In this document: one piece after another, positions 1 through 64,000 of the stretch
Position numbering within the stretch: position 1 is the first letter of the stretch
Layout: the number at the start of each line of letters is the position of its first letter
DNA from: Vitrella brassicaformis CCMP3155
Lineage: Eukaryota > Protista > Chromerida
Reading direction: 5' to 3'
DNA: 64,000 nt
Assembly (NCBI GenBank): GCA_001179505.1
Contig: CDMY01000462.1
Location: forward strand, 7,852-71,851
Notes under the pieces: generated by a model
Databases searched by the model: none
Told to the model about the DNA's origin: nothing
The model's input: only the letters and a program-made list of their open reading frames with translations
Position numbers and translations under genes: made by a program

Positions 1-338
1 ACCCGACCCAACGCCAGCACTCACGGAGGGAAAAATCCTCGCCCGTGTGCATGCACCCGTCCTAACAATCGACAGACACTTGACAGACAAGAAGCGATAC
101 CAGCTCAGACAGACAACGACCAACACACGTCAAAGAGGGGGAGAGAGAGAGACAGACAGACAGGCGAGTACTCAGTCAGTCAGTCAGTGCGCTCCGAACC
201 GGACAGAGTCATTTAGGAGGGAAATAAACCGCACGATCCGATCTCTCCCCAGAAGCAGCAAGAAAACGAGTGTCTCTCTCTGTGTGTGGGCATGTCAATG
301 ATGTCTCTCATGTATCCGTACGTTTGTACGTGTTCAGT

Positions 339-394
339 ACCATTGAGGGAGGGGAACCACACGACAACCATTGAGGGAGGGGAACCACACGACA
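339..394. repeat. 28-bp direct tandem repeat x2 followed by (GACAC)-like repeats
   Basis: accattgagggaggggaaccacacgaca occurs at 339-366 and 367-394. Confidence 0.9.
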
Positions 395-1195
395 CGACAC
401 GATACAATACGACACGACACGACGAGGCAGACAGAGGGGGGCGGGGCCCCTCTGTGCTTTTTCTTCTTCCCCCGCAAAACCGACACCGCACCGCAACTCT
501 GACGTATGAATGAGCCCCTTTCCCATATCCCTCAGTGAGCCGTCAGGTGAAAAAGGCTGCTGACGGCCCACACTCCCTGGCCTGGTGGCTCACAGATGTA
601 TGCCCACCCCAACCAACACACGTAGGGTGCCTGCATCGGTGTAAGCACCCACTTCTGTCCGGCCGCATCAGAGATCCATCGGACGTCCGCATGTCTGACA
701 GCATCAAGATATGCACTCAGCCAACATGATGACGTCAGCTGTGCACATCTCGGTGCAGCGCGACATGGAGACATCCCATCATGAGATCTCACAACAACAC
801 AAGGTACACAATGGGGCTGCGGCCTGCCTGTCTGTCTGCGTGCAGTGAGCATTGCCACGGGCTCGATGACACATCAATCCTCCTTTTCTATGAGGTGGAC
901 GGTGCGTCACCGCCACTCTGGCAGGGCCCTCCGGCACACCAACAGACGACCGCCTTGTCACACACACACACCACACACAGCACTCGCTTCACCGCACAGT
1001 GTGAAAAATTATAGGCATGATCAGGAATCAAGAAGGGGCGTGGCCACGCCCGGCGAATGGCTGACGCCCGCAAACAAGAGAGACAAGAAACTCAGTCACG
1101 CGCCCCAAGACCCACCCACGCACCCCTTCCACCGCATCAACACAGAAACAAAACGCACCACACGCCCCTGGCCCCTTCCCTCCCTCCCTGCCAGT

Positions 1196-4100
1196 CTAGC
1201 CCTTTTCCTCCTTCTTGACGAAGGGCAGCGGCATCTGCTGCAGGGCGCTGGGGTTGTCGAGGTTGCGCAGCACCGCCGACACGGCCGAGAGGGTCGACTC
1301 GAGCACCTCCAGACGCTTGCACTGCAGAGAGGGGTCGGCCGCTGCTCCTGCTGCTGCTGCTGGTGCTGATGCTGCTGATGTGGCAAATGGCGCTGTGGGA
1401 GTGGGGGTGGTGGTATCGGGACGGGAGACCTGCTTGGACAGCCACCCGCAAAAGTCATCCTGAACATACGCAGCGACGAAACACTCCTTCTAATGCCTTT
1501 CTCCTTTGTCTTGAGTGGGCTCTATCTGTCTGTCTGTCTTATCACTGACCAAGAAGTCAGATCTCTGCTGGCCGACGTCGCCCCCACCCCCAGGAACGGC
1601 AGATGCAGCAACGCTGCTGCTTGACGTCGCCTTTTGCGGCGGCCCGTCCACCGGATACCCTCCCACAATGGTCGACCCGACTCGCGCATCTCTCGGCTGC
1701 GAGTAGCTGAAAGGTGGCGCGCTGGTCGGCAGCATGAACGGCGCAGGGGCGCGGTCAGCCGATGACGCCTTCCTCGCCCCCTGCTGGTCCAGCAGCACCG
1801 TCTCGTCGTCGAGCTCCTCGATCTCGACATTGCCAGAGTTGCGGCTCTCTGTCTGGAGGTCCGGGCTGCCGGCCTCGCCGCCCAACAGGCCGTCGAAAGG
1901 CGCGTCGGCCCCGCCCCCGAAGAGACTCATGGTGGGCGGCCCCACCCCGTCGGCCCCGTTGGTGTCGTCGTTGCTCTTGATGAACCCCTCCGCCACGTGG
2001 ATCATGTCCTCGGTGTCGGCATTGAGGAAGGGCGGAGAGGGAGATGGCGCGCGGAGGCCGGGCGCGGGCGTGTGGGTGTGGGGGTGGGGGAAGAGGCTGC
2101 TGGGTGCGGGGTGCGGGTGGGGGGGAGGGGGAGGGGCGAAGGGGGCCACTGATGGGAAATGTGGGGGATGGGGTTGGGGGTTAGTGAAGGCGTCCATGGT
2201 CGAGTAGGACGGCTCTGTGGGCGATTCCTGACGCATTGGCGGCATTGGCGGCGGCGGTGTGTCGTAGCCTGCCTTCTTGATGGACTCGCGCAGCATTTGG
2301 ATCTCCAGATTCTGATCAACACGACACAGCAGAGCTTTTGGCGGTTGCTTCCCTGCATGTCTAGAGAGTCACCTTGAGATGGAGCTCTTTCTCTTTGGCC
2401 TCCAGCAGCTGCTCCTTCTCGTGCAGCGACGCACTGATCGATGCCGACAAACACACAAACAAACGAGCCACTTGCTGTGCCATATGTCATATGCCGCTGT
2501 ATCGTCTTCTCTTCTTTCTCACCGGAGCGGCCCGATGGCCTCGAGCGCCTCCTTTCTCCGCCGCTGCTCGCGACGAGACAACTCACGGTTCCGACGAATG
2601 CTGACAGGTACACGCACGACATCAGCATTCGTGTCGGTTGCTGTGTGTGTGGGCGTAGGGGAGGGTGGGGTGACCTACCGAATGCACGCTCTGCAGTCGC
2701 ACTCCTCTGACCCGTTGTGCGGGCACTTGCGGCTGCTGCCCCCGCCACCACCCCCGCCACCACCACCGCTCCGACGGCGCTTGGACGAGTCGTCCAGAGA
2801 GATGTCCTGTGTGCACGTTGGTTGGGTACACGGAACGTACGTATGGGGTACACAAGGCGTCGTTTCTGTGTGTGTGCGTGCGTGTGTGTGTGTGCGTGTC
2901 GCCCACCGGGATGTCGGCGACGGCGCGCTTCTTGGGCTTGATGAGAGGAGAACCTGGTAAGGACAATACACGGCGAGTGGATGGATGGATGGATGGAGTT
3001 CCTACACACACCGACACTGACCTGAGCACTGTCTGAGCCACTCGGCCAGCTGGCCGTGTGACGTCAACTTCTGCATAACGTGCCAAATCCTGTGACTGAG
3101 GCACACACACACACACACACATCCATCCATCCATCCGTCCGCACATTAGCCACCTCCTCACTCCCACTCACCTGTCGTTCTTGGCGATTTCTGGCCCTCC
3201 ATAGAAGGCAAGCACGTGTGTGACGGTGTTGTCGCTGTAGCTGCGGATGGGCACGCCCAGCACCGTCGTGATGCCCAGTTTGGACGCCATCTTGAAACGC
3301 AGAAACGGCTTTCCATTCTGTTTGTTCAAAGGGGCATGGAGGAAGCACAACGAAGTGAAGTCATCACACGGCCCGCTTTCGCTGAGTGGTGGGTGAGGTA
3401 CCCTCTGACCTGGTGGCTCATCTGCAGGTTATCGGTGAACTCTGGCTGACAGGTCGCCAACACACGGCCGGGCATGCCCTGATGGATGGATATATAAAGA
3501 GTGGATGAGTTAGGGGGATGGATGGCTGTATGCGTGTGTGGTGCTGTCTTGTCTTGTTCAGTCGCTGACCTCTCCCCGCTTGAAGACGAACCCGCTGCTC
3601 TCGAGCATCCACGACACCAACTCAGGACGAGTCTCATAGTGAAACCTGCAGGCAGCACCAACCAAAGCACGAGCTCTCTCTGCTCCCCCTCTGTGGGTTT
3701 GTGTATGTGTGTGGGGGGGTGGGGGGTGGGGGGGTGTCGCCTTACTCTCTGACGTAGTGGAGGTCGTCTTGTATAACCTGCCAGGTGTCCATCGACCAGA
3801 AGCCCCCCTCGTTGCCCGCCTCCTTGAGCAGCCGCTGAACTATCTCCTTTATCTGATCAACCATTTCCCACACACACCATTCCTTCAGGCTCTCTGTGTG
3901 TGTGCGTCTGTGTCTACTGCCTGTCTGTGTGTAGGTAGTACCTGCTCGGCATCGAACGAAACGGGCACAGACCTGCACACACACACGACACAGAGGCGCC
4001 ACCTGTCTGTCTGCCAAGGCACTCCGATTCCTCATGTGTGTGAGTGTGGGTCGGTGTGTGCTGACTGACCTTGATATGGCTGTGGTGATGCTGCCGTCAT

Positions 4101-4692
4101 ACTGGCCGCCGCCCATGGGCTGTCCATACGGGTAGTTAGGCACCATGGCGTGGTGTTGCGACACGTGCGACGCATAAAACGACTCGTACAACTTCTCTAC
4201 CGCCACTGCAGTGCACACACATCACCACAGACACACACAGACGTGTGTGGCAGCAAGCGACGAACCCTCGCACCACTCCCCCTCTCATCCGGCTTACTTG
4301 GCAGTGTGTCGCCGTATAAGTGAGGGGCATTGGTCTGATACAGAGCATCTCTGCACCACACACACCACACACAAACACACAAACACACACACGCAGAAGA
4401 CAGGCAGACAGACCCCTTCTCGATAGTCTATCGTTCGTGTGTGCTCCACACATCCCTCGACGCACCTGAAGGCTTCAAAGGGAACATTGGCCGCCCCTCC
4501 GTGCACACCAGCAAGGCGCTCAAAAGCATCCTGAGCACACACAACACACAAGGCACACACAAGAGAGAGCAATGCCTCGTCAGCCTTCTTCGACACAATC
4601 AGCCGAGACACCGCGCCGCAGCAGTGCCGTGCTGCCCGCAGTGAGCTCACCTGTGCCAGAGCGGCCAGTCCGTTGTGCTGAGGTCCTGCCAT
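1196..4692 (-). CDS. GAF-domain + bZIP-like putative transcription factor (multi-exon)
   Basis: Hand-spliced exons join in frame from ATG 4692 (MAGPQHNG) to TAG 1196. GAF-like segment at about 3171-3835: FVFKRGE|GMPGRVLATCQPEF...PFLRFKMASKLGITTVLGVPI...VLAFY. NLS-like PKKR/KRRR. Basic region IRRNRELSRREQRRRKEALEA followed by heptads I-L-L-L-I-I (about 2270-2605). Pro-rich tail. Confidence 0.8.
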
Positions 4693-4920
4693 CGGCGAAA
4701 AACGCACCGGTGGCCTCCCAGCCTCCCAAGGGCAGCAACGAGACGCTCCACACACCTCTCAGAGCGGAAAAAGGGAAAGCGAAGGAACCGAAGGGAAAGG
4801 GCGCGCACTAGGAACTTCGCGTTAGTGCTCCCCGAAACCGCTGCTGCGACTGATCTGCGACGGCGTGCCGGACTGCCTCCCTCTCTGATCCATCATCCGC
4901 CCTCCTTCGCCGCACCGCTG

Positions 4921-6175
4921 ATGGGGATGTTTTGGTCTCGCCCCCTGTGGGTGCAGGAGGTCGACGAGAAGGAACGGTTTTTTCTGGACGACTATCCACG
5001 GCGTATCGATGAGGGTGCGAAGAACATCGGTGCCTTGAGGGATGGGATTCGGGAGAAGTGGAAAGTCGGCGGGCACATCGAGATAAGGCTGATCCTTAAG
5101 CCGGGAAGCGGCAAACCATGCGAGTCGGACAGCGTGGCGAAAGTCTTCGGCGAGTGTGGCAGGGACGACAGGGACCCTATACGATGGCAGAAAACAAGTG
5201 AGCAGAGCGGGTGACTTATTTGCCTTCTAATCGGTTTCTCTCTGTCTGCCTGCCTGCCTGCCTTCTCTGTGTCTGTCTGCAGCACGGAGGCGGTCTCTCG
5301 AAGACGACGACGACAGGGCACCAGTGGCCGTGTCGAAGCTGTCTGTCGTCGGTGAGGTCGACCTGGCCCGAGCCCATGAGCCGAAGAAGACTCCCATTCC
5401 CGGCCCCTTCCCAAGCGTCCCGCCCTTTACCGGCGACACCCAGATCGAGCCGCCAGTCCACGAGTATCTCAAGGAGATTCTCGCTAGAGTCGTCGGGGAG
5501 GCCAACAAGCTACGAGAAGACAAGCTCGAGGTCTCCGAATGCCGCTCGAGAGTCATGGAGTCAGCCAGACGGCTGCCAACACGGCATGGCGGCTGGCGAT
5601 ATATTTCGGGGAGCCCGGGCAGTTTAGCCATCGGTCCCGACGGCTTGAGCAATGCTACTTCTGACGAGGCATTCGCGGCCAGTCTGGCGGTTATCGTTGA
5701 GGCCAAGGCAGCGAAATACACGGAGCGAGGGCTGTCTGAATTCTGCAAGGAGGTCTCAGCCAAGATGTGTGTTGTGCGATCGTGGAAGCAAGACGCAGAG
5801 AGCGAGGGGGAAGTGCGTGATGATGCTATAGGTGTCTTGTGCAATGGCACGGAGGCCATCGTGTTAGACTTTTTTCCGGGATACGAAAAGTCAGAGCTCG
5901 ATATGGGTGAGAGTCAGGCGCTCTGTATGAGTGATCTTGCCAATTTTCTGGTGGGTTTCTTGAGCGAGTGGCGGGTGCAGAGAGAGATCAGTATAGAGGA
6001 GGAAGCAGCACTAGCTGAGAGGACTCGGGATCGTGCTGCTCGGAAAGCTCAGGATGAGGAGGAACTGATTCGTTGGGCGGAGCAGTTCATGGATGAAGAC
6101 GACAGTTGTGATATAAGGAAGTGGGGACCCAAAATAGAGCGTGCATTGGTGAGTGACTTGTGCGTGAGTGGATGA
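4921..6175 (+). CDS. Crinkler-like protein: Ubl-like N-terminal header + PD-(D/E)xK (REase-fold) domain
   Basis: ATG 4921; intron 5198-5282 (GT..AG) joins the exons in frame. Header WVQEV...IGALRDGIREK...GRDDRDPIRW. C-terminal ISGSPG...VIVEAK...GLSEFCKE...IGVLCNG. The 3' end is uncertain because there is a possible donor GTGAGT near 6150. Confidence 0.6.
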
Positions 6176-6523
6176 TGGATGCGCTGAAAGTTTTTGTCGA
6201 CGAGAGATGGCACATTGCGTCGCTTTTCATTATGGCCACCCACTGCAGTTTGCAAGCTACATCCATGTGTCTTCCTGAAGAGACCGTTTGGCCCTTCATC
6301 AGACCATCCGGTAGGTGTGGCTCCGTTCGTTGGACAACGAATGAGAGCACACCTACAGAAGGCCCAACAAAGGGCGAAACGAAGTGTCAAACACTGTCCC
6401 ACCGGCCTCTCTCTCTCTCTCTCTGTGTGTGTGCAAACGTCGCTCGCTGCAGTCCCAGACAAGCCTGTCTGTCTGCCCACCCACCCATACAGACATCATT
6501 TCCCCTCGACAGCAATCGATCAA

Positions 6524-9455
6524 TCAGAGCCCCTCTTGCCTGCCGCCGGCCTGTGTGACATCTGACGGCTGCTGTTGCTGCTGCTGTGTGAGTGGGTGGG
6601 GTATAGGGCGCGCAGCGGCCGTGTCGATAAGCGCCCGGGAGCGGAGCCGTCGCAGGGGGTTGGGGCGGGCCGAATCTGAATGACACAGAGAGAGAGAAAT
6701 AAGACAAACGGGCGTGCTTGCTTGAGAGTGCTCGTGTTGTGCGCGTGTGTATGTGTGTGTGTGCGTGTATGGTGGGTGGGACCACCTACACACCTCTGGC
6801 CTGTGTCTCATCGTCTTCCTCCTCATCCATGCCGTCGTCATCCTCAAGACCCTCAGTCGACTCCAATGCTGGATCCTTGTGCAACCTGCAAACACACCAC
6901 ACACATACATGGATGGAAGGATGGATGGATGGACCACATCGTGTGTGTTGGCTGACCGGTAAAGGAACACGCCCAGTATGATGGCCGCCGACGAGAGGGT
7001 CGCCAGGTAGTCAAACGGGTCGAGCGGCCTGATTTGATTGATGGATGGACCACGCCGCACCACACCACACACACACAATAAAGTGTGTGAGATTGGATAT
7101 GCATAACTCATCTCACCTGACGACAAAGAAGGTGATGAAGGCCGCCAGCGCGCCAACCGACGACACGGCACCCAACGCAACGATGCCATCTGACCACACA
7201 CACACACACACACACCACACCACACACCATCGGGCCGTTTCTCCCTCCCTCCTCCCCTCCCTCTCTCCCTCAGTGCTTTCTCACTGACGCATTGATTGCA
7301 TGGCCATTGTCGAGCTGTAGTAGAGCAACACGTGTGAGAGCAGCAGCAGCCCCACGAAATCCCGGGCAGTGCGGCACTCGCCAGGCTTGAGCGACAGCAT
7401 GCTCTGCAGCACATCACCGCCCGATAGCGAAGGCGGTGATGGAGGGGGAGAGGGGGCGGGAGGGGCCGGGGCGGTCGTCACGGGCGACGGCTCGGGCGGA
7501 TCAATGCCCCCTACACAGACAGACAGACAGGCAAGACGGTCCCTTATCGATAGGCGCGAGTGCGTCTGCCCCTATGTGTCTGTCATTCTCACCGACAAGG
7601 CACATGAATGCATCCCGATAAAATAGCTGTGGCGACATCAGATCGCCCGTGTTGGCCTCATCGCCGGCACCCAATAAAGCCCGACGAAGCGACACAATGG
7701 AAGCAATAACATTATTGTTGGGCGGGGAGGAGGGGCCGGGAGGAGCTGGGGGCGGGGTGGTGGTTGCAGGGGTAGGTGCGGGCGGGTGCACATGGTGGCC
7801 CGTGTGCAGGTGCTGCTGCAGGTACAGGCCGGCAGGGAGGAAGGCGAACGACCACAGCAGCTGGATGAGCGATATCAGCGCGTGAAGACACCGGGGGTCG
7901 GCGGGCTGCGGCGAGTGCAGCAGGGCCACTTCCTTCCAGGCGCCCGAGATGACGGTCAGGCAGCCGGCGAGGATGTAGAGGTATGACGACCAGTGGGAGG
8001 GGCACGTGGTGGTCGTCTTGGCCCGCGCCCAGGGCACCACATTGATGGCGATGCCCAAAAGGATCAACAGCGCGCCGACGTAGTGGACGGCACGGTACCT
8101 AGAATACGGGGAGGCCGCTGGTCAGTCATGTGCCTTGCCATTCTCTCTCTCTCCCTCTCTCTGTGTGTGGGGTATGTTATGGTTACTTCCTCTGGTGCAG
8201 ACATGCGTTGATGAACAGCTGTATGGGAATCCCCACCTGCAGCGACGTCACCGTCTGCCACCCAGGCATGATGCTGACACAAGAGCATCGAAGCAGTCAG
8301 TCGCATCCATGAGTTGAGTGAGTGCATCGGACGGCGTGTTGGCTACCCTGCCGGCACATAGAAGAGTATGGCGGCGATGCAGTCGATAAGGCCCCACATG
8401 AAGAGCGACACGCCCGACAAGTTGTTGGCGGACGGACGGGGGAACGACGTCGCAGCACCTGGCCACCACCCACACACACAGAAGCACTCTCGCATAAAGA
8501 GCCGGGAAGGGGTGTGCGGTGCAGCTGGCTCACTTTCTGCGATCTCTCTGAAGAATTCCCTGACTGAGTGCATGGCGGCGCGCCATCTCGCCCTGCCCCC
8601 CGCCACCAGCGGAACACGCCGCGAAGTCGCGGCATCTCTCGGCTCAGGCTGATGCTGGCATACACGCAGAATAAAATGTCACACCGATGCCACAATGCCT
8701 CTTTGTCCATTCCCGCACTAACCAGCACAGCGACCATGTCCGAGCTGCCACCTTCGACTTGGTTCACAGAGGCCAGGTCGGTGAAGTCAGCTTCCCCGTC
8801 AGCTCGTCGATCTGGCGAGGGGAAACCTGTTGTGGGCTGGACAGTGGCGTGCCGCTCCGTGTGCAGGGGCAGCCGCCGCCTGTGCACGCGGACGAAGGCC
8901 ACCAGGCAGCCGCTGAGAAGACCGAGAGGGATGTGCACCAGACACACCAGCTGCCTGACAGACCAACACAAGATAGATGGATGGATGGACTGTGTGTGGG
9001 TGTGGTTGGTTCCCGCCTCACATGACAACATATCTGTAGTGCCTCGCCGTCGAGCAGGCCTCCTTGAAGAACACCCGCTCGCCCCAGCAGAAAGCCACCA
9101 CCCCTGCCAGCGGCACCCACTGCTTGACCACCTTCTTGAGGTAGCGGCCGCTCAGCACACGGGCAGGCAGCCGCCCAACGATGTTCCTCCGGGGCCGAAT
9201 GTGCCACCAGGTGGGCTGGTGGAAGTACCGCCGCACGCCGTTCAGCCCGCTGGGCAGCTCATCGCTCTGCAGCCATGACGCAGTGCTGCTCGTCAGGTCG
9301 GTCGGGCGGGTCTTCAGAGGCACATCGCCGCTGCCTTCGCTCTCGTTGAGCCGCTCGTCAGCTGTGAATGAGCCGTTGTTGTAGGCGAACGACACATCCG
9401 TCGATTGCGCAGTGATGCCAGAGGTGTTTGTCGACTGAGCTGCTCGAGGCTCCAT
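6524..9455 (-). CDS. CRT-like transporter (chloroquine resistance transporter-like family, DMT superfamily)
   Basis: Multiple hydrophobic exons with family-like motifs RYRAVHYVGALLILLGIAI, LTVISGAWKEVAL, LISLIQLLWSFAFLP, FYRDAFMCLVGEN and LGVFLYR, then an acidic/Q-rich tail ending at TGA 6524. The start is uncertain: ATG 9455 follows an acceptor-like sequence. Confidence 0.82.
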
Positions 9456-10024
9456 CTGGGCGAGAGGGGAGAGAGTGAGGAATGGACGCAAAGGTAAGAT
9501 GGTCGAGGAGGCTTCAGAGAGCCCAGACGTCCTCAGGCAAAGCCTTCACGCTCAGGTGTCATCACAACAGTTCTTCCTGATGATGAAACGGAGAAAAGAA
9601 AGGAGATGAGAAACTTCTGGATGCATGCTTGAGTGAAGTCGAGTCATTCTCAGCCTCGTACCCCTCCTGTTTGCAACCTGTGTTTTCGCATCGGTACTCA
9701 GCGGCAAAAATTAGTTGCGATCCGAGACGGGCAGTAACTCTCCGCGAGGCAGTGTTCGCCCCTACCACGGCGACTGCTCGGTGGAGCCGCTCAACTAATC
9801 AGATAACCTCAACACCAACGCCGACGCCCTCAGAGAGGTGGCCAAAACAAAAAATTGGGCCAAAATCAGAACCAACCGGCAATACATTGGACAAATGAAG
9901 ACATCGAGTCGTCTGTCCAGATACACGACCAACTAGATCCACAGGCGGCCAAACTTAACACATGGCCCATCCATCCATAACAGCCTACACTTTCAATGCA
10001 CAAGCCTCCCCCTCCTGGATCTAC

Positions 10025-13000
10025 TTAAGAAGCAAGCAGGCCCTCCAGCCGGCGCTTCGCCTCTGCCAACTGAAACACACACACACGCTCAAATACAGCA
10101 CCCTTGTGTGTATGCCGCCACCCACAATGTGCCTCACTGACCCTGTCGCTGTGTGTGGCCTTGATGTAAGCCGTGTTGTCCCTCTTGCGGTGCTTGCTCC
10201 GGAGCGGCCGCCCCTTGTCAGCCGCCATCCTGCTCGTCACCTTCACCTCACCCTCATCGTCCAAGAACATCAGCCTCTCACCATCGCCACCATCATCACC
10301 ACCGTGCCCAGTGTCACCGCGCCTCTCCGCCCGCTGCTTGTGGTGCTTGACCTTTCGTCTGGCGATCTCTTGTGCGATCTCTGGCGGCACCTCGGTCTCT
10401 GCTGTGGGACTGGCGCCTACACGCCTGGCGCGGGGCAGCTTGATCTCGAAGGAAGTCGCAAAGTCGAAGGAATCGTCATTGGACGGACAACGGGCATTGG
10501 GACCACCAGGCAGCTAGTGGAGAGAAAGCCAGAGAGGGCGTATGTGTGTACGCGTGTGTGTGGGCTTCTCGCGTACGTCTGCGAGTCTCTCTTGGTCGAG
10601 CCCTTTGGCGGTGTCCTGGATGAGCACTTTGAAGTTCTGACCAAGAGCAGCACCACAAAGACACAACACGATCTCTTGAGTGTCTTGTGTGCTTCCCTCC
10701 CTCCCTCCCTCCCTGCCTAACATTGCCCACCGACCTTCGGGTAGTTGTGTGTGACAAAGGGAAGGCGGACCACCTTGCCGGCCACCAGTTTGCGCGAGCA
10801 CCGGCCGCTCAGCCACCGCATCTTGGTGTGCTTCGGCGTGTCGCTCGGGACATCCACCGGCACACGCACCAACACATCCAGCCCATGGCGCGCATACTCG
10901 GGCTTGATGAACCTGTATATATTGGACACAATACGATCAGTGCGTTTGGCCATGGTGCGCTTGTGGGTCCCTCCCCCACTGACCCCATAGCGATGCGTCG
11001 TTTGAGCACCGGGCTCCAGACGGCCGAGGTGACTTCGCCGATGGGTCGCCTGTGTGGGTTAGAGAGGATGCCGCAGCCGGCGAATACGTGTCGGTCGGCG
11101 AGGAAGCCCACCCGCCGGTAGGTGGGCCCCTTGGCCAGCTGCACAAACAGCTTCTCCCAGCCGAACATCATGTGCCGACGCATCTTGTCCTGGTCCAGCA
11201 GCCAAGTCAGCGACGCGTGCACGGGCGTGACCTGAGCGAGGAAGAAAAGAGGGGCTGGCTTGTGTGTCGCATGTGTCTTGTGTCTGATGTGGTGGTACCA
11301 GTGGCGTGATGTCCACTCCTGCCCGAGGCAGCCCTGCCTCCATTCGCAGCATGTCCAGGGTGAACAAACCAGCTGGGGATAATGACGGATGGGCAAGCAG
11401 CGTCCTGCACACAGACAGGTGGACGGATGAGCCGGGAAGGATCTGACCTCCCTTCGTCATGCACCCACCTGGCGAGCACCGGCGCTAGGTCAGGTGTGGT
11501 GACGATCTCCACGCCGTCCTCGCCAGTAATGCCCGCCCGCATCAGCACCGCATCGCCACTCTTCCCCCCATCCCATGACCACTGCAGACTGGCCGCCTGG
11601 AAGTACTTCAGCGACAGCAGCTGAGAAGGCGATATCTCCTCGCCGTTGTGGTCGAATGCTCGGGCGAAGACAGGAACAGGGAAGGAGAGAGATGGCGGGG
11701 GTGGGAGAGGGGCGCCTTGCTGGTGGTCTGTGCCTTGCGGGGCGTCTGGTGTTGTTTGCATGGCCGTGAGGCAGTCGGTGAGGACGTTCACCGCCTTTGG
11801 ACCCTGCAGCGCGAGATTCGCCGTGTAGACGGACGGCTGGATGTTCACATCAAGACCAGACTGCCTGCACACACACACACACACACACATCCATCCATCC
11901 ACTGGACATCTCGCATGACGTATCCATCGCCGCGCATGCACCTGCAGTAGACAATGTACTGCGACAGGTAGTCGAAGAGGCTCTTGCGGTTGTGGCCCGA
12001 ACACGTCATGAGGATGTCATCCACCCTCTTGCACACAAAGGCGTCGTCAAGGATGTACCCCTTGCTGTCGACCACACACGCATACTGCACATTGCCCAGC
12101 TGCACACACACACACACACTCTCATAGAGAGGGCATCAATGTACCCAGCGTGACTGTCTCTTCGCGTGTGTGTCGCGTGCCTTCATTTTTTGCAGAGAGC
12201 AGGTGAGAAAGTGGTCGGCAGCGAGGTAGCGGTCCTTGCCGCTGATGTGGTAAGCGGCACGGTAGGACGTGTCGATCAGCACCGCACCGCTGCGGGCGGC
12301 CGCATGACCCGACACAGCACCCCTGCATAGACACCACACACCACACAATCGATGGGCTATCCATCTCCGCTTGTGCCTCTGTGTGTGGCTCGCTCACTCA
12401 GGATATGTGCTGGGCACCATGCAGTCGTGAAAGCGCACGAACTCGGCCCCGTAGGTGGCCCACACGTCGCCAAGGGATGTGGTGCGATCCTCACGGTGCT
12501 CCTGGAACGCCCCCTTGGTGCCCTTCTTTCCACCCCTGCCCTTCTGCCGCCCTTTGCTCTGTCGCTCCTGATCCGCCTTCTCTGCGTGCCGCCGCTCCCA
12601 CGGGGCCATGTCGTCCTCTTTCATGTCCTCGAATGAGCGGATGCCGCTGGCCTGCTTCCGCCTGAGCAGCCGGCGGATCCTCTCCTCCTTGAGATCGGAC
12701 ATGCCGTCGTCAGCGAAGCCCGGGAACATCTCATCGTCGGGCACCTCGTGCCACGATTGGGATGTAGAGGATTGTGCGTCCTCTCCCGGCTCTTCTTCTT
12801 TCCTTTTTGCATAGTCCGTCGCCCCCCACGACTCGACTATGACACCGATGGGGCTGCCGTGGTCATCCACCACTTCTCCGTGGGGCGTGCGGTCCGCAAG
12901 AAAATCGGCCTCGTCGTCTACTCGACGTGGCGGTGGCGGGGCAGCCTGTGGCTGCTCGTCAGGCTGGGGTTGATCCACAGTCCGCCGTACTGGCTTCTGC

Positions 13001-13900
13001 CGGCCGTCTTGCTCGTGGTGGGTCTGCTGCAGTGAGGCCACCTGGACGTGTGGGTATCTGTCGATGAGGTTGTTGAGGTGCGGCTTGTCGCTCCACCTGC
13101 GGCCTCCCTGCTTCGTCCGCCTTTGCTGCTGCTGCTGCTGTTGGGTCTCTCTGCGCTGCTGCATTATCTCCTGCCTGTGCCGCTCGGCGCGCGCAATGAA
13201 CTCGGGAAGCGGGTCACTGCCAGATGGCTGAAGACGCCACACACCGCAAGACATACAGAGATGGTGTTGGTGTTGGTGTGGCTTTAACCTCACCGGCGAG
13301 GATGATGGCCGTCGAGGGCCGTCAGTGTCGGCGACCCGGTTGTGTTGGTAGTCCATGATGCCCTTGACATGCTCCCGCACAAAGTCTCCCGCAGTCGGCA
13401 CGTACTGCTCGAAGTCTGCGCGCGCCTCCACGGTCCGCTGCAGCACCGAATGCAGCGGCTCCCCCTCCCCATCAGCATCGCTCTCGCCTTTCCTCACGGC
13501 CTCTAGAAGCGTCGCATCAATGCGCTCGTACGCATCAGCCACAAACTGCTGGTGGGCCTCGTTGGGTCCGTCGAGCTTCATAGGTCCGCTGAGAGGGTCG
13601 GCCATGCAGCCGCCGCGGGAGCCTCGTCGTGGCAGCCGCTTTGGCAGCTCTGACGGGGCGTGGGGGAACTTTTTGCTCATGAACGACTCGCGCTTGCGGC
13701 TGAGCTCACGGCTGGCCGGGAAGCTGTGATGGACGCGGGACAGCGTCACGAAAGGGCGAGATGACTGAGCAGGGACAGACAAACAGATGCATAATTCATT
13801 CATCCGTGTGTCAGCGTGTGATGTGCAGTGGGTTTCTTACGTGTTGTGTGCGAGGTCTGAAGCGCCTGACTGCCCTCCAGCTGGACAGACAATGTGCCAT
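10025..13900 (-). CDS. Aminomethyltransferase (GcvT)-like folate-binding protein with long N-terminal extension, probably mitochondrial
   Basis: Exon 1 MAHCLSSWRAVRRFRPRTQH splices in frame and is Arg/Ser-rich like a transit peptide. GcvT-like motifs: TSLGDVWATYGAEFV, GYILDD, LALQGPKA, RAGITGEDGVEI, LDMLRMEAG, IGEVTSAVWSPVLKRRIAMG|YIKPE, LPFV. Confidence 0.9.
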
Positions 13901-13916
13901 GAAGCAATACGGTGAT

Positions 13917-14155
13917 GATCAAAGATCCATCGATCTGATCAAAGATCGGGGAATGTGTGGCACCAGTAAGGCTTGCTGCAGGCTGCAGAGCCCCGAGAAA
14001 AGCCAGATCTCTCGCCGAGAGAGAGGATCGCTCTGCGCGCGAGCTGATCTCAGCGCGCGAAATCACCTGCGCAGTGTCCTCTGGCAAACACGAGCAAGAC
14101 ATCAATGGGCACATGAAGATCTGATCCTATGCTGATTCAGCATAAACAAACGATC
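13917..14155. promoter_or_regulatory. Putative bidirectional promoter with 11 GATC sites and palindrome ATGCTGATTCAGCAT
   Basis: Lies between divergent ATGs at 13900 (-) and 14169 (+). GATC sites counted by eye. The palindrome is at 14129-14143. Function is inferred only. Confidence 0.45.
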
Positions 14156-14168
14156 GATTCATGACTCT

Positions 14169-17100
14169 ATGACGTACTGTCCCAGGCCATGGGTCCTTCT
14201 TCTCGGCATCATCTTTTTCCTTCCGCGGCTTCGGCTAAGCCATGCAGGCCCAGCAGGACGGACAGTCTGGCCCGAGAGAAGACTGCAGGCACCAGCGAAT
14301 GCCTCAACAACAGCCGGCTATCAACCCTTGGGATGGAGCGTGGCGGCTTTGGATATGTCCTATCTGTTCGTGTCGTATAAGAAGACCGAGTACCACGACA
14401 ATGGGGACATCAACCGACAGGTGAGGGGAAGGCTGATGGCATGAATGGTACGTGCCCGGCACGGGAGTCTGGTGCGCGCGTGTGTCTGTGTTTGTGTGTC
14501 AGCTTGGTGCACCTTCATTTTCCTGGACAGCGATGGAGGAGCTGCCTTCATGTGCTGCATGCCAGGTGGATGCCGACGCGCTCTTCGAGGTGGGCCACGA
14601 AAGCGGACTGGCCGACTTCGAGGCCGAGTTCGATGCCAAGACACGACGAAACATCTGTGAGCTGTCCTTCGTCGTATGTGTGAGGGTCACGGAGGATGCC
14701 GTCGAAGGCTATATACTGATGTTGGTCGGCGACAGCGCCACTGTGCTTCTCTCGGGAGTACCTGTGTGGGTGATGTTATTGGGTGGGTCATCGGTACCAT
14801 TGCCTTCAACCTTATTCGACTTGACAGCTGTCCTCGGGCTGGTGATCTTATCTACGCCCTTTGAAGGGGTGATCGACGACCGACTCGGCAACTTGACATC
14901 TCTCAGGCTCCTCCAATTGGAGGACAATCAGGTAGGAATGATGGAAGGAGAGGGAGCCTATGGGCTGCTCATCAATGATGCATGTGGTTGTGTTGCATTC
15001 TGTTGGCATCCAATGCAGTACCTGACTGGGGCTCTTGGACATTCGATCGGCCGTCTGCAGAATTTAAGGGTCCTTTCAATCTCGGGAGGCAACGTTGCTG
15101 AGCCGTCCTCATCATACCGCTTCCACGGAGATATCCCAAGCACCCTTTTCGCGCTGCCACATCTTCAATCGCTTATCATTCAGTTCACGCAGCTAAGACT
15201 TCTATCGTCGGGCGATGATTGGTGTCCCGAAGGTGGTGCCCAGCTTCGTGTAGTCGATCTTTCATCCAACCCTTACCTGCTCAAAGCCTTTCCGACAGGC
15301 CCCCTCAGCTGCAGCCGTCTGAAGTTCCTGTTTCTGAGAGGACTACAGCTAGAAGGCCCTCTCCCAGAGTCCATCAATCGTCTGTCCTCGTTAGAGATAC
15401 TCGACGTGCCGAGGAATGCCATGACAGGACCTCTGCCGTTCACTTTGGGCGACCTGAAGGAGCTGAGGTTTTTGAATCTTGGAAAGAATATGTTTGATTT
15501 TCTTCTCCCCGTCTCATTTGGGCTGAAATGGAGGAATCTGCGCGTGTTCTATGCTGAGGAAAACCAAGTGAGCGAGAAAGAAAGGAGGAAGGAAAGAAAG
15601 CAGCAGAGCTGTGCCCATCTGTTTCACTCTGTCCACTTCGGCTGTGTGCAGCTCTCAGGTATGCTACCGTGGGCTCTCGGATTCGCTACAGAGCTTCGCC
15701 ATCTAAGTCTCCAGAGGCAGTTTCTGACGGGGCCGATTCCTGCGTCTTTCAGCAATCTCTCTGAGCTTCGAGCGGTGTGGCTCAATGACAATATGGTAGG
15801 TACAGGATCAGTGCGCATACAGAATGACCCTGCCCACATGTAACGTCGTGTGGCGATGGCAGTTAACCGGAGAGCTTCCGGACCTGTCAAAGTGGACAAA
15901 AGTGGAGAATATGGATATAGCGAACAATCAGCTCAGCGGCTCTTTGGATCCTCTCACAAAGCTGCAGGCTGTTCATACTCTTCGCATCTTCAACAATCAG
16001 GTGGCTACCGTTGATTTTCTGTCAGTCACTCGCTGCAAATCATTGTGCGTGTTCTTGATCTTTGTCCGTGTGCCTGTGCAGTTTGAAGGTCAGATTCCGC
16101 AAGAGCTTGTCAGTTTGCGCGAGCTGGTTACACTGAATGCGCGAGACAATAGGTCAGTGTGCAGACAATAGGTCAGTGTGCACCACTGCTGCGCATTCAC
16201 AATGCCTTTCGTCGTCTCCATCTCTTCTGATTGATCTGCCATCAATCCCGTCAGGTTGAGTGGTTTGCCGCATTCGCTCGATGGCTGGCCCAAACTGGTA
16301 TATGCCAATCTAGCTCGAAATCAGCTGCAAGGCTTCATACCGCTCATGGAGAACCTCACGTCGCTTGAGTCGTTATCGTTTGTGAGCAATCGCCTTGAAG
16401 GCTTCGAAGGCGACGGCCGACTGCCATCCAGGTCAGAAGATACATGAATCGATGCGCGAGAGTGTAATCAGTCAGTCTCTGGATTACTGCGTGGCGTCAG
16501 GCTGAAGCAGCTATGGTTGGGTGGCAACCAATTCTCACGACTGCCAGAGGGATGGCATACATTGCCAGCGAGGTTGGAATTCATACAGCTGAGTTATAAT
16601 GAGATCGGCGTGTGGCCTGACTGGGGCAGAACAGCGCTCGGTCACGATCTCTGCAATAAGCTGAGAATCGGTATGGCATATGAGTACGGGCGCCAATCAC
16701 TAATACCTGTCTTCTGGAGTTCGTTCAGGGAACGAAGAGACGGCGTTGACTTTGGTGCGTCATCAGCGACCGCCTAACTGGCCGGCACTTCAAATCCTGG
16801 ATGTATCCCATAATCCTCTCAACGTCAACGTCAATTTCTTTTTGTCCACTCTCAAATGGCATCCGCGGTGAGAAAGAGAGGCAAGGAGATGGCTCTTTTG
16901 CTTCATCTGTGTGCGTCTCATGCAGTTTAAGGGAGATTGAGTGTCAGGATTGCGGCGTTAAGGGGCCGATGGGCTGTGAAGCATATGTAACGTACGACTA
17001 TGACCAAGTTGTGGCTCTTTCCAACAAGACGCGAGGAGACATTTCGTTTGTAAGACTCCTGTAGTTAATCAGCTTTCGACGGCACCATTGTGACCATTCT

Positions 17101-20100
17101 CTGTCCCTTGTCCGTATCAGGACGATCAAGTTGAGACATTTTCTGGCTTCCTGGCTCTCGAGGCTCTCAATCTCGCGTCAAATCCTCTGAAGGCCCTCCA
17201 AACAAGCTATGACCCGCGAGTGAGCTTTCCGAAGTCAACGTCCGTGCTGCAGCGCTTGGATGTCCGCAACGCGAGCCTCACCGCAGTCGAACCGCTGGAA
17301 TGGTTCGCTGTTGACACAGGAGACTTCACCGATAACCCGCAACTTCAACTGTCGGTCCCTCCCGCCTCCAATATTACAGTGAGACACGTCAATCTCAAGG
17401 GTGGCTTCTGTACTTCTTTGTGCTGTGTGTTGCTTTTGGGTGTGTAGAGCTGTGCTGAGCTGTCAGAAGGCGCTGCAGATTCCATCGAGCGGTACCTACA
17501 ACCTGACCCAAACGGTGAGAGAGCCATAAGGCACAGGGGTCATTGCTTGCTTGGATGGTTCTCATTCTCCCTCTCTCGTGTTTGTGCTGCCGCTTTGCCA
17601 GCTTTCGCACCAAAAAGGGACGACATCTCGCAGCAAATGCTTCCACATGAGTGCACACGGCTCTGTCGAACATTCAACGTCCTCCAGGTACGAAAGCTGC
17701 TCGACAAAACGTGCCCCAGAATTGCATCCTGTGTCTCCTTTTGCTATCTGTAGGTCGACGAGGCGTTGAATGTGACATCGCTGTGCCGATGCATAGATGG
17801 TCATGAGGGCCGTGGGAAGTTGTGCACACCATGCCGCCGAAACACCTTCTCCAATCGTCGATCCGGCACCGAGCAATGCACCCCATGCCCGCACGGCTCC
17901 GGTAAGTGAACAGTTGGGCAGCGATTCTTGTATTGTCGTTCTCTTTTGTGCAGAGTCTTCTCCTGCTTCCGCAGCGTGTCATTGCAAGCTTGGCTACGAA
18001 GCTGACGATAAAGCCGATGATACAGAGGAGCTTTCCTGCCGGGCTTGTGAAGCAGGTATGCTGACACGGCTGACGCTCGAATGTGTTTGACATCCGTGTG
18101 ACATCTGTAGGCACGTATGGGAAGCTGTCTGGCGGCATAGCGACGTGTGTGAGCTGCGGTGGACCTCGCTTTACATCCCTCCCCAAGACCACCTCGCGTG
18201 ACCATTGCCTTTGCATCGAGAAGTACATCTTGTAAGTTCACAAGGCACACATGCCAACGAATCGCTCTCTGTCGTATGTTGTGTCTTGTCTGCGTATATG
18301 TGCTCTGTGCAGGAATCGTCATTCCTTTCAGTGTGAGGACTGTATGGCCTATGAGGGCTTAAACTGCTCGCTCCCCCTCCGTCCATCGAGTGTCACCGTC
18401 AAAAGGGGCTTCTTTCTTCTCACCGTCCAAATCATGGAAAGCATAATGCCTCGGGTATCCGTCGACCGGGAGCTTCCTCGGCGCAGATTGGCCTCCGCTG
18501 CAATTCGATCCACGTAAGTCGACAAATGACCGTCTTGTCCATACCTGTATGCATCTATGCCCTTCGCTCATGTGTGAGTTGCAGGTACGCTGCGAACATA
18601 ACCTCATTGCCCATAGCGGTGGAGTGCCCATACGGTCCTGCATGCAACCCGTACGGCACAGACCCCGTCAACCAATGCACGGTCAGTCAGGGAATATGAA
18701 AAGGATCACGTGTCCAGATTTTCCTGCTGCTGTCTTCTCTTGTTGTCAGGAGGGGCATGCAGGTATACGAAAGTCTTGCCGCATCGCTGAGACTCTTTCT
18801 CATCTGAGTTTGCCTCACTGTGTGGCTGCAGGTTTTGTGTGTGGCCTGTGTGAGTCGGGATTTGCTCGATCGACCCCATTGGCGCCATGCCGCCCCTGCG
18901 CCGCAGGATGGCAGAATGTGCTTAGCAATCTCGCATTGTTGGCCGTTTCTATCGGCGCCATCTTCCTACTAACACATCTGTCTAAACGGTGAGCTGAGAC
19001 AAAGCTACCTTCTTCGAAGCAATTTGCTGACTTTGTCTCATCTCAGTGCTGCGTCCGCTCTTCATGTCGGTCTCATCAGTGTCATCCTAAAGATAACCAT
19101 TGGCCACTTTACTGTGGTAAGCTGCTGTGGCCAACGAGTTGACGCTGAGATGTTTGCGATACGTGGCGCTTCGTGTCTCTCTTGCTGGTCATATTAGATG
19201 AGCGGCTTGATGGCGTTAGACTATGCTGTGCTTCGAGGCGATACAACATCGCAAACAGCGCTGCCTTCCGTGTATCGTGGTCTTTTTGGCTGGGACGGCG
19301 GCATCTCGATGGAATACACGTCGTGGACGTGCCTTTTTGCGTCGCTGGTGGGTGATGAGACAGCTGAGCTGTGGCGCCATGCGGTCTGGATCGGACTGCC
19401 CATCATCCTCCTCGTTGTGGTCACACTTTTTGGTACGACTGCACGGGCTGATGCCCAATATTCACTCATTGCATCTCTTCCTGCTGTTGCACTTCAGCCG
19501 AACTGTGGATGGTGGCAAGCGGCCGTCGCCATCGAGACATCCGGGCCTCTTCTGTTTCCGAATCCCTTTTTGACTTGACAAAAAGAGCGACAAGTCAGCA
19601 GCTTCCAGGAGGCAAGGGCGACCATAGCAGTGAGGACGACAGGGCCTTCTCTCATGCAACGCGCAGCCACACTGCTGACGAGTCGGAGACGGCCTCGCGT
19701 TCTCTCGACCGCACACAGACTCGCGCGTCCACCAACGCAACAAGAGAGACCACCAAAAGCCATCCGACGGATGCGCAATCCAGGGAGAAGCGGAGAGGGC
19801 TGCTTGGATTTGTGGATAGACATGCGACTCTGTGGATTGTCACTCTCAACCTGTGCTTCCCAAGTAGGTGGCTGCAACGGAGAGAGCGAAGCGATTTGAC
19901 CGTTTACGTTGCCTTGCGTCTGTGTGTGGGTTCATGCAGCGGCGACTCGTAACTTTCTGTCCCTGCTCCGCTGTCGAGACTATCCGTTTGTCCAAGAGAG
20001 CTTCACAGCTGATGAGATCGCCATGCAAGGGCTTCTGCAGCCGACAGACCTTCCCCACTTGCGTCGCCTCGATCTCAAACCAGACGTCTTCTGCGATGTG

Positions 20101-21878
20101 CGCTCGACTACATACCTGCCGTTCCTCATCATCGCCGTCATAGGCCTTTTTGCATGGGTCGTCCTGCCGATTGCCTCGGGCCTTGTGGTCCTGGTGCGCC
20201 ACTACAGAAAGGGAGAGCTCCATCTGCCGTCGGTGCGTGAGCGCTATGGGTTCCTCACCAAATCGTATCGGCAGAACTTCTTCTTTTGGGAAGCAACAGT
20301 TGCCTTTAGGTCAGGAATGGACATATGTTATTTGATGTGGTTCTCATACCGTGCTGTGCTTCCATCTGCGTTAGGCGTGTTTTCGTGTTGGTCGTTGCAT
20401 CGGTCGCGATCACCCAAGCTCGAGTCCAGCTAACGGCTTGGAGCCTCCTCGCTGTGACAGCTCTGGTTGTACAATTGCGGCTGCAGCCCTTTCGTCGCGA
20501 TCGGCGGAATCTTCTCAACCGCATTGAGGAGCGAGGGCTCGCTGTGTGGCTGCTGTCGGTGATCCTCATGCAGTTTGCCTTCGGAGGCGTGCTGTCGGAC
20601 ACAGGACACCTTGCAGTGCTTACCGTGGTCATACTGATGAGCTTGCTACACTATGTCAGCATCCTGGTCACCATCCTTTCCCTCTGGCTACAGCAGACGG
20701 CCCGCGACTATCAGGAGAAGGAGGACTTCAAGCTTCTGTGTAAGCCGATTCACCGTCGGCGGGCTTTTGTGTAGAAATTGAGCATGCTTTGCTCTGGATG
20801 TCAGATTTGTTGCCAAAGTCCCGGCTAAGGTGGCTGGGACCGTTCGTCGACTGGCTCTCGGCTGACACGACCAGCGTCTCGCTGCAGTACGAGAAGGGGC
20901 TGTCAATGGGTCCGCAAAAAACGGCGTCATGTGGCCAGCGTCTGTGGTCTTTGCTGCGGAGGAGGGGACGCCCCCGGACGGCGTTGGAACTGACGTCTGA
21001 GGCGATGAAGGAGGCGCTGGATGTGCTCAAGCCGACGACAGTGCCCCCAGACTTTCTCAACTTCCTCTATGCGCATGCCTGCGTCAGCTACGCTTTGAGT
21101 GAGTGAGTGAATGAGTGGGTGGGCCCATGACGGTCAGTTACATCTCTCTGCTTGCTCTCACGCATCCAGGGGACAGCGATAGCTGCCACATTGTGCTGAA
21201 CGACGACGCCACATCAGCGGCGACAGTGACGATTCCGATAGAGGACTTCCAGGTACGCACAGCTATACCTGTCTTCCCTGCATGTGCTCGTCTGTCATGT
21301 GGCCGTCCGTGTGTTCGTGCCTGCTGCAGCTCCATCTGAGCTCTGTGGTTGAAGAGCTGATAGGTCGCGAAGAGCGCCACGGCGAGGGGCCTCACAAGTC
21401 GGAGGGATGGGTGGAGCTGTATGTTCTCTACCGAGGCGTCAAGAAAGCCCTCAAGAGCAGTGCTGCATTAGAGGCAGCCGACTTATCCAACGACGAGGTG
21501 ACCACGGACGGCCATTGAGGACGCTCAGCCACTGTGCGTGGGTGCTCTGTCTTTGTGCAGGTGGCACTTCCCCATCTGATGGCCTCCGCTGCTGTCCGGC
21601 TGTCTAAAGAGATGACCGCCTCAAGCGACCGTGCCTCCGCGGACAGTTTGGCCACAGCAAGCGCTTCATCAGACGAGTGGATTGCGTACATCAATCGCGT
21701 GTACCAGTCAATGCCATCTATCGTCGGGGCCCAAGCTGAGCTGCTGCTGGGAGGGGAAGGGGGAAAGGCGGAGGCGAAAGAAGGAGAGGAATTGAGCCTG
21801 GAGGGCTCTGCAAGGCCCATCCCTCCTTCCGCCGACGTCACACTCATCTCTCAGTGCGTCACTTTTGTAAGAGAGTAG
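14169..21878 (+). CDS. Large receptor-like membrane protein: signal peptide, plant-type LRRs, Cys-rich repeats, multi-pass TM domain, cytosolic tail
   Basis: MTYCPRPWVLLLGIIFFLP signal peptide. Many LxxLxxLxLxxNxLxGxIP repeats (e.g. LEGPLPESINRLSSLEILDVPRN, FEGQIPQELVSLRELVTLNARDN). Cys-rich CxxC units at about 17750-18900. Hydrophobic helices with YGFLTKSYRQNFFFWE, QPF and NRIEE motifs at about 18920-20690. Confidence 0.88.
16144..16181 (+). repeat. 19-bp tandem duplication spanning a 5' splice site
   Basis: agacaataggtcagtgtgc at 16144-16162 and 16163-16181. Confidence 0.9.
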
Positions 21879-21944
21879 GTAGCTGCCTGTTTTTGATCCG
21901 TGCAGTCATTAATGGGTGCTTGCGCCCTTTTTTGTGCCACTGCT

Positions 21945-22447
21945 CCGCATGTTTTTGTCTACTGCCCCCCTGTTTTTTGTCCGGTGTCGCGTTGATACAG
22001 CGTGCACGGAAGTCTGCATAGCGTACGATGTAAGTACAATGTATGTGTACAGATGTCTGCCAGTCTGTCTATCTGTCTTGGCCGGTGGATGGATTGTGTG
22101 TTGATATGTGGATGTCAGTTTTGTGTTGTATTTGTGAATCAGTGAGTACGCCGTGGTACTTACTGTACGCATAGTCTGCTCTATGTAGCCGTTTTTTGTG
22201 TGGACTGTTCCCCGTCTTTTTGGCCACTGCTCCCCTGTTTTTCGTCTGTTGTCGCTTTGGCAGAACATGCACGGAGGCCTCTGCATAGAGTACACTCGTG
22301 TGCTCAAATGATGTCTGTCTGTCTGTCTGTCTGGGCCGGTTGATTGTGGATATGGACATGTGGATGTCACTTTTGTCTTATATTTGTGAATCAGTGAGTA
22401 GGCCGTGGTACTTACTGGACGCATAATAGGCTGCTATCTGTAGCCGG
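21945..22447. repeat. Degenerate tandem duplication, about 252-bp unit x2
   Basis: tttgtgaatcagtgagta.gccgtggtacttactg.acgcata starts at 22131 and 22383 (offset 252). The minus-strand translation repeats MRxVSTTAYSLIHKYxTKxTST 84 codons apart. Confidence 0.85.
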
Positions 22448-22584
22448 GATGCAGCGATGGCCTTCCAGTGCAGGTCGGCCCTTCGTATGAGTGACGTACC
22501 GTGCGCTGCCGCCGCTGCGTATTTGTCACGTGTTTGATGTGATAAGCGGGGTGCATGTACGGGTACTGATGCGCCTGGCTGGCC

Positions 22585-23662
22585 ATGGCAGCCGACTGGA
22601 CGGACAAATTCTGGTGGTCGTCTCAAGGGTCGTCTGCACTGATGGTCCATCAATCCGATCAGCAACCAGAACGAGTGACATCAACAAGGCTTTGCCTTGC
22701 TGCTCAGCCCCTCGGCTCAGCCCCAGCAGCCCCACAAATACCCCCGCGATCCTCCCTGCGAGCTAAGCTCTCAGGTGAAGATCTCCCCTTTCCTTCCTTT
22801 CCTTCCTCCGCCGTGCCGTCCCTCGTCAGTAGGCTGATAGACTCCCAGCTGGTGAGCAGCATCGGCGACTACTTGCATCTTTTCCGGAAGCGAATTGAGG
22901 ACCTCCGTGACAAGCGCCGCAGCATCCACCCTCCTCCGCCTTTCTATCACTCTCCCGACGACCCATGCGTCAAATACTTCAAGCTCCACGGCTTCCTGCC
23001 CCACAAAAGCGCAGTTAATCACGCTATATGCCCGCCTGACCTTGCCATTCGCGAGATCGTGGACCTTGAGGATCTCAAGAGGAAGATCTTGGTCACCATG
23101 AGGAGGGAATGGTGGCACTTTGCTTCGGCTATCGACTTCGGCTGGAATGAGTACATGCTTATGCTGGACTCGTTTGCTGAGTATGGGAGGAGGGTGAACT
23201 CTGCTGGAGACCCGATCATCGTGTGCTTCTTCAGACGTACGTCAGCTACGATGAAGGAAAGGAGGGAGGGAGGGAAGAGCACTCGAGCGACTGCCTGTGT
23301 GTGTGTGTTGTGCTGCCTGCAGCCCTCAAGTTCCCAATTGAGCCCAATTACTGGCCAAGAGAGAAGGGGCCACCAACCGACGACGCACACAGGTACCTAA
23401 GGTACCTACTCATGGGGTGCAGTGCACCGATTTCTCGCCGTTCTGCCTCTGCGTGGGTGTGCGTGTGTTCAGAGCTACCGAAGCCAGACTGCCGCGTGTG
23501 TGTGGGTGTGATGAGTCGCTCAAGGCTTCTGTGCGACCGAGGTGTGACGCTGTAGTCCGCGATATCCGTGTTTGTGTGAGGACCCCGCTCGACGACGGTG
23601 TAATGCGTCGTCGTGTCAAAATTGGCTCTACAAGGCTTGAAGAACTGCTCGGGTATGGGTGA
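22585..23662 (+). CDS. Hypothetical protein (boundaries uncertain)
   Basis: Protein-like, repeat-free coding stretch at about 22775-23238 (IGDYLHLFRKRIEDLRDK...EWWHFASAIDFGWNEY...GDPIIVCFF), followed by splice-like sites and further small exons. No family recognised. Confidence 0.45.
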
Positions 23663-24463
23663 CCGCTCGCAGAAGACGGAGGCACAGACACACAGCGCGA
23701 CGACGGAAACCAGTGCCCAGAGAGAGAGAGAGAGACTGGTGACGACACACAGCCACTTTCACTGAAGTGGTGTAGCGTCGACACACACGCCGCGGCTGTG
23801 TTGTCTGACCTTCATCAGATAGGTCTGTGCTAACGTTCATGATAGGCCTCCTTCGCCGTTTAGTGTGGGGAGGCAGGCAGGTAGTGAATATATTGCCTCT
23901 GTCTGTCCTCTTTTGCCTTGCTCGTCCTGCCGTCGAGGTGCGGCAGTGAGGAGGGGCGGGGCTACTTGCTGTGTGCGTATGTGTATGTGTTAAAGCTTTG
24001 ACTGGTGACAGGTGTGGTGTGTATACAATACAGACATCATGTGACACGATATCATACAGTGTGTCACCCAGTCTTGAATGCACTCAATCACGGCACCCAC
24101 CCGACGATGAGCCATCAGACACAGAAGAGTTCTAGGCAAGCAGAAGCGGGGTATGCTCAAGCAGCCGCCCCATCGATGGGCGGCTGCTTGACAATTCCAC
24201 GTCCCTGCCCGACTAGACCCCTTGTGTCGTCTGCATGGTCTCGTGCACATCAATCCATCCATCCATCCGTCCGTCCGTCCTTCCAGGCTTGAACCACGCA
24301 ACGCAGAGAGGTCACGAAGTCAGGTCTTTCCATCAGTCAGTTCTCGAGCTGCCTACCACGGTGGCTGTGCTGGTGCAGGTGAACCCACCGCTTCTGGCAG
24401 GTGCACCGTGCCAACATTGCACTGGGTGGACAAACCGAGAGAGAACCAATGGGTACATACCGA

Positions 24464-26850
24464 TCACTGTCCCCTCCCGAACGCTCTGTGGAAGGCCTCG
24501 ACAATGTTGGTTGGGTGGGTGGGCGGCACCACCTCTGTGTCGGGCTCAAGCTCCAGCACCAGCTCGTTCCTGACCGCCGAACATCCATCCAGCCATCCAT
24601 CCATCCATCAGAGAGTGGGCGCGTTGCCACCTTTGTGTGTGTGGATGCGCACCTTCTGAAAGGTGCGAGCCATGCGTCGTTTGGGTACCAGGCCCTGCTG
24701 CACTTGCCCTCCAGATTGAAGCCCACCTTGACGTCCCACATCCGCAGCCAAAACCTACCCATCACACACACACACATTTGTATGAATGCATGTGTGCAGT
24801 GCATGTGTGTCTGGTTGGTTGGTTGCCTACAAGGGTTTTCCCTCTCGGTTGCGCTTCACTTTGAGCCCCCTCTTCTGCACCGCATAGAACAGGCCCCTCT
24901 TGATGGAATCCAGCGACCGGCTCTGACCACACACACACACACACACACACACATGCACAGATATACACGGGCACTGGTGTGTCGCCCATCCACGAGTCCC
25001 TCTCACTTGTGGGTCAGAGATGCCGAATGCCGCCGTGACTGCGAGTCTCCTCCTCGGCTGGATGGAATAACGCACCTTCTCGTCACGCAGGTAACGGCGC
25101 AAAGGCCGCACATTGACGTCTGAACACAACACGTACACACGGAGAGGATAACGGACGCAGGAGAGGCGTGTGTCGTGTCGGGTGGGTGTGATGCATGGCT
25201 ACTTGCCTGGCGATGGCATTTGGTCGATGTCGGTGCCGAATGCCGATGGCAGGGGGACCACCCAGGTGACGCGCCTGGCGTCCTGCTGCAGGGGGGTCGA
25301 CAGAGAGATGTTGGCCACGATCTCGGGCTCATCCTGCACCCATCACCCACCCACCCACACACACACGGGCATTGCATCGATCCATGTGCGTCAACAGGTG
25401 GATGGATGGTTCTCACCACGTTGTACTGGTACTCCTGGTCCTTCTTGATCTCGGTGATATACGACCTCCCCGGTGTCATAACCACACGCCACGGCCTGCA
25501 CACACACACACACACACCAGACAGACAGAAAGCATCTCTCCCTCCCTCCCTCTCTCTCTGTGTACCCCACCTCTCCACTGTATAAGGCTCCAGCAGCACC
25601 TCTGCAGGCGCCACATTGACGAACGGCTCAGCGCGCAACCCTCGCTCCCACAACACATGGGTGAAGAAGGCCCGAGGCAGCGAATCGCACTGCCCCCCCT
25701 CCCGCCCCAGTGTCGGGTCAAGAAACTGCCCCTCCAGCACTGCCCGCGGCGGCACGTCGACGACGTCAAACACAAACCGCCTGTGGTGCACTCGGTGCGG
25801 CGGCATCTCTGATCTGGGGCCGCCTTTGGCGAGGGGGATGTGCCATGCCTCGAAGATGCGCGGCCAAATCTGCTCGTAGAAGGTGCGGAGGGGGGTGTAG
25901 GGCGAGGTGTCTTCGACACGAACGATGCGGCCGGTGTTTTTGTTGACGGTGACGTTGGATGAGACGTCGATGGCCACACGGGGGTTGGAGAGATACTGGC
26001 CCAGAAAGAATAGAGGCGACGTGCCGGAAAAGAGGTAGCTCAGCTGGATTGCCTGCTCGTCGCTGGCTGTGGTGGTCTCTGGCTCGAGTGTCTTGACCTC
26101 CAGGAGGGCCACGCGCGCGTCGCCCCAGTAGCTGCCGAGTTCCTTGAGCTTGCTGAACACGGCTGCGCGTGACGAGAGGGGGGATGGCAGGAACTGTGGG
26201 AAGGTCCATGACGCCGACTCGTCGAAGAGGTCATCGACGTATTGCGGCTCCCCGATCAGACCGAAGTTGACTGCATTCTCAAACTCCTTGGCCACACGCC
26301 ATCCTGACACAAGAAAAGATGTGTGCAAGATGTGTGTGTGCCCGTCCCTCCATCCATCTCTCCAGCTGTCTGTCTGTCTGTCTGCCTGTCTTTTCCTACC
26401 TGTGCACTGCGTGTTGCGGTTGAGTGTGGGGTCTTCTCTGTGGTCATACCGCCAAGCCACCGGCGGCAGAGGGATCCGTATCAGCTTGTCGTTGAGCGGC
26501 AGGCCCTCGTTGGGGTCGCCCGATGGCGTCGTGACGAAGGGCACCTCGTCAGGGTCATAGTCCACCACCTCCGGCTCCGGCAGCTTCTCCTTCAGGATGT
26601 CCTCGAGCGACACCACCGTCCCGTTGATGTCAGGCAGGGTCACCAGCGACTTGGGCAGCTTGGCGCGGCTGATGGCCTGCTGCTGCTCGGTGGCCGGGCT
26701 CCCCATCTGCAGGCCAGTCCGCCGCCTCAGTGGCAGCCTGTGGGCCGCCCTGACCGGGTGAAAACCGACTCTCTGCTCCAGCAGCCGAAGGGCCGAGATG
26801 GCGAGAGGCCAGCAGGAGAGGACGAAGCAGATGAGAGATGTGTGGGTCAT
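24464..26850 (-). CDS. SOUL heme-binding protein with N-terminal NTF2/SnoaL-like domain, bipartite (plastid-type) leader
   Basis: MTHTSLICFVLSCWPLAISALRLL signal peptide plus a basic transit-like region. NTF2-like VSSNVTVNKNTGRIVRVED. SOUL N-terminal EMPPHRVHHRRFVFDVVDVPPRAVLE. The spliced C-terminus is WLAPFR|RNELVLELE, ending at TGA 24464. Confidence 0.82.
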
Positions 26851-27350
26851 TGGCGTTGCAGCTGGCCTCCTCCCCCTTGCAGAGCATCCTGGAGCGCTCG
26901 CAGCGTCGGGAGCAGCATGAGCATCACCATGAGATGGAGATCTCGCCTCAGCGCTTCGACGCCTACACACAGCGGAGCCTCCCTCGTCGTGCTCCATCCT
27001 CAGATCCTCGCGGAAAGGAGGGCGCACGTGCGAGCTCAAAAAAGTAGATTGCCGAAAGGAGGAAAAGTGGCCTGGCGATTTGGCGAGAAGGGTGACGAGG
27101 AAGGACCACCACGGAGAGGCCGCACGGCCACAGCGTCGTTCCCTGTCGGCTGCTCGTGACACAAAGCCACTTCCTTCGGCTCAGGCGCGCCATCGTCGTT
27201 CTTCGCCTGCGATAGTGACTGTCTGTCGCTATCGGTGTGTGAGTGAGTCGAGTCGCTGACTTTATCCGCTTCCTCCCTCCCGTGTGGCTAGGGGAGGGGA
27301 GAGAGGCTCAGCACACCCGCACCAGCCATCCCATTATCATCATCGCTACT

Positions 27351-29187
27351 ATGTCGACGTCCGGCGAGGGCGCCGTGTCGATGAACGAGTCGTCGAGCTC
27401 GTCGTCGTCGCAGCACGTGAGTGACGGGTTTGACGTGGAGGCGCAGGAGACCGACCCGTCGTTTGTGCCGTCGCTGGCCAAGGTGCTCACGCACCTGATA
27501 TCGATGAGCCAGCCAAACACCGGACAGGTGAGATAGATGGGACCAATGGACGGGGGAGGGAGGGAGGGAGAGGTCGTCGGTAGGTGGCCACTTGATTGTC
27601 CTGTGTCTGTGCGTCTGGTGCCTGTGTGTGTGTAGGTCACTCGTTTTCACGCCATCAAGGCCCCTTCGATCAGCATACACGAGTACCTTACCAGGTGACT
27701 AATCCAGCCATACATCCTGCCAGGACACACAAGGCAGGGGCGATGGGTGGATGGGCTTCTTTCTTTGCTGTGTGTGTGCACAGGATCGCCAAGTACTTCG
27801 GTTGCAGTTGTGAGTGTTTCGTCTTGTCTCTGGTGTACATTGACCGGATCGTCAAGCTGCACCAGGACTTCTGCGTCAATGCCCTCAACATACACAGGTA
27901 GCCAGTCAGGACAACACACACACCACACACATCACATACACGATCCTTGCCCATCGCTCGTGTGTGTGTGTGAGTCAGGTTGTTGGTGACGAGCATCACC
28001 TTGGCAGTGAAGTTCTTCGATGATCAGTTCTACAGCAATGCCTACTATGCCAAAGTCGGCGGCGTCAAGACCAGGTGACACAGGCGATGGATGGATGGAT
28101 GCACGAACCAATGGCCAGCTGAGCAGACAGACAGAGGGACATGAGTGTGTGTGGTGTGTGTGTCGTGTGTGTGGTCACAGGGAGATCAACGTGTTGGAGG
28201 CGCATTTTCTGGCGCTGATCAACTACCACCTGTTCGTCACGCCTCAGGAGTACGACCAGTATAGGAACAACGTGCTCATGGCGGTCAACGCAACGGTCCG
28301 CAACCACACACACACACACACTGTGCCTGGATACACTCTCATTCTCCGCCCATCTGTTCTCTCTCCCCGGCAGTCGGTGCCGCGTGCGATTTCCGACAGC
28401 GCAACGGCCGAGGGTGCTGAGGGTGAGGGCGATGCCGAGTCCATCCGTGGAGACGACGCATCACACGACCGCCATGAGCATGACCATGAGGAAGCGCATG
28501 AGAAGGATATTGCGGACCAAGATGGAGGGGAGGGAGAGGGGGAGGGGCAGGGTGAGGGGCAGGCCGTGGCCCCTAGCGCACATCCCCACCCACACACACA
28601 GCCATCGCACAGCAGCAGCGGCGGTGACAACAACACATACTACAACTCGGCAGAGGCGGCCGTTGCCATGGACACAGACATTCCCCACCACCCCAGCCAC
28701 AGCCACAGCCACGCCCCCCCCCACCACCACGTTCCAGCCAGCCGCTCCCAGGTGCCCAACTACCCCTCCCACGCCCATCAGAACGGCACGAGCTACCCCA
28801 GCCACCCCTCGTCCGTCGAGACCAGTGCGAGCAGCGTCTACGGCCAGCAGGGCAGCTGCCAGGGGCCGCGGGCAGCCATGTCAGTGTCGGCCTGCGAGGC
28901 GTCGTGCAGGCCACAGGTGGGTGGGTCGGTGGGTGGGCAAAGGGAAATCCGACACGCGGCCGGCACACAGCGGAGAATGCATGTGACCATTCTCCGTTTT
29001 GCGTGTGTGTGTGTGTGTGTGTGTCCTACAGGTGGCACCATCTGACCCTCTCTGTCGCCGGAGGAGCGTGCCCCACGGCCATAGCGCCCCCGCAGCCCAG
29101 GAGCCCTCATCCCACATGAGTATGAACGGCCCCATGCCCGCCGCCGGCCAGACGCAGGCGGCCGTCGTCCAGATGCATGTCTGCTAG
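27351..29187 (+). CDS. P/U-type (PHO80/CYC2-like) cyclin with His/acidic low-complexity tail
   Basis: Spliced cyclin box: [19 protein letters not shown]|[21 protein letters not shown]...NIHR|[29 protein letters not shown]...|EINVLE...INYHLFV. Confidence 0.95.
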
Positions 29188-29189
29188 AC

Positions 29190-29609
29190 AGACAGACGGG
29201 CCGATGGGTGGAATGGGGGGAGGGAGAGGGGGGAGGGTCGGTGAGGTATGGCTGCGTGCATCAGCCCGGCCAGCCAGCCGTCCACGGTATCCTCTGATCG
29301 TATTGGGTTCGATTTCTGTTCTCTCATCGCTCGTTCGTTCATCCATGTGTGTGAGTGCTGTGTGGTGTACTGGGTGGCGTGGCGGCGTGAGGCAACCGAT
29401 CAGACTTGCCTCGTGTTTTTCGTGGGCGGCCGGACGGAGGGACGGAGGCGATGGATGGATGTCTTGCGTGCATACGTTCGTTCATTCTCTGTCTCTGTCT
29501 GCCGCCCGGATGCCCCGCTCCAGCCAGCTTTGCTTGCTGCTGAGGGATCTCTCTGTCTCTCGGGTCAAGTGATGTCATGTGATGATGTCATGGATGGATG
29601 GATGCATCC

Positions 29610-29644
<35 letters not shown>

Positions 29645-32600
29645 GATGGCACGGTGACGTTTTGGAGGCCATGATGAGTACTCGAGAGTGCAGTCACCGA
29701 CTGACCCGGAGGGAGGGAACGAGGGAGGGAACGAGGGGAGGGACCTCACCCGTCGCTTTGTGCTGTGTGTCCGTGCGTGTGTCTCTGCGTCTGCATGAGT
29801 GTCTGTCTGGTGGTGGTGGTGGTTTGGATGGATGGATGGATGGACCTGCCTGCCTGCCTGCCTGTGAGTCTGTCCGCCGGTTGGCTGCTCAGAAAACAAG
29901 AGGGAGGGCAGGGCAGCGGAGGGGAGGAGGGGGACGACACACGGATTCTGTCCGTCGTGTTGGTCGTGTATAGCCTCTAGGCTAGTTGTTACACACACAC
30001 ACACACACACACATGTTTTGCACATCCATCCATCCACCCACTGGTCGAGGTCTTTGCCTTTTTTCGTTTGCAAGCCGCCACCCACCGACCCACCGAGCTC
30101 TCCACTCTATGTGTGTGTCTGCGCAGTGAGCCGCCAGTGTGCGTGAATGAGTGTGAGAGTGAGAGGAGTGTGTGTGCACCTTTTCCTCTCCTGGCTTCGT
30201 TGCCTGCCTGCCTGCCTGCCGGGGTGATGGGAGTCTTCGTATTGACTAGTCGCCAAAAGGAGAGGATGGATGTCTGCGTGTGTCTTGTGCCTTTTGTCTG
30301 TGTGTGTGTCTGTCTTGACGCCTGTTTGCCTGCCCGTTGGTCGTCCGTCTCTATAGAATGGATCTGTATCTCTGTGTGTGTGTGTGTGTGTCAGTCACGT
30401 CAACCTCACTTGTATATTATGCTACCACGGTCGGCTTCCGTCCACTCTCTCTCCTTGCCTCTGGGGCGGCTGTGGCTGTGGTGGTGGTTGTGGTTGGAGT
30501 GGGTCAGGGGGGCGGCACACAGTGCTTGCGTGTTTGCCATGCAGGGGGGGATGGGAAACCCACCCCCTTGTCGCTGCGTGGAGACACTCACATGGACAGA
30601 GGGGAGACAGACAGACAGACAGACAGCAGTGAGTGCCGGTGCCTCTTTCTCCCCACACAAAGGAGGCCCACTACTTACCCACCCACAGCCCACACCCACT
30701 CGTAGAAGGAGAGATGGATGGATGGATGGATGGGTGGGTGGATGGACTTCTCTTGCTGCGGTTTAAAGGACGGTCGATATTCGTCTCGTATCGCCTCGTG
30801 TTGGTTGGTTGGTTGGCTGTGGTTTTACGTACCCTTGGATGACATGAGTCCACACATACATACCTGCACACACACACATACTTGTGCACGAGATCGATGG
30901 ATGGGTGGGAAGATGATATTTGTGGAGGAAGGACCGACCGATGGATGCCTGGCATGGCATGGCATGGATATGTGTAAGCGGGTGGCGCACTCGTCTGCGT
31001 GCAGACCATGCAGACGAGCGCGTGTCGGTGGATGGATCGATGGATCGATCGTATGTTTCAATCAACCCATGGCCATGATCAATGTCAATCAGTGTGAGAG
31101 GGTGCGACTGAGAGAGAGAGAGAGAGAGATGTCCAAGAGAGCCTTTCAACTAACCTGAGCAGACAAGTCAGAGAGAGAGAGAGAGACCCACACTGACTGG
31201 CAGGGCAGGGAATCGAGAGACGACAGAGAGAACCCCCGCCCCGGCCCACCCCACACATAAGACACATATGTCTTCGTTCCCTTTTTGTGTACTCCTTACT
31301 GGTGGTGGTGGTGGTGCGTCCAGGCAGCCTGAGGCACCTGACTTGACAGACAGACAGTCAGACAGACAGATGTGCATCATTTTTTCGGACACTCGAATGT
31401 CCTTTTGTGCCTTCCCACGTCTGCCTGCCTAACTGCCTGACTGCCTGACGGCCTGCAGCCGGCCTGGTGAATGCCCGCAGACACAGACAGAGAGAAAGAG
31501 GAGAGAGAGAGAGCAAGGCAGTTTTGCTGGCTGCTGTGTTGTGTGTTTGTGTGTTGTGTCCTCTATGTAATGTCTATCATGTGTAGTGGTATACGGGCCG
31601 TCCATTCGTTCGTTCGTTCCTTCGTTCGTGGTGTGATGTGACGTGGTGTGATGTGATGCGGTGTGATGTGCATGGGGATTTTCCTGCCTCCTCCTTCTTC
31701 TGCTGCTGACTGCGTATCACTCACTCACTCACACACCCACTCAGTCACTCGCTCACCGTCTGTCTCTGTATCTGACAGACTGACTTGCCCACTACACTCT
31801 CGTGGATCTTCCCTATCCTTGTTTTGCCCTCATTGCCGGTGGTCTCCCTGCCTCCCTCTCTGCATCAGTGAGGCCGTCAGTTGCTGCCCATCCGCTCAGC
31901 CGTCCGTCCGTCCATCTCTCTCTTCATTGCCTTCTATTCTGCCCAGCCGCCCTGTGCCTCTCTGAGTGTGTTGTGGTTTCTCGGGGTGCAGCGTGGTGGG
32001 TCGTGTGTGTGTCGCCTCTCACCCAGATGTGACACTTACATCGTCCAGGGCGAAGTGACCGTAGGGATCTCAGCACTAACTGGTCAGCAGTCAGGTGTGA
32101 CGAACAGCCGACTTGCCAAGTGAGACCAGGCAGGATTAGACAGACAGAAACAAAGCCCTTGAATGAATGGATGACTGATTGGGTCATGTGTCGGTGCTTC
32201 CTTACGCAACACACCATGGATGCTCTGCAATGAGCATGTGACGCTGCTCACTCTGCAGGGCGTCTGTGAGGGGTGGCGGAAGGAGGCACCGATCGACCCA
32301 CTGACCGACGAACTGACAGACGAACTGAACAGACAGACAAACAGACAAGAAAGGGCACGAGTATGGGAGCAGTGGTGGGCTACGATTTGCTGGCTTGACC
32401 TGAGTGAGACATGCGCCGTGGTGCCTCTTTTTCGGATGGCCGTTTTGCTTGCTTGGCTGCTCGTTCGTGCGTGTGCGCGAGAGTGTGGCTGCCCACGTCG
32501 TCAGGTCAGTGTGTCTGGCAATTTTCTCTGTATTATGTCTGGCTGAATGGCTGGCTGGCTGGTCGATGGATGATCGGATGGATGGATGGATGAATCGACG

Positions 32601-34170
32601 TCGACGAACAGTTTTCACCGTTTTGCTCGCAATGGAATGGGATGCACGCACTGCCTCATGCCAGTGCCCCTGCGATCGACTGACTGACCGGATGTGCACA
32701 CACACACAGACGCATTTATGTACCTGCCGTACGACCGTCTGTCTGTCCTCTCGCCGTCCACATCCACACGCCCACCGCCCTCCCCGCATCCACATACACC
32801 ACACCACACCTGACCAGAGGGGCGTCACATCGTCGTCTTTTTTTTCTTTGCTGTGGCTTGATCTTTAGCCTTGACGCGAGAGAGAGGGGGAACGAGGGAG
32901 AGAGGTGCCACCATGTTGTGGGGTGTGGCCTCGGAGGTAGTGACGCATGGGACAAACCTGGCCAGAGGCAGGTAGTCTCTTGCGTAGCTACTTCCGGGCT
33001 CACACACTCACTCTCTCGTTGGCACACACATCACATCCAGCGATATCGTGGCGACACACGACAGAGGAGAGGGGAGGGAGGGGGGGCCATCTGCTCTTCC
33101 ATCCATCCATCCATCCATCTGGCGCTGATGCACTCTCTCTCTCTCTCTGTTGGATGCCTTTCATACGTCAAGTGTAATGCTCTTCTCGGCTTGTGCTGGT
33201 GGTGGTGGTGCCTTCCCCCACCCCACGTCGATCGCACTGTGTCTACTGTGTCTGTCTCTGCCTATCCCCTTGCTGACCTGCTTTCTCTCTGCCTCTGCTG
33301 CTTGCCGTTCTTCGGCTGCAAACCAAATCGGTCGACATCGCTCCATCTCTCTGTTGATGGGGTCTGCCTGCCGGTTTGCGGCCAGTGGAGTGCACGAGAA
33401 TTGGAGAGAGTTTGAGAGAGAACAGAGGGAGGGACGTATGTGTGTGTGTGGATGGATGTGTTGGCTGACCAGTGGGGTGAAATCTGTGTATCGCTGTCTG
33501 CGGATGGACCTGGTGCGTTGACTCGTTCCTGCGTTGTGTCGTCAGTGAATGGATTGTGTGTGTGTGTCCTTCCCGCGTCGCACTCAGCTGCGCACCACAC
33601 ACGTGGAAGAATTGCATTCGCACACACGCAGCATTGTCATGTCTACCACTCACCACACCCACAGCCGTGGCCGTTCCACGCCAGCCATTCTATGCAGCCA
33701 AACGACCTGTTCTACCTCACCTGTACGACAAAAACCTGTTGGTTGTCTCATCTATCTACCATGCAGCCCAACATGGTGGCCACAACCACACCCCACACAC
33801 CATCACCACACAGCCAACCAGCCCGCTTAGAGTTTGTCTCGTCTCTCTCCGTCTAAGCGCAGCGCAGCACACCCGTGCAGTCAATCTGAGCATGGGTGTC
33901 ACAAATACGGCCGCATCGCGTCCCTCTGCTGTCTGCCGCCGTGCCACTAACTAATTATGTGATCCGTCCGACCTGACAGCACCCTCACGGACCTGACTAA
34001 ACCCTCATCTCGTCGACACGACTAGACAGAGTGCGATAGACAGACAGACAGACAGACACACAGACCGAAAGGACCCTGGAGAACCTTCCTAAATGCACTC
34101 GCACCCTCTGTCTCATGTCACACAACAAAATAATGTGTGAATAGATACTTCGGCCGGTGCTGAGACCCGA
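29190..34170. repeat. Microsatellite-dense, apparently gene-free interval
   Basis: Dense (GATG)n, (CA/GT)n, (GACA/CTGT)n, (GA/CT)n and (CCTG)n runs. ORFs in the track translate to repeat-derived residues (HT, CV, DGW, QTDR). Confidence 0.7.
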
Positions 34171-34179
34171 CAAATCGAA

Positions 34180-36605
34180 TCAGCCCTCCGGCTGCGCGCG
34201 AATGCTTTCAGCAGTGTCTGAAAGAATGAAAGAAGGGAGAGGTGGGCACACAAGGGAAGGGATACGTTGGTGACTGAATGAATGGCCTGCCTGCACCGTA
34301 GCGTGTGCACCTTTGTTCGCCTTGAGAGACGCCAAGGCATAGTCAGTGGCCATGTCGTTCAAGGCCGTCTCGTTGCGACCCAGCAGCTCGAACACAGTAG
34401 GAATCAGATACCGATGACGATCGACCTGCAGATCAGATGTATGTATACTCAGTGCTGATCAGCGGCTGCCTGCCCCACGGTGGTTGTGTACCCAGTCTCT
34501 TCCGGCAGGGATGTTGACACGATCGGGGCTGACGCACAGATACATCAGGTCATGCAGCACTTGCTGCAGTGCACACACACAACAACCAAAACAGGGAGGG
34601 GGACACACACACACACACACAGAGGCTCGTTCGGTGGGCGGATCGGTGAATGGTTGTTCTGGTCGGGCTCACAGACGTACAAAGAGGACAGGCTTGGGCA
34701 TCTCGTCGATGTCCTCCTTCTTGATGTTTTCCATCCCAAATGCCACCGACAGCACATCCCAGTGCTTCCGCAGCACCCCCTCTCCAAACACCTCTCGAAG
34801 CCGCTGAACCTGCGGCAGCACCTTTCTCTCGGGTCCGTCAAGGGCCGCCGTCTCGGTGTAGCTCACAGAGGCCAGGCCGGCCTTCATGAGGCCCTCTGAG
34901 AAACACAGCTCGGTCTCATCCTTGGACCAATCCTTCTCGAGACGAGGAATATCGACCTGCATTGACAGGGAGGGGGTGTCTGTCTGTTGTCGTCTGTGGT
35001 CTGTCTTACGATTGTGGTGAATCCGTCCTTCTGGTTGTCGGCGTACACCTGGCCGAGCATGAGCAGCTTCCAGACGAACACAGACAGACACGTCGGCATC
35101 TTGGACGGTGAAAAAAGGGGGTTCTCATCATCATCATCGTCGTCTTCATCTCCACCAACCAACCAAGAGAACGACCACACACCATGCATTCTCACAAAAG
35201 AGCGAACGGCTCGCGTCACGTGCAGTGCATCAATCATACCTTGGCCAGCAACAGCGCTCATGCCCAGCACCTTGCCCGTGTTGCGGTCGACGGTGGGGCC
35301 GCCAGACATGCCGAAAGGGATGTAGGCGTCGTGCGGCAGCATCACGCCATTCTCGATGTGGCAAAGGGCACCTGATACATACACGTACGGGTGAGGGAAA
35401 TTAAGTGGCATACCATTCCTAGACTGCCCCTCACCCTTGAGTGTGCCGCGAAGGGTAGCCGGCCCGTCGTAAGGGCTGTACGAGAGGCTGTCCTCGTTAG
35501 CTGGCAGCATGGAGCCTGTGTTGGCCAGGTAGCCCATCGCCACGATCTCGGTGCCCTCGATGGCCTCGTGTGAGGCGTCCCCCGCGACAAACGGCTCGGG
35601 GACAACGCCACCCAGCTTCTCACTCACATACTGCTTGTACGCCTGAAGTAAGATGATGGAAGGAGGAAAGAACTGCCTGCCTGCCTCATGTGTGGATCGT
35701 CGACTTACGTCGAGTGAGTATGGCTCTTGGAGTTTGATGAAGGCCACGTCCCACGTGGGGCACTTCATGACCACACGGCCCATTAGCTGCAGGGCACACA
35801 CGCCCACCAAACCACAGCAAACCACATCAAACCACAGCATCAGTGGGGTGTGAGCGACGAGCTGTCATCCCTCTGCCCGTCCACATACTTACTGTGCTGT
35901 TGGTGACCGTCGACTGGAGTATCACATAATCTGTCATTCATGCACACAGCGCAGCCACGTACCTCATAGGTCTGATCCGCCGTTCTTTCTCCTCTCCCCC
36001 GTCTACCCTCCTGGCTGACCTGACCTGTATCAATGACTTTGTCGCTTCGCGTGACGAACAGCGGCTCATGAGGCCCGTCCAGCAAGAAGGTGGAGGCGAG
36101 AAGATGGGCTGCACACACACAAAGAGGGACAAGTGAAAGGACGCCACGCCACCCATCATCACTCCCCACCCACCAGATGTGTTCACTCACCTGCAGGGTC
36201 TCCGAGCAGCCCGGTCGGCGTCTCATATGGGTGTGCGGGAATCATCCGGAAGATGGACGCCTGCAGGGGCAGCGGCACGTCGTCCAGCCCCCTCGCGTAC
36301 TTGCCCGTCAGCTCATCCACCATCGGCCCCGACCATTCCATGAATCTCATTTCATTCAATGACGTCCACCCAGGGGCCGCACGCCGCCCCCCTGCCAGTG
36401 TGTGGTGTGTGGAAGCAGCAGGCTCCGCGACAGCAGGTGGGACGAAGGACAGCGTGCGTCGCAGGCGATGAGTCGGGCGGTCGATTCCCGCCAGAGGTGA
36501 AGCGAGAGGCATCTTGAGGTGCCCATAAGGCTGCCAGGCTGAGGTAGGACGGCACGAGAGGCTAGCGGTAGATGCGATGAGGAGAAATCCGACGAATGAC
36601 GACAT
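34180..36605 (-). CDS. Trypsin-like (S1/HtrA-type) protease-fold protein with signal/transit leader and unrecognised C-terminal domain
   Basis: MSSFVGFLLIASTASLS leader. ASTFLL...LFVTRSDKVI in the His region, TWDVAFIKL in the Asp region, and FGMSGGPTVDRNTGKVLGM in the Ser region. Later exons splice in frame to DTAESIRAQPEG* at 34180. Confidence 0.8.
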
Positions 36606-37405
36606 ATTTGCGAACGAAACGGGGTAGATCTGCTCCAGATCTTCGGCAGATGGACAGATCAACGACAGATCTTCCCTTCTTCGGGACAAGTCTGAGTGCG
36701 AGCTTGAAGCCAATCTCATGGTTTGCCTGGGGAGGCCCCTACTCCGCTGTCTTGTGTGAGAGGCTTGTCGCATCTGGATGTCCGCGCAGCCACGAGCGAT
36801 GGGCCGCAGAGGACCATCAAGTTCAAGCTGAGGCTATCCGGTCAGCCACAGCACCTATCGATCTGCCGTGCGTGACGTGATTCGATTCAAACCAAGTATA
36901 TTCAACACGTATGCATGCATGGCTCTGAACCTATGAACGATGAATACAGCCACTGCTTAGGTCGTGTGCGGCACCCTTGCATGCCTCCCAGTCACTCGGG
37001 CGGCTGCCTGTTTCTGAGAGCAACACATCTGTCTGTCTGTCTGTCTCTTCTCTGTTTCATTCATTTCGCTACATTTCGCCACATTCGCGAGTCGTCCTCC
37101 CTCCCTTACATCCGTAAGTGTCCTTCATTAATTCTCCACGAACGAACGCGAAAAACTACAGTGCATACCAAACATGTTCTTTCCTTTCTCATGCGACCGA
37201 CGCAAAAAGTGGCGGCCCGCCAAAACATACGACCGACGTCCTGCTCATTGCATGTCGACTGACCTAGCCACCCACCTATATATGTGCTGGCTGGACTACA
37301 CATCTACCACCCACCCAGCCACCCACCCATCCAGCCACCCACCACACGGTCTGACTGTCTATCTATCTCGAGCTCACGGCAGACTTGACCCGCATCCCAG
37401 GTCCG

Positions 37406-38450
37406 TCAGTCAGGTTCTTGCTCCTTCTTGTCTTCGTGCTCGAGGCGGTCGATGATATAGTCGACGACCCTCTGGGCGCCCTTGCCCCCCTCCTCGGTCA
37501 GCAAAATGTCGTCTTGCATGGTCCTGACAAACTTGTCTGTCGCTCGGTCGTAGTACCAGAAGCTCCATCTACCGCCGGCAACAGTCGCACACTGCTTGAT
37601 GTCGTGCACGCGCATGAGCCACTTGAGGTCGGCCGTCACCTTCTTGCACCCGTCAGTGAAGTGGACAGCGGCAAACAGCGTCCCGTCGAGCTTGTAGTTC
37701 CTGACGGGCACACAGACACATACACACGTGAAGCCTCTCTGAGAAGGCGCGTTACTTGCTTACCCTTCGCTGTCGGTTATGAGGGCCGTATTGAGGCCAT
37801 CCTTCTCGATGAGGTACAAGCCATACTCATCAGCGATTCCAGTTTCGAGATCGACGTCGCGTTTGTCATCTGGTCCGTCAGCACACCACACGACGACACG
37901 CCAGTCGGTCTGACGAACCAACTCGTGCATCTGCACCAACGAAGGAATGACGGTCAGCTGAGCACACTGTCTGTCTGCATCACGCGATCTGCCCACCTAC
38001 CAAGGGGTGGACGTAGTACATAGAGTGAGTGGCTGTCCATTGCCGAAACCTCAATCTGCCCCTCGTGTCAGCCACACGCACCCCAACCGCACCACACACG
38101 ACAGACAAACCAGTGTCAATCAATAGCCTAGGGAGTGCCCCTCTGTGTGTGTTACTTACTTGGATTGGATTCCCGATGCCCCCCTCGGGTGTGCGGCATC
38201 GCAAAAGAACTGACACAGATCGGCCGGCACCACCACCTTCGGCAGCGGCTTCTGGCGGTTCGCCATCACCGCCTGCGACTTCGTTGGCGGAAGTGCAGAA
38301 GACACTGAAGCCTCGACATGAGGAAGGTGTGGCGCCTGCTGAAACGAGGACATTCACGTGTACACACATGCACACGCACAAAACTGTGCATCCGTGGTCT
38401 ATGAATCCGTCAGTTGCCATCAACGGCCGCACCTGGTTGTCTGAGTCCAT
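37406..38450 (-). CDS. Hypothetical protein (5 exons)
   Basis: Exons join in frame: MDSDNQ|QAPH...IQSK|LRFRQWTATHSMYYVHPL|LTVIP...TDSEG|NYKLDG...KEQEPD*. Canonical GT-AG sites. No family recognised. Confidence 0.7.
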
Positions 38451-38874
38451 CGAAGTGGCCTTCTGTTCACGCCTGATGGCAGATCTGACATGCCGATGAT
38501 GCGGTCTGCCGCTGCTGATGGGCGGTGCTGCAGGGATGAAGGAAGAGGCTTGCACAGGACATTTCTGGAGCACACAGGCCAACCACACCAGTCCAGCACA
38601 AACATCACGAAGGGAGAGCATCCTGTTGCTTGCTTCTCCTTTTCATGCCACGGTCGAATATCCCCTCACTTGGACCGTTTCACACGCCGCCCTGAACCTC
38701 GAGCTCGCAAAACTTTCTTCCGCATTGCAATTGCTGGTCCATTGCAGAGCTCATTGCCTGCATTGCTTCAGGCAAGCTGGGGGAAAGAAAACGACACTCT
38801 TGCTGCCGTCATTTCGGTGACGCTCGTGTGTTTATCCCTCCGTGTGTATGCGCAGGAGTTGGCGGCGGCCCGCC

Positions 38875-41800
38875 ATGCAGTCGGTAGACGTGCCGACGGA
38901 TGTCCACAAGATTCTGGAGGAGCGAAAGTGCAGACACGCCATAAGACAAATCCTCTCAACTGAAGTGGAAAAGGTCATTGAAAGAAAGGGCCCACTCTGA
39001 TGCACCTGGCATTCCTTTGTCGTTTCATGCCGTGTCTGTGTGCCTGTGCATTGCAGATGAAGAGTGAGCTGTTCGCCTCCCATCGTAAGCTGCGTCAGAT
39101 GCGCGAGGAGCGCATAATCTTGGCTGACACCATCACGGGCGGCGGGCGGGTGTCCAAGAATAGCGACCTCTACAAACGCATCCGAGACGCAGTGGTGCAC
39201 GGCACCATCCACAGGGCATTGGAAGTAAGCCAGACGATACATGAAAGAAAGAAGGGCATTTGGATGGATGGATGGATGGATGGATGGATGTGGGCATGCG
39301 TCGTTGTCGTTATCATTGGTGTGTTGTTTGTATGCAGCCTCGGTGGATCCGCGATAGCCTTCACCCGGTCAAGTTTGCGTGCCCGCCTTTCGATAGGTGC
39401 GCACAATGAAACGACACACAGGGACACCAAATGCATTGACGTGCCGTTGTTGTGTCAGTTGCTGCGGCGTGTTTTGGAAGGCCGATGCGGAGTCCTATGT
39501 CGCGACCAAGAACCGCATCATCCTGGGCGAGTACACCGGCCTGGTGTGCCCCAAACCATCCAACATGACCCTCATCGCACGCACCACCACCGAGACACTC
39601 ATACCGACACACCTGGACGAACAAGAGGTGGTCAGTCCCTTATAATGATGCCAAAGCAATCTGATCCGCTTCCACCTTTTTTGTCTATCGGTGGTTTGTC
39701 AGGATGAGGGCGAGGTTGAGCTCGAGTGCGAGCCTGATGCCCGCTTCCCCGCCCCCGCCGACGAGTCCGTTGCAGACAAGGACAACGGCGACGACAATGC
39801 CAGCTCGGCGCTTGATCAGGAGTCCAGTATCGAGGAGTGGAGTGAGGGGGGCGCCAACACCGACCACAGGAAGCCGCGCTCTCAGATCGGCTCGGTGAGG
39901 GGAGGCGCGTCGGCGTCGGCGTCTGGGCGGGCGGCGAACGGGAAAAATGGCAGTGCCGATCCAGCTGTCGCTCTTCACGAGGCCGAGAGGCAGAGACAGG
40001 TATGCATGGATCATGCAGGTCATGCTTGTGGTCCCACCTGTCTGTCTGTCGGTCTGTCTGTCTGTCGTTCAGAGGAAGAACATGTATATTTTCAACCTTG
40101 ACTTCCACCGGAAGGCCTACAAGGACGAGAGGAAACGGTCGCTCTACCCCACCACACACGGGTAAATGGCACGAACAACACGAGTGGGCTCGTTGAAGTA
40201 CCTCTGTCTGTGTGTGTCTGGCGTTTTCGTTGGCCGCTTTAGTTCGTTGCCGCTCCGCAACATAGTTGTAGACGCATCGGAGCGCCTCAAGTGAGCACAC
40301 AGCCCAGCAAAATGAAATCGGAAGACGACAGAGAGATGTTTGTGTGTGTGTGTGCCTGTGTATCTGCGCACAATTGTCAGCGAGATGGCGTTGGTCAACC
40401 ACTTTTCGTGCATCCAGCTGGTGAGCCACCTGCCCAAGGCAAGGAACGCGAAGGCCAATGCAGAGTGGCACCAGGTTAGCCTTCAATGCGTTCACAGAAC
40501 GACAGCCCACAGTCACACATCGAAAGCAAGCATCGATTGCTTGTTCGGTAGGTGTTGGTCGACGGCTGGCCCCACATCATTCTCACGACCGTTCCAGGCA
40601 CACCGATCAACCCAAATGTGAGTGCGGCGTACGGGGACATGGCTGCATGGCTCTCTGGTTGGTGTGTACCCCTCTTCTTTGGTTTCCTAGGATGAGATCT
40701 TGGCTGACTTTGGCGGCGATTGGTTCAAGAACGTCATCAGGTACCACCGACATACACAGCAGCCATCCATCCACTCATGCATGCGCACCCCATATTCGTC
40801 TTTGTGTGAAGGCTGGCGAGCCAGTTTCTGTACCGCGAGCTGACATTCTACCGCAGCGTGGCGTTCAAGCAGTTCAATCGCGACTGGCTGAGGAGCCAGA
40901 TCGACCACATCGCCGCAGAGGCCGCCGTCAAAGTCGAGTGAGTCAGCACACGTTCACACCCATGCCTGTTGTTATCCCTCTGTCTGTTCTGTCTCTTTCT
41001 GTGTGTGTGTGTGGTTGCGCTGCAGCGAGACGGACAAGGACATATGTTGTGAGATGGATGACCCTTGCGCCATCTGCCTCAATAGCAACGCAAACGGCCA
41101 GCGGGTAAGCAACCCACCACACAGAGGAAACAATTTTGTTCTCCCGTTCTCATGAGTCGTTTTATTTCACTGTGCATATACTTGTCAGAATTTGGCGGTC
41201 GTGTGCGACGGCTGCAATCGCTGCTATCACCTGAGGTGCTTGGGCGTCGATCCGCGGCAGCCAGTGCCAAAGGAGGAGTGGTTCTGCGACACGTGCTGCC
41301 TGCACGCCGAGTGAGTGAGCATAGCATAGCATAGCAACCAACACACGCATGGACGAATGCATTTTCTCCCATATGCAGGCGCGTGACGTCCACCTTGCTG
41401 CAGCTGAGGGATGACGCCCGTCTGCACTACATGAACGCCAAGCACATCGACCGGCTAGCCGCCATGCCCGAGCCGGAGGGCGTCCCGTCGCAGCAGGACG
41501 TCCGCAGGAGCACCCGCAGTTGGCAGGGCCTCTACTTCAACCACACCAACCACGACAGCAAGGACCTCGAGCCGCCCAGCCACTACAAAGCCGACCTGAT
41601 GGCTGCCAAGGGACCTCTCAAGTACACACACAGAGAGAAGAGATGGCCCACAGCCCCCACTCCACCATCACGTGTACCTCTGTGTGTCTGTCAGTCGGAG
41701 GAACTTCATGTCGTCAAATCGGGCGTGTGTGCCGGGCCCCCCACCGTCCGACGGCGACCAGCCAGCAGCACCACCGACCCGCAACACTGGCGGCGACACA

Positions 41801-44245
41801 TCGAGAAGCGAGGCTGACGGGGGGTCCTCATGCACATCGCCCGCCACTAGCGAGGCGCATGATTTCCTGCTGTCGATGTACAACATAACGTGCGGCGACA
41901 GCAGGATATTCCATTCCTTCGATGACCCCCTCACCAACAAACCCAGAGAATACCTGGTTACGCGCCATTGAGACATTGAGACACGACTCTATGCGTGTGT
42001 GGTGGATGCAGGGCATCGTAGAGTCGGGGGAGTTCACTCGCAAGGGCACTCTGGTGAATGTGTACTACCCTGAGGACGGCGAGCGACACACACACATTTT
42101 CGAAAAGGCACGTATACACGAATGGACACAAAGACACAGAGAGACACACATATGCGCAGCAACATGATTTCTGTGTGCTTTCTGGGTGCGTGTATGCGTG
42201 CAGGAGTTGTGTCTGGAGCTGGCGAAGCATCGGAGGAATCGCATTGGACGTGAGACCAGCGACAACTGAAACAACCACCCATTACACGTGTGTGTGTGCG
42301 TGCGTGCAGGCACCAGGAATTCCGTGTCATGGTGGAAGCCGTAAGCACCGCACACCACCCACGCCCATCTACTGGCCATCTTGACTAACAGATGTGTGTG
42401 TTCGTTCCCATGTATGTGTGCAGGCGTCGTGTGATGTGTGAGTGCCCTGGCTGCTTCAAGTGGATCGAGTCGCGCGACATGCACAAGGCCATCTTCTGCA
42501 GCAGATGCCCTGCTGCATTCCACAGGCAATGCTGCACCGGTACGCATACGCGAAATGCACTCCGCCCCTTCCACCCAACACACACCTCCCTCCCTCCCTC
42601 TCTCTCACTCCTGGATGTGTGCAGATGCGCCTGCCGCTGACGCCCCACCGTCCCAGTCATGGACATGCCCGTCATGCGCCAGGTCCGATCCACCCTGCCC
42701 TTCCCCCTGCCCCCCTCCCCCTCCCCCTCCCCAGCCACTCGTCCCCGCCAGCCCGTCGGTCGTTTGTGACGAGCCAGGCAGGCCACCCGACTCGCCAGCT
42801 GGCGCTATGCGTGGTGGTGGGCGCAACATGGAGGCCGCCAGGGGCGAGGGGCAGCCTGCTGCTGCTGCTGCTGCTGCTGCGGATAGCGATGGGGATAGGG
42901 AGGCAACCGCTGCAGCAGAAGACCTGGACGCGGTCGAGCTGCCGAGCGATATCGAGCTAGCCGGTGAGATGATACCCGCATGCGCATTTGATGCATGGAG
43001 ACGGTGGGTGCGTTGTGTTCCCCCTCTCTGGGTGCAGCGTCATTCCTCCTGGGTCGTCCCGAGGTGTTGCCTCTGACGGCTGAGCAGGCCACCCGTCTGC
43101 CGCCCGCCACACAAGACGCCGCCCTGCCATATCTGCTCGAGTGGAGGGGCGCTGGCAAGGGATTTGTCGTGATCACTTTCCCCCACGGCGACACCTCCAT
43201 CCGCAACCCCCCCAAGACCTCATTCCCCTCCCGTGGCCGTATCGGCAGCCTCGAGCAGCTGAGGGCGGCGTTTCGCGAGGCGGTGCACTTCCATAGGAGA
43301 CACAATGACGAGTACATCCGGTGAGGGATCGCATATGAGAACCAGGCGGTGGTTTGTGTGCATTGAGCCAGTGTTGGAATGCAGCAAGCCCACGTTGCTG
43401 CCCGCAAAGTTGCGTGAGGACAGGGACAAGGACGAGGGCCACCGAATCATCACACAGCACGGTATATGGGACCAACCAGCCAGTGTATCTGACACACAAA
43501 TCCTCACCCTTTGTGTTGGTGTTGTTCTTTCTGGCCTGCATATACAGCTTCCGAGCTGCTGCAGTCGTTTGCCGCGCCCACCAATGGCAGAGTCGCCCTC
43601 AAAAAAGACCCCAAATCAAGAAAACCAGAGTCAGCGATTGATCCTTCCACTCCCTTGCTCACCTCACAGATATGTCCGTATTCGATCTCTCGTCGGTTTG
43701 TGTGCCGTGCATGCAGGTTCCATGTGCGTGTGCCCGACGAGGTGGTCAATGTGATCGGCCCCCCCGCCAACTCACTCCCCAACCCCCTCATCGATCGCAA
43801 ACGACAACGACCCTCAGTCGCACCACAGCCGGCCGCAACAGCCGACAAGGACAACAAGCCCACCAGCAGCAGACGGGACGAGAGGACATTCAAATTCGAC
43901 ATGCCCGAGCGGCACCCCACCCCGGCAGACGTGCAGGACATGTCTCGGCGATGCGAGCGGTACTGCGAGGCGGTCGAGTCCGCTCGTGGGCGTCTCGAGG
44001 CCATTGCGGCGCAGCGTGAGTGGGAGAGGAGACGGCAGGAGGCCAGAGAGAGGGGCGAGAGCCCGGGGCGGCCTGTGCGGATGGGCGGTGAGGAGGGATC
44101 TGATGTGGAAGAAGGGGAGGAGGAGAGCGAAGAGGAGGAAGACCGGGGATTCGACAATGACAGGCTGCAGCCGGTCGCCAAGGCTCGACGGACCGAGCAG
44201 CCACCAACTGCTTTGCAGCAGACTGCAGCCGTGGCCATAGCATGA
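38875..44245 (+). CDS. SET-domain protein with PHD, Tudor-like, second PHD and a possible AP2-like domain
   Basis: SET motifs: GVFWK...ILGEYTGLV; IVVDASERL|NEMALVNHF; VLVDGWPHIILTT; DEILADFGGDWF. PHD1: CAIC...CDGCNRCYHLRC...WFCDTC. Tudor-like: YL|GIVES...VNVYYPEDG. PHD2: CPGC...CSRCPAAFHRQC...WTCPSC. AP2-like segment at 43125-43305. The start codon is tentative. Confidence 0.88.
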
Positions 44246-44623
44246 CAGACTGACGTATCCAAGGCTTCTTTTGTCCCCTCTCTCTCTCTCTCTCTGTATC
44301 GCATTGGCTGGGAATTGTTGGGCCGCTAATGCGGTCCTGTAGAGATGCTTGTCGCCTTTGCGACTGCTGCTGTATAGCATCTATGTATAGCGGGGGGAAA
44401 AGGGAAACAGGTTGACGCATCCATGTGTGTGGATGAATTCGTGATGGCTCTGGCCCTTGGCAGACTCTGCCAAGGTCCGATGATCCGTGTTTCGTGTGCA
44501 AACCGAGCAATTGACCATCTATACCAACGTCTCCAAGATTGTCCACATGCCATCATGCATCCATACAGGCAGACGCTCACACACGCTCACAGCCATTCAT
44601 TCCCACAGAAAGTGTCGTGTCCC

Positions 44624-47278
44624 TCACTTCTTGCCTCTTCCTCCTCCATTCAAGAAAGCTAGCATGCTCGACTGCCCTGCGATGTGCTTCTCCCTCCCCT
44701 TGATGCCACCCCCAACCCCAATACCCGCACCACCCCTGCCCTTCGCCTTGCCGTGCTGCCCCTTGCCCCCAATATCCTTGATCACCGCCTTGCCCCCAAC
44801 CACCTTGCCCCGCCCCTTCTTGCTCCCCTCCGGCGTGTCATCATCTATGACGATCTCCACTCGCTCCGGCTGCGGGACTGGGCGAGACGCAGCAGCACCA
44901 TCAGCACCAGCACCATCACCAGCATTGCCATCTGCTGGGGTGACCGGCACCTGTCTGTGCGGCTTCGGCTGGGCATCTTGTGGGGCAGGGGCAGCTGCCT
45001 TTGGGGCTTTGGGCATCACAGGTGGGCGGGGAGGGTGCTGTCCCGGTGGCTGTGGCTGTGGGTCGGCAGCTGCTGCAGCAGCAGCGCCCGGGGCGTGTGG
45101 CTCCGGCTCGCCCACCTCATCCCGACGGCCATTGACTAGCGTCTCACCAGCCGGGCCCGTCGGCAGGATGGGGCGCTCTACGGGAACGATGCGGGGAGGG
45201 GCGGGTCTGAGAGGCGGGCGAGCGGGGGCTGGCCTGTCGTCCATGTTGGACTGTTGCCGGCTGAGTGGGAAGACCTTCCCCGCTCCCGGCACCCTCCGAT
45301 CGTCCTTGGCCTACGTCCAACCATCCCTCCATCCATCCAGACAAGATTTCCAGGCAGGTCCTTCACGTGCGGTTTTGTTTCCTTCTCACCTTTTTCTTCG
45401 GCGGCCGCAGGATCGCATCGCCAAAAATATCCTCCTCCTCCTCCTCCCCGACCCCACCATCGTCACCGTCAGCAGGCCGCTTCTGTTGGCCCGACGCGTC
45501 GGAAGCCGCAGCGGCAGCGGCAGCGGCACCAGCATCCGTCGCCGCCTTGAGCTTCTGCCTTGCTTCACGCAGCAACTTCTTGAGCCGCTTGTTCTCGTTG
45601 ATGGCCGCCCCCTCCTTCGTCTGCGCCCTCTCTACCTCTCTGCAAAGCAAAAAGGCGAAGGGAAATGCGAAAAGGGGGTGGCGGCTTGACATGTGGTCTG
45701 ACTTTTCTAGCCTTTCCGCTCGTTCGTTGGCCGTCTGCTGCGCCTGGCCGGCTTCGTCGCGCTCTCTCTCTACCCGCTTCACTTTGCTGAAGAGACCAAT
45801 CAACAGACGCACAAAGGTGGCTGGAGTGATATACGGTCATGAGAAGTTGGCCGACCATCTGTTGTCCTGCACAAGCGACATGACAACGAGACACGTGCGG
45901 CGTGTGTTGGCATGGGACTCTCCTTTGCTATGTGACCTTTTCTTTGGTCATGAGGCCCCTGAGCAAGGCCTGTAGGTCACCCTGATGGCCAGACACACGC
46001 AGTAAAGAGCCGCAGTGGAGCACGCACCGAGTGTGTCATTGTCGTACTCACATTGTACTGCTTGACAGCGGCATAGTACTGCTGCTCATTGGTACTGGTC
46101 TCGTATCTGAGAGAGGAGGACAACACAAGACATACAGGGCACGGGGCCGTTGAAGTTCCTCTGGGTCACATACACACGTACATTTCGGCCCGCTTGGCCC
46201 TGTCCTTCCATTCGATGAGCTCGGTCTCCGCCTCGAGAAGCCTGGTCGTGGCGTGAGCCTTCTCCCCATAGAGCTCCCGGCTGCAGCCCAAGACATCAAG
46301 AAGCCAACAGACAGGTGTCACGTGCCTGGGATGACCGGGAGGATGTCGTTGTCGTGCCTACTTCTGGTCGACGAGTTTTTGTTTATCCTTCTGCAAATTA
46401 CTCAGCAGCTTCTGAGAAACACATACGCACAAACCAACACGCCAAAGTGTACTCACGCGGAAGTTCCAAGAGTGGATTTGTCCCTTGCGTGTTCTCACCT
46501 CCCGGCTGTGGAGCTTCTGTGCGGCGGCCTCCACTTCCTTCTGTGCCGCCGCCTTCTCCTTCCCCAACGCCCCCACTCGCTTTTGCAGCCGCTCGTTCTC
46601 AGCCTACACCCACACACCGAAGGCACACCGCAGCGCACCAGATGCTTAATAAGGCGGCTGCCCCTGAATCCGCCATCCATCGCAGTCTCTCACCTCAAGT
46701 TCCTCTATGCGTTCGTCGTCCTCCTCGCCACTGCTATCCCCGCCCTTTGCAGCCGGCTGCGCCGACTCTGCCGGGGCCGCACGAGGCTTGCGACGCTTCA
46801 TGTCTGCACATCCACACACCCATCCACACACAACACACAGATGTTCATCCGGCGAGGTGAAAGTGGTCTGAGATGATGAATGATACACTTGGTTCATTCA
46901 TTCTCCCGTGTGTGCGCACCGTATTCGATGTGTACTCTGAAGGGCTGCAGCGGTTTGCGGCAGCCGGGGCACGTCGGGTGCTGCCGCTGCGACTCCCAGT
47001 TGTGCAAACTGCCATATCCAACGTTCCCACGGCGATGAAGACAGAAAGAACATGTATGGACGCATTTCATTCCAATGAAAGACAGGCGTACCAGTTGCGA
47101 TGAAAGACATGCCCACACTCGGGATTCGCCGCATACTGCAGAGAGAGAGAGAGATGGAGCGAAGAGGTGGCACTGCAATGAGGGCGGCGGCTGCATCGAC
47201 TGGTTGCCCACTTACCGGCGGGTTGTCATCGTCGCCAAGGAGTGCCTCGTAGCAGATGGTGCACCGTGCCTTGGCCAT
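44624..47278 (-). CDS. TRAIP: TRAIP/NOPO-like RING-H2 E3 ubiquitin ligase with coiled coil and C-terminal PIP box
   Basis: Spliced N-terminus MAKARCTICYEALLGDDDNPP|YAANPECGHVFHRNC|LHNWESQRQHPTCPGCR is a RING-H2. It is followed by a long coiled coil, a Pro/Gly/Lys-rich tail and QSSMLAFL near the C-terminus. Confidence 0.8.
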
Positions 47279-47491
47279 CGTCAACGATTAATGCTACTTT
47301 GGAATGAAATCGAGCGGAGGGGGATAGGGTGTACAGCGGTTTCACGCTCGCTTGGCTTGGCGTTGCGGTGCCATATATCGTTTCGCGGTGCGAGTCACTG
47401 ATGTGTGCGTCTACACGACTCATAAACTGTAGCACCGCAATATGCACCGCAACGAAAAAGACTCAGCAGGCGACGGACCTGCCTCCCCTTT

Positions 47492-48599
47492 CTACGCCCC
47501 CTTCTTGCCCGTACTGAGCTCCACACACTGGGACGCCCCGGGGTAGGCCGGCAGCTCTAGCCTGTACTTGCGCTGAATGCTCGACGGCACAAACCGACCA
47601 CCCAGATAGTGACGACCATAGAAATGCTCTGCACCTGAGACAGAAGGAAAGTAACACCGTCAACCCTCCCACTGATGAGTGCTTCAGGTGCCGTGCCTAC
47701 ATTTCTTGGGGGCGGTGAGTGAGACGAGCACATCAGGGATGACTGCGTCGCCATTCCCCTGCGGCCCCTTCTCGACGTCCCACCCGCTCGGCGCATCCAC
47801 CGCCACAATGGTGGGCTTCTTGGGCTGCCCGGAGGACGTCTGGATGCGCCTCAGCTCGCCCAAGATAGCGTCGTAGGGCGGGCGGACAGCTCCACTGAAA
47901 GAGAAGCCGAAGAGTGCGTCGATGATGACGTCAGCACTTGCGAGGGAGGAGGGGAGAGACTCCTGCCAGTGACACACACACACGCACACACGCACACACG
48001 CACACAGAGTGACGTTCGGTCAACGCAGCTCTCTTTACTGTCGTATGTCGCACCTCCACTGGTATGTTTGATTCTTTGAGCTGTGTGACGAGCGAGCTGT
48101 ACCACTCCTTCTTGCCCACCTTGGGGTATACCACCGTGACGTCGTGGCCGAAATGGAACAGGTGGCGCGCAGCGACCAGCCCATCGCCTCCGTTGTTGCC
48201 AGGTCCGCAGAGCACCACGATCTGCATGGACGACTGCTGGCTGAGATCTTGCACTGCCTGCGCCACCGACAGCCCCGCCAGCTCCATGAGCTGCTCCAGG
48301 CAGAAGCCGCACGGACCCATCAGCTCATCGTCGAGCGCTGCCGACTCGCTCTGACCCAAGTACTGCACACCACCCTCATCGTGAGCAACACACCCGAGCG
48401 TCATCGATTCATGAGATAGGCATTGTGTTGTGTTGTGCATTGTCGTTTGTACCCTGACGTCAGCCATGGTGCTTGTGCGCGGAGATGAGAGGGGCGCAGT
48501 GTACGAAATGTGCCGCAGAAGGCCCGTCAGGCGGCTCGTTATGTGGAATGCTCGCGTGGTCAGAAAGGGGAGGCTCCAAAGACACAAAGTGGCGCGCAT
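47492..48599 (-). CDS. NAXE: NAD(P)H-hydrate epimerase (YjeF N-terminal/AIBP family)
   Basis: [66 protein letters not shown]|[14 protein letters not shown]. Confidence 0.97.
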
Positions 48600-48657
48600 C
48601 AGTGATCTTTATGGCCTGCACTCATTCTGCTGCGTAAAAAGGCACTCCACCTCCCGT

Positions 48658-48675
48658 TGCGAGCTCGAGCTCGCA
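48658..48675. promoter_or_regulatory. Perfect 18-bp palindrome TGCGAGCTCGAGCTCGCA in a 170-bp divergent spacer
   Basis: The sequence equals its own reverse complement and lies between ATG 48599 (-) and ATG 48770 (+). Regulatory role is inferred. Confidence 0.5.
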
Positions 48676-48769
48676 CAGGTCGGGTGAATCAACCGACTTC
48701 AAAGCTCCCCTGAGGCGCAGGTGGTGCCACTGATACTGCTCTGATCCAGATCTTTGGTCTCGAGGCTCA

Positions 48770-50141
48770 TTGGTTCATCGTAGTATGATGAGCGGGCTTC
48801 ACACAGCGTATCCTTTCCCCTTCAAGAAGCGCGACGACGTGGACCGCTCGGCAGCACAGGCCATGCGCAATGAGTGCAGGAATGGTGGCTTCAGCGGCAG
48901 CACATCTGGACGAGCGCCCGGCTTCGTCCAAGCCAACTTGGTCATCTTGCCGAAGGAGTTTGCTCTGGAGTTCGCCACTTTCTGCCTTCGCAACTCCCGC
49001 GCATGCCCTCTGCTGTGAGCACAAGACACACAAAAAGGCCAGACGAACACGAACGTCGTGCAATGGATAATTGATTTTGTCTGTGTTACACGTGCAGTGA
49101 TGTGACGGAAGTTGGTTCGCCTGAACCATCCATGGTTGCGCCAGGGGCGGACTTGCGGACTGATCTGCCCAAGTACCGCATCTGGTAAGCCGACATGCAG
49201 GCCAGCAGCAGGGACCAGTCTTGCGGAGGCTCATCAGATGTGTGCTGGCGCTGCGTGTGTGTGTTCAGGATAAATGGGAAACTGGAAGCGGAGGTCACAG
49301 ACATTACAGACGTCTGGCGGGTCGGCCGTCGGCTCACTCATAAAAGCACACGCAGCACTGCGCATGACAGCCTATCCGTGTGTCTGCCCGTATTTTGTGA
49401 ATGACAGAATGACTTCGTGGGGTTTGTACTGGGGTGCTCCTTCAGCTTTGAAGCGGCCCTGGCGCGAGAGGGACTGGAGCCCAGGAACGTGACCATGAAG
49501 GTAACATGCAGACAGGCCAGGGTAGTGAGTAGGTGCTTGTCCACCGTGTGGTCTGTTGTTGTCTCTTGTGCAGTCAAATGTGTCCATGTATCGCACCACA
49601 CACCCAAACATCAAATCGGGCCCTTTCGAAGGTAACCATCACTATTGCTGCAATGGCAGCGATTGATCTATCAGTGTTGCGTGGTTTTCCGGTCCTGCAG
49701 GCAATCTGGTGGTGTCGATGCGCCCGTACCCGCCCTCCTCCCTGCCTGATGTCATCCGCATCACTTCATCCTTCCCTGGAGCACACGGCGGCCCCATCTA
49801 TAAAGGGAAGACGGACGCGACTCCCCATTGCTCTTTTTTGGGAATAGGTAATCTGGGTCTGCCTGACTTCGGTGACCCTGTGCCGATTGGTGAAGGTGAA
49901 ATCCCTGTGTTCTGGGCGTGTGGCGTGACGCCACAGGTCAGGTGGATGGAGGGGCGATGGCACGTGAAGGGCGAGTGGATGAGTTTGTTTGTTTGGTTGT
50001 GCTTGTGTGCGTGTACGCGTGTAGGTGGCCATTGAGACAGCGGCGCCTGCCCCGCCCATCGCCATCACCCATGCGCCGGGGCATATGTTTGTGACGGACC
50101 TTGTCGATGATGAGATGAGAGTAGGACAGCCTCCTGGCTGA
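48770..50141 (+). CDS. DUF1445 family protein (putative hydro-lyase / D-glutamate cyclase-like, YcsI-like)
   Basis: TSGRAPGFVQANLVILP, FCLRNSRACPLL|DV, DLRTDLPKYRI, FVLGCSFSFE, GNLVVSMRP, HGGP, PDFGDPV, PVFWACGVTPQ, ITHAPGHMFVTD. Confidence 0.95.
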
Positions 50142-51081
50142 AGTCATGTAGTCCGTGGCTTTTGGCTGGTCCAAAGCAGGTCGATGTATGTGACATTGGT
50201 CTTTTTTCTACACACCATGGCACCACGCGACTGTCCGCACTCATTCGTCAAGTGCACACACAAGACACTGCGTTAAATGTGTGCAAAGGACACGGAAGTA
50301 CATGGGAATGCAGATCGATAAACCATAGGACGTCCAAAGCTCATCAATTGAGCTCACCTATCGAGGACGTATCATCGGGAAAGTACCACCCCATCGGTAG
50401 AGACTGCACTTGTGTGCGGAACAAGTCTCTACCACAGAACAAGTCTACTACCACCCAGGCACACACACTCAGACAGAATCCATACCACAAGTCTGTCCCC
50501 ATATAAACACTCCCCATACACATCTACCAGACGTGCATTCGTCATGCATACAAGACGGCCACGATAAACGCAAGTGTCTCCAGAAGCAGGAGCGACTTGC
50601 CGCCGACCCACCGGCTCATGGAAAGTCCGCCACTCATGGTCATCTTCCGTAAGACTCTGTAAGGATTGGCTTTCCTTACAGATGCGTTCTGGAGTCACTC
50701 ACTGTCCCGGCCATGCTGTGAATGAATAAGCGTTTCGTGGCTTATCTGTCAGGCAGCATCGCGAAGACCTTTGAGCCCCATTCGGGACTCGCGAAGCTTG
50801 CTGAGCGTGGCACGCTCTTACGAAACAATTCCTCCGTCCGTAATTGGGGCCCAAGCTAGCACTTCCTTCGGTTCTCGAGGGGGGCTTGCATTCGCGAAAG
50901 GCGGCGAAAGCATAGCGAGTCCCGCCAGCCCGACGGAGGAGGGAAATTTCATAACTAGCGTAGATCAATCCCCTCCCAAACTTGCCCCCGCATGGATCGC
51001 CCGATCGCCTCTCTTGGGGCCCCTTTCTCTCAGTTCCCTCCCCTTTTCCTCCTCCTCTTCTCTTCCCTCCTCCCCCTTGTC

Positions 51082-52024
51082 ATGGCATCGTCTACGGTTG
51101 AGATGTTCTGCGGGAGGATGGGTGAAAGAACTCACAACCTCCTCATGGACAAGTGGGGCCTCAGTGACAAGGAAATCGAGGTGGATGGCACTCACAAATG
51201 TGTGCAAGAAGGTGTGTCGCTCTGTGTGTCATCCTTCATCATCTTCAGGACCTTTGTTACATGCTTCCTGAGGCACCGGAACTCGGCAGCATGAGGTACT
51301 TGCGAACAGACCGATGGCTGTAATTGCGCGACAGTGTATGGTTTGTCGCAGCTTGTGCAGCAACGGGTTTGGTTCGAGGGCCGTGATTGCCCTCTCGGAG
51401 GTCCTCCCTGTCAAGGCGCCTCACCTGCACACACTGATCCTCTCATACAACGACATACACAAGTAGCCAGGCCATGTGTCGTTTCATCGATTTTATGTGT
51501 TGTCCGCATCTTTCGCAGGAATGGGTGCGTTGCTCTGCGTGACATGCTGATGGGCAGGTTTGAGCTGAGAAGTCTCTCTCTCGATCACAACCAGATCGGC
51601 GATGAAGGTCAGCGTACAGCGACGCAGAAGAGAGAACAACACCGGGTCCCTCGTGTCACATTCTGGCACATGCATGTTTCATGCAGGCCTGGCCTATCTG
51701 TCGGAAGCCTTCACCCACACACCCCACCTGCACTCGCTGGACCTGCGCAGCAATGGCCTCACAGACAGCTCGTCCCACCTTCTGGCTGCCCGTCTCCCAT
51801 ACTGTGTCTCGCTTACAAAGTGCCGCCTTGACGACAACATGCTGTCGCCGGCAGGCGTGCAGAGACTTGTAGAGGCCAAAAAGCGGTGCGTGAGCTTAAC
51901 CACCCTCAGCATCGACAGACAGAGAGAGCGGAGCATTTCTCGCGCCCACGAGACGGCGAGACTGGCCAGGGGATATCTCAAGAAGCTGTACATGAATGTG
52001 GTGCCTGTACTGCTGGCGTGCTAG
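51082..52024 (+). CDS. RNI-like (RanGAP/NLRC3-type) leucine-rich repeat protein
   Basis: Spliced repeats LHTLILSYNDI, LRSLSLDHNQIGDE|GLAYLSEA, LHSLDLRSNGLTD, LTKCRLDDNMLSPAG. Confidence 0.85.
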
Positions 52025-52182
52025 AGATAGATAGAGACAGAGGCATGGTGGGAATGAAGAGTGAGTGGACGGGCAAGAAAGAGAAAAGGCAAAAAAAAGA
52101 CCGAAGAGGGGAAGAGGGAAAGACAGTGCAGATGGAACGAACACGGAATGACCATGGGGTCCCGCATTCTCACGCTATCACG

Positions 52183-54459
52183 CTACGCCCCGAAGATGGG
52201 CAGTGGCTCCTTCCGTCTCGCATGGCCTGCTCCCTGCCTTGGCACAGCGACGACAGCGTGAGGCTCCCGAGGGATCAGCCGATCCCACGACGACTCGTCT
52301 TGATGCACAGCACCAGTTGGGCCAGAGGATTCACGCACAAGTGGGGCCAGCCACGCCAGAGATGCACTCAGCCAGTTGTCCGTAGACTGCCTTCTTGGCT
52401 GGATGTCGTGTGCTCTTCGAGCCGGTCTTGGGAGCGTCTCTTTCATCTGGTCGGTCATGATGTCTCCGTTACGTTGTGCTCTGTGCCGGATGAGAGCCCG
52501 CTCTACCCAGTGATGCCACTGGTGGAAAGGGATGGACCGCCGTTGGGCCTCTTCATACAGAGGTCTGGCGTCGACCGTGCACAGATCTTCCATGAATGGC
52601 GAGCTGAGCTTGCAGGCAAGGACCTGTGGCAGGCATGTCCGGGGGAGAGGGTGTTTGCCGAAGAACGGTGCACATTATTGACAGGTCTCACCGTCAGACG
52701 GAAGTATTCCTCTTTGTGGTCCTTGTGTCGCGGAGGCGGCGGGCCAACATCTGATTGCACCTCGGTCTCTCTTACGGAGGCACGACCATTCTCCGCTGGC
52801 CCTTCCTTGATGCCCTGCAGGTCAAGAGGCGGGACGGGGTGTGCTTCAGCCTCGGCCACCTCTGCATGTTGGGACAAGACCTGGCTTGATGACCTGAGCG
52901 CTTTCTCTTCTCTCACCTAGCTGCATCGACTCGTGAAGCTCATCACGGATGGACGAAAACTGCAAGCAGAGGGGTTGAGAAGCGAAGTGTTGTCAGAAAG
53001 AGCCGTGCCGCCTTCACTTACGCGTCTCTTTCTGTTGACAATATCTTCTGGGGACCCCGCCTCCGTCTCCTCATCATCACTCTCCTGGACCGGCTCCTGC
53101 TGCTGTGCTTGCATGGCGGCGATGGCTTGCTCGTATTCAGCCTTGTCGCGCTTGCTCTTCCTCAATGTGAAGTCGAGCACTGTCTGCAGGTCATGCAGCC
53201 GCCTTTGTTCGTCCACGAGCTCCTGCTGACATGACGCCAACTCGGTTTCAAGCTGGGGAGACGGGAGGAGGACAACAGGGATGTGACTATGTTGCTGTAG
53301 CGAGTGTCTCTGTGGCTGCACCTTAATGCATTGCTGTCTCCAGTGGTCGCATTTCTTTCGCCATTTGTCGGCCTCTCTCTCGCGAGTCTCTGCTAGCTCA
53401 GCCTTCTCTTGTAGTGCTGCAGGGCACCAACCACATACACACTCGGTAGACAAGGACGCCCTGGGTGATAGATATCGTGTCTCACTGGAGATTTGCGCCT
53501 CCTGCCGTCGCGTCTTCTGCGTGGCTCTCGCGAGCGCGCCTGCGGAGATATGTGCCTGCTGTTGAGCAAAGAATGTCTCGTCATATGTGCTTCGTACCCT
53601 TCAGCGAAGCAACTTCGGCTGCAAGGTTGGCAACCTCGCCTCGGAGGGCATCATCACTCTCCTGTAAATGACAGATTGTCGCATCCATGCGGCATGGGCA
53701 TGGGGGGGGGGGATGCTATTTCCTTGTGTCTCTGTATCGGCTCCATACTTGCTCTTGTCTTTTCCTGTCACTGCCCGCCTCCGACGAACGACGGGACGCT
53801 GACGCGCGAAGAACCTGCAGCTCTGCCGTCAGCTCGCCCACCTGCAGCCACCAATCATGGCGGTGAAGGGTCCTTATCTGAACAGCTGGCTGCATACCTG
53901 TGTTTCGGCCTCTGCTAGGGAACTTCTAAGTAGACCGATGCGACGCTCGTGAGAGCCCCTGTCCTGTGGATGTGCAGCAAGCAAGTCATATGGCGTGGTA
54001 GGCATGGTGCCGCGTCTCATCTGTCTGCCCCACCTCTACGAGTGTTCTGAGCTCTTCATTTTGCTTCTCCGCCAGCTCCCTCTCGCGGCGTTGCTCCTCC
54101 ATCCTCTCGTAAAGGATACCACACTGGATGAAAACCACACACCAAGACGCATGAGAATTGGGGGTTTGTCCAGCTCCTTCGCACACCAGTTCGGCCGCCA
54201 ATCGGCAGTCATCCCTTCGGAATCCCAGCCTGTCGTCGCCCCCGTCGTGTACTTCATGTGCACAGTATTTGTTGCGAAGGTCCCCCACGAGCACTGCCAG
54301 CTCACTGAGGGGCATCTCATGGCTCAGGAGGCCGTGGTCCGTTGTCGCATCATGATAGCTGCTCGCCTTCCTCGGCCGCTCGTCTGCGTGGTCTTCATAT
54401 ACGGTGAGGTCGGACGTAGACGCAGCCCAGAGGGATGGGTAGCCTTTCGTCACAGACAT
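52183..54459 (-). CDS. Hypothetical coiled-coil protein
   Basis: Coiled-coil exons (EKAELAETREREADKWRKK; ELASCQQELVDEQRRLHDLQ) and a compact motif EEYFRLT|VLACKL...LYEEAQRRSIPFHQWHHWVE. The internal exon structure is only partly resolved. Confidence 0.68.
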
Positions 54460-55348
54460 CTCAAGGAATGGAGGGAGGGGAGAGAATTGGCGTCCAGAAG
54501 TCGAGATTTTCGCGTCATCGGATTTGCGGCCTCCCTAGCAAGCTGAGACGAGTCCCGAACGAATGAGACATGATCCTTGAACAGGCTTACACACTGAGAG
54601 GCGCACCAAACTTCTTTCACTCGATTGTGTAGGTCGGTTTTGCGTATTCGCATGCACACACGCAGGCCTCACTCATTGTTGTCAATTACCCCTCCTCCCA
54701 CACGTCTTCCCACCCACCCACCCAATCACTCACTCTCCCCCCTCCCCTGTACACCTACGTGTGAGTCGGAGAACAGCAAATACACAAGGCAGGCAGGCAG
54801 GCAGGCGGACGAGCATACAGGAGGAGAAAATTGAGCCTGGCTGACGGCGCCTCCAGTTTGTTTGGCGTAAGCAGCTGGCTCTCTCTTGCTTTTTGCTTCT
54901 TGCGTGTGTGTTTGTGTGTGTCTTGGTGTGTCTTGGTGTGTGTCTTTCCTTTCTTACTAAGACCGAAAAACCACATAAATCCAACTGACTGACATACGGA
55001 CAAGAATGCAATGCAATCAATGGAGTCATGAACATACAAACGTATATGGTATGGATGGATGGATGGGCGAGCTGTGTGCATACACACACACACACGGGAA
55101 CACTGGCACACTGGCACACAGGCAGCAAGGTTGGTTAGGTTAGGTTAGATAACGATACGTAATCACCCCTCCCCCCTCCCTGTCCCTCTCCCCTGTACAC
55201 AGACAAACAGGCAGACGACAGGTGGAGAGACGAAGAGAGAGACAGATACACACAAAACGGTACACAATTCTTTCCCCCCACTCCCTCCCACCCCTTATTC
55301 CTTATCCACCACACATCGACTGACTCATCGACTCCCTCGCTCATTCAT

Positions 55349-56864
55349 TCAGCCTCCGCCTTTCCTCCCCTTCCACCCCGACCACCTGCCCGTCCACAGA
55401 GCGCTGTTCGGCCGCCTCTCCCGCGGCACCACACTCGCCTTCTTGACGGCAGACGCTATCACGTTGATGGCGATCGACGGCGAACTCAGCAGCTCCAAAC
55501 GCGGGTCGCTGTCACGACAGTGGACGCCTTCTTCCCTGCTGCTGCTGTGGTGCGTGTGTGACGTGGTGGCCGTGGTGGTGCCGTCCTCGGTGTGTGGGGG
55601 CGAGCAAGGCGGCCGCGGGAGGTGGGTGTGGGTGTGGGCGAGGGAGGGGGGTTGGCCGACGAAGCTCAGCATGCTGTCAGTGTTGGCGGCGATGGCAACA
55701 TCGCCTCTGCACGGAGAGGTCTGCTCGTGTAGGAAGGGCAGCACATGGCGGGGCGTCTTGCCGCCTCCCCCCATCGTGAACGGCCGGCTGCCATGTGGTG
55801 TCCGGCTGTTCGGTGTGCGGCCGGCCGTGTTGGTGGCGTCGGACGCGTGTGATTGTGACGCAGTCGAGGTTCTGGGCGTGGTGCCGAGCGGGGTGTGGCC
55901 GTCTTCGACGTAGCCCGCCACGGCGTCGCACGCGTGGCGCACCGGGCTCTCCATGCACATGGGCCGGTCCTCTGCGTCTCCCTCAGGGTGCGCGAGAGGC
56001 GGCAGCTGCAGCTGGTCCATTGTCGCTCCACCGCCACCAAGCCCGCCACCACCAGTGCCATTGCTGGTGCTGCCACAGGGGCTGAGTCCTTCGAAGGTCA
56101 CCGGGCTGAAGTTGAAGTCGGCTTCGCTGTCGTTGCTGTCGCACTGCATCATCTCCATGGCGTCGGGATCCTCGACGATGCGCGAGAGGGTGTCCATGAC
56201 GCTGTGCACGGCAGGGGTGGCAAGGCCGGTCGTGTCGCGCATGGCCGCCGAGTTTGGCGTCACTGCGGGGCGGTAACTGTTGCTGGCAGGGGGGATGGCC
56301 CCGTGCTGCTGCAGCACGTCGAGGAAGCTGCTCAGCTGCATCTCGTGTATCTTGGCGGACGTGTGTGGCGACTGCAGCCGGGCGGAGTGGGGGGTGTTGG
56401 CCTCCATTATCAAGGCCGTGGCGGGGCTGAAGACTGGCCGACAGGGGTGGAAGTGGTCATCGAGCGGTATCCGGCGGCTCATCAGCAGCTCTTCCCTCAA
56501 CATGCGGTCACACGCCTCCTGAACACACACACACGCGCAAGAGGTGAAATGAACAGTGAATGGCCGCCTATCTCTGCGTCAACGTTGTGTAACGGTCGGT
56601 TCGCGAGAGCGGTGCCACCTGACTCACCTGCAGCAGGCAGTCGCTGGGCAGCTCACAGGTGAGGTTGGGAGGGAGCGCCTGTGGCTGTGGATCAGGCAGC
56701 TGCGGCCGGGGGTGGTGCTGAGGGGGAACCGTGCCAGGCGGTGGTGCTTGTGACGACATCGACGACCCCTGCAACATCGGCACGCGCAACGACACCTCCC
56801 CGGCACCTGAGATGGCAAGCAGAGAGGCGAGATGGGCCTCCCCCTCATATGCAGCAACCATCAT
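55349..56864 (-). CDS. Hypothetical low-complexity S/T-P-rich protein
   Basis: Two exons joined in frame across intron 56519-56627 (LLQ|EACDR). The second exon is a long ORF of about 390 codons with roughly 16 SP/TP sites. Confidence 0.62.
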
Positions 56865-57128
56865 GATGGCAGTTAACTGACTGCACCTGTCGGCTCACCT
56901 TGAGTGTTTTCTCGCTCCTCCTGTTTTTTCAGCAGAACAGATGGCTGTCCCCACACTCTGTCCATCCTCGCATGCCGCGAAAGGGGGAATTCAGCGTGGG
57001 TGCGCGCTCAGCTTGACCTCCATGTGTTTCACGGCAACGCTCTAACAAGTAAGGCGCCCAGGGAGGAGGCGCTGCGGAGAAACTGAGCTGTGTCCGAGAG
57101 CTCTGCTTTGCGGCTCGTGTATATAGCG

Positions 57129-59653
57129 ATGTTCGGCGGCTTCGGCCTTCGGCAGCTGCTATACTGGGAGAATCGGCTGACGAGGCGGCTCCCCAGGGAG
57201 AGGGGGAGAGGCAGGGGCGATGAAAGCAGCGATGGCAGCGATGCCGACGAGACGCCCAGCGAGAGGGGCAGAGGGAGAGGGACAGCAGGGCCACAAAGCA
57301 ATAGTGTGCCACCTTCTTCTTCTGGTCGGCAGGGGATGCGGCTCGATGAACTCAGTGCGGACATCATTGTGTACATCCTCGGGTGGGTCAGCAGGCCTGC
57401 TCAGAAGCCGCTGTGCATCTGTGCTCAGGTGGGTAACAAAACAGACAGACAGACAGACAGGAGGACATCTGACGTCAGATGGTTCCCCGGTGTGTCCGTC
57501 TGTCTGGTCAGGTGTGTCATCGATTGCACGGCGTGAGCGTGAATGAGGAGCTGTGGAGCGGCATATTCAGAGAGCGGTTCGCGCGACACCTCTCGCCCTC
57601 AGCCACCGTCCGCTATCTCTCGCCAGACCCTCTGGTGCTGCCGCGCAGACGGCCTCTGCGAAAGAGAGATAGACACGACAGGCGCAAAGACACGGGAGAC
57701 CAGCAGCAGCAGGACGACCACAAGGCGCCCCGGTTGCTGCTGCCGATCCCCCAGCGAGAGAGCTCTGCGTGTGGCCCTCCGGCCCCGCGGACACGGACGA
57801 TGTCGTCTGATGCGTCCACGCCGTGTGAGGGGGTGCGCAGGCGGGCGGGCATGCCCTGCACGACTTCATGGAGAGGCAAGTTCGCCGCCAAGCACACTCT
57901 GGAAAGGTAAAAAACGGGGGCTGGGGCTGGGGAGAGAGGCGCTGGTTGCTTTTTTGCATGATAGACTCCAAGGCGACATGTGCGGGCACTGTGTGTGTAG
58001 GAAGTGGAGTAGAGGTGTGTACGACCACAAGATCAAGGGCTCAATGGACGCCAAGGTCAGTCAGTCGCCCACACACCTACGCACCCACAGGCCTTCCTTC
58101 TTCTACACCCCATGTGTCTGTCTGCAGGCGTCGGTGTTGGACGTGTCCTTTGCCATGTCTGGCGCGCTCATCCTGGCGGCCTGCCGCGACGGCAGCCTCT
58201 ACCTCATGTGCCCACACAGCGGCGAGCGGGTCAAGAGACTCACCCCACCCACCACTGACCCATCGACCCACCCGTCCGCCACGTGCTGTGCGCACATGCT
58301 GCCCACGGTGCCGACCACACGGATGCTGGACCGGCTGCTCGAGAATGGGGAGGCCGATCATGAGGAGGTGCAGGTGATGGAGTGGGACGCCCCACCTCTG
58401 GTCTTCGCAGGTACCTGCGCAAAGGCAGGCAGACACACAGACGGGCGTCTGTTGTTGTGTCCACTTGTGTCCATGTGTGTCTTCCTTGGTTGGTTTAGGA
58501 TTTTCTGACGGTCGGTGCATCGTGTGGGACCTGTCGCGGCCATCATCGGCCAACACCAGCGACAACCAGATAGTGCGGACACTCAACTGCCACCCCAGGG
58601 GTGTGTCGGCGCTCGCACTGGTGCCCTCCAACCCCATGGCCACCCGCTCCCACGCCCACGCCCACGGCACACACATCGACGGCAAGCTACTGAGTGGCGG
58701 GGCCGATGGATCCTGCTGCCTGTGGAGCGTGGGAGAGGCAGCCGATGGGCCGCTGCAACGCTTCCACGGCCACACGGCATCTGTGGAAGCCGTCGCGCCT
58801 GCACGGGATGGCAACGGTGTCTTCTTCACTGCATCGAAGGTCGGTCAGTCGGTTGATTGGGAGGGAAATGATGTGTGTTGGCATGGATGCGTTCAGGACC
58901 GGCTTGTGCGGATGTATGACTGGCGAGTGGGCGGCACAAGGCCCGTGTGCGAGTTCCCCAAGCACAAGGACTGGGTCCTCTGCGTCGAGGCGCATCCCAC
59001 ATCCCCACACCTACTCAGAAGTGAGCACATGAGTGAGTGTGGGCGGAATGGATGGATGGATGGATGGAGACCGATACATATCATCTTTATCTTTGCCTTT
59101 GTTGTCTGTCTGTGTCTGCGTCAACAGGCACCGACAAGCAGGTGCATCTGTGGGATGTCCGGCGGCCTTTGCAGCGTCTGCCGCTGGGCCCCCACGACCC
59201 CCTCCACAGGCACCGGCAGCTCATCACGGGCATCAGATCCGACGCATTTCGTTGTGTGTCGGTCTCCTTCGACGGGGCCGTCAAGCTCTCATCACAGGTG
59301 TGCGTGTCTGAAGGCAACTAACGGGAATTTCTCTCTTAATGAATGAATGTGTGGGGCGGTGTGGCTTGGTTTATGTGTGTGTTGTGGTCAGGAGGATCGG
59401 AGCTGGCGCGGGGGTCATGGTGATGATGGGGGCGAGGTGGTGTCGCTCACTGTGTGCTCCGACTGGGTCATGAGCGTCGACTTCGACGAGACGCAGCTCG
59501 TCACAGGTGCGGGCAGTAGTAGAGGGCAGCCTGGATGGATGGATCGATGGATCGATGGACCCACGCACCAATCGCCATCCATATGTGTGTGTGTGTTTGT
59601 GTGCGTGTGCAGGCACTGTTGACGGGAGAGTTGAGATATTCACATTTACCTGA
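57129..59653 (+). CDS. F-box / WD40-repeat protein
   Basis: F-box-like LDELSADIIVYILG...VNEELWSGIF. WD repeats: GFSDGRCIVWD, CHPRGVSAL, LLSGGADGSCCLWS, GHTASVEAV, DRLVRMYDW, HKDWVLCV, DKQVHLWD, DWVMSVDFD. Stop at TGA 59653. Confidence 0.9.
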
Positions 59654-60518
59654 CTGGCTGGCTGGGGCGTAGGTATGGGCGGAGGGGTGTCAACAGAGAT
59701 GCAGTGTAATATGACGCAATGTACTGTAGTGTAGTGTAGCAAAGGGAAGGGCTGGCTGGCCTGCCAGCCTTCTCACAAGGGTCGAGTCGATCTTAACACA
59801 CACACACACACACACATACACACACACACATACACACGCATGAATTAAGGGCGGGTGCTTTGGGTGGGTGTCATTGGCTGTCGAGCGGGGGATTGACGGC
59901 CTGTACCAAGTGAGTGTGCTGTGAAGGGGTGGAGAACGCTCCCCCTTGCCCCTACAGCCTCTCTTCGTCTTGTTCCATGTGCGCGTGTGAGTGGTGGACG
60001 GTGTTTGTGGTGAGCAGCAGCTGCTTGCCGTACGATGGCGCTTGCAAATGGCGCGAAACGCGTAGACAGAGGGGGGAATTCAATGTCTTTCACGGTTTTT
60101 GTGTGCGCGGCGGTGTGGCGGGATGGCCGTCCCTTGATCATCACCATGTGGCAACGAGATGCGGCGCAGCATCCGACTGCCACTTGAGGGTGCACGAGAG
60201 ACGGCCGGATCGCTGCACATGCCATCGACTAACCTGCACACGAGTGGCTGGGATGACTGTGCGAGTGCGCGCGTGTGGACAGGCAAGCCGGCTGTGTGGC
60301 GGGATTGCCATTCCTGGACGTTCTTCAGCGGCAGCAAGATGCGGCCCAGCATCGTGCTGCCACTAGAGTACGCGTAGGAATGGTGGGACCGCCGGACACA
60401 CAATTCCCGGCTTGCGAGCGGCTTGTTGACGGAGGAGCATGGGCGTGTCCCGTCCCTTTTTGCCACTCACTATCCTGCCGGTCAGCTGACCAAATGTCTT
60501 GAGAGTGAGAGGAAGGGA

Positions 60519-60551
<33 letters not shown>

Positions 60552-60877
60552 GGAGGATGCTGTATGGGTGTACTGTATGGGTGTTGGTGGGAGGGTGGTT
60601 GTCTGGCCATGTAGTAAGAACGCCCTTGCTGTCAGTGACGCTAGAGGGTTAAAATGTCACTCACTGAAAAAGACGGCACGAAACGCACAGAAAAACACAC
60701 AACGCGTTCGTTCATCCGTTCGTTCCACTACTGCAACCCGCTAACACGCACCAGCCGCTGTACAATACACCCACACACTCTACCCACCTCTAGAAAGTGC
60801 CCCAGCCCAAACACACACACATGAGGAGAGACTATCTTCCCATGCACTCCATCCACACCGCCATCTGCCCACTTCGT

Positions 60878-63659
60878 TCATCTGGCAACAGCAGCGGCAG
60901 CCGGTGCCCCAGCTGCCGTCTCGTTGCGTGGCCGCGAGGGTGCCGCCCTCCCTGGGATGGCCGGCCACTGGTCCGGCGCGTCGAAGAGCTTGCCCGTGAT
61001 GCGCCGGGTGTCGCGCAGGACCTCGCGCCAGGACGGCCTCTCTTGGTCGATGATCTTCTCTACGTAGGGGTTGACCATCATGCTGCAAGGAGAGACATCA
61101 GACACACACGCGGTGGGTGCGTGTGTGGTGTGTGTGTGGGAATGTGTGATGGTCATGTACCCACCCGTCTGGGTCCACTTTGTCCCTCAGCTGACACCAC
61201 TCGCGGAACTTGGGGTACTTGTGGTACAGATCCTGATGAATGGATGGATGGATGGATGGACGCATCGGCCAAATCCATGGTGTGCAAGGGAACCCCACCG
61301 CCCCCACACCGACCTTGTAAGTGAGCTTGTGTTCCTTGGCCCAGTGGGGGCGGCCGCCCAGCGAATCCATGATCTCCTCAAAACCCTGATGGGATGATCC
61401 GCGAATCCATCCATGCATGCAGCGGGATCCCCCTCTCTGTCTGTCTGTCTGTCTGTCCCTCTGTCTGTCTGTCTTCATGACGTGCAGTAGCACCTGGAAG
61501 TACTCGCGCCAGAAGGGGGGCGGCTCGGCGTTCCACGGCCTGGTATGTGGCAGGCAGGCAACCACACACACACGTGTCATCTCACACACGGACACTTCTG
61601 TGTGAGTCGCTCGCTCCCTCCCTCCCTCCCTCCCCCCCTCCTTCTCCCCTGTCTGGCTGACCCACCATCTCACCGACCTGTACATGATGACGCCGATCCA
61701 GCACGTGTCTTGTCCACTGCAGGGGCTGAGCCAGATGTCGTCAGCGCGGGAGAACCGCACCTCCACAGGGAAGTGCACGCCCCACTCAGGCCGGCTCTCG
61801 ATGAACTTCTTCAGACGCCGGACAGCCTCGGCGCAGTTGCCGCGGGGAATCGACCACTCGTCGACGTATTGCCTGCAGAAAGCCATCGAGCCAGTGAGAC
61901 ACCGCACAGAGAGAGAGAGAGAGAGAGGGAAGTTCCCTACCTGAAAAGGCAGTCGAAGTTGAAGACTTTGTCTGATCGGTCGACCACGTCAGACACCTGG
62001 TTGAAGGCCACCGCACGACACACCTGACATCGCCACACACGTGCACACGCACACACGCGCGCGTGTCTGGATGCTATTTCCTCTCTCCCTCTCCCTCCCT
62101 CTCTCTCTCTCTCTGTGTGTGTGTGTGTTGTGTTGTGTTGGTATACCTGGTTGACGAACTGTGCAGACGGCGGGAAGAATCTCGTGAGCCACAGCACCGT
62201 CTCCAGCACATAGTTGAAAATCAGGAACTGGTTCGCCACCCAATCGCCCTCCGACTTGTTCGGCGTCTGCACCCCACACCCACAAACACGCGCAAGAGAC
62301 CACCTTAACGTTGCTTCCATCCATCCATCGGCTCACATACGTAAATAGGAACTCGATTGGCCTTCCACTCGATGCACATGTCGGTGTGGGGGAACCACCA
62401 GAAGCGGTAGTGCTCCGCCGTCCCCACTCGCTCGTCGATGTTGCTGAGGACGTCCTCCAGAGGCACAGGCCGCTGGGAGGATCTCAGCTTGAAGGCGGGC
62501 TCGCACTTGATGGTCATCTCGGACACCACCCCCAGCGCCCCCACGTGGCACAGGGCCGCCTTGAAGATGTCGGCGTTCTGCGTCGCAGAACACTCAATCA
62601 CCTCGCCCCTACACCCACATGCACACACAGACCAACCTCCCCATTGCCGCACTCTCTCTCTCTGCGTGTGCCCATGGTCGCTGACCGAGGGGTGATCAGC
62701 TCCAGCGCCTCGATGTAATCAGACATGCACGGGAACTTCCCGCCGGTGCCGTGTATGGCGCACGCCAGAGCGCCACCCATGCTCTGCTCGCTGATGGAAC
62801 TCAGCACGGAAAGGCCCAGGTTGTGCTCAGCCAGGAACTCGTTCAGCTGTGCGAGCGTCACACCCGCCTGCACGCGAACAGTGCCCCTGCCAGACAGACA
62901 GACAGCAGTGAGGGAGGGAGAGGCGTTGGTGAGGTGCGTGTGTGGTGCATGTGAGTGGGTACTTCTGTTCGTCGACGGAGATGATTTTGTTGTAGTTGTC
63001 GGTGGAGAGCATCCGCTGCTGGCACACAGCCATCGTGTTGGGGGAGCACCCAGTGCCCACCACCTTCAGCTGAGCCATCACACACAGACAGGCACACACA
63101 CAGAGAGAGAGAGAATGAGACCGTGCCTTGTGTGTGTGTAATCTCTTTCAGCTCATCACCTTCTGGCCCTTCTCTCTGGCGTCTTTGAGTATCGCCAGGA
63201 TGTCGTCTCTGGTCTCGGGCAGGTCGAAGTACTCGGGCGTGACACGCAGCGAGTTGTGCCAGTTGGTCCAGGTCTTGATCTGAGGATTCCACCCCCAGCC
63301 CCAACGAAGCGCCTGTGATGTGACACACACACAACACGCGCGCACACACGCAAGACTGTGTCTGTCTTCCATCGATTGACGCGAATCTGTCCTTCTTTCT
63401 GCCTTTCTCACTCGCGCACCTGTCTGCTCCATCCCTCCCTGCTGGCATCTGCTGCACGCAGACCCGCAGCTCCCGTTGTCGGTGTCGATGAGGCCGGACG
63501 CACTTGCTGCCGCGGCAAAGGCGCTGCGAGGTGCACACGATGAGGGCTGATGAAGGCCGCATTGGCGCGTGCCCGCCTCAGGATGCTTGGCGCGCCGCCG
63601 CGCACAAAGGAAGCTGTGGAGAGGATGGTCATGACCAGAAGTGAGATGTGTCGCTTCAT
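60878..63659 (-). CDS. Aldonolactone oxidoreductase (GULO/ALO/GLDH family, FAD-binding PCMH + ALO domain) with bipartite leader
   Basis: MKRHISLLVMTILSTASF...ANAAF leader. WTNW, KVVGTGCSPN, VQAGVTL, SISEQSMGGALACAIHGTG, HVGALGVV, RFWWFPHTD, FNFDCLF|RQYVDEWSIP, FPVEVRF, GGRPHWAK. Confidence 0.95.
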
Positions 63660-64000
63660 GCTTGGAGGAACAGGACACGCCGGGGCAGGAATGACGGTGA
63701 AGACAGCATTCGCAAACAAAGCGGCGGGAAGGGAAGGATCGCTTTGGAGTGTGTTAAACGGGCCAGGCGTCAGCAGCCTTCTCTTCACGCACACGCGTCT
63801 GCACGTCCATCATGTCAGGATTGCCAGCTTGGTAAGACGAACCACTGCGAGCTTGTGAACTAGGGTAGATTGCTGTGTAACGGAGAGAGAGAGGAGAAGA
63901 CAAGGAAAGACAAGGAAAGCATTCTGAGGAGACACGATCTTATCAGCCATCACCGAAGTGAGATCTGTGTTGACCACCCTTCATGATGCCATACATGGAC

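What the first reader, a model, noticed from the sequence alone, without database searches (positions are those of the whole stretch)
2270..3835. GAF sensor domain fused to a bZIP-like DNA-binding domain
The spliced protein has a GAF-type segment (GEGMPGRVLATCQPEF...FLRFKMASKLGITTVLGVPI) resembling the GAF-related region of plant NIN-like proteins. Instead of RWP-RK it carries a basic region (RRNRELSRREQRRRKE) and an I-L-L-L-I-I zipper. In plant NLPs that region senses nitrate (established). A small-molecule-sensing bZIP would be an unusual one-component regulator in an alveolate, where AP2 factors dominate (inference). The canonical N-x7-R position is Q here, which suggests altered DNA specificity.
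Basis: partly seen in the sequence, partly recalled or inferred. Interest (0 to 1): 0.8.

Follow-up and report, generated by a model that had tools for sequence, protein, structure and literature searches.

The report
GAF-like domain fused to atypical bZIP
This is a real, expressed 16-exon gene of the alga Vitrella brassicaformis that joins a plant-NLP/MYC-type GAF-like regulatory domain to a cysteine-capped, non-canonical basic-leucine-zipper. I found this domain pairing only in this species, and neither DNA binding nor ligand sensing has been tested.

Summary
A minus-strand gene (CDS 4692..1196, 16 exons, all GT-AG) encodes 712 aa. Twelve of its 15 introns appear in spliced transcript contigs. 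The translation is identical to the public Vitrella brassicaformis protein CEM14964.1 / A0A0G4FM01, which UniRef names "BZIP domain-containing protein".

- **GAF-like domain (aa 105-265).** Pfam hits fall just below threshold (GAF_NLP 23.4 bits against a 24.1 cut-off, plus GAF_2 and bHLH-MYC_N). Language-model neighbours are GAF_NLP clusters (0.94). The ESM Atlas model matches GAF clusters at TM 0.73-0.76.
- **bZIP-like region (aa 325-385).** The register is exact: N329-x7-Q337-x9-I-L-L-L-I-I, predicted as one confident helix. However, Pfam gives no bZIP hit and CREB matches only at E about 2. Four of the five usual base-contact positions are non-canonical, and the zipper "a" positions are polar.
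- **Cys cluster.** A conserved C-P-H..C-D-C..C motif caps the basic region.
- **Relatives.** The only one found is a Vitrella paralog (CEM29697.1) that shares 10 intron positions and lies beside a glutamine synthetase gene. This scan had already reported the same architecture on that paralog.

Verdict: a new variant of known sensor-plus-dimeric-DNA-binder designs. Small-molecule or nitrate sensing is untested.

The parts
1196..4692 (-). Complete CDS of a 712-aa protein (Vitrella brassicaformis CEM14964.1 / A0A0G4FM01). The 16 exons are 4692-4651, 4530-4466, 4350-4298, 4205-4070, 3972-3942, 3852-3746, 3645-3570, 3478-3410, 3317-3172, 3095-3022, 2953-2907, 2806-2679, 2600-2523, 2433-2373, 2311-1550 and 1459-1196 (stop TAG at 1198-1196). 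Introns are 61-120 nt and all GT-AG.
   Evidence: Model built. Twelve introns appear in spliced contigs of runs X1/X2. The translation is identical to P0001. The public annotation gives the same 3497-nt span.
3026..3956 (-). GAF-like domain of the NLP/MYC_N type, aa 105-265 (exons 5-10). It carries the motif FVFKRGEGMPGRV...PEF...FLRFKMA.KLGITTVLGVPI.
   Evidence: Pfam on the domain slice gives GAF_NLP E 4.9e-5 (23.4 bits, cut-off 24.1), GAF_2 E 1.6e-4 and bHLH-MYC_N E 3.2e-4. ESM features score 0.94 to GAF_NLP clusters, and the Atlas model gives TM 0.73-0.76 to GAF clusters over residues 105-264. EGL1 N-terminal domain 7fdl matches at E 0.049. The core is 48% identical in the paralog.
2738..2936 (-). 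Basic, Gly-rich linker with NLS-like KPKKR (aa 273-277) and KRRRS (aa 291-295) and a Gly10 run (aa 296-305).
   Evidence: Read directly from the sequence. K275, R276 and R294 are conserved in the paralog. The NLS function is inferred.
2684..2725 (-). Conserved Cys/His cluster C310-P-H312-x-G-x-E-x-C318-D-C320-x-x-C323. It ends one residue before the basic region begins (R325) and six residues before N329.
   Evidence: C310, P311, H312, G314, E316, C318, D319, C320 and C323 are invariant between the two paralogs. No Pfam family matches. A metal or redox role is inferred only.
2552..2680 (-). Basic region, aa 325-341, RIRRNRELSRREQRRRK. It crosses the exon 12/13 intron. N329 is at 2590-2588 and Q337 at 2566-2564.
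   Evidence: It is nearly invariant in the paralog. phmmer aligns it to CREB 1dh3 in the canonical register at E 1.8-2.9. The nearest ESM feature clusters are bZIP_1/bZIP_2/bZIP_Maf at 0.88.
2270..2545 (-). Leucine zipper, aa 344-385 (exons 13-15). The d positions are I347, L354, L361, L368, I375 and I382. The a positions are R, E, E, N, R. A conserved G348-P349 follows the first d position.
   Evidence: Heptad table. AlphaFold2 predicts one continuous helix over aa 321-384 with pLDDT 82-94. Introns 2523/2433 and 2373/2311 are seen in RNA contigs.
1550..2266 (-). Pro-rich (aa 387-470, 30 Pro) then acidic (aa 471-560, net charge -14) low-complexity region, followed by the rest of exon 15 (to aa 625). 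This is a putative activation region.
   Evidence: Composition. No Pfam family matches. An RNA contig covers 1549-1950. The function is inferred.
1196..1459 (-). Last exon (aa 626-712), missed by a simple ORF reading. The transcript splices from 1550 to 1459 rather than reading on to the stop at 1490.
   Evidence: Loose-end sequence at 1549 in runs X1 and X2 matches 1459 downward. The resulting 712 aa equals P0001.

Best explanation
The locus encodes an expressed nuclear regulator of the chromerid alga Vitrella brassicaformis.

**Architecture, in order**
- A GAF-like domain of the kind found at the N-terminus of plant NLP and MYC/EGL3 transcription factors.
- A basic linker with NLS-like motifs.
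- A conserved Cys4/His cluster.
- A divergent basic-region leucine zipper.
- A Pro-rich and acidic tail.

**Most likely mechanism (inferred)**
- The long helix pairs through its six-heptad zipper. Because its 'a' positions are polar, it probably pairs with a partner bZIP or with the paralog.
- It places the basic region on DNA with a non-canonical specificity (N-LS-EQ instead of N-AA-SR).
- The GAF-like domain gates this activity by binding a ligand or a partner protein.
- The Cys cluster next to the basic region adds possible metal or redox control.

**Shown here**
- The gene structure and its expression.
- Identity with a public protein.
- The GAF-like character of aa 105-265.
- The bZIP register and the continuous helix.
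- Conservation of all these elements in one paralog.

**Inferred only**
- DNA binding, dimerisation, nuclear location and any sensing.
For: **Gene and expression**
- 16 GT-AG exons give one open frame.
- Twelve introns appear in spliced contigs of two runs.
- The protein is identical to CEM14964.1 / A0A0G4FM01.

**GAF-like domain**
- Three related Pfam families hit the same stretch co-linearly, just under threshold.
- ESM features score 0.94, with 179-183 shared features, to GAF_NLP clusters.
- The Atlas model gives TM 0.73-0.76 over about 150 residues to GAF-containing clusters, including a GAF_NLP cluster.
- Exon 9 alone also points to GAF clusters.
- EGL1 N-terminal domain matches at E 0.049, with FVF.GEG.PG aligned.

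**bZIP-like region**
- The spacing N-x7-Q-x9-I-x6-L-x6-L-x6-L-x6-I-x6-I is exact.
- CREB is the only transcription factor hit, and it aligns in that register.
- The nearest named ESM clusters are all bZIP families.
- AlphaFold2 predicts a single helix over 321-384 with pLDDT 82-94.
- UniRef names the protein a BZIP domain-containing protein.

**Conservation**
- In the paralog P0003 the GAF core, Cys cluster, basic region (including Q) and G-P are near-invariant.
- Ten intron positions and phases are shared.
Against: - No Pfam bZIP or HLH hit at E up to 10 for either paralog.
- PDB matches to bZIPs are not significant, and a two-sequence profile loses them.
- The paralog's region finds no bZIP at all.
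- The invariant R/K is Q.
- A Glu sits where bZIPs usually carry Ser/Cys, next to DNA.
- Charged 'a' positions (E358, E365) and a Pro in the first heptad would weaken a homodimeric zipper.
- The GAF_NLP score is 0.7 bits under Pfam's cut-off.
- The paralog's GAF region gets no Pfam hit, and the two-sequence profile finds nothing in PDB.
- My own AlphaFold2 models of the domain are low confidence (pLDDT 48-56). Their structural matches mix IclR ligand-binding domains, GAF, longin/roadblock and MYC/EGL3 at Z 6-9, which is no better than a common alpha/beta sandwich.
Confidence: 0.6

Rival explanations
1. The helix is a pairing module without DNA binding of its own. The protein would then act as a regulated partner or dominant-negative of canonical Vitrella bZIPs, as CHOP does among C/EBPs. 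The GAF-like domain would decide when it sequesters them.
For: Q replaces the invariant R/K, and Glu and Leu occupy base-contact positions. The 'a' positions are polar or acidic, which favours heterodimers. There is no Pfam bZIP hit. Other bZIP genes were noted in this genome by the scan (unchecked notes).
Against: The basic region is the most conserved stretch between the paralogs, at 16 of 17 residues, and keeps N and nine Arg/Lys. That argues for a selected nucleic-acid contact surface.
Confidence: 0.2
2. The GAF-like domain is a protein-docking platform, as in plant MYC2/MYC3 (JAZ, MED25) and EGL3 (MYB), and not a small-molecule sensor. Regulation would then come from a repressor or co-factor protein.
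For: bHLH-MYC_N scores almost as well as GAF_NLP (21.5 against 23.4 bits). The best PDB sequence hit is the EGL1/EGL3 MYB-binding domain. Among structural matches, MYC (8t2i) and EGL3 (7fdl) have the highest identity, at 16%. The NIT2 GAF is reported not to bind nitrate (PMC4620153).
Against: The nearest ESM feature and structure clusters are GAF_NLP and ligand-binding bacterial GAF domains. No JAZ-like or MYB partner is known in chromerids. Nothing tested here separates the two modes.
Confidence: 0.4
3. The basic-helical region is a degenerate bHLH rather than a bZIP. That would make the protein a MYC-like design (GAF-like N-domain plus bHLH).
For: From E336 the spacing E-x2-RR-x6-I-x2-LR-x2-L resembles bHLH helix 1 (my reading of the sequence). 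The N-terminal domain resembles bHLH-MYC_N.
Against: There is no loop and no recognisable helix 2. AlphaFold2 gives one unbroken helix over 321-384. Pfam HLH does not hit. ESM neighbours are bZIP families, not HLH. The heptad register fits a bZIP exactly.
Confidence: 0.05
4. The fusion is an annotation or assembly artefact that joins two separate genes.
For: Nothing beyond the general risk in draft eukaryotic genomes.
Against: One transcript contig joins exons 6-10, and others join exons 13-15 and 15-16. The paralog on another contig has the same domain order and 10 shared intron positions.
Confidence: 0.02

Closest known systems
Plant NIN-like proteins (NLP7) and Chlamydomonas NIT2
   Same: [quoted passage not shown] NIT2's RWP-RK lies within a leucine zipper (PMC4620153). 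The NLP7 N-terminal region binds nitrate (PMC13766177).
   Different: No RWP-RK and no PB1 domain is present. The DNA-binding part is bZIP-like. The lineage is an alveolate, not Archaeplastida. Nitrate binding is untested, and the NIT2 GAF is reported not to bind nitrate.
Plant MYC2/MYC3 and GL3/EGL3 (bHLH-MYC_N plus bHLH)
   Same: A GAF-like N-terminal domain with the FVF.GEG.PG motif sits upstream of a basic dimeric DNA-binding helix. The overall logic is a regulatory domain followed by a basic dimer module.
   Different: The DNA-binding module is not a bHLH (no loop or helix 2). No JAZ or MYB partners are known here.
Aureochromes (bZIP plus LOV) and PAS-bZIP factors of stramenopiles
   Same: They fuse a sensor-type alpha/beta domain to a bZIP in one polypeptide, making a one-component regulator in a plastid-bearing protist.
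   Different: The sensor there is LOV/PAS with a flavin and usually lies C-terminal to the bZIP. Here it is a GAF-like domain that lies N-terminal. No LOV or PAS Pfam hit was found.
Arabidopsis F-group bZIP19/bZIP23 zinc sensors (from my own knowledge)
   Same: A Cys/His-rich motif lies just N-terminal to the bZIP basic region.
   Different: The motif sequence is different. No homology was shown, and metal binding was not tested here.
Vitrella paralog CEM29697.1 / A0A0G4GIN2 (P0003)
   Same: It has the same order of GAF-like domain, Cys cluster, Q-type basic region and zipper. It is 48% identical over that region, and 10 intron positions and phases are shared.
   Different: It is 472 aa and lacks the long C-terminal tail and the intron at aa 350/351. 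It lies 1.7 kb downstream of a glutamine synthetase gene.

Membership tests
GAF domain superfamily (Pfam GAF, GAF_2, GAF_NLP, bHLH-MYC_N) | A profile match at or above the curated gathering score. | tested here: not met
   GAF_NLP scores 23.4 bits against a 24.1 cut-off on the domain slice, and 19.5 on the whole protein. GAF_2 scores 22.3 against 28.6, and bHLH-MYC_N 21.5 against 30.2. This is a near miss, with three related models hitting the same residues co-linearly.
GAF domain superfamily (Pfam GAF, GAF_2, GAF_NLP, bHLH-MYC_N) | A GAF-type alpha/beta fold. | tested here: met
   The ESM Atlas model of this protein gives TM 0.73-0.76 over residues 105-264 to clusters carrying GAF, GAF_2 or GAF_NLP. 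My own AlphaFold2 models are low confidence and give mixed GAF, IclR and longin matches at Z 6-9. The result therefore rests on the Atlas model.
NIN-like protein (NLP) family | [quoted passage not shown] | tested here: not met
   No RWP-RK or PB1 hit at E up to 10 on the full protein.
bZIP transcription factors | A basic-region signature N-x7-R/K with A/S-A and S/C at the base-contact positions. | tested here: not met
   N329 is present, but position +8 is Q337. The contact positions read L332, S333 and E336. The same holds in the paralog.
bZIP transcription factors | A heptad Leu repeat starting exactly 9 residues after the invariant basic residue, on one continuous helix. | tested here: met
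   I347, L354, L361, L368, I375 and I382 fall at N+18+7n. AlphaFold2 predicts a single helix over 321-384 with pLDDT 82-94.
bZIP transcription factors | A significant profile match (Pfam bZIP_1, bZIP_2 or bZIP_Maf). | tested here: not met
   No bZIP family appears at E up to 10. CREB 1dh3 matches only at E 1.8-2.9. ESM features reach 0.88 to bZIP clusters, which is a lead only. UniRef's name 'BZIP domain-containing protein' is an outside automatic annotation that I could not re-run.
bZIP transcription factors | Dimerisation and sequence-specific DNA binding. | not testable with these tools
   This needs EMSA, PBM or DAP-seq together with SEC-MALS.
bHLH (MYC-type) factors | A basic region followed by helix 1, a loop and helix 2. 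| tested here: not met
   No Pfam HLH hit. The helix is unbroken and has no loop.
Aureochrome / PAS-bZIP | A LOV or PAS sensor domain. | tested here: not met
   No PAS or LOV Pfam hit. LOV structures appear only as weak Foldseek matches to a low-confidence model.

The most novel reading that the evidence does not exclude
The GAF-like domain directly senses a nitrogen-status metabolite (nitrate, as in NLP7, or 2-oxoglutarate or glutamine) and switches a Cys-capped, Q-type bZIP with its own DNA specificity. That would make a one-component nutrient-sensing transcription factor in the closest photosynthetic relatives of Apicomplexa. It would also show that the NLP/MYC-type transcription-factor GAF module has been combined with three different DNA-binding domains (RWP-RK, bHLH, bZIP) across eukaryotes. 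The paralog's position next to glutamine synthetase would then be meaningful.
Probability: 0.12. Interest if true: 0.8.

Novelty: new variant of a known kind. Interest (0 to 1): 0.5.

Why it matters
Gene regulation in chromerids and apicomplexans is usually discussed in terms of ApiAP2 factors. A regulator that carries its own input domain would be a direct handle on how these algae couple environment to transcription.

The transcription-factor-type GAF domain (NLP, NIT2, MYC/EGL3) is generally treated as a plant and green-algal feature. Finding it in an alveolate joined to a third kind of DNA-binding module suggests it is an older, portable regulatory cassette.

The conserved Q-for-R basic region and the Cys cap are natural variants that could inform bZIP-DNA recognition rules.

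The protein is already in public databases. There it is annotated only as a bZIP-domain protein, without the GAF-like domain.

Tried and rejected
- **Pfam on single exons.** It found nothing, because the pieces are too short.
- **Word-indexed protein searches.** I tried region 100-400, the two-paralog profile, and the GAF region alone. They returned only the two Vitrella proteins. The poly-Gly and basic words probably swamped the candidate lists, and the last search missed even the paralog. These blanks are therefore weak evidence.
- **Exhaustive representative search.** It could only be run with the 48-aa exon 9. It found self, the paralog, and one spurious laminin-G repeat protein. Relatives below about 50% identity in that exon would be missed.
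- **Metagenome scans.** One scan by protein patterns and one by a degenerate exon-9 DNA pattern found nothing.
- **Two-sequence profiles against PDB.** Both the GAF and the bZIP profile lost the weak single-sequence hits.
- **AlphaFold2 with a two-sequence alignment.** It gave low-confidence GAF models, so the Foldseek and VIA results are not decisive.
- **bHLH reading.** Considered and rejected.
- **Gene-fusion artefact.** Rejected on RNA contigs and paralog structure.
- It skipped only simple repeats in introns (2859-3005, 3090-3147, 3691-3739).
Full report

Joining them at canonical GT-AG sites gives one open frame.

Spliced contigs from runs X1 and X2 were laid on 1450-4750. These runs are labelled 'RNA?', but their contigs lack the introns, whereas the DNA runs X3 and X5 are colinear with the genome. 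The contigs show the following.
- Junctions seen as listed joints (with the stated cut offsets): 4651/4530, 4298/4205, 4070/3972, 3942/3852, 3570/3478, 3410/3317, 2523/2433 and 2373/2311.
- Junctions inferred from adjacent contig pieces: 3746/3645 and 3172/3095.
- Junctions seen as loose ends: 3022/2953 and 1550/1459.
- The last one corrects a simple ORF reading. The transcript splices out of the long exon at 1550 into a final exon 1459-1196.

The resulting 16-exon CDS (4692..1196) encodes 712 aa. It is letter-for-letter identical to database protein P0001. P0001 is CEM14964.1 / UniRef100_A0A0G4FM01 of Vitrella brassicaformis CCMP3155, on contig CDMY01000462.1.

Three introns are not seen in the RNA contigs: 4465-4351, 2906-2807 and 2678-2601. 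The last two sit at positions and phases conserved in the paralog. An in-frame stop lies 23 codons upstream of the ATG with no ATG between them.

**2. The N-terminal domain**

Single exons were too short for Pfam. Once the database protein was available, residues 100-270 gave three co-linear matches just below threshold.

| Pfam family | E-value | Bits | Cut-off |
|---|---|---|---|
| GAF_NLP | 4.9e-5 | 23.4 | 24.1 |
| GAF_2 | 1.6e-4 | 22.3 | 28.6 |
| bHLH-MYC_N | 3.2e-4 | 21.5 | 30.2 |

Other lines of evidence point the same way.
- The best PDB sequence hit is the N-terminal MYB-binding domain of EGL1/EGL3 (7fdl, E 0.049). FVF.GEG.PG, F.R, A and TV..P are aligned.
- ESM language-model features place the segment next to plant GAF_NLP clusters (0.94, with 179-183 shared features).
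- The Atlas's own model of this protein superposes on GAF-containing clusters at TM 0.73-0.76 over residues 105-264. One of these is a GAF_NLP/RWP-RK cluster.
- Exon 9 alone also pointed to GAF.

My two AlphaFold2 runs had only two sequences in the alignment and are low confidence for this domain (pLDDT about 48-56).
- Their topology (helix, two strands, helix, three strands, helices) is GAF-like.
- Foldseek and VIA-align return IclR ligand-binding domains, GAF domains, longin/roadblock domains and MYC/EGL3 at Z 6-9. That is no better than a shared alpha/beta sandwich.
- A two-sequence profile finds nothing in PDB.
- The paralog's domain gets no Pfam hit.

I conclude that aa 105-265 is very probably (about 85%) a GAF-like domain of the transcription-factor type shared by NLP and MYC/EGL3. 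Formal Pfam membership is missed by a hair.

**3. The C-terminal DNA-binding-like part**

Residues 325-385 read RIRRNRELSRREQRRRKEALEAIGPLRASLHEKEQLLEAKEKELHLKNLEIQMLRESIKKA.

In favour of a bZIP:
- Counting from N329, position +8 is Q337.
- Positions +18, +25, +32, +39, +46 and +53 are I, L, L, L, I, I. That is exactly the bZIP spacing.
- AlphaFold2 makes 321-384 a single helix with pLDDT 82-94.
- phmmer's only transcription-factor hit in PDB is CREB (1dh3), aligned in precisely this register, though at E 1.8-2.9.
- The nearest named ESM clusters are all bZIP_1, bZIP_2 or bZIP_Maf, at 0.88. By the tool's own calibration that is a lead only.
- UniRef names the protein 'BZIP domain-containing protein'. 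I take this as an outside automatic annotation.

Against a bZIP:
- Pfam gives no bZIP or HLH hit at E up to 10 for either paralog.
- The two-sequence profile and the paralog alone find no bZIP in PDB.
- The zipper 'a' positions are R, E, E, N, R.
- A conserved Gly-Pro follows the first d residue.

It is therefore bZIP-like in plan. It is an outlier in sequence and was probably selected for a different DNA site or for heterodimerisation. A bHLH reading was considered because the N-domain resembles bHLH-MYC_N. It fails for lack of a loop and a second helix.

**4. Further conserved features**

Directly before the basic region lies C310-P-H-x-G-x-E-x-C-D-C-x-x-C323, invariant between the paralogs. 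No family matches it. A zinc or redox role is a hypothesis only. From my own knowledge, the Cys/His motif of plant bZIP19/23 zinc sensors is a functional parallel.

The linker carries KPKKR, KRRRS and a Gly10 run. The tail is Pro-rich and then strongly acidic.

**5. Relatives and distribution**

An exhaustive HMMER scan of 1.84 billion representatives with exon 9 found only this protein, a second Vitrella protein (P0003, 472 aa, CEM29697.1) and one spurious repeat protein.

Word-indexed searches and two metagenome scans added nothing. Because the exhaustive query was only 48 aa, relatives below roughly 50% identity would be missed. 'Vitrella only' therefore means 'none found', not 'none exist'.

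P0003 has the same architecture.
- It is 48% identical over the GAF-to-zipper region.
- It shares 10 of its 11 intron positions and phases with this gene, which carries one extra intron at aa 350/351. The pair is therefore an old duplication of an already fused gene.
- P0003 lies 1.7 kb downstream of a glutamine synthetase gene.
- This gene's neighbours are unrelated to nitrogen assimilation: a 389-aa protein placed head-to-head 228 bp away, a CRT-like protein and a GCV_T protein.

A full-text search found no paper using 'GAF-bZIP' or 'bZIP-GAF'. This scan had already followed up the paralog and reached the same reading (s1-080125). I re-checked its exon count and the glutamine synthetase adjacency myself.

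**6. Mechanism and comparison**

What it works like:
- A regulatory-domain-plus-dimeric-basic-helix transcription factor.
- Its logic is closest to MYC/EGL3 (GAF-like plus bHLH) and to NLP/NIT2 (GAF plus RWP-RK with a zipper).
- Its 'sensor fused to bZIP' aspect is closest to aureochromes and PAS-bZIPs.

What it is not:
- It is not an NLP, because it has no RWP-RK or PB1 domain.
- It is not a bHLH.
- It is not an aureochrome.
- It fails two of four testable bZIP criteria while meeting the geometric one.

Whether the GAF-like domain binds a small molecule is open.
- The NLP7 N-terminal region binds nitrate (PMC13766177).
- The NIT2 GAF reportedly does not (PMC4620153).
- MYC/EGL3 domains bind proteins.

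I put about 60% on 'regulated, dimeric, DNA-binding factor with non-canonical specificity'. I put about 20% on 'non-DNA-binding partner of other bZIPs'. Within either reading, ligand and protein-partner control are about even. Nitrate or nitrogen sensing specifically gets about 12%.

**7. Verdict**

The sensing claim is unproven, and the bZIP claim is supported by geometry more than by statistics.

It is a new variant of known designs. It is already present in databases but is under-annotated there. Interest is moderate (0.5).

Noticed in passing
L001:1-1324 and L001:3001-5381: The paralog (P0003) lies 1.7 kb downstream of a glutamine synthetase gene (Gln-synt_N/C) on the same strand. This is suggestive given the NLP-type GAF domain, but adjacency is the only link. 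The gene in this window has no such neighbour.
   Followed up: partly
window 4693-4920: Only 228 bp separate the start codon of this gene (4692, minus strand) from the start of a divergently oriented 389-aa gene (4921 onward, plus strand). An RNA contig shows this gene's 5' UTR reaching at least 4750. This looks like a compact bidirectional promoter.
   Followed up: partly
window 2528-2533 and 2434-2522: This gene has an extra intron at aa 350/351, right after the conserved G-P-L of the first zipper heptad. The paralog lacks it. All 10 other alignable intron positions are shared.
   Followed up: yes
window 2859-3005, 3090-3147, 3484-3530, 3691-3739: The introns are short and uniform (61-120 nt). 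They are filled with simple repeats such as (CA)n, (GGAT)n/(CCAT)n and C/G runs. The reads tool skipped several of them as repeats.
   Followed up: no
window 1199-1459: The last exon encodes an Ala/Ser/Pro-rich stretch followed by an amphipathic segment (LQCKRLEVLESTLSAVSAVLRNL). The shorter paralog has neither, and no family matches. It could be a second interaction or export helix.
   Followed up: no
window 1490-1549: If the 1549 donor were skipped, the reading frame would run on 19 codons to a stop at 1490. That would give a 644-aa isoform without the last exon. The contigs show only the spliced form.
   Followed up: partly

What the first reader, a model, noticed from the sequence alone, without database searches (positions are those of the whole stretch)
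39460..43305. Chromatin writer/reader protein with a possible AP2-like DNA-binding domain
The order is SET, PHD, Tudor-like, PHD, then LLEWRGAGKGFVVITFPHG...KTSFPSRG...LRAAFREAVHFHRR. That last segment fits the three-strand-plus-helix pattern of ApiAP2 domains, which end in A...A..FR. A lysine methyltransferase fold with three readers and a sequence-specific DNA-binding module would target histone marks directly to DNA motifs. I do not recall this architecture being described.
Basis: partly seen in the sequence, partly recalled or inferred. Interest (0 to 1): 0.75.

Follow-up and report, generated by a model that had tools for sequence, protein, structure and literature searches.

The report
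Alga's SET10-type chromatin gene, AP2 unproven
This is a real, expressed gene of the alga Vitrella that matches the malaria parasite's chromatin protein SET10; the end piece proposed as a DNA-binding domain has the right predicted shape but is not shown to be one.

Summary
It has 24 exons (window 38848-44245) and is identical to database protein CEM14976.1 of Vitrella brassicaformis (1199 aa).

**What it is.** It is the chromerid ortholog of the apicomplexan SET10 family, with relatives in Plasmodium, Toxoplasma, Besnoitia and Cryptosporidium. The order is a very divergent SET-like domain, a PHD finger, a Tudor-like domain, a second PHD finger, then a basic module of about 65 residues. So the SET-PHD core is already described.

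- The "stop" after EYIR is a GT splice donor, and 228 more residues follow.
- Pfam finds no SET domain here or in any ortholog.

**The AP2 reading is open.**
- Against: no Pfam AP2 hit at E up to 10, and no relative among 1.84 billion proteins.
- The Cryptosporidium ortholog carries three similar modules, one with a weak Pfam AP2 hit (E 0.017).

The scan also noted a "SET-like plus AP2-like" gene on another piece of this genome (s1-233331); nobody has followed it up.

The parts
38848..44245 (+). Whole coding region: 24 exons, 1199 codons plus stop. Identical to CEM14976.1 / A0A0G4FN22 of Vitrella brassicaformis.
   Evidence: Spliced exons translate exactly to P0001. Fifteen GT-AG introns are seen as joints in transcript contigs. 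Protein identity and source.
38848..39630 (+). Exons 1-4, residues 1-175: conserved N-terminal region and the N-half of the SET-like domain, including the invariant GEYTGxV motif (39526-39546).
   Evidence: Aligns with the Cryptosporidium ortholog from residue 19. Invariant columns across 9 orthologs. A PDB profile search of this half finds no SET domain.
39703..39999 (+). Exon 5, residues 176-274: acidic low-complexity insert (pI 4.4) that splits the SET-like domain.
   Evidence: Transcript contig covers 39702-39999. Composition. The insert is variable or absent in orthologs.
40073..40857 (+). Exons 6-11, residues 275-405: C-half of the SET-like domain. It carries NEMxLxNH (40289-40402, split by an intron), DGWPHIxLT, and ADFG (40703-40714), with Phe where SET enzymes have the catalytic Tyr.
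   Evidence: The profile of 8 orthologs hits only SET8/KMT5A chains in the PDB, E 0.009-0.067; the next hit is unrelated at E 0.92. Invariant residues. No Pfam SET hit.
41066..41296 (+). PHD finger 1, residues 446-494 (exons 12-13).
   Evidence: Pfam PF00628, E 6.4e-13. The exon alone gives E 1.3e-8.
41461..41725 (+). Residues 527-590: a possible further hairpin module between PHD1 and the Tudor-like region. Weak lead only.
   Evidence: BLAST aligns 510-563 with Cryptosporidium module 1, E 0.087. No Pfam hit.
41861..42227 (+). Tudor-like region, residues 636-707 (exons 15-17). Includes the GC-AG intron 42108-42203.
   Evidence: Collinear alignment with the orthologs' PTM/DIR17-like Tudor domain, with 5 invariant columns. 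That Pfam family is found in orthologs (Cryptosporidium E 7e-10) but not in this protein. hhalign gives only E 0.16.
42437..42683 (+). PHD finger 2, residues 730-783 (exons 19-20).
   Evidence: PDB phmmer hits PHF12, UHRF1, CHD4 and AIRE PHD fingers at E 1e-4 to 2e-3. Pfam PHDvar_NSD E 2.6e-4 on the exon.
42690..43039 (+). Pro-rich and Ala-rich acidic linker, residues 786-877. It contains the CCCTCC tract (42664-42758) at which both the RNA and DNA contigs break.
   Evidence: The reading frame is open across the whole of exon 20.
43121..43312 (+). It is the most basic segment of the protein (pI 10.5) and is predicted as three strands plus a long helix.
43321..43384 (+). Intron 21 (GTGAGG...ATGCAG, 64 nt).
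   Evidence: Joint 43319/43384 in runs X5 and X1. Splice sites checked.
43385..44245 (+). Exons 22-24, residues 971-1199: C-terminal tail with basic and acidic stretches and no recognised domain. Stop at 44243-44245.
   Evidence: Transcript contig record 14 of run X5. No Pfam family. Matches P0001.

Best explanation
**Identity.** The locus is the Vitrella brassicaformis ortholog of the SET10 family, so far described as apicomplexan-specific. PfSET10 is the studied member.

**What the protein contains:**
- A very divergent, insert-split SET-like domain. The NH motif is kept, but the catalytic tyrosine position is Phe in every family member.
- A PHD finger directly after the SET-like domain.
- A PTM/DIR17-type Tudor-like domain.
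- A second PHD finger.
- After a Pro/Ala-rich linker, a basic module of about 65 residues predicted as a three-stranded sheet packed on a helix.

**Most likely way of working.** It is a chromatin-bound reader and scaffold, and possibly a weak or atypical lysine methyltransferase. It would dock on histone tails through its PHD and Tudor modules. The basic C-terminal module would add a nucleic-acid contact.

**The C-terminal module.** Its predicted fold resembles the AP2/integrase arm-binding class, and I put about 45% on that reading. Membership in the AP2 family and sequence-specific DNA binding are not shown.

**Shown here:** the gene structure, its expression, the orthology and both PHD fingers.

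**Inferred:** the SET fold, the Tudor fold, the AP2-like fold and every activity.
For: **Gene and transcript**
- Fifteen GT-AG joints appear in spliced contigs.
- The exon model translates exactly to P0001.

**Orthology**
- Cryptosporidium protein P0002: E 8.5e-20, with 44% identity over the motif block.
- Plasmodium 'H3 lysine-4 specific' methyltransferases, the Toxoplasma 'histone lysine methyltransferase, SET' and a Besnoitia protein: E 1e-34 to 1e-46 (source names).
- Invariant motifs across all of them.
- The literature describes PfSET10 as conserved in apicomplexans, with a divergent SET domain that HMMs missed plus a PHD finger. The recombinant SET-PHD protein was inactive (PMC11580404; PMC11580448).

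**SET-like fold**
- The C-half profile hits only SET8/KMT5A chains, E 0.009-0.067. The alignment pairs the NH motif and the EELxYDYG motif.

**PHD fingers:**

**Tudor-like domain**
- Orthologs carry PF21743.
- The Vitrella region aligns collinearly with it.

**C-terminal module**
- The model gives the three-strand-plus-helix topology.
- AP2 and integrase arm-domain folds are among the closest solved or predicted structures.
- It is the most basic part of the protein.
- A profile of the Cryptosporidium modules picks exactly its first hairpin as the best match in 700 residues.
Against: **SET-like domain**
- No Pfam SET hit in this protein or in any ortholog.
- The N-half profile finds no SET domain in the PDB.
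- The SET8 match is only borderline (E about 0.01).
- The Phe at the catalytic Tyr position, together with published doubts about PfSET10 activity, means 'writer' may be wrong.

**Tudor-like region**
- It is not statistically supported on its own (hhalign E 0.16).

**AP2-like module**
- No AP2 profile hit at E up to 10.
- No relative among 1.84e9 representative proteins.
- Foldseek finds nothing at E below 1.
- hhalign to the Cryptosporidium modules gives E 0.67.
- The model's alignment had only 4 rows, and one of them has the weak AP2 hit. That row could have steered the prediction.
Confidence: 0.72

Rival explanations
1. The C-terminal module is a true, very divergent AP2 (ApiAP2-type) DNA-binding domain. 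The protein would then be a chromatin enzyme or reader that targets itself to specific DNA motifs.
For: - Three-strand-plus-helix model with core pLDDT 71-74.
- Three integrase clusters among the 10 listed (one per family set) of the 30 nearest ESM-Atlas models, TM 0.50-0.53.
- pI 10.5.
- The Cryptosporidium ortholog has three modules with the shared pattern P-x-x-[ILV]-x-W-x6-[FW]-x-[VI]. The last one gets Pfam AP2 at E 0.017.
- Earlier scan notes report many Pfam-invisible AP2-fold modules in this genome. Those notes are unchecked leads.
Against: - No Pfam AP2 signal for the Vitrella module, even at E 10.
- No PDB sequence or profile hit to any AP2 chain.
- Only the protein itself in the exhaustive search.
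- All structural scores are within background.
- The Cryptosporidium AP2 hit is below Pfam's cut-off (15.9 against 33.3 bits). It sits next to a clearly spurious, better-scoring Adeno_E4 hit on the same stretch.
- The link from the Vitrella module to the Cryptosporidium modules is not significant (BLAST E at least 0.13; hhalign E 0.67).
Confidence: 0.45
2. The module is a lineage-specific small basic alpha/beta domain unrelated to AP2. It could be, for example, a protein- or RNA-binding adaptor. A three-strand-plus-helix arrangement is simply a very common small fold.
For: - Foldseek finds nothing at E below 1.
- The segment has no sequence relatives at all.
- ESM-Atlas feature scores are 0.77 or lower.
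Against: - AP2 and integrase arm-domain folds recur in three independent lists.
- Similar modules sit in the same relative position in the Cryptosporidium ortholog.
Confidence: 0.33
3. The module is a second, degenerate Tudor/SH3-like barrel, that is, another histone reader rather than a DNA binder.
For: - The profile of the orthologs' Tudor domains finds its best local match in residues 500-1199 at 915-933. It pairs GFVVITFPHGDTS with the FxIEYeDGDxE strand-turn (hhalign E 0.11 and 0.03).
- The single-sequence model also had an extra strand upstream.
Against: - Only 17-19 columns align.
- The collinear, full-length Tudor counterpart is at 636-707.
- No Tudor, SH3 or chromo fold appears in the structural hit lists.
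- The long C-terminal helix fits AP2-like topology better.
Confidence: 0.1
4. The SET-like domain is a pseudo-enzyme. The whole family would then be a reader and scaffold that recruits other enzymes, not a 'writer'.
For: - Phe replaces the catalytic Tyr of the ELxxDY motif in all 9 family members.
- The first glycine-rich motif is degenerate.
- No Pfam SET match.
- The recombinant PfSET10 SET-PHD protein was inactive, and the activity of immunopurified protein may come from co-purifying enzymes (PMC11580404).
Against: - Very strong conservation of the NH motif and the surrounding pocket motifs across chromerids and apicomplexans argues for a retained ligand-binding site.
- Loss of PfSET10 is reported to reduce H3K18 methylation (PMC11580448).
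Confidence: 0.4

Closest known systems
Plasmodium falciparum SET10 (PF3D7_1221000) and its apicomplexan orthologs (Plasmodium 'H3 lysine-4 specific' methyltransferases, the Toxoplasma 'histone lysine methyltransferase, SET', the Besnoitia protein, and the Cryptosporidium 'N-terminal apicomplexan-specific globular domain plus PHD' protein)
   Same: - Same divergent SET-like domain, with invariant GEYTGxV, NEMxLxNH, DGWPHIxLT and ExxADFGxxWF motifs.
- A PHD finger directly after it.
- A PTM/DIR17-type Tudor further downstream.
   Different: - The Vitrella protein is shorter (1199 aa) and lacks the Plasmodium DUF7073 region.
- It has a second PHD finger after the Tudor-like region.
- It carries a basic three-strand-plus-helix module and a 228-residue tail after the Tudor-like region. 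The Plasmodium and Toxoplasma proteins end soon after the Tudor.
- The family had been called apicomplexan-specific. This member is from a free-living chromerid.
AP2/ERF and ApiAP2 DNA-binding domains (Pfam PF00847), and the related arm-type DNA-binding domains of tyrosine integrases
   Same: - Predicted three-stranded sheet followed by a helix, about 60 residues, strongly basic.
- PfSIP2 AP2 and two integrase arm-type domains are among the nearest solved folds.
   Different: - No sequence-profile match.
- The conserved Trp of the second strand is Phe.
- There is a 10-residue loop between strands 2 and 3, and a longer helix.
- Structural scores are not above background.
- DNA binding is untested.
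SET8/KMT5A (H4K20 monomethyltransferase), the closest solved SET domain
   Same: The C-half aligns over the NH motif, the following strands and the EELxYDYG motif.
   Different: - E is only about 0.01.
- The N-half is not detected.
- The catalytic Tyr is Phe and the Phe/Tyr-switch position is Ala.
- A 99-residue acidic insert splits the domain.
Plasmodium SET10 in proximity-labelling contact with separate ApiAP2 proteins (PMC11580448)
   Same: It links a SET10-type protein with AP2-type DNA binders in one functional unit.
   Different: In Plasmodium the AP2 proteins are separate polypeptides found by TurboID labelling. Here the possible AP2-like module would be part of the same chain, which is unproven.

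Membership tests
AP2 / ApiAP2 DNA-binding domain (PF00847) | Significant match to the AP2 sequence profile (Pfam gathering score 33.3 bits) | tested here: not met
   No AP2 hit at E up to 10 for the ORF piece, the exon or P0001:895-975, and none at E up to 1 for P0001:840-1010 or the whole protein.
AP2 / ApiAP2 DNA-binding domain (PF00847) | Three-stranded antiparallel sheet packed against a C-terminal helix | tested here: inconclusive
   The AlphaFold2 model has this order of elements (strands 16-20, 27-31, 44-47; helix 56-78). Mean pLDDT is only 64, from a 4-row alignment. The single-sequence model had pLDDT 52.
AP2 / ApiAP2 DNA-binding domain (PF00847) | Structural similarity to solved AP2 domains that stands above unrelated folds | tested here: inconclusive
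AP2 / ApiAP2 DNA-binding domain (PF00847) | Sequence relatives that are recognised AP2 domains | tested here: not met
   Only the protein itself among 1.84e9 representatives. Word search and metagenome scan were blank. The one indirect link is Cryptosporidium module 3, with Pfam AP2 at E 0.017. Its relation to the Vitrella module is not significant.
AP2 / ApiAP2 DNA-binding domain (PF00847) | Sequence-specific binding to double-stranded DNA | not testable with these tools
   Needs a protein-binding microarray, gel shift or DAP-seq.
SET-domain lysine methyltransferase (PF00856) | Match to the SET profile | tested here: not met
   No Pfam SET hit in P0001 at E up to 1, or in five orthologs at E up to 0.1.
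SET-domain lysine methyltransferase (PF00856) | Similarity of the C-terminal half (NH motif to ELxxDY motif) to solved SET domains | tested here: met
   The profile of 8 orthologs gives 14 top hits, all SET8/KMT5A, at E 0.009-0.067. The next hit is unrelated at E 0.92. The motifs align in register. This is borderline significance.
SET-domain lysine methyltransferase (PF00856) | Similarity of the N-terminal half (glycine-rich cofactor motif) to solved SET domains | tested here: not met
   The profile of the N-half finds no SET chain at E up to 10.
SET-domain lysine methyltransferase (PF00856) | Catalytic Tyr in the ELxxDY motif | tested here: not met
   ADFG, with Phe, is invariant in all 9 family members and aligns to the DYG of SET8.
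SET-domain lysine methyltransferase (PF00856) | Methyl transfer to lysine | not testable with these tools
   Published data on PfSET10 conflict: the recombinant domain was inactive, the immunopurified protein was active, and H3K18 methylation falls when PfSET10 is absent.
Apicomplexan SET10 family | Shared divergent N-terminal/SET-like domain with the family motifs | tested here: met
   E 8.5e-20 to Cryptosporidium and 1e-34 to 1e-46 to Plasmodium, Toxoplasma and Besnoitia. There are 46 invariant columns.
Apicomplexan SET10 family | PHD finger immediately after the SET-like domain | tested here: met
   PHD at 446-494, about 40 residues after the SET-like domain, as in all orthologs.
Apicomplexan SET10 family | PTM/DIR17-type Tudor domain downstream | tested here: inconclusive
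   PF21743 is found in orthologs but not in P0001. The collinear alignment has 5 invariant columns. hhalign E 0.16.
Apicomplexan SET10 family | The Plasmodium hits are the orthologs of PfSET10 itself | not tested
   Inferred from their product name ('H3 lysine-4 specific') and from the central divergent SET plus PHD layout described for PfSET10. PfSET10 (2329 aa) lay outside the length window of the search.
PHD finger (PF00628) | Cys4-His-Cys3 zinc-finger profile match | tested here: met
   PHD1 E 6.4e-13. PHD2 matches solved PHD fingers at E 1e-4 to 2e-3.

The most novel reading that the evidence does not exclude
The ancestral SET10-type chromatin protein of apicomplexans and chromerids carried its own AP2-type DNA-binding modules. 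These would be retained in the early-branching Cryptosporidium (three modules) and in free-living Vitrella (one or two). They would have been lost in Plasmodium and Toxoplasma, where SET10 instead meets separate ApiAP2 proteins. The fusion would then be a 'Rosetta stone' showing that SET10 is aimed at DNA motifs by AP2 domains.
Probability: 0.3. Interest if true: 0.7.

Novelty: new variant of a known kind. Interest (0 to 1): 0.45.

Why it matters
**PfSET10's mode of action is unsettled.** PfSET10 has been a debated malaria drug target. Its real activity and its way of finding target genes are unresolved, and ChIP attempts failed (PMC11580404).

**What this result adds:**
- The family is older than the parasites, because it is present in a free-living photosynthetic relative.
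- All members share Phe at the catalytic tyrosine position. This sharpens the question of whether these proteins are enzymes at all.

**If the C-terminal modules are AP2-type DNA binders.** If the modules of the Vitrella and Cryptosporidium orthologs prove to be AP2-type DNA binders, they would give a direct, testable explanation of how SET10-type proteins are recruited to DNA. They would also fit the proximity-labelling link between PfSET10 and 14 ApiAP2 factors.

**If they are not.** The locus is then an ordinary ortholog with lineage-specific additions.

Tried and rejected
**Readings I rejected**
1. TGA at 43321 as the stop codon. Two runs splice out 43321-43384, and P0001 continues past it.
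2. The frame-0 ORF 41889-42164 as one Tudor exon. Exon 15 ends at 41956 in another frame. The GT donor at 42112 gives a frame clash. Depth arithmetic pointed to a GC donor at 42108, which P0001 confirmed.
3. My own first reading 'ALEVSQ' at 39216-39233. It ran into the intron; the exon ends at 39224.
4. An MBD (methyl-CpG-binding) reading of the module, considered because SETDB1 combines Tudor, MBD and a split SET. There is no Pfam MBD hit and no MBD in any structural list.

**Searches that led nowhere**
5. Single-sequence AlphaFold model (pLDDT 52) and its Foldseek search: uninformative.
6. ESM-Atlas feature searches: scores 0.77 or lower.
7. Word search with the exon, and two metagenome scans: blank.
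8. Profile of the four AP2-like modules against the PDB: no AP2 chain.
9. Paralogs of the module in the 64-kb window: none.
10. Bacterial promoter/terminator scan at the 3' end: irrelevant for this eukaryote.
11. Literature searches for a SET-AP2 or SET10-AP2 combination: nothing found.

**How the spliced model was handled**
Exons were searched by reference.
- Whole-protein searches used the database protein P0001 that one search returned.
- A local script joined the exons only to check that they reproduce P0001.

Full report
**Source and gene structure**

The window has about 58% G+C and many short introns. Earlier scan notes named the genome as the chromerid alga Vitrella brassicaformis. I confirmed this later from the protein's own record.

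Run X5 holds spliced transcript contigs:
- Record 13 (2404 nt) covers exons from about 38870 to about 42684.
- Record 14 (1485 nt) covers 42742-42962, 43037-43319, 43384-43460, 43547-43629 and 43717 to beyond 44400.

Fifteen GT-AG introns appear as joints. Run X1 confirms four of them.

The two records abut inside a CCCTCC low-complexity tract (42664-42758). The DNA contigs of run X4 break there too. The tract lies inside one open exon (42625-42963). I therefore read this as an assembly break, not as two genes.

The remaining introns I worked out from reading frame, splice-site scores and contig lengths. One needed depth arithmetic. The depth in bins 41896-42076, 42077-42257 and 42620-42800 fits only an exon 42012-42107 with a GC donor. 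That also solves a frame clash which every GT donor left.

**Sequence searches with the module**

The exhaustive search with the 93-residue exon translation found one protein among 1.84 billion representatives. That protein is P0001, CEM14976.1 / A0A0G4FN22, 1199 aa, named only 'PHD-type domain-containing protein'. Joining my 24 exons in a local script reproduces P0001 exactly.

I sent no joined model of my own to any search tool. Exons were searched by reference, and whole-protein searches used P0001.

**Check of the observation**

- The gene begins at 38848.
- The TGA after EYIR lies in the donor of intron 43321-43384, so the 'last segment' is followed by 228 more residues, to the stop at 44243-44245.

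**What the domains are**

On the whole protein, Pfam finds only PHD1 (446-494, E 6.4e-13) and a weak variant-PHD signal at 732-764. PHD2 is confirmed by matches to solved PHD fingers of PHF12, UHRF1, CHD4 and AIRE, at E 1e-4 to 2e-3.

No SET, Tudor or AP2 family is reported. PDB phmmer with residues 90-445 finds nothing.

The word search with residues 90-445 found a Cryptosporidium protein, P0002 (1455 aa), annotated 'N-terminal apicomplexan-specific globular domain plus PHD domain'. It scores E 8.5e-20.

A profile of P0001 and P0002 then found further relatives at E 1e-34 to 1e-46:
- Plasmodium proteins of 1820-1997 aa, several of them named 'histone-lysine N-methyltransferase, H3 lysine-4 specific'.
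- The Toxoplasma 'histone lysine methyltransferase, SET' (1635 aa).
- A Besnoitia protein.

The product name, and the layout of a divergent SET directly followed by a PHD, are those of PfSET10. Two 2024 papers describe PfSET10 as:
- conserved in apicomplexans;
- carrying a SET domain so atypical that an HMM survey missed it;
- inactive as a recombinant SET-PHD protein;
- of disputed function (PMC11580404; PMC11580448).

That the Plasmodium hits are PfSET10's own orthologs is my inference. PfSET10 itself (2329 aa) lay outside the search's length window.

**The SET-like domain**

None of the orthologs has a Pfam SET hit either. The nine proteins share 46 invariant columns, including GEYTGxV, NEMxLxNH, DGWPHIxLT and ExxADFGxxWF.

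A profile of the C-terminal half hits only SET8/KMT5A chains in the PDB. There are 14 such hits, at E 0.009-0.067, and the next hit is unrelated at E 0.92. The alignment puts the family's NH on SET8's NH and ADFG on SET8's YDYG. The N-terminal half is not detected.

I conclude that the domain is a divergent SET fold. The support is borderline statistically but coherent. The whole family has Phe where SET enzymes have the catalytic Tyr. Whether it 'writes' is open.

**The Tudor-like region**

The orthologs carry a PTM/DIR17-type Tudor domain (PF21743): Cryptosporidium E 7e-10, the others 8e-5 to 2e-3. Vitrella residues 634-712 align with it end to end, with one 6-residue insert and five invariant columns. 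On its own this is not significant (hhalign E 0.16).

**The proposed AP2 module (residues 905-968, window 43121-43312)**

*Sequence tests are negative:*
- Pfam gives nothing at E up to 10.
- PDB phmmer gives nothing.
- ESM-Atlas features give nothing useful.
- The word search, two metagenome scans and the exhaustive search give no relative.

*The Cryptosporidium ortholog gave a lead.* After its Tudor it has three stretches (1040-1100, 1160-1220, 1380-1442) that share with the Vitrella module the pattern P-x-x-[ILV]-x-W-x6-[FW]-x-[VI], followed by a helix. The last stretch gets Pfam AP2 at E 0.017, 15.9 bits, below the 33.3-bit cut-off. A clearly spurious Adeno_E4 hit scores better on the same stretch.

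A profile of the three Cryptosporidium modules picks exactly the first hairpin of the Vitrella module as its best match in residues 500-1199, but at E 0.67. BLAST is not significant either. Plasmodium and Toxoplasma proteins end soon after the Tudor and have no such modules.

*Structure prediction:*
- The single-sequence model was poor (pLDDT 52).
- With the three Cryptosporidium modules as extra alignment rows, the model reached pLDDT 64, core 71-74. It has strands 16-20, 27-31 and 44-47 and helix 56-78.

*Structure searches with that model:*
- Foldseek found nothing at E below 1.
- The ESM-Atlas shape search listed three tyrosine-integrase clusters among ten rows, TM 0.50-0.53.

AP2 and integrase arm-binding domains are regarded as one fold class (Balaji et al. 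2005, cited in PMC4501334), so the recurrence is coherent. Every one of these scores is nonetheless at the level the tools call background. The alignment that produced the model may also have carried the bias.

The module is the most basic part of the protein (pI 10.5), as is Cryptosporidium module 3 (pI 9.8). Cryptosporidium modules 1 and 2 are acidic.

A rival local match exists. The orthologs' Tudor profile aligns its strand-turn FxIEYeDGDxE with GFVVITFPHGDTS (E 0.03-0.11). This covers only 17-19 columns, and no barrel fold appears in the structural lists.

**Verdict**

- The locus is a new, chromerid member of the SET10 family with verified extras: a second PHD finger and a long C-terminal extension.
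- The AP2 reading of the basic module is plausible, at about 45%, but unproven. Family membership fails the sequence tests and is inconclusive on fold.
- I found no paper describing a SET10-AP2 or SET-AP2 combination.
- The survey of C. parvum SET proteins does not list the Cryptosporidium ortholog, and the C. parvum ApiAP2 paper mentions neither a PHD finger nor a methyltransferase.
- The scan's notes list another 'SET-like plus AP2-like' gene elsewhere in this genome (s1-233331). It has not been followed up and I did not examine it.

Noticed in passing
window 42108-42203: A GC-AG intron (donor AAG|GCACGT) lies in a gene whose other 22 introns are GT-AG. I inferred it from contig depth, and the annotated protein confirms it.
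   Followed up: yes
window 41461-41725 (P0001 residues 527-590): A stretch between PHD1 and the Tudor-like region reads PEGV...SWQGLYF. BLAST aligns it with the first AP2-like module of the Cryptosporidium ortholog (E 0.087). It could be a second, more degenerate module of the same kind.
   Followed up: partly
P0002 (Cryptosporidium, KAH8739331.1) residues 1040-1100, 1160-1220, 1380-1442: Three modules with an AP2-like pattern follow the Tudor domain of the Cryptosporidium SET10-like protein. The last has a weak Pfam AP2 hit (E 0.017). The protein is annotated neither as SET nor as AP2, and the published C. parvum list of 10 SET proteins has no entry of its size and domain make-up.
   Followed up: partly
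window 40703-40714 (P0001 A378-G381) and the aligned columns of P0002-P0009: The whole SET10 family has ADFG where SET enzymes have the catalytic (Y/F)DYG. Phe replaces the catalytic Tyr in all nine members examined. This bears on the published dispute over PfSET10 activity.
   Followed up: partly
window 42664-42758: A CCCTCC-rich tract encodes a proline run. Both the DNA contigs (run X4) and the transcript contigs (run X5) break there, which could be misread as a gene boundary.
   Followed up: yes
window 41318-41336, 42288-42306, 44267-44297: Short simple repeats, (CATAG)n, (GT/GC)n and (CT)n, produce false long-range joints and loose ends in all four runs laid on the region.
   Followed up: partly
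window 37406-37711, minus strand: A 101-codon ORF with a protein-like sequence lies just upstream on the opposite strand. It is probably an exon of the neighbouring gene. I did not examine it.
   Followed up: no
window 44246-44400 and beyond: Transcript contig record 14 runs at least 270 nt past the stop codon. This is either a long 3' untranslated region or an overlap with the next transcript.
   Followed up: no

What the first reader, a model, noticed from the sequence alone, without database searches (positions are those of the whole stretch)
60878..63659. Vitamin-C-type lactone oxidoreductase with Cys at the flavinylation site, Ser gatekeeper and a plastid-type leader
GULO and ALO attach FAD through the His of GHSPS, while plant GLDH has Leu (established). 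Here the motif is GTGCSPN, with Cys at 63046-63048. The O2-gatekeeper position (Gly in oxidases, Ala in GLDH) is Ser (LSSISEQ, 62799-62801), yet the substrate motif is the GULO-type PVEVRF. The leader (signal peptide, then ANAAF, then a basic stretch) suggests plastid import, unlike the ER or mitochondrial location of known members. It is a candidate dehydrogenase-like enzyme, possibly cysteinyl-flavinylated, making ascorbate in a secondary plastid.
Basis: partly seen in the sequence, partly recalled or inferred. Interest (0 to 1): 0.72.

Follow-up and report, generated by a model that had tools for sequence, protein, structure and literature searches.

The report
Vitamin-C enzyme lacking oxidase hallmark residues
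This expressed gene of the alga Vitrella brassicaformis encodes the last enzyme of vitamin C synthesis. In this alga and four relatives of the malaria-parasite lineage, the two residues that make the animal enzyme a peroxide-producing oxidase have been replaced, so it probably makes vitamin C without making peroxide.

Summary
A 12-exon gene on the minus strand (60878-63659, all introns GT-AG) encodes a 585-aa protein identical to GenBank CEM14989.1 of Vitrella brassicaformis. Spliced contigs from three runs of two studies confirm the introns. The Cys codon (63048-63046) and the Ser codon (62801-62799) show no variant letters. Cys139 aligns with the FAD-linking His of GULO/ALO (Leu56 of GalDH). 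Ser196 aligns with the oxygen gatekeeper (Ala113 in GalDH, Gly in oxidases).

The protein belongs to the GULO/ALO subfamily, not to GLDH. All catalytic residues are kept. The site that separates gulono- from galactono-lactone preference is Gly, as in GalDH and most non-animal GULOs.

The new result is that Cys plus Ser/Thr is fixed in a strongly supported clade: Vitrella, Chromera, Cardiosporidium, Digyalum and one unidentified eukaryote. Among 206 relatives, 188 have His and 173 have Gly.

The most likely reading is a dehydrogenase-like enzyme that makes ascorbate without H2O2. Covalent cysteinyl-FAD is possible but untested. Plastid targeting is only weakly supported: the leader looks bipartite, but published ASAFind scores for the Chromera orthologue fall below the plastid threshold. 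I found no paper that discusses this residue pair.

The parts
60878..63659 (-). Whole coding region of the aldonolactone oxidoreductase gene. Exons: 63659-63420, 63312-63160, 63069-62963, 62886-62686, 62608-62341, 62266-62147, 62023-61941, 61872-61678, 61539-61494, 61385-61314, 61232-61165, 61082-60878. Stop codon TGA at 60880-60878.
   Evidence: GT-AG at all introns, open 585-codon frame. (spliced contigs in X8, X9, X11). (identical to CEM14989.1).
63609..63659 (-). Residues 1-17: basic start (MKRH) followed by a hydrophobic stretch. Probable signal peptide, with cleavage after Ser17 exposing Phe18.
   Evidence: Hydropathy peak of 2.1 at residues 5-15. AlphaFold helix at residues 2-19. The cleavage site is inferred from the -3/-1 rule; no predictor was available.
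63432..63608 (-). Residues 18-76: disordered stretch rich in Ala, Arg, Ser and Pro. The measured segment 18-85 has net charge +9. It looks like a transit peptide and has a counterpart only in Chromera. Digyalum and the SRR22729506 protein lack it.
   Evidence: composition. (pLDDT below 50 for residues 21-82). (alignment of leaders).
63286..63431 (-). Clade-specific Trp-rich motif W-S-x-x-A-x-R-W-[GS]-W-G-W-N (residues 77-89), split by intron 1 (63419-63313). Exon 1 therefore encodes essentially only the leader.
   Evidence: The motif is conserved in all five clade members and absent from other GULO/ALO proteins.
63046..63048 (-). Cys139 codon (TGC), within GTGCSPN. Aligns with the 8-alpha-N1-histidyl-FAD His of GULO/ALO and with Leu56 of GalDH.
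   Evidence: No variant letters in DNA or spliced contigs. Invariant in 5 of 5 clade members.
62799..62801 (-). Ser196 codon (AGT), at the oxygen-gatekeeper position (Ala113 in GalDH, Gly in oxidases). The other four clade members have Thr.
   Evidence: alignment to 8qmy and to the A113G variant 8qnc..
62686..62886 (-). Exon 4: core of the FAD_binding_4 domain.
   Evidence: PF01565, E = 3.8e-12.
61678..61872 (-). Exon 8: ALO-domain core. Holds Gln392 (= Gln344 of GalDH), Glu428 and Arg430 (= Glu386 and Arg388), and Gly451 (= Gly413 of GalDH, Asn363 of mouse GULO; codon 61694-61692).
   Evidence: PF04030, E = 6e-22..
61949..61951 (-). Cys388 codon, equivalent to the gating-loop Cys340 of GalDH.
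   Evidence: Invariant in the clade.
61335..61337 (-). Lys488 codon in the HWAK motif, equivalent to the catalytic Lys456 of GalDH.
60881..61030 (-). C-terminal tail, about residues 536-585. It lies outside the conserved fold, is disordered from about residue 546, and is specific to Vitrella.
   Evidence: no counterpart in relatives. (pLDDT falls to 69 at residues 541-550 and to 53 or lower beyond).
63754..63813 (-). Upstream open reading frame of 19 codons in the transcribed 5' leader. A second upstream ATG at 63709 is out of frame and overlaps the main start.
   Evidence: Transcript contigs reach 63838-63863.

Best explanation
This is the Vitrella brassicaformis orthologue of the gene that Wheeler et al. 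2015 called the chromerid 'GULO'. It is an expressed, catalytically intact FAD enzyme of the GULO/ALO (sugar-1,4-lactone oxidase) subfamily.

It most likely oxidises L-galactono- and/or L-gulono-1,4-lactone at C2 by hydride transfer to FAD N5. The substrate alkoxide would be held by Arg430 and Lys488, and the product tautomerises to ascorbate.

In this protein and its orthologues in Chromera, Cardiosporidium, Digyalum and one unidentified eukaryote, the two residues that define the oxidases have both been replaced. The FAD-linking His became Cys. The Gly that lets O2 reach the flavin N5-C4a edge became Ser or Thr.

I infer that the side chain at position 196 blocks O2, as Ala113 does in GalDH. 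The reduced flavin would then pass electrons to an acceptor other than O2, and ascorbate would be made without H2O2. FAD is most likely bound non-covalently, but the strict conservation of Cys leaves a thioether link open.

The protein probably enters the secretory route through an N-terminal signal peptide. In the two photosynthetic species an extra basic, disordered stretch follows, which may send it on to the complex plastid.

Shown here: gene structure, expression, residues, family placement and clade conservation. Inferred: dehydrogenase behaviour, substrate, cofactor binding mode and location.
For: - Gene and transcripts. Identity to CEM14989.1.
- Family: Pfam FAD_binding_4 + ALO. TIGR01678 scores 396.9 bits over the full length, against 144.9 bits for the GLDH equivalog TIGR01676 (N-terminal half only). 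The Xenopus GULO control shows the same pattern.
- Catalytic residues Arg219, Cys340, Gln344, Glu386, Arg388 and Lys456 of GalDH are all kept. Their roles are given in PMC11099136.
- Fold: the AlphaFold core (residues 83-545) has pLDDT mostly above 90. The best structural matches are GalDH crystal structures, with TM-score by target 0.80-0.85.
- Clade: the careful ML tree supports the clade at 100/99, with an internal order that follows the organisms. Pairwise identity is 41-59%, yet Cys139 is invariant and position 196 is always Ser or Thr.
- Rarity: among 206 relatives the site is His in 188, Cys in 8 and Leu in 5. The gate is Gly in 173, Ser in 16, Thr in 7 and Pro in 6. Cys never occurs together with Gly.
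- Gatekeeper logic: the Ala113 methyl group blocks O2, and A113G raises oxidase turnover (kcat) 15- to 200-fold and the flavin reoxidation rate 70- to 300-fold (PMC11099136).
- Leader.
Against: - No biochemistry exists for any member of the clade.
- Ser at the gate also occurs alongside the covalent His in other lineages (a coral GULO and the P0136 cluster), and nobody has shown that those enzymes are dehydrogenases.
- A Ser or Thr hydroxyl could behave differently from the Ala methyl group.
- PMC11099136 notes that other residues around the flavin also shape O2 reactivity.
- The clade includes non-photosynthetic parasites, so any link to photoprotection holds only if the change arose in a photosynthetic ancestor.
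- No electron acceptor is identified. Cytochrome c is not available in the ER or the plastid stroma.
- TIGR01678 is passed by only 0.1 bit.
- GLDH sequences could not be included in my tree.
Confidence: 0.55

Rival explanations
1. The conserved Cys139 forms an 8-alpha-S-cysteinyl-FAD thioether. The enzyme would then be a covalent flavoprotein with a linkage type not yet described in the VAO fold. This concerns cofactor binding only and is compatible with either oxidase or dehydrogenase behaviour.
For: Cys sits exactly where the flavinylating His sits, in an otherwise unchanged G-x-G-[H/C]-S-P-N loop. It is invariant across five lineages that share only 41-59% identity. Lineages that simply lost the His mostly carry Leu instead: GalDH, P0026, P0041, P0084, and the ascidian and Smittium proteins. 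Cysteine is a known nucleophile for the flavin 8-alpha carbon in other flavoprotein families (PMC12149734).
Against: The VAO-family linkages described are 8-alpha-histidyl, 8-alpha-tyrosyl and 6-S-cysteinyl, not 8-alpha-S-cysteinyl (PMC6017366). In pyranose 2-oxidase, H158C gave no covalent flavin (PMC12149734). The Cys side chain is shorter than that of His. From memory, unchecked: a His-to-Cys mutant of 6-hydroxy-D-nicotine oxidase bound FAD non-covalently. No structure with FAD was modelled here.
Confidence: 0.3
2. It is an ordinary H2O2-producing lactone oxidase of the ER or secretory route with non-covalent FAD. The Cys and Ser/Thr changes would be tolerated drift without functional consequence.
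For: Family placement in the GULO/ALO subfamily. An N-terminal signal-like helix. Fussy et al. 2019 list Cvel_9992 among secretory reference proteins. His + Ser combinations exist elsewhere.
Against: Both hallmark residues changed together, and both are fixed in five divergent lineages. Any side chain larger than Gly at this position should clash with the O2/water site seen in the A113G structure.
Confidence: 0.2
3. It is a mitochondrial enzyme that feeds electrons to cytochrome c, taking the role GLDH plays in plants. This would matter in chromerids, which lack complex I.
For: An L-galactono-1,4-lactone dehydrogenase is drawn as a cytochrome c reductant in the related Amoebophrya (PMC7789003). 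From memory, in the chromerid respiratory-chain scheme of Flegontov et al. 2015 as well, but that paper was not held. The gatekeeper change fits a dehydrogenase.
Against: The N-terminus starts with a hydrophobic helix and the basic region comes after it. That order is the reverse of a matrix presequence followed by a sorting signal. The Chromera leader is a classical long signal peptide. Wheeler et al. state that dinoflagellates have a true GLDH, so the Amoebophrya enzyme may be a different protein.
Confidence: 0.15
4. The Cys codon or the gene model is an assembly or annotation artefact, or the gene is a pseudogene.
For: None found.
Against: The letters are identical in DNA contigs and in spliced contigs from three different studies. 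The frame is open, the catalytic residues are intact, and the same Cys is present in four other species.
Confidence: 0.01

Closest known systems
Animal L-gulono-1,4-lactone oxidase (GULO) and fungal D-arabinono-1,4-lactone oxidase (ALO); TIGR01678, Pfam FAD_binding_4 + ALO
   Same: Same subfamily by profile score and by tree. Same two-domain architecture. Same HFPVEVRF and GGRPHWAK motifs and the same catalytic Glu/Arg/Lys. About 40% identity.
   Different: His changed to Cys at the covalent FAD site, and Gly changed to Ser at the O2 gate. Animals have Asn at the substrate-selectivity site, whereas here it is Gly. The window protein adds an 82-residue leader, a Trp-rich N-terminal motif and a disordered C-terminal tail.
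Plant L-galactono-1,4-lactone dehydrogenase (GLDH/GalDH; structures 8qmy and 7sml; TIGR01676)
   Same: Lacks the flavinylating His. Has a non-Gly gatekeeper. Has Gly at position 413. Best structural match, with TM-score by target 0.80-0.85. The FAD domain aligns over 228 residues at 158 bits. It probably works the same way, making ascorbate without H2O2.
   Different: Not a member of this family: 144.9 bits against a cutoff of 458, with only the N-terminal half matching. It has Cys rather than Leu and Ser rather than Ala. The cap domain is of GULO type. There is no mitochondrial-type presequence. If the behaviour is the same, it arose by convergence.
GULO of basal Archaeplastida (Galdieria, Chlorokybus)
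   Same: These are the next-best hits after the clade (339-303 bits, 42% identity). They come from photosynthetic organisms that kept GULO, and they have Gly at the 413 site.
   Different: They keep the canonical His + Gly pair.
Other His-less GULO-like proteins (P0026, P0041, P0084, ascidian P0276, Smittium P0294)
   Same: They lost the flavinylating His while remaining within the GULO/ALO group.
   Different: They carry Leu and keep the Gly gate. The loss of His and the closing of the gate are therefore separable events. Only the Cys lineages changed both.

Membership tests
GULO/ALO sugar-1,4-lactone oxidase subfamily (TIGR01678; Pfam PF01565 + PF04030) | FAD_binding_4 domain followed by an ALO domain | tested here: met
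   (exon 4 matches PF01565; exons 5, 8 and 10 match PF04030). The precomputed Pfam entries agree.
GULO/ALO sugar-1,4-lactone oxidase subfamily (TIGR01678; Pfam PF01565 + PF04030) | Full-length profile score at or above the curated cutoff | tested here: met
   396.9 bits against a cutoff of 396.8, covering profile positions 4-437 of 438. This is a marginal pass. Chromera (396.2), Cardiosporidium (372.1) and P0055 (329.4) fall just below, so the clade is divergent.
GULO/ALO sugar-1,4-lactone oxidase subfamily (TIGR01678; Pfam PF01565 + PF04030) | Catalytic residues for lactone oxidation (Glu386, Arg388, Lys456, Cys340, Gln344 and Arg219 in GalDH numbering) | tested here: met
   the alignment to 8qmy shows all of them conserved.
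GULO/ALO sugar-1,4-lactone oxidase subfamily (TIGR01678; Pfam PF01565 + PF04030) | His forming the 8-alpha-N1-histidyl-FAD link | tested here: not met
   Cys139 occupies that position.
GULO/ALO sugar-1,4-lactone oxidase subfamily (TIGR01678; Pfam PF01565 + PF04030) | Gly at the O2 gate next to flavin N5-C4a | tested here: not met
   Ser196 occupies that position.
GULO/ALO sugar-1,4-lactone oxidase subfamily (TIGR01678; Pfam PF01565 + PF04030) | Uses O2 and releases H2O2 | not testable with these tools
   Requires an enzyme assay.
GLDH / GalDH (TIGR01676) | Equivalog profile score at or above the cutoff | tested here: not met
   144.9 bits against 458.25, matching only profile positions 47-276 of 541.
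GLDH / GalDH (TIGR01676) | Leu at the His site and Ala113 at the gate | tested here: not met
   Cys and Ser are found instead. Both are non-His and non-Gly, so the function may be analogous.
GLDH / GalDH (TIGR01676) | Gly413, the determinant of L-galactonolactone preference | tested here: met
   Gly451. Most non-animal GULO/ALO proteins also have Gly, so this is probably the ancestral state.
Proteins with a bipartite targeting signal for the chromerid complex plastid | N-terminal ER signal peptide | tested here: inconclusive
   Hydrophobic helix at residues 2-19 after MKRH. SignalP was not available.
Proteins with a bipartite targeting signal for the chromerid complex plastid | Phe at +1 of the cleavage site (less conserved in Vitrella; PMC6668581) | tested here: inconclusive
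   Phe18 follows T-A-S, which is a plausible -3/-1 site. The cleavage site is my inference. Chromera would expose Met after A-V-A.
Proteins with a bipartite targeting signal for the chromerid complex plastid | Transit-peptide-like stretch between the signal peptide and the mature domain | tested here: met
   About 60 residues, net charge +9, one Asp and one Glu, disordered. Present in Vitrella and Chromera only.
Proteins with a bipartite targeting signal for the chromerid complex plastid | A predictor or an experiment places it in the plastid | tested here: not met
   For the Chromera orthologue Cvel_9992, ASAFind gives 0.89, or 1.12 with the species matrix, both below the 1.4 threshold and marked 'No'. 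It is listed as a secretory reference protein. The Vitrella protein is not in that table.
8-alpha-S-cysteinyl flavoproteins | Thioether bond between Cys and the flavin 8-alpha carbon | not testable with these tools
   Only the position is shown: Cys aligns with the flavinylating His. There is no precedent in the VAO family (PMC6017366).

The most novel reading that the evidence does not exclude
The apicomplexan-chromerid clade of 'GULO' enzymes carries an 8-alpha-S-cysteinyl-FAD, a covalent linkage new to the VAO fold, and works as a dehydrogenase. In the photosynthetic chromerids it is imported into the complex plastid, so that ascorbate is made without H2O2 at the site where it is needed. 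This would be a convergent solution to the one plants reached with mitochondrial GLDH.
Probability: 0.1. Interest if true: 0.85.

Novelty: new variant of a known kind. Interest (0 to 1): 0.6.

Why it matters
Wheeler et al. 2015 proposed that photosynthetic eukaryotes replaced GULO with GLDH to stop making H2O2 while making ascorbate. They listed the chromerids as the only algae with secondary plastids that kept GULO.

If the chromerid enzyme has closed its oxygen gate and lost the oxidase-type His, the exception disappears. The same selective pressure would have been met by remodelling GULO instead of replacing it. That makes the hypothesis directly testable with one recombinant enzyme and two point mutants.

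The invariant Cys also offers a natural test of whether the VAO fold can form a thioether-linked FAD at the histidyl site.

Finally, the presence of the enzyme in Cardiosporidium and Digyalum shows that some apicomplexan-lineage parasites may still make ascorbate.

Tried and rejected
- **Reading the gene through by reference.** The 269-aa ORF that carries exon 8 reached only proteins of 148-470 aa.
- **Best hit of the exon-5 representative search.** P0013 (56% identity, His + Pro) looked like an orthologue. It sits in a compact bacterial-style operon with an epimerase and an aldo-keto reductase, and it does not join the clade. I rejected it as an orthologue.
- **A GalDH-like protein?** I considered this because exon 4 hit only GalDH in the PDB. 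I rejected it: the PDB holds no GULO or ALO, the SISEQ motif is common in GULO-type proteins, and TIGR01676 is far below its cutoff.
- **GLDH in the tree.** GLDH sequences could not be added because no protein id was available and I did not type sequences.
- **Flegontov et al. 2015.** This paper on the chromerid respiratory chain is not held, so its use of a galactonolactone dehydrogenase is cited from memory only.
- **High-copy stretch next to the gene.** An Rfam scan found nothing. The repeat search found only microsatellite-type matches.
Full report
**1. The gene**

On the minus strand between 63659 and 60878, twelve exons joined at GT-AG introns of 68-138 nt give an open frame of 585 codons. 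The translation is identical, residue for residue, to database protein P0297. That protein is GenBank CEM14989.1 / UniProt A0A0G4FM17, an 'unnamed protein product' or 'FAD-binding PCMH-type domain-containing protein' of Vitrella brassicaformis CCMP3155. This identifies the organism. Earlier notes of this scan had already named it.

Contigs of public runs were laid on 60700-64000. Runs X8, X9 and X11, which come from two studies, carry spliced contigs. Seven introns appear as joints at exactly the modelled borders, with CT..AC ends on the plus strand. The other four follow from the record coordinates. The gene is therefore transcribed and spliced as modelled. No alternative letter was reported inside the coding region. 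Exon 3, which holds the Cys codon, has 0 other letters in the spliced contig of X8 and in a DNA contig of X4, which comes from a third study.

**2. The residues**

The motif GTGCSPN carries Cys139 (TGC, 63048-63046). The motif LSSISEQ carries Ser196 (AGT, 62801-62799).

A HMMER alignment to the crystallised ancestral GalDH (8qmy) places Cys139 on Leu56, the position of the flavinylating His of GULO and ALO. It places Ser196 on Ala113. The deposited A113G variant (8qnc) shows Gly in that very column.

The same alignment shows that the residues assigned catalytic or substrate-binding roles by Boverio et al. 2024 (PMC11099136) are all kept:

| GalDH residue | Residue here |
|---|---|
| Arg219 | Arg302 |
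| Cys340 | Cys388 |
| Gln344 | Gln392 |
| Glu386 | Glu428 |
| Arg388 | Arg430 |
| Lys456 | Lys488 |

The position that Boverio et al. showed to set the preference is Gly413 in GalDH and Asn363 in mouse GULO. Here it is Gly451. Every non-animal GULO/ALO in my tree also has Gly (apart from one atypical protist protein with Thr), and all the animals have Asn. The sequence therefore gives no reason to expect a gulono-lactone preference.

**3. Family**

Pfam finds FAD_binding_4 and ALO. Against NCBIfam, the protein scores 396.9 bits over the full length of TIGR01678 (sugar-1,4-lactone oxidase; cutoff 396.8). It scores only 144.9 bits against the N-terminal half of TIGR01676 (GLDH equivalog; cutoff 458). 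Xenopus GULO and Galdieria GULO give the same pattern.

An AlphaFold model built on 70 homologues has pLDDT mostly above 90 for residues 83-545. Its best matches in the PDB are the GalDH crystal structures (TM-score by target 0.80-0.85), followed by alditol oxidases and DprE1. The PDB holds no GULO or ALO, which explains why GalDH comes first.

The protein is a divergent member of the GULO/ALO group, as Wheeler et al. 2015 (PMC4396506) concluded for the chromerid sequences.

**4. The clade**

Three searches were run: one of 1.84 billion representatives with exon 5, and two word searches, the second with a profile of the nearest relatives and the window's exons. After the window's own protein there are only four close relatives, and then a large drop in score to Galdieria:

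| Organism | Protein | State at His site / gate |
|---|---|---|
| Chromera velia | Cvel_9992 (P0299) | Cys / Thr |
| Cardiosporidium cionae (apicomplexan) | KAF8819321.1 (P0184) | Cys / Thr |
| Digyalum oweni (apicomplexan relative) | P0164, partial | Cys / Thr |
| Unidentified eukaryote, 34% GC contig from run SRR22729506 | P0055, locus L001 | Cys / Thr |

The contig details are. A careful maximum-likelihood tree was built with the two trait columns removed. It unites the five proteins at 100/99 support, with an internal order of (SRR22729506, (Digyalum, (Cardiosporidium, (Vitrella, Chromera)))) and every fork at 98 or more bootstrap.

The five share only 41-59% identity, yet all have Cys at the His site. 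Vitrella has Ser at the gate and the other four have Thr.

In 206 relatives with both motifs aligned, the site is His in 188, Cys in 8 and Leu in 5. The gate is Gly in 173, Ser in 16, Thr in 7 and Pro in 6. These rows are not independent, since the set includes isoforms and cluster members. Cys never occurs with Gly. The only Cys outside the clade is one long-branched protist protein with Pro at the gate. Lineages that merely lost the His carry Leu and keep Gly. Changing both positions is therefore a feature of this clade.

**5. How it most likely works**

Boverio et al. showed that the Ala113 methyl group touches the flavin N5-C4a edge and occupies the place of a water or O2 site. A113G raises oxidase turnover (kcat) 15- to 200-fold and the flavin reoxidation rate 70- to 300-fold. 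They also showed that the Gly/His pair marks the oxidases with covalent FAD.

Ser and Thr are larger than Ala. I therefore infer that the clade's enzymes react poorly with O2 and hand electrons to another acceptor, forming ascorbate without H2O2. This is inference, not measurement. Ser also occurs next to the covalent His in a coral GULO and in one other cluster, and neither has been characterised.

For the cofactor there are two readings:
- **Non-covalent FAD, as in GalDH (about 0.65-0.7).** In another flavoprotein family, His-to-Cys abolished the covalent bond (PMC12149734). No 8-alpha-S-cysteinyl link is described in the VAO family (PMC6017366).
- **A thioether link at the histidyl site (about 0.3).** The Cys is strictly conserved, whereas independent His losses chose Leu.

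**6. Location**

Residues 2-19 form a hydrophobic helix after MKRH. Residues 21-82 are disordered, rich in Ala, Arg, Ser and Pro, and carry a net charge of +9. Cleavage after Thr-Ala-Ser17 would expose Phe18, the residue that chromerid plastid presequences tend to show at +1, although less strictly in Vitrella (PMC6668581).

Chromera has a classical 27-residue signal peptide followed by about 40 Ser/Arg-rich residues. Digyalum and the SRR22729506 protein have a hydrophobic N-terminus followed almost at once by a clade-specific Trp-rich motif (W-S-x-x-A-x-R-W-[GS]-W-G-W-N), with no basic insert. The ancestral state therefore looks like a signal peptide or signal anchor. The transit-peptide-like insert is specific to the two phototrophs, which fits plastid routing. 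In Vitrella, intron 1 falls inside the Trp motif, so exon 1 encodes little besides the leader.

Against plastid routing, Fussy et al. 2019 list Cvel_9992 among their secretory reference proteins. Their ASAFind scores for it (0.89, or 1.12 with the species matrix) are below the 1.4 threshold. A mitochondrial role as a cytochrome c reductant has been drawn for a related enzyme in Amoebophrya (PMC7789003). From memory it was also drawn for chromerids, but here the hydrophobic part comes before the basic part, which argues against a mitochondrial presequence.

My estimates are: entry into the secretory route about 0.7, plastid as the final address about 0.3, and mitochondrion about 0.15.

**7. Novelty**

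The gene is deposited, and its family assignment was published in 2015. In the searchable library only that paper pairs gulonolactone oxidase with Vitrella, and it does not discuss residues. The 2024 structural study does not mention alveolates or cysteine.

As far as I could check, three things are new. The Cys + Ser/Thr pair is fixed in an apicomplexan-chromerid clade. The clade has its own Trp-rich N-terminal motif. [quoted passage not shown]

This is a new variant of a known kind. Its main value is that it turns the one stated exception to the 'phototrophs avoid H2O2-making GULO' hypothesis into a direct experimental test.

**8. Limits**

- No biochemistry or localisation exists for any clade member.
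- No targeting predictor could be run.
- GLDH could not be placed in my tree.
- TIGR01678 is passed by only 0.1 bit.
- The organism behind P0055 is unknown.

Noticed in passing
window 63808-64000: Contig depth jumps about 500-fold in a DNA run (about 3300 against about 6) and about 80-fold in the spliced-contig runs. Several contigs diverge at 63807. This is a high-copy repeat directly upstream of the gene's 5' leader. It has no Rfam match.
   Followed up: partly
window 63754-63813 and 63709 (minus strand): The transcribed 5' leader holds a 19-codon upstream ORF (ATGATG...TAA). It also holds a second upstream ATG that is out of frame and overlaps the main start codon. This could mean translational control or leaky scanning to Met10.
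   Followed up: no
window 63314-63318: A DNA contig of run X4 lacks 5 bases in the CA-rich end of intron 1. The AG acceptor is preserved. This is an intronic length polymorphism or an assembly difference.
   Followed up: no
window 61386-61493, 61540-61677, 62024-62146 and other introns: The introns consist largely of microsatellites (GA, CA, GACA and GGAT runs). The reads tool skipped several of them as repeats.
   Followed up: no
L002 1611-3083 and L003 81-1553: The best exon-5 hit (P0013, with His at the FAD site, Pro at the gate and Asn at the 413 site) lies in a compact bacterial-style gene row with an NAD-dependent epimerase and an aldo-keto reductase. This may be a bacterial aldonolactone or ascorbate-like pathway.
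   Followed up: partly
P0276 (Phallusia mammillata), P0294 (Smittium), P0026, P0041, P0084: Several GULO-type proteins in unrelated lineages have Leu instead of the flavinylating His but keep the Gly gate. They may be oxidases with non-covalent FAD.
   Followed up: no
P0184 (Cardiosporidium cionae) and P0164 (Digyalum oweni): [quoted passage not shown]
   Followed up: partly
window 63420 / 63312 (intron 1): Intron 1 splits the conserved Trp-rich motif, so exon 1 encodes almost only the targeting leader. This arrangement would fit acquisition of the leader as a separate exon.
   Followed up: no
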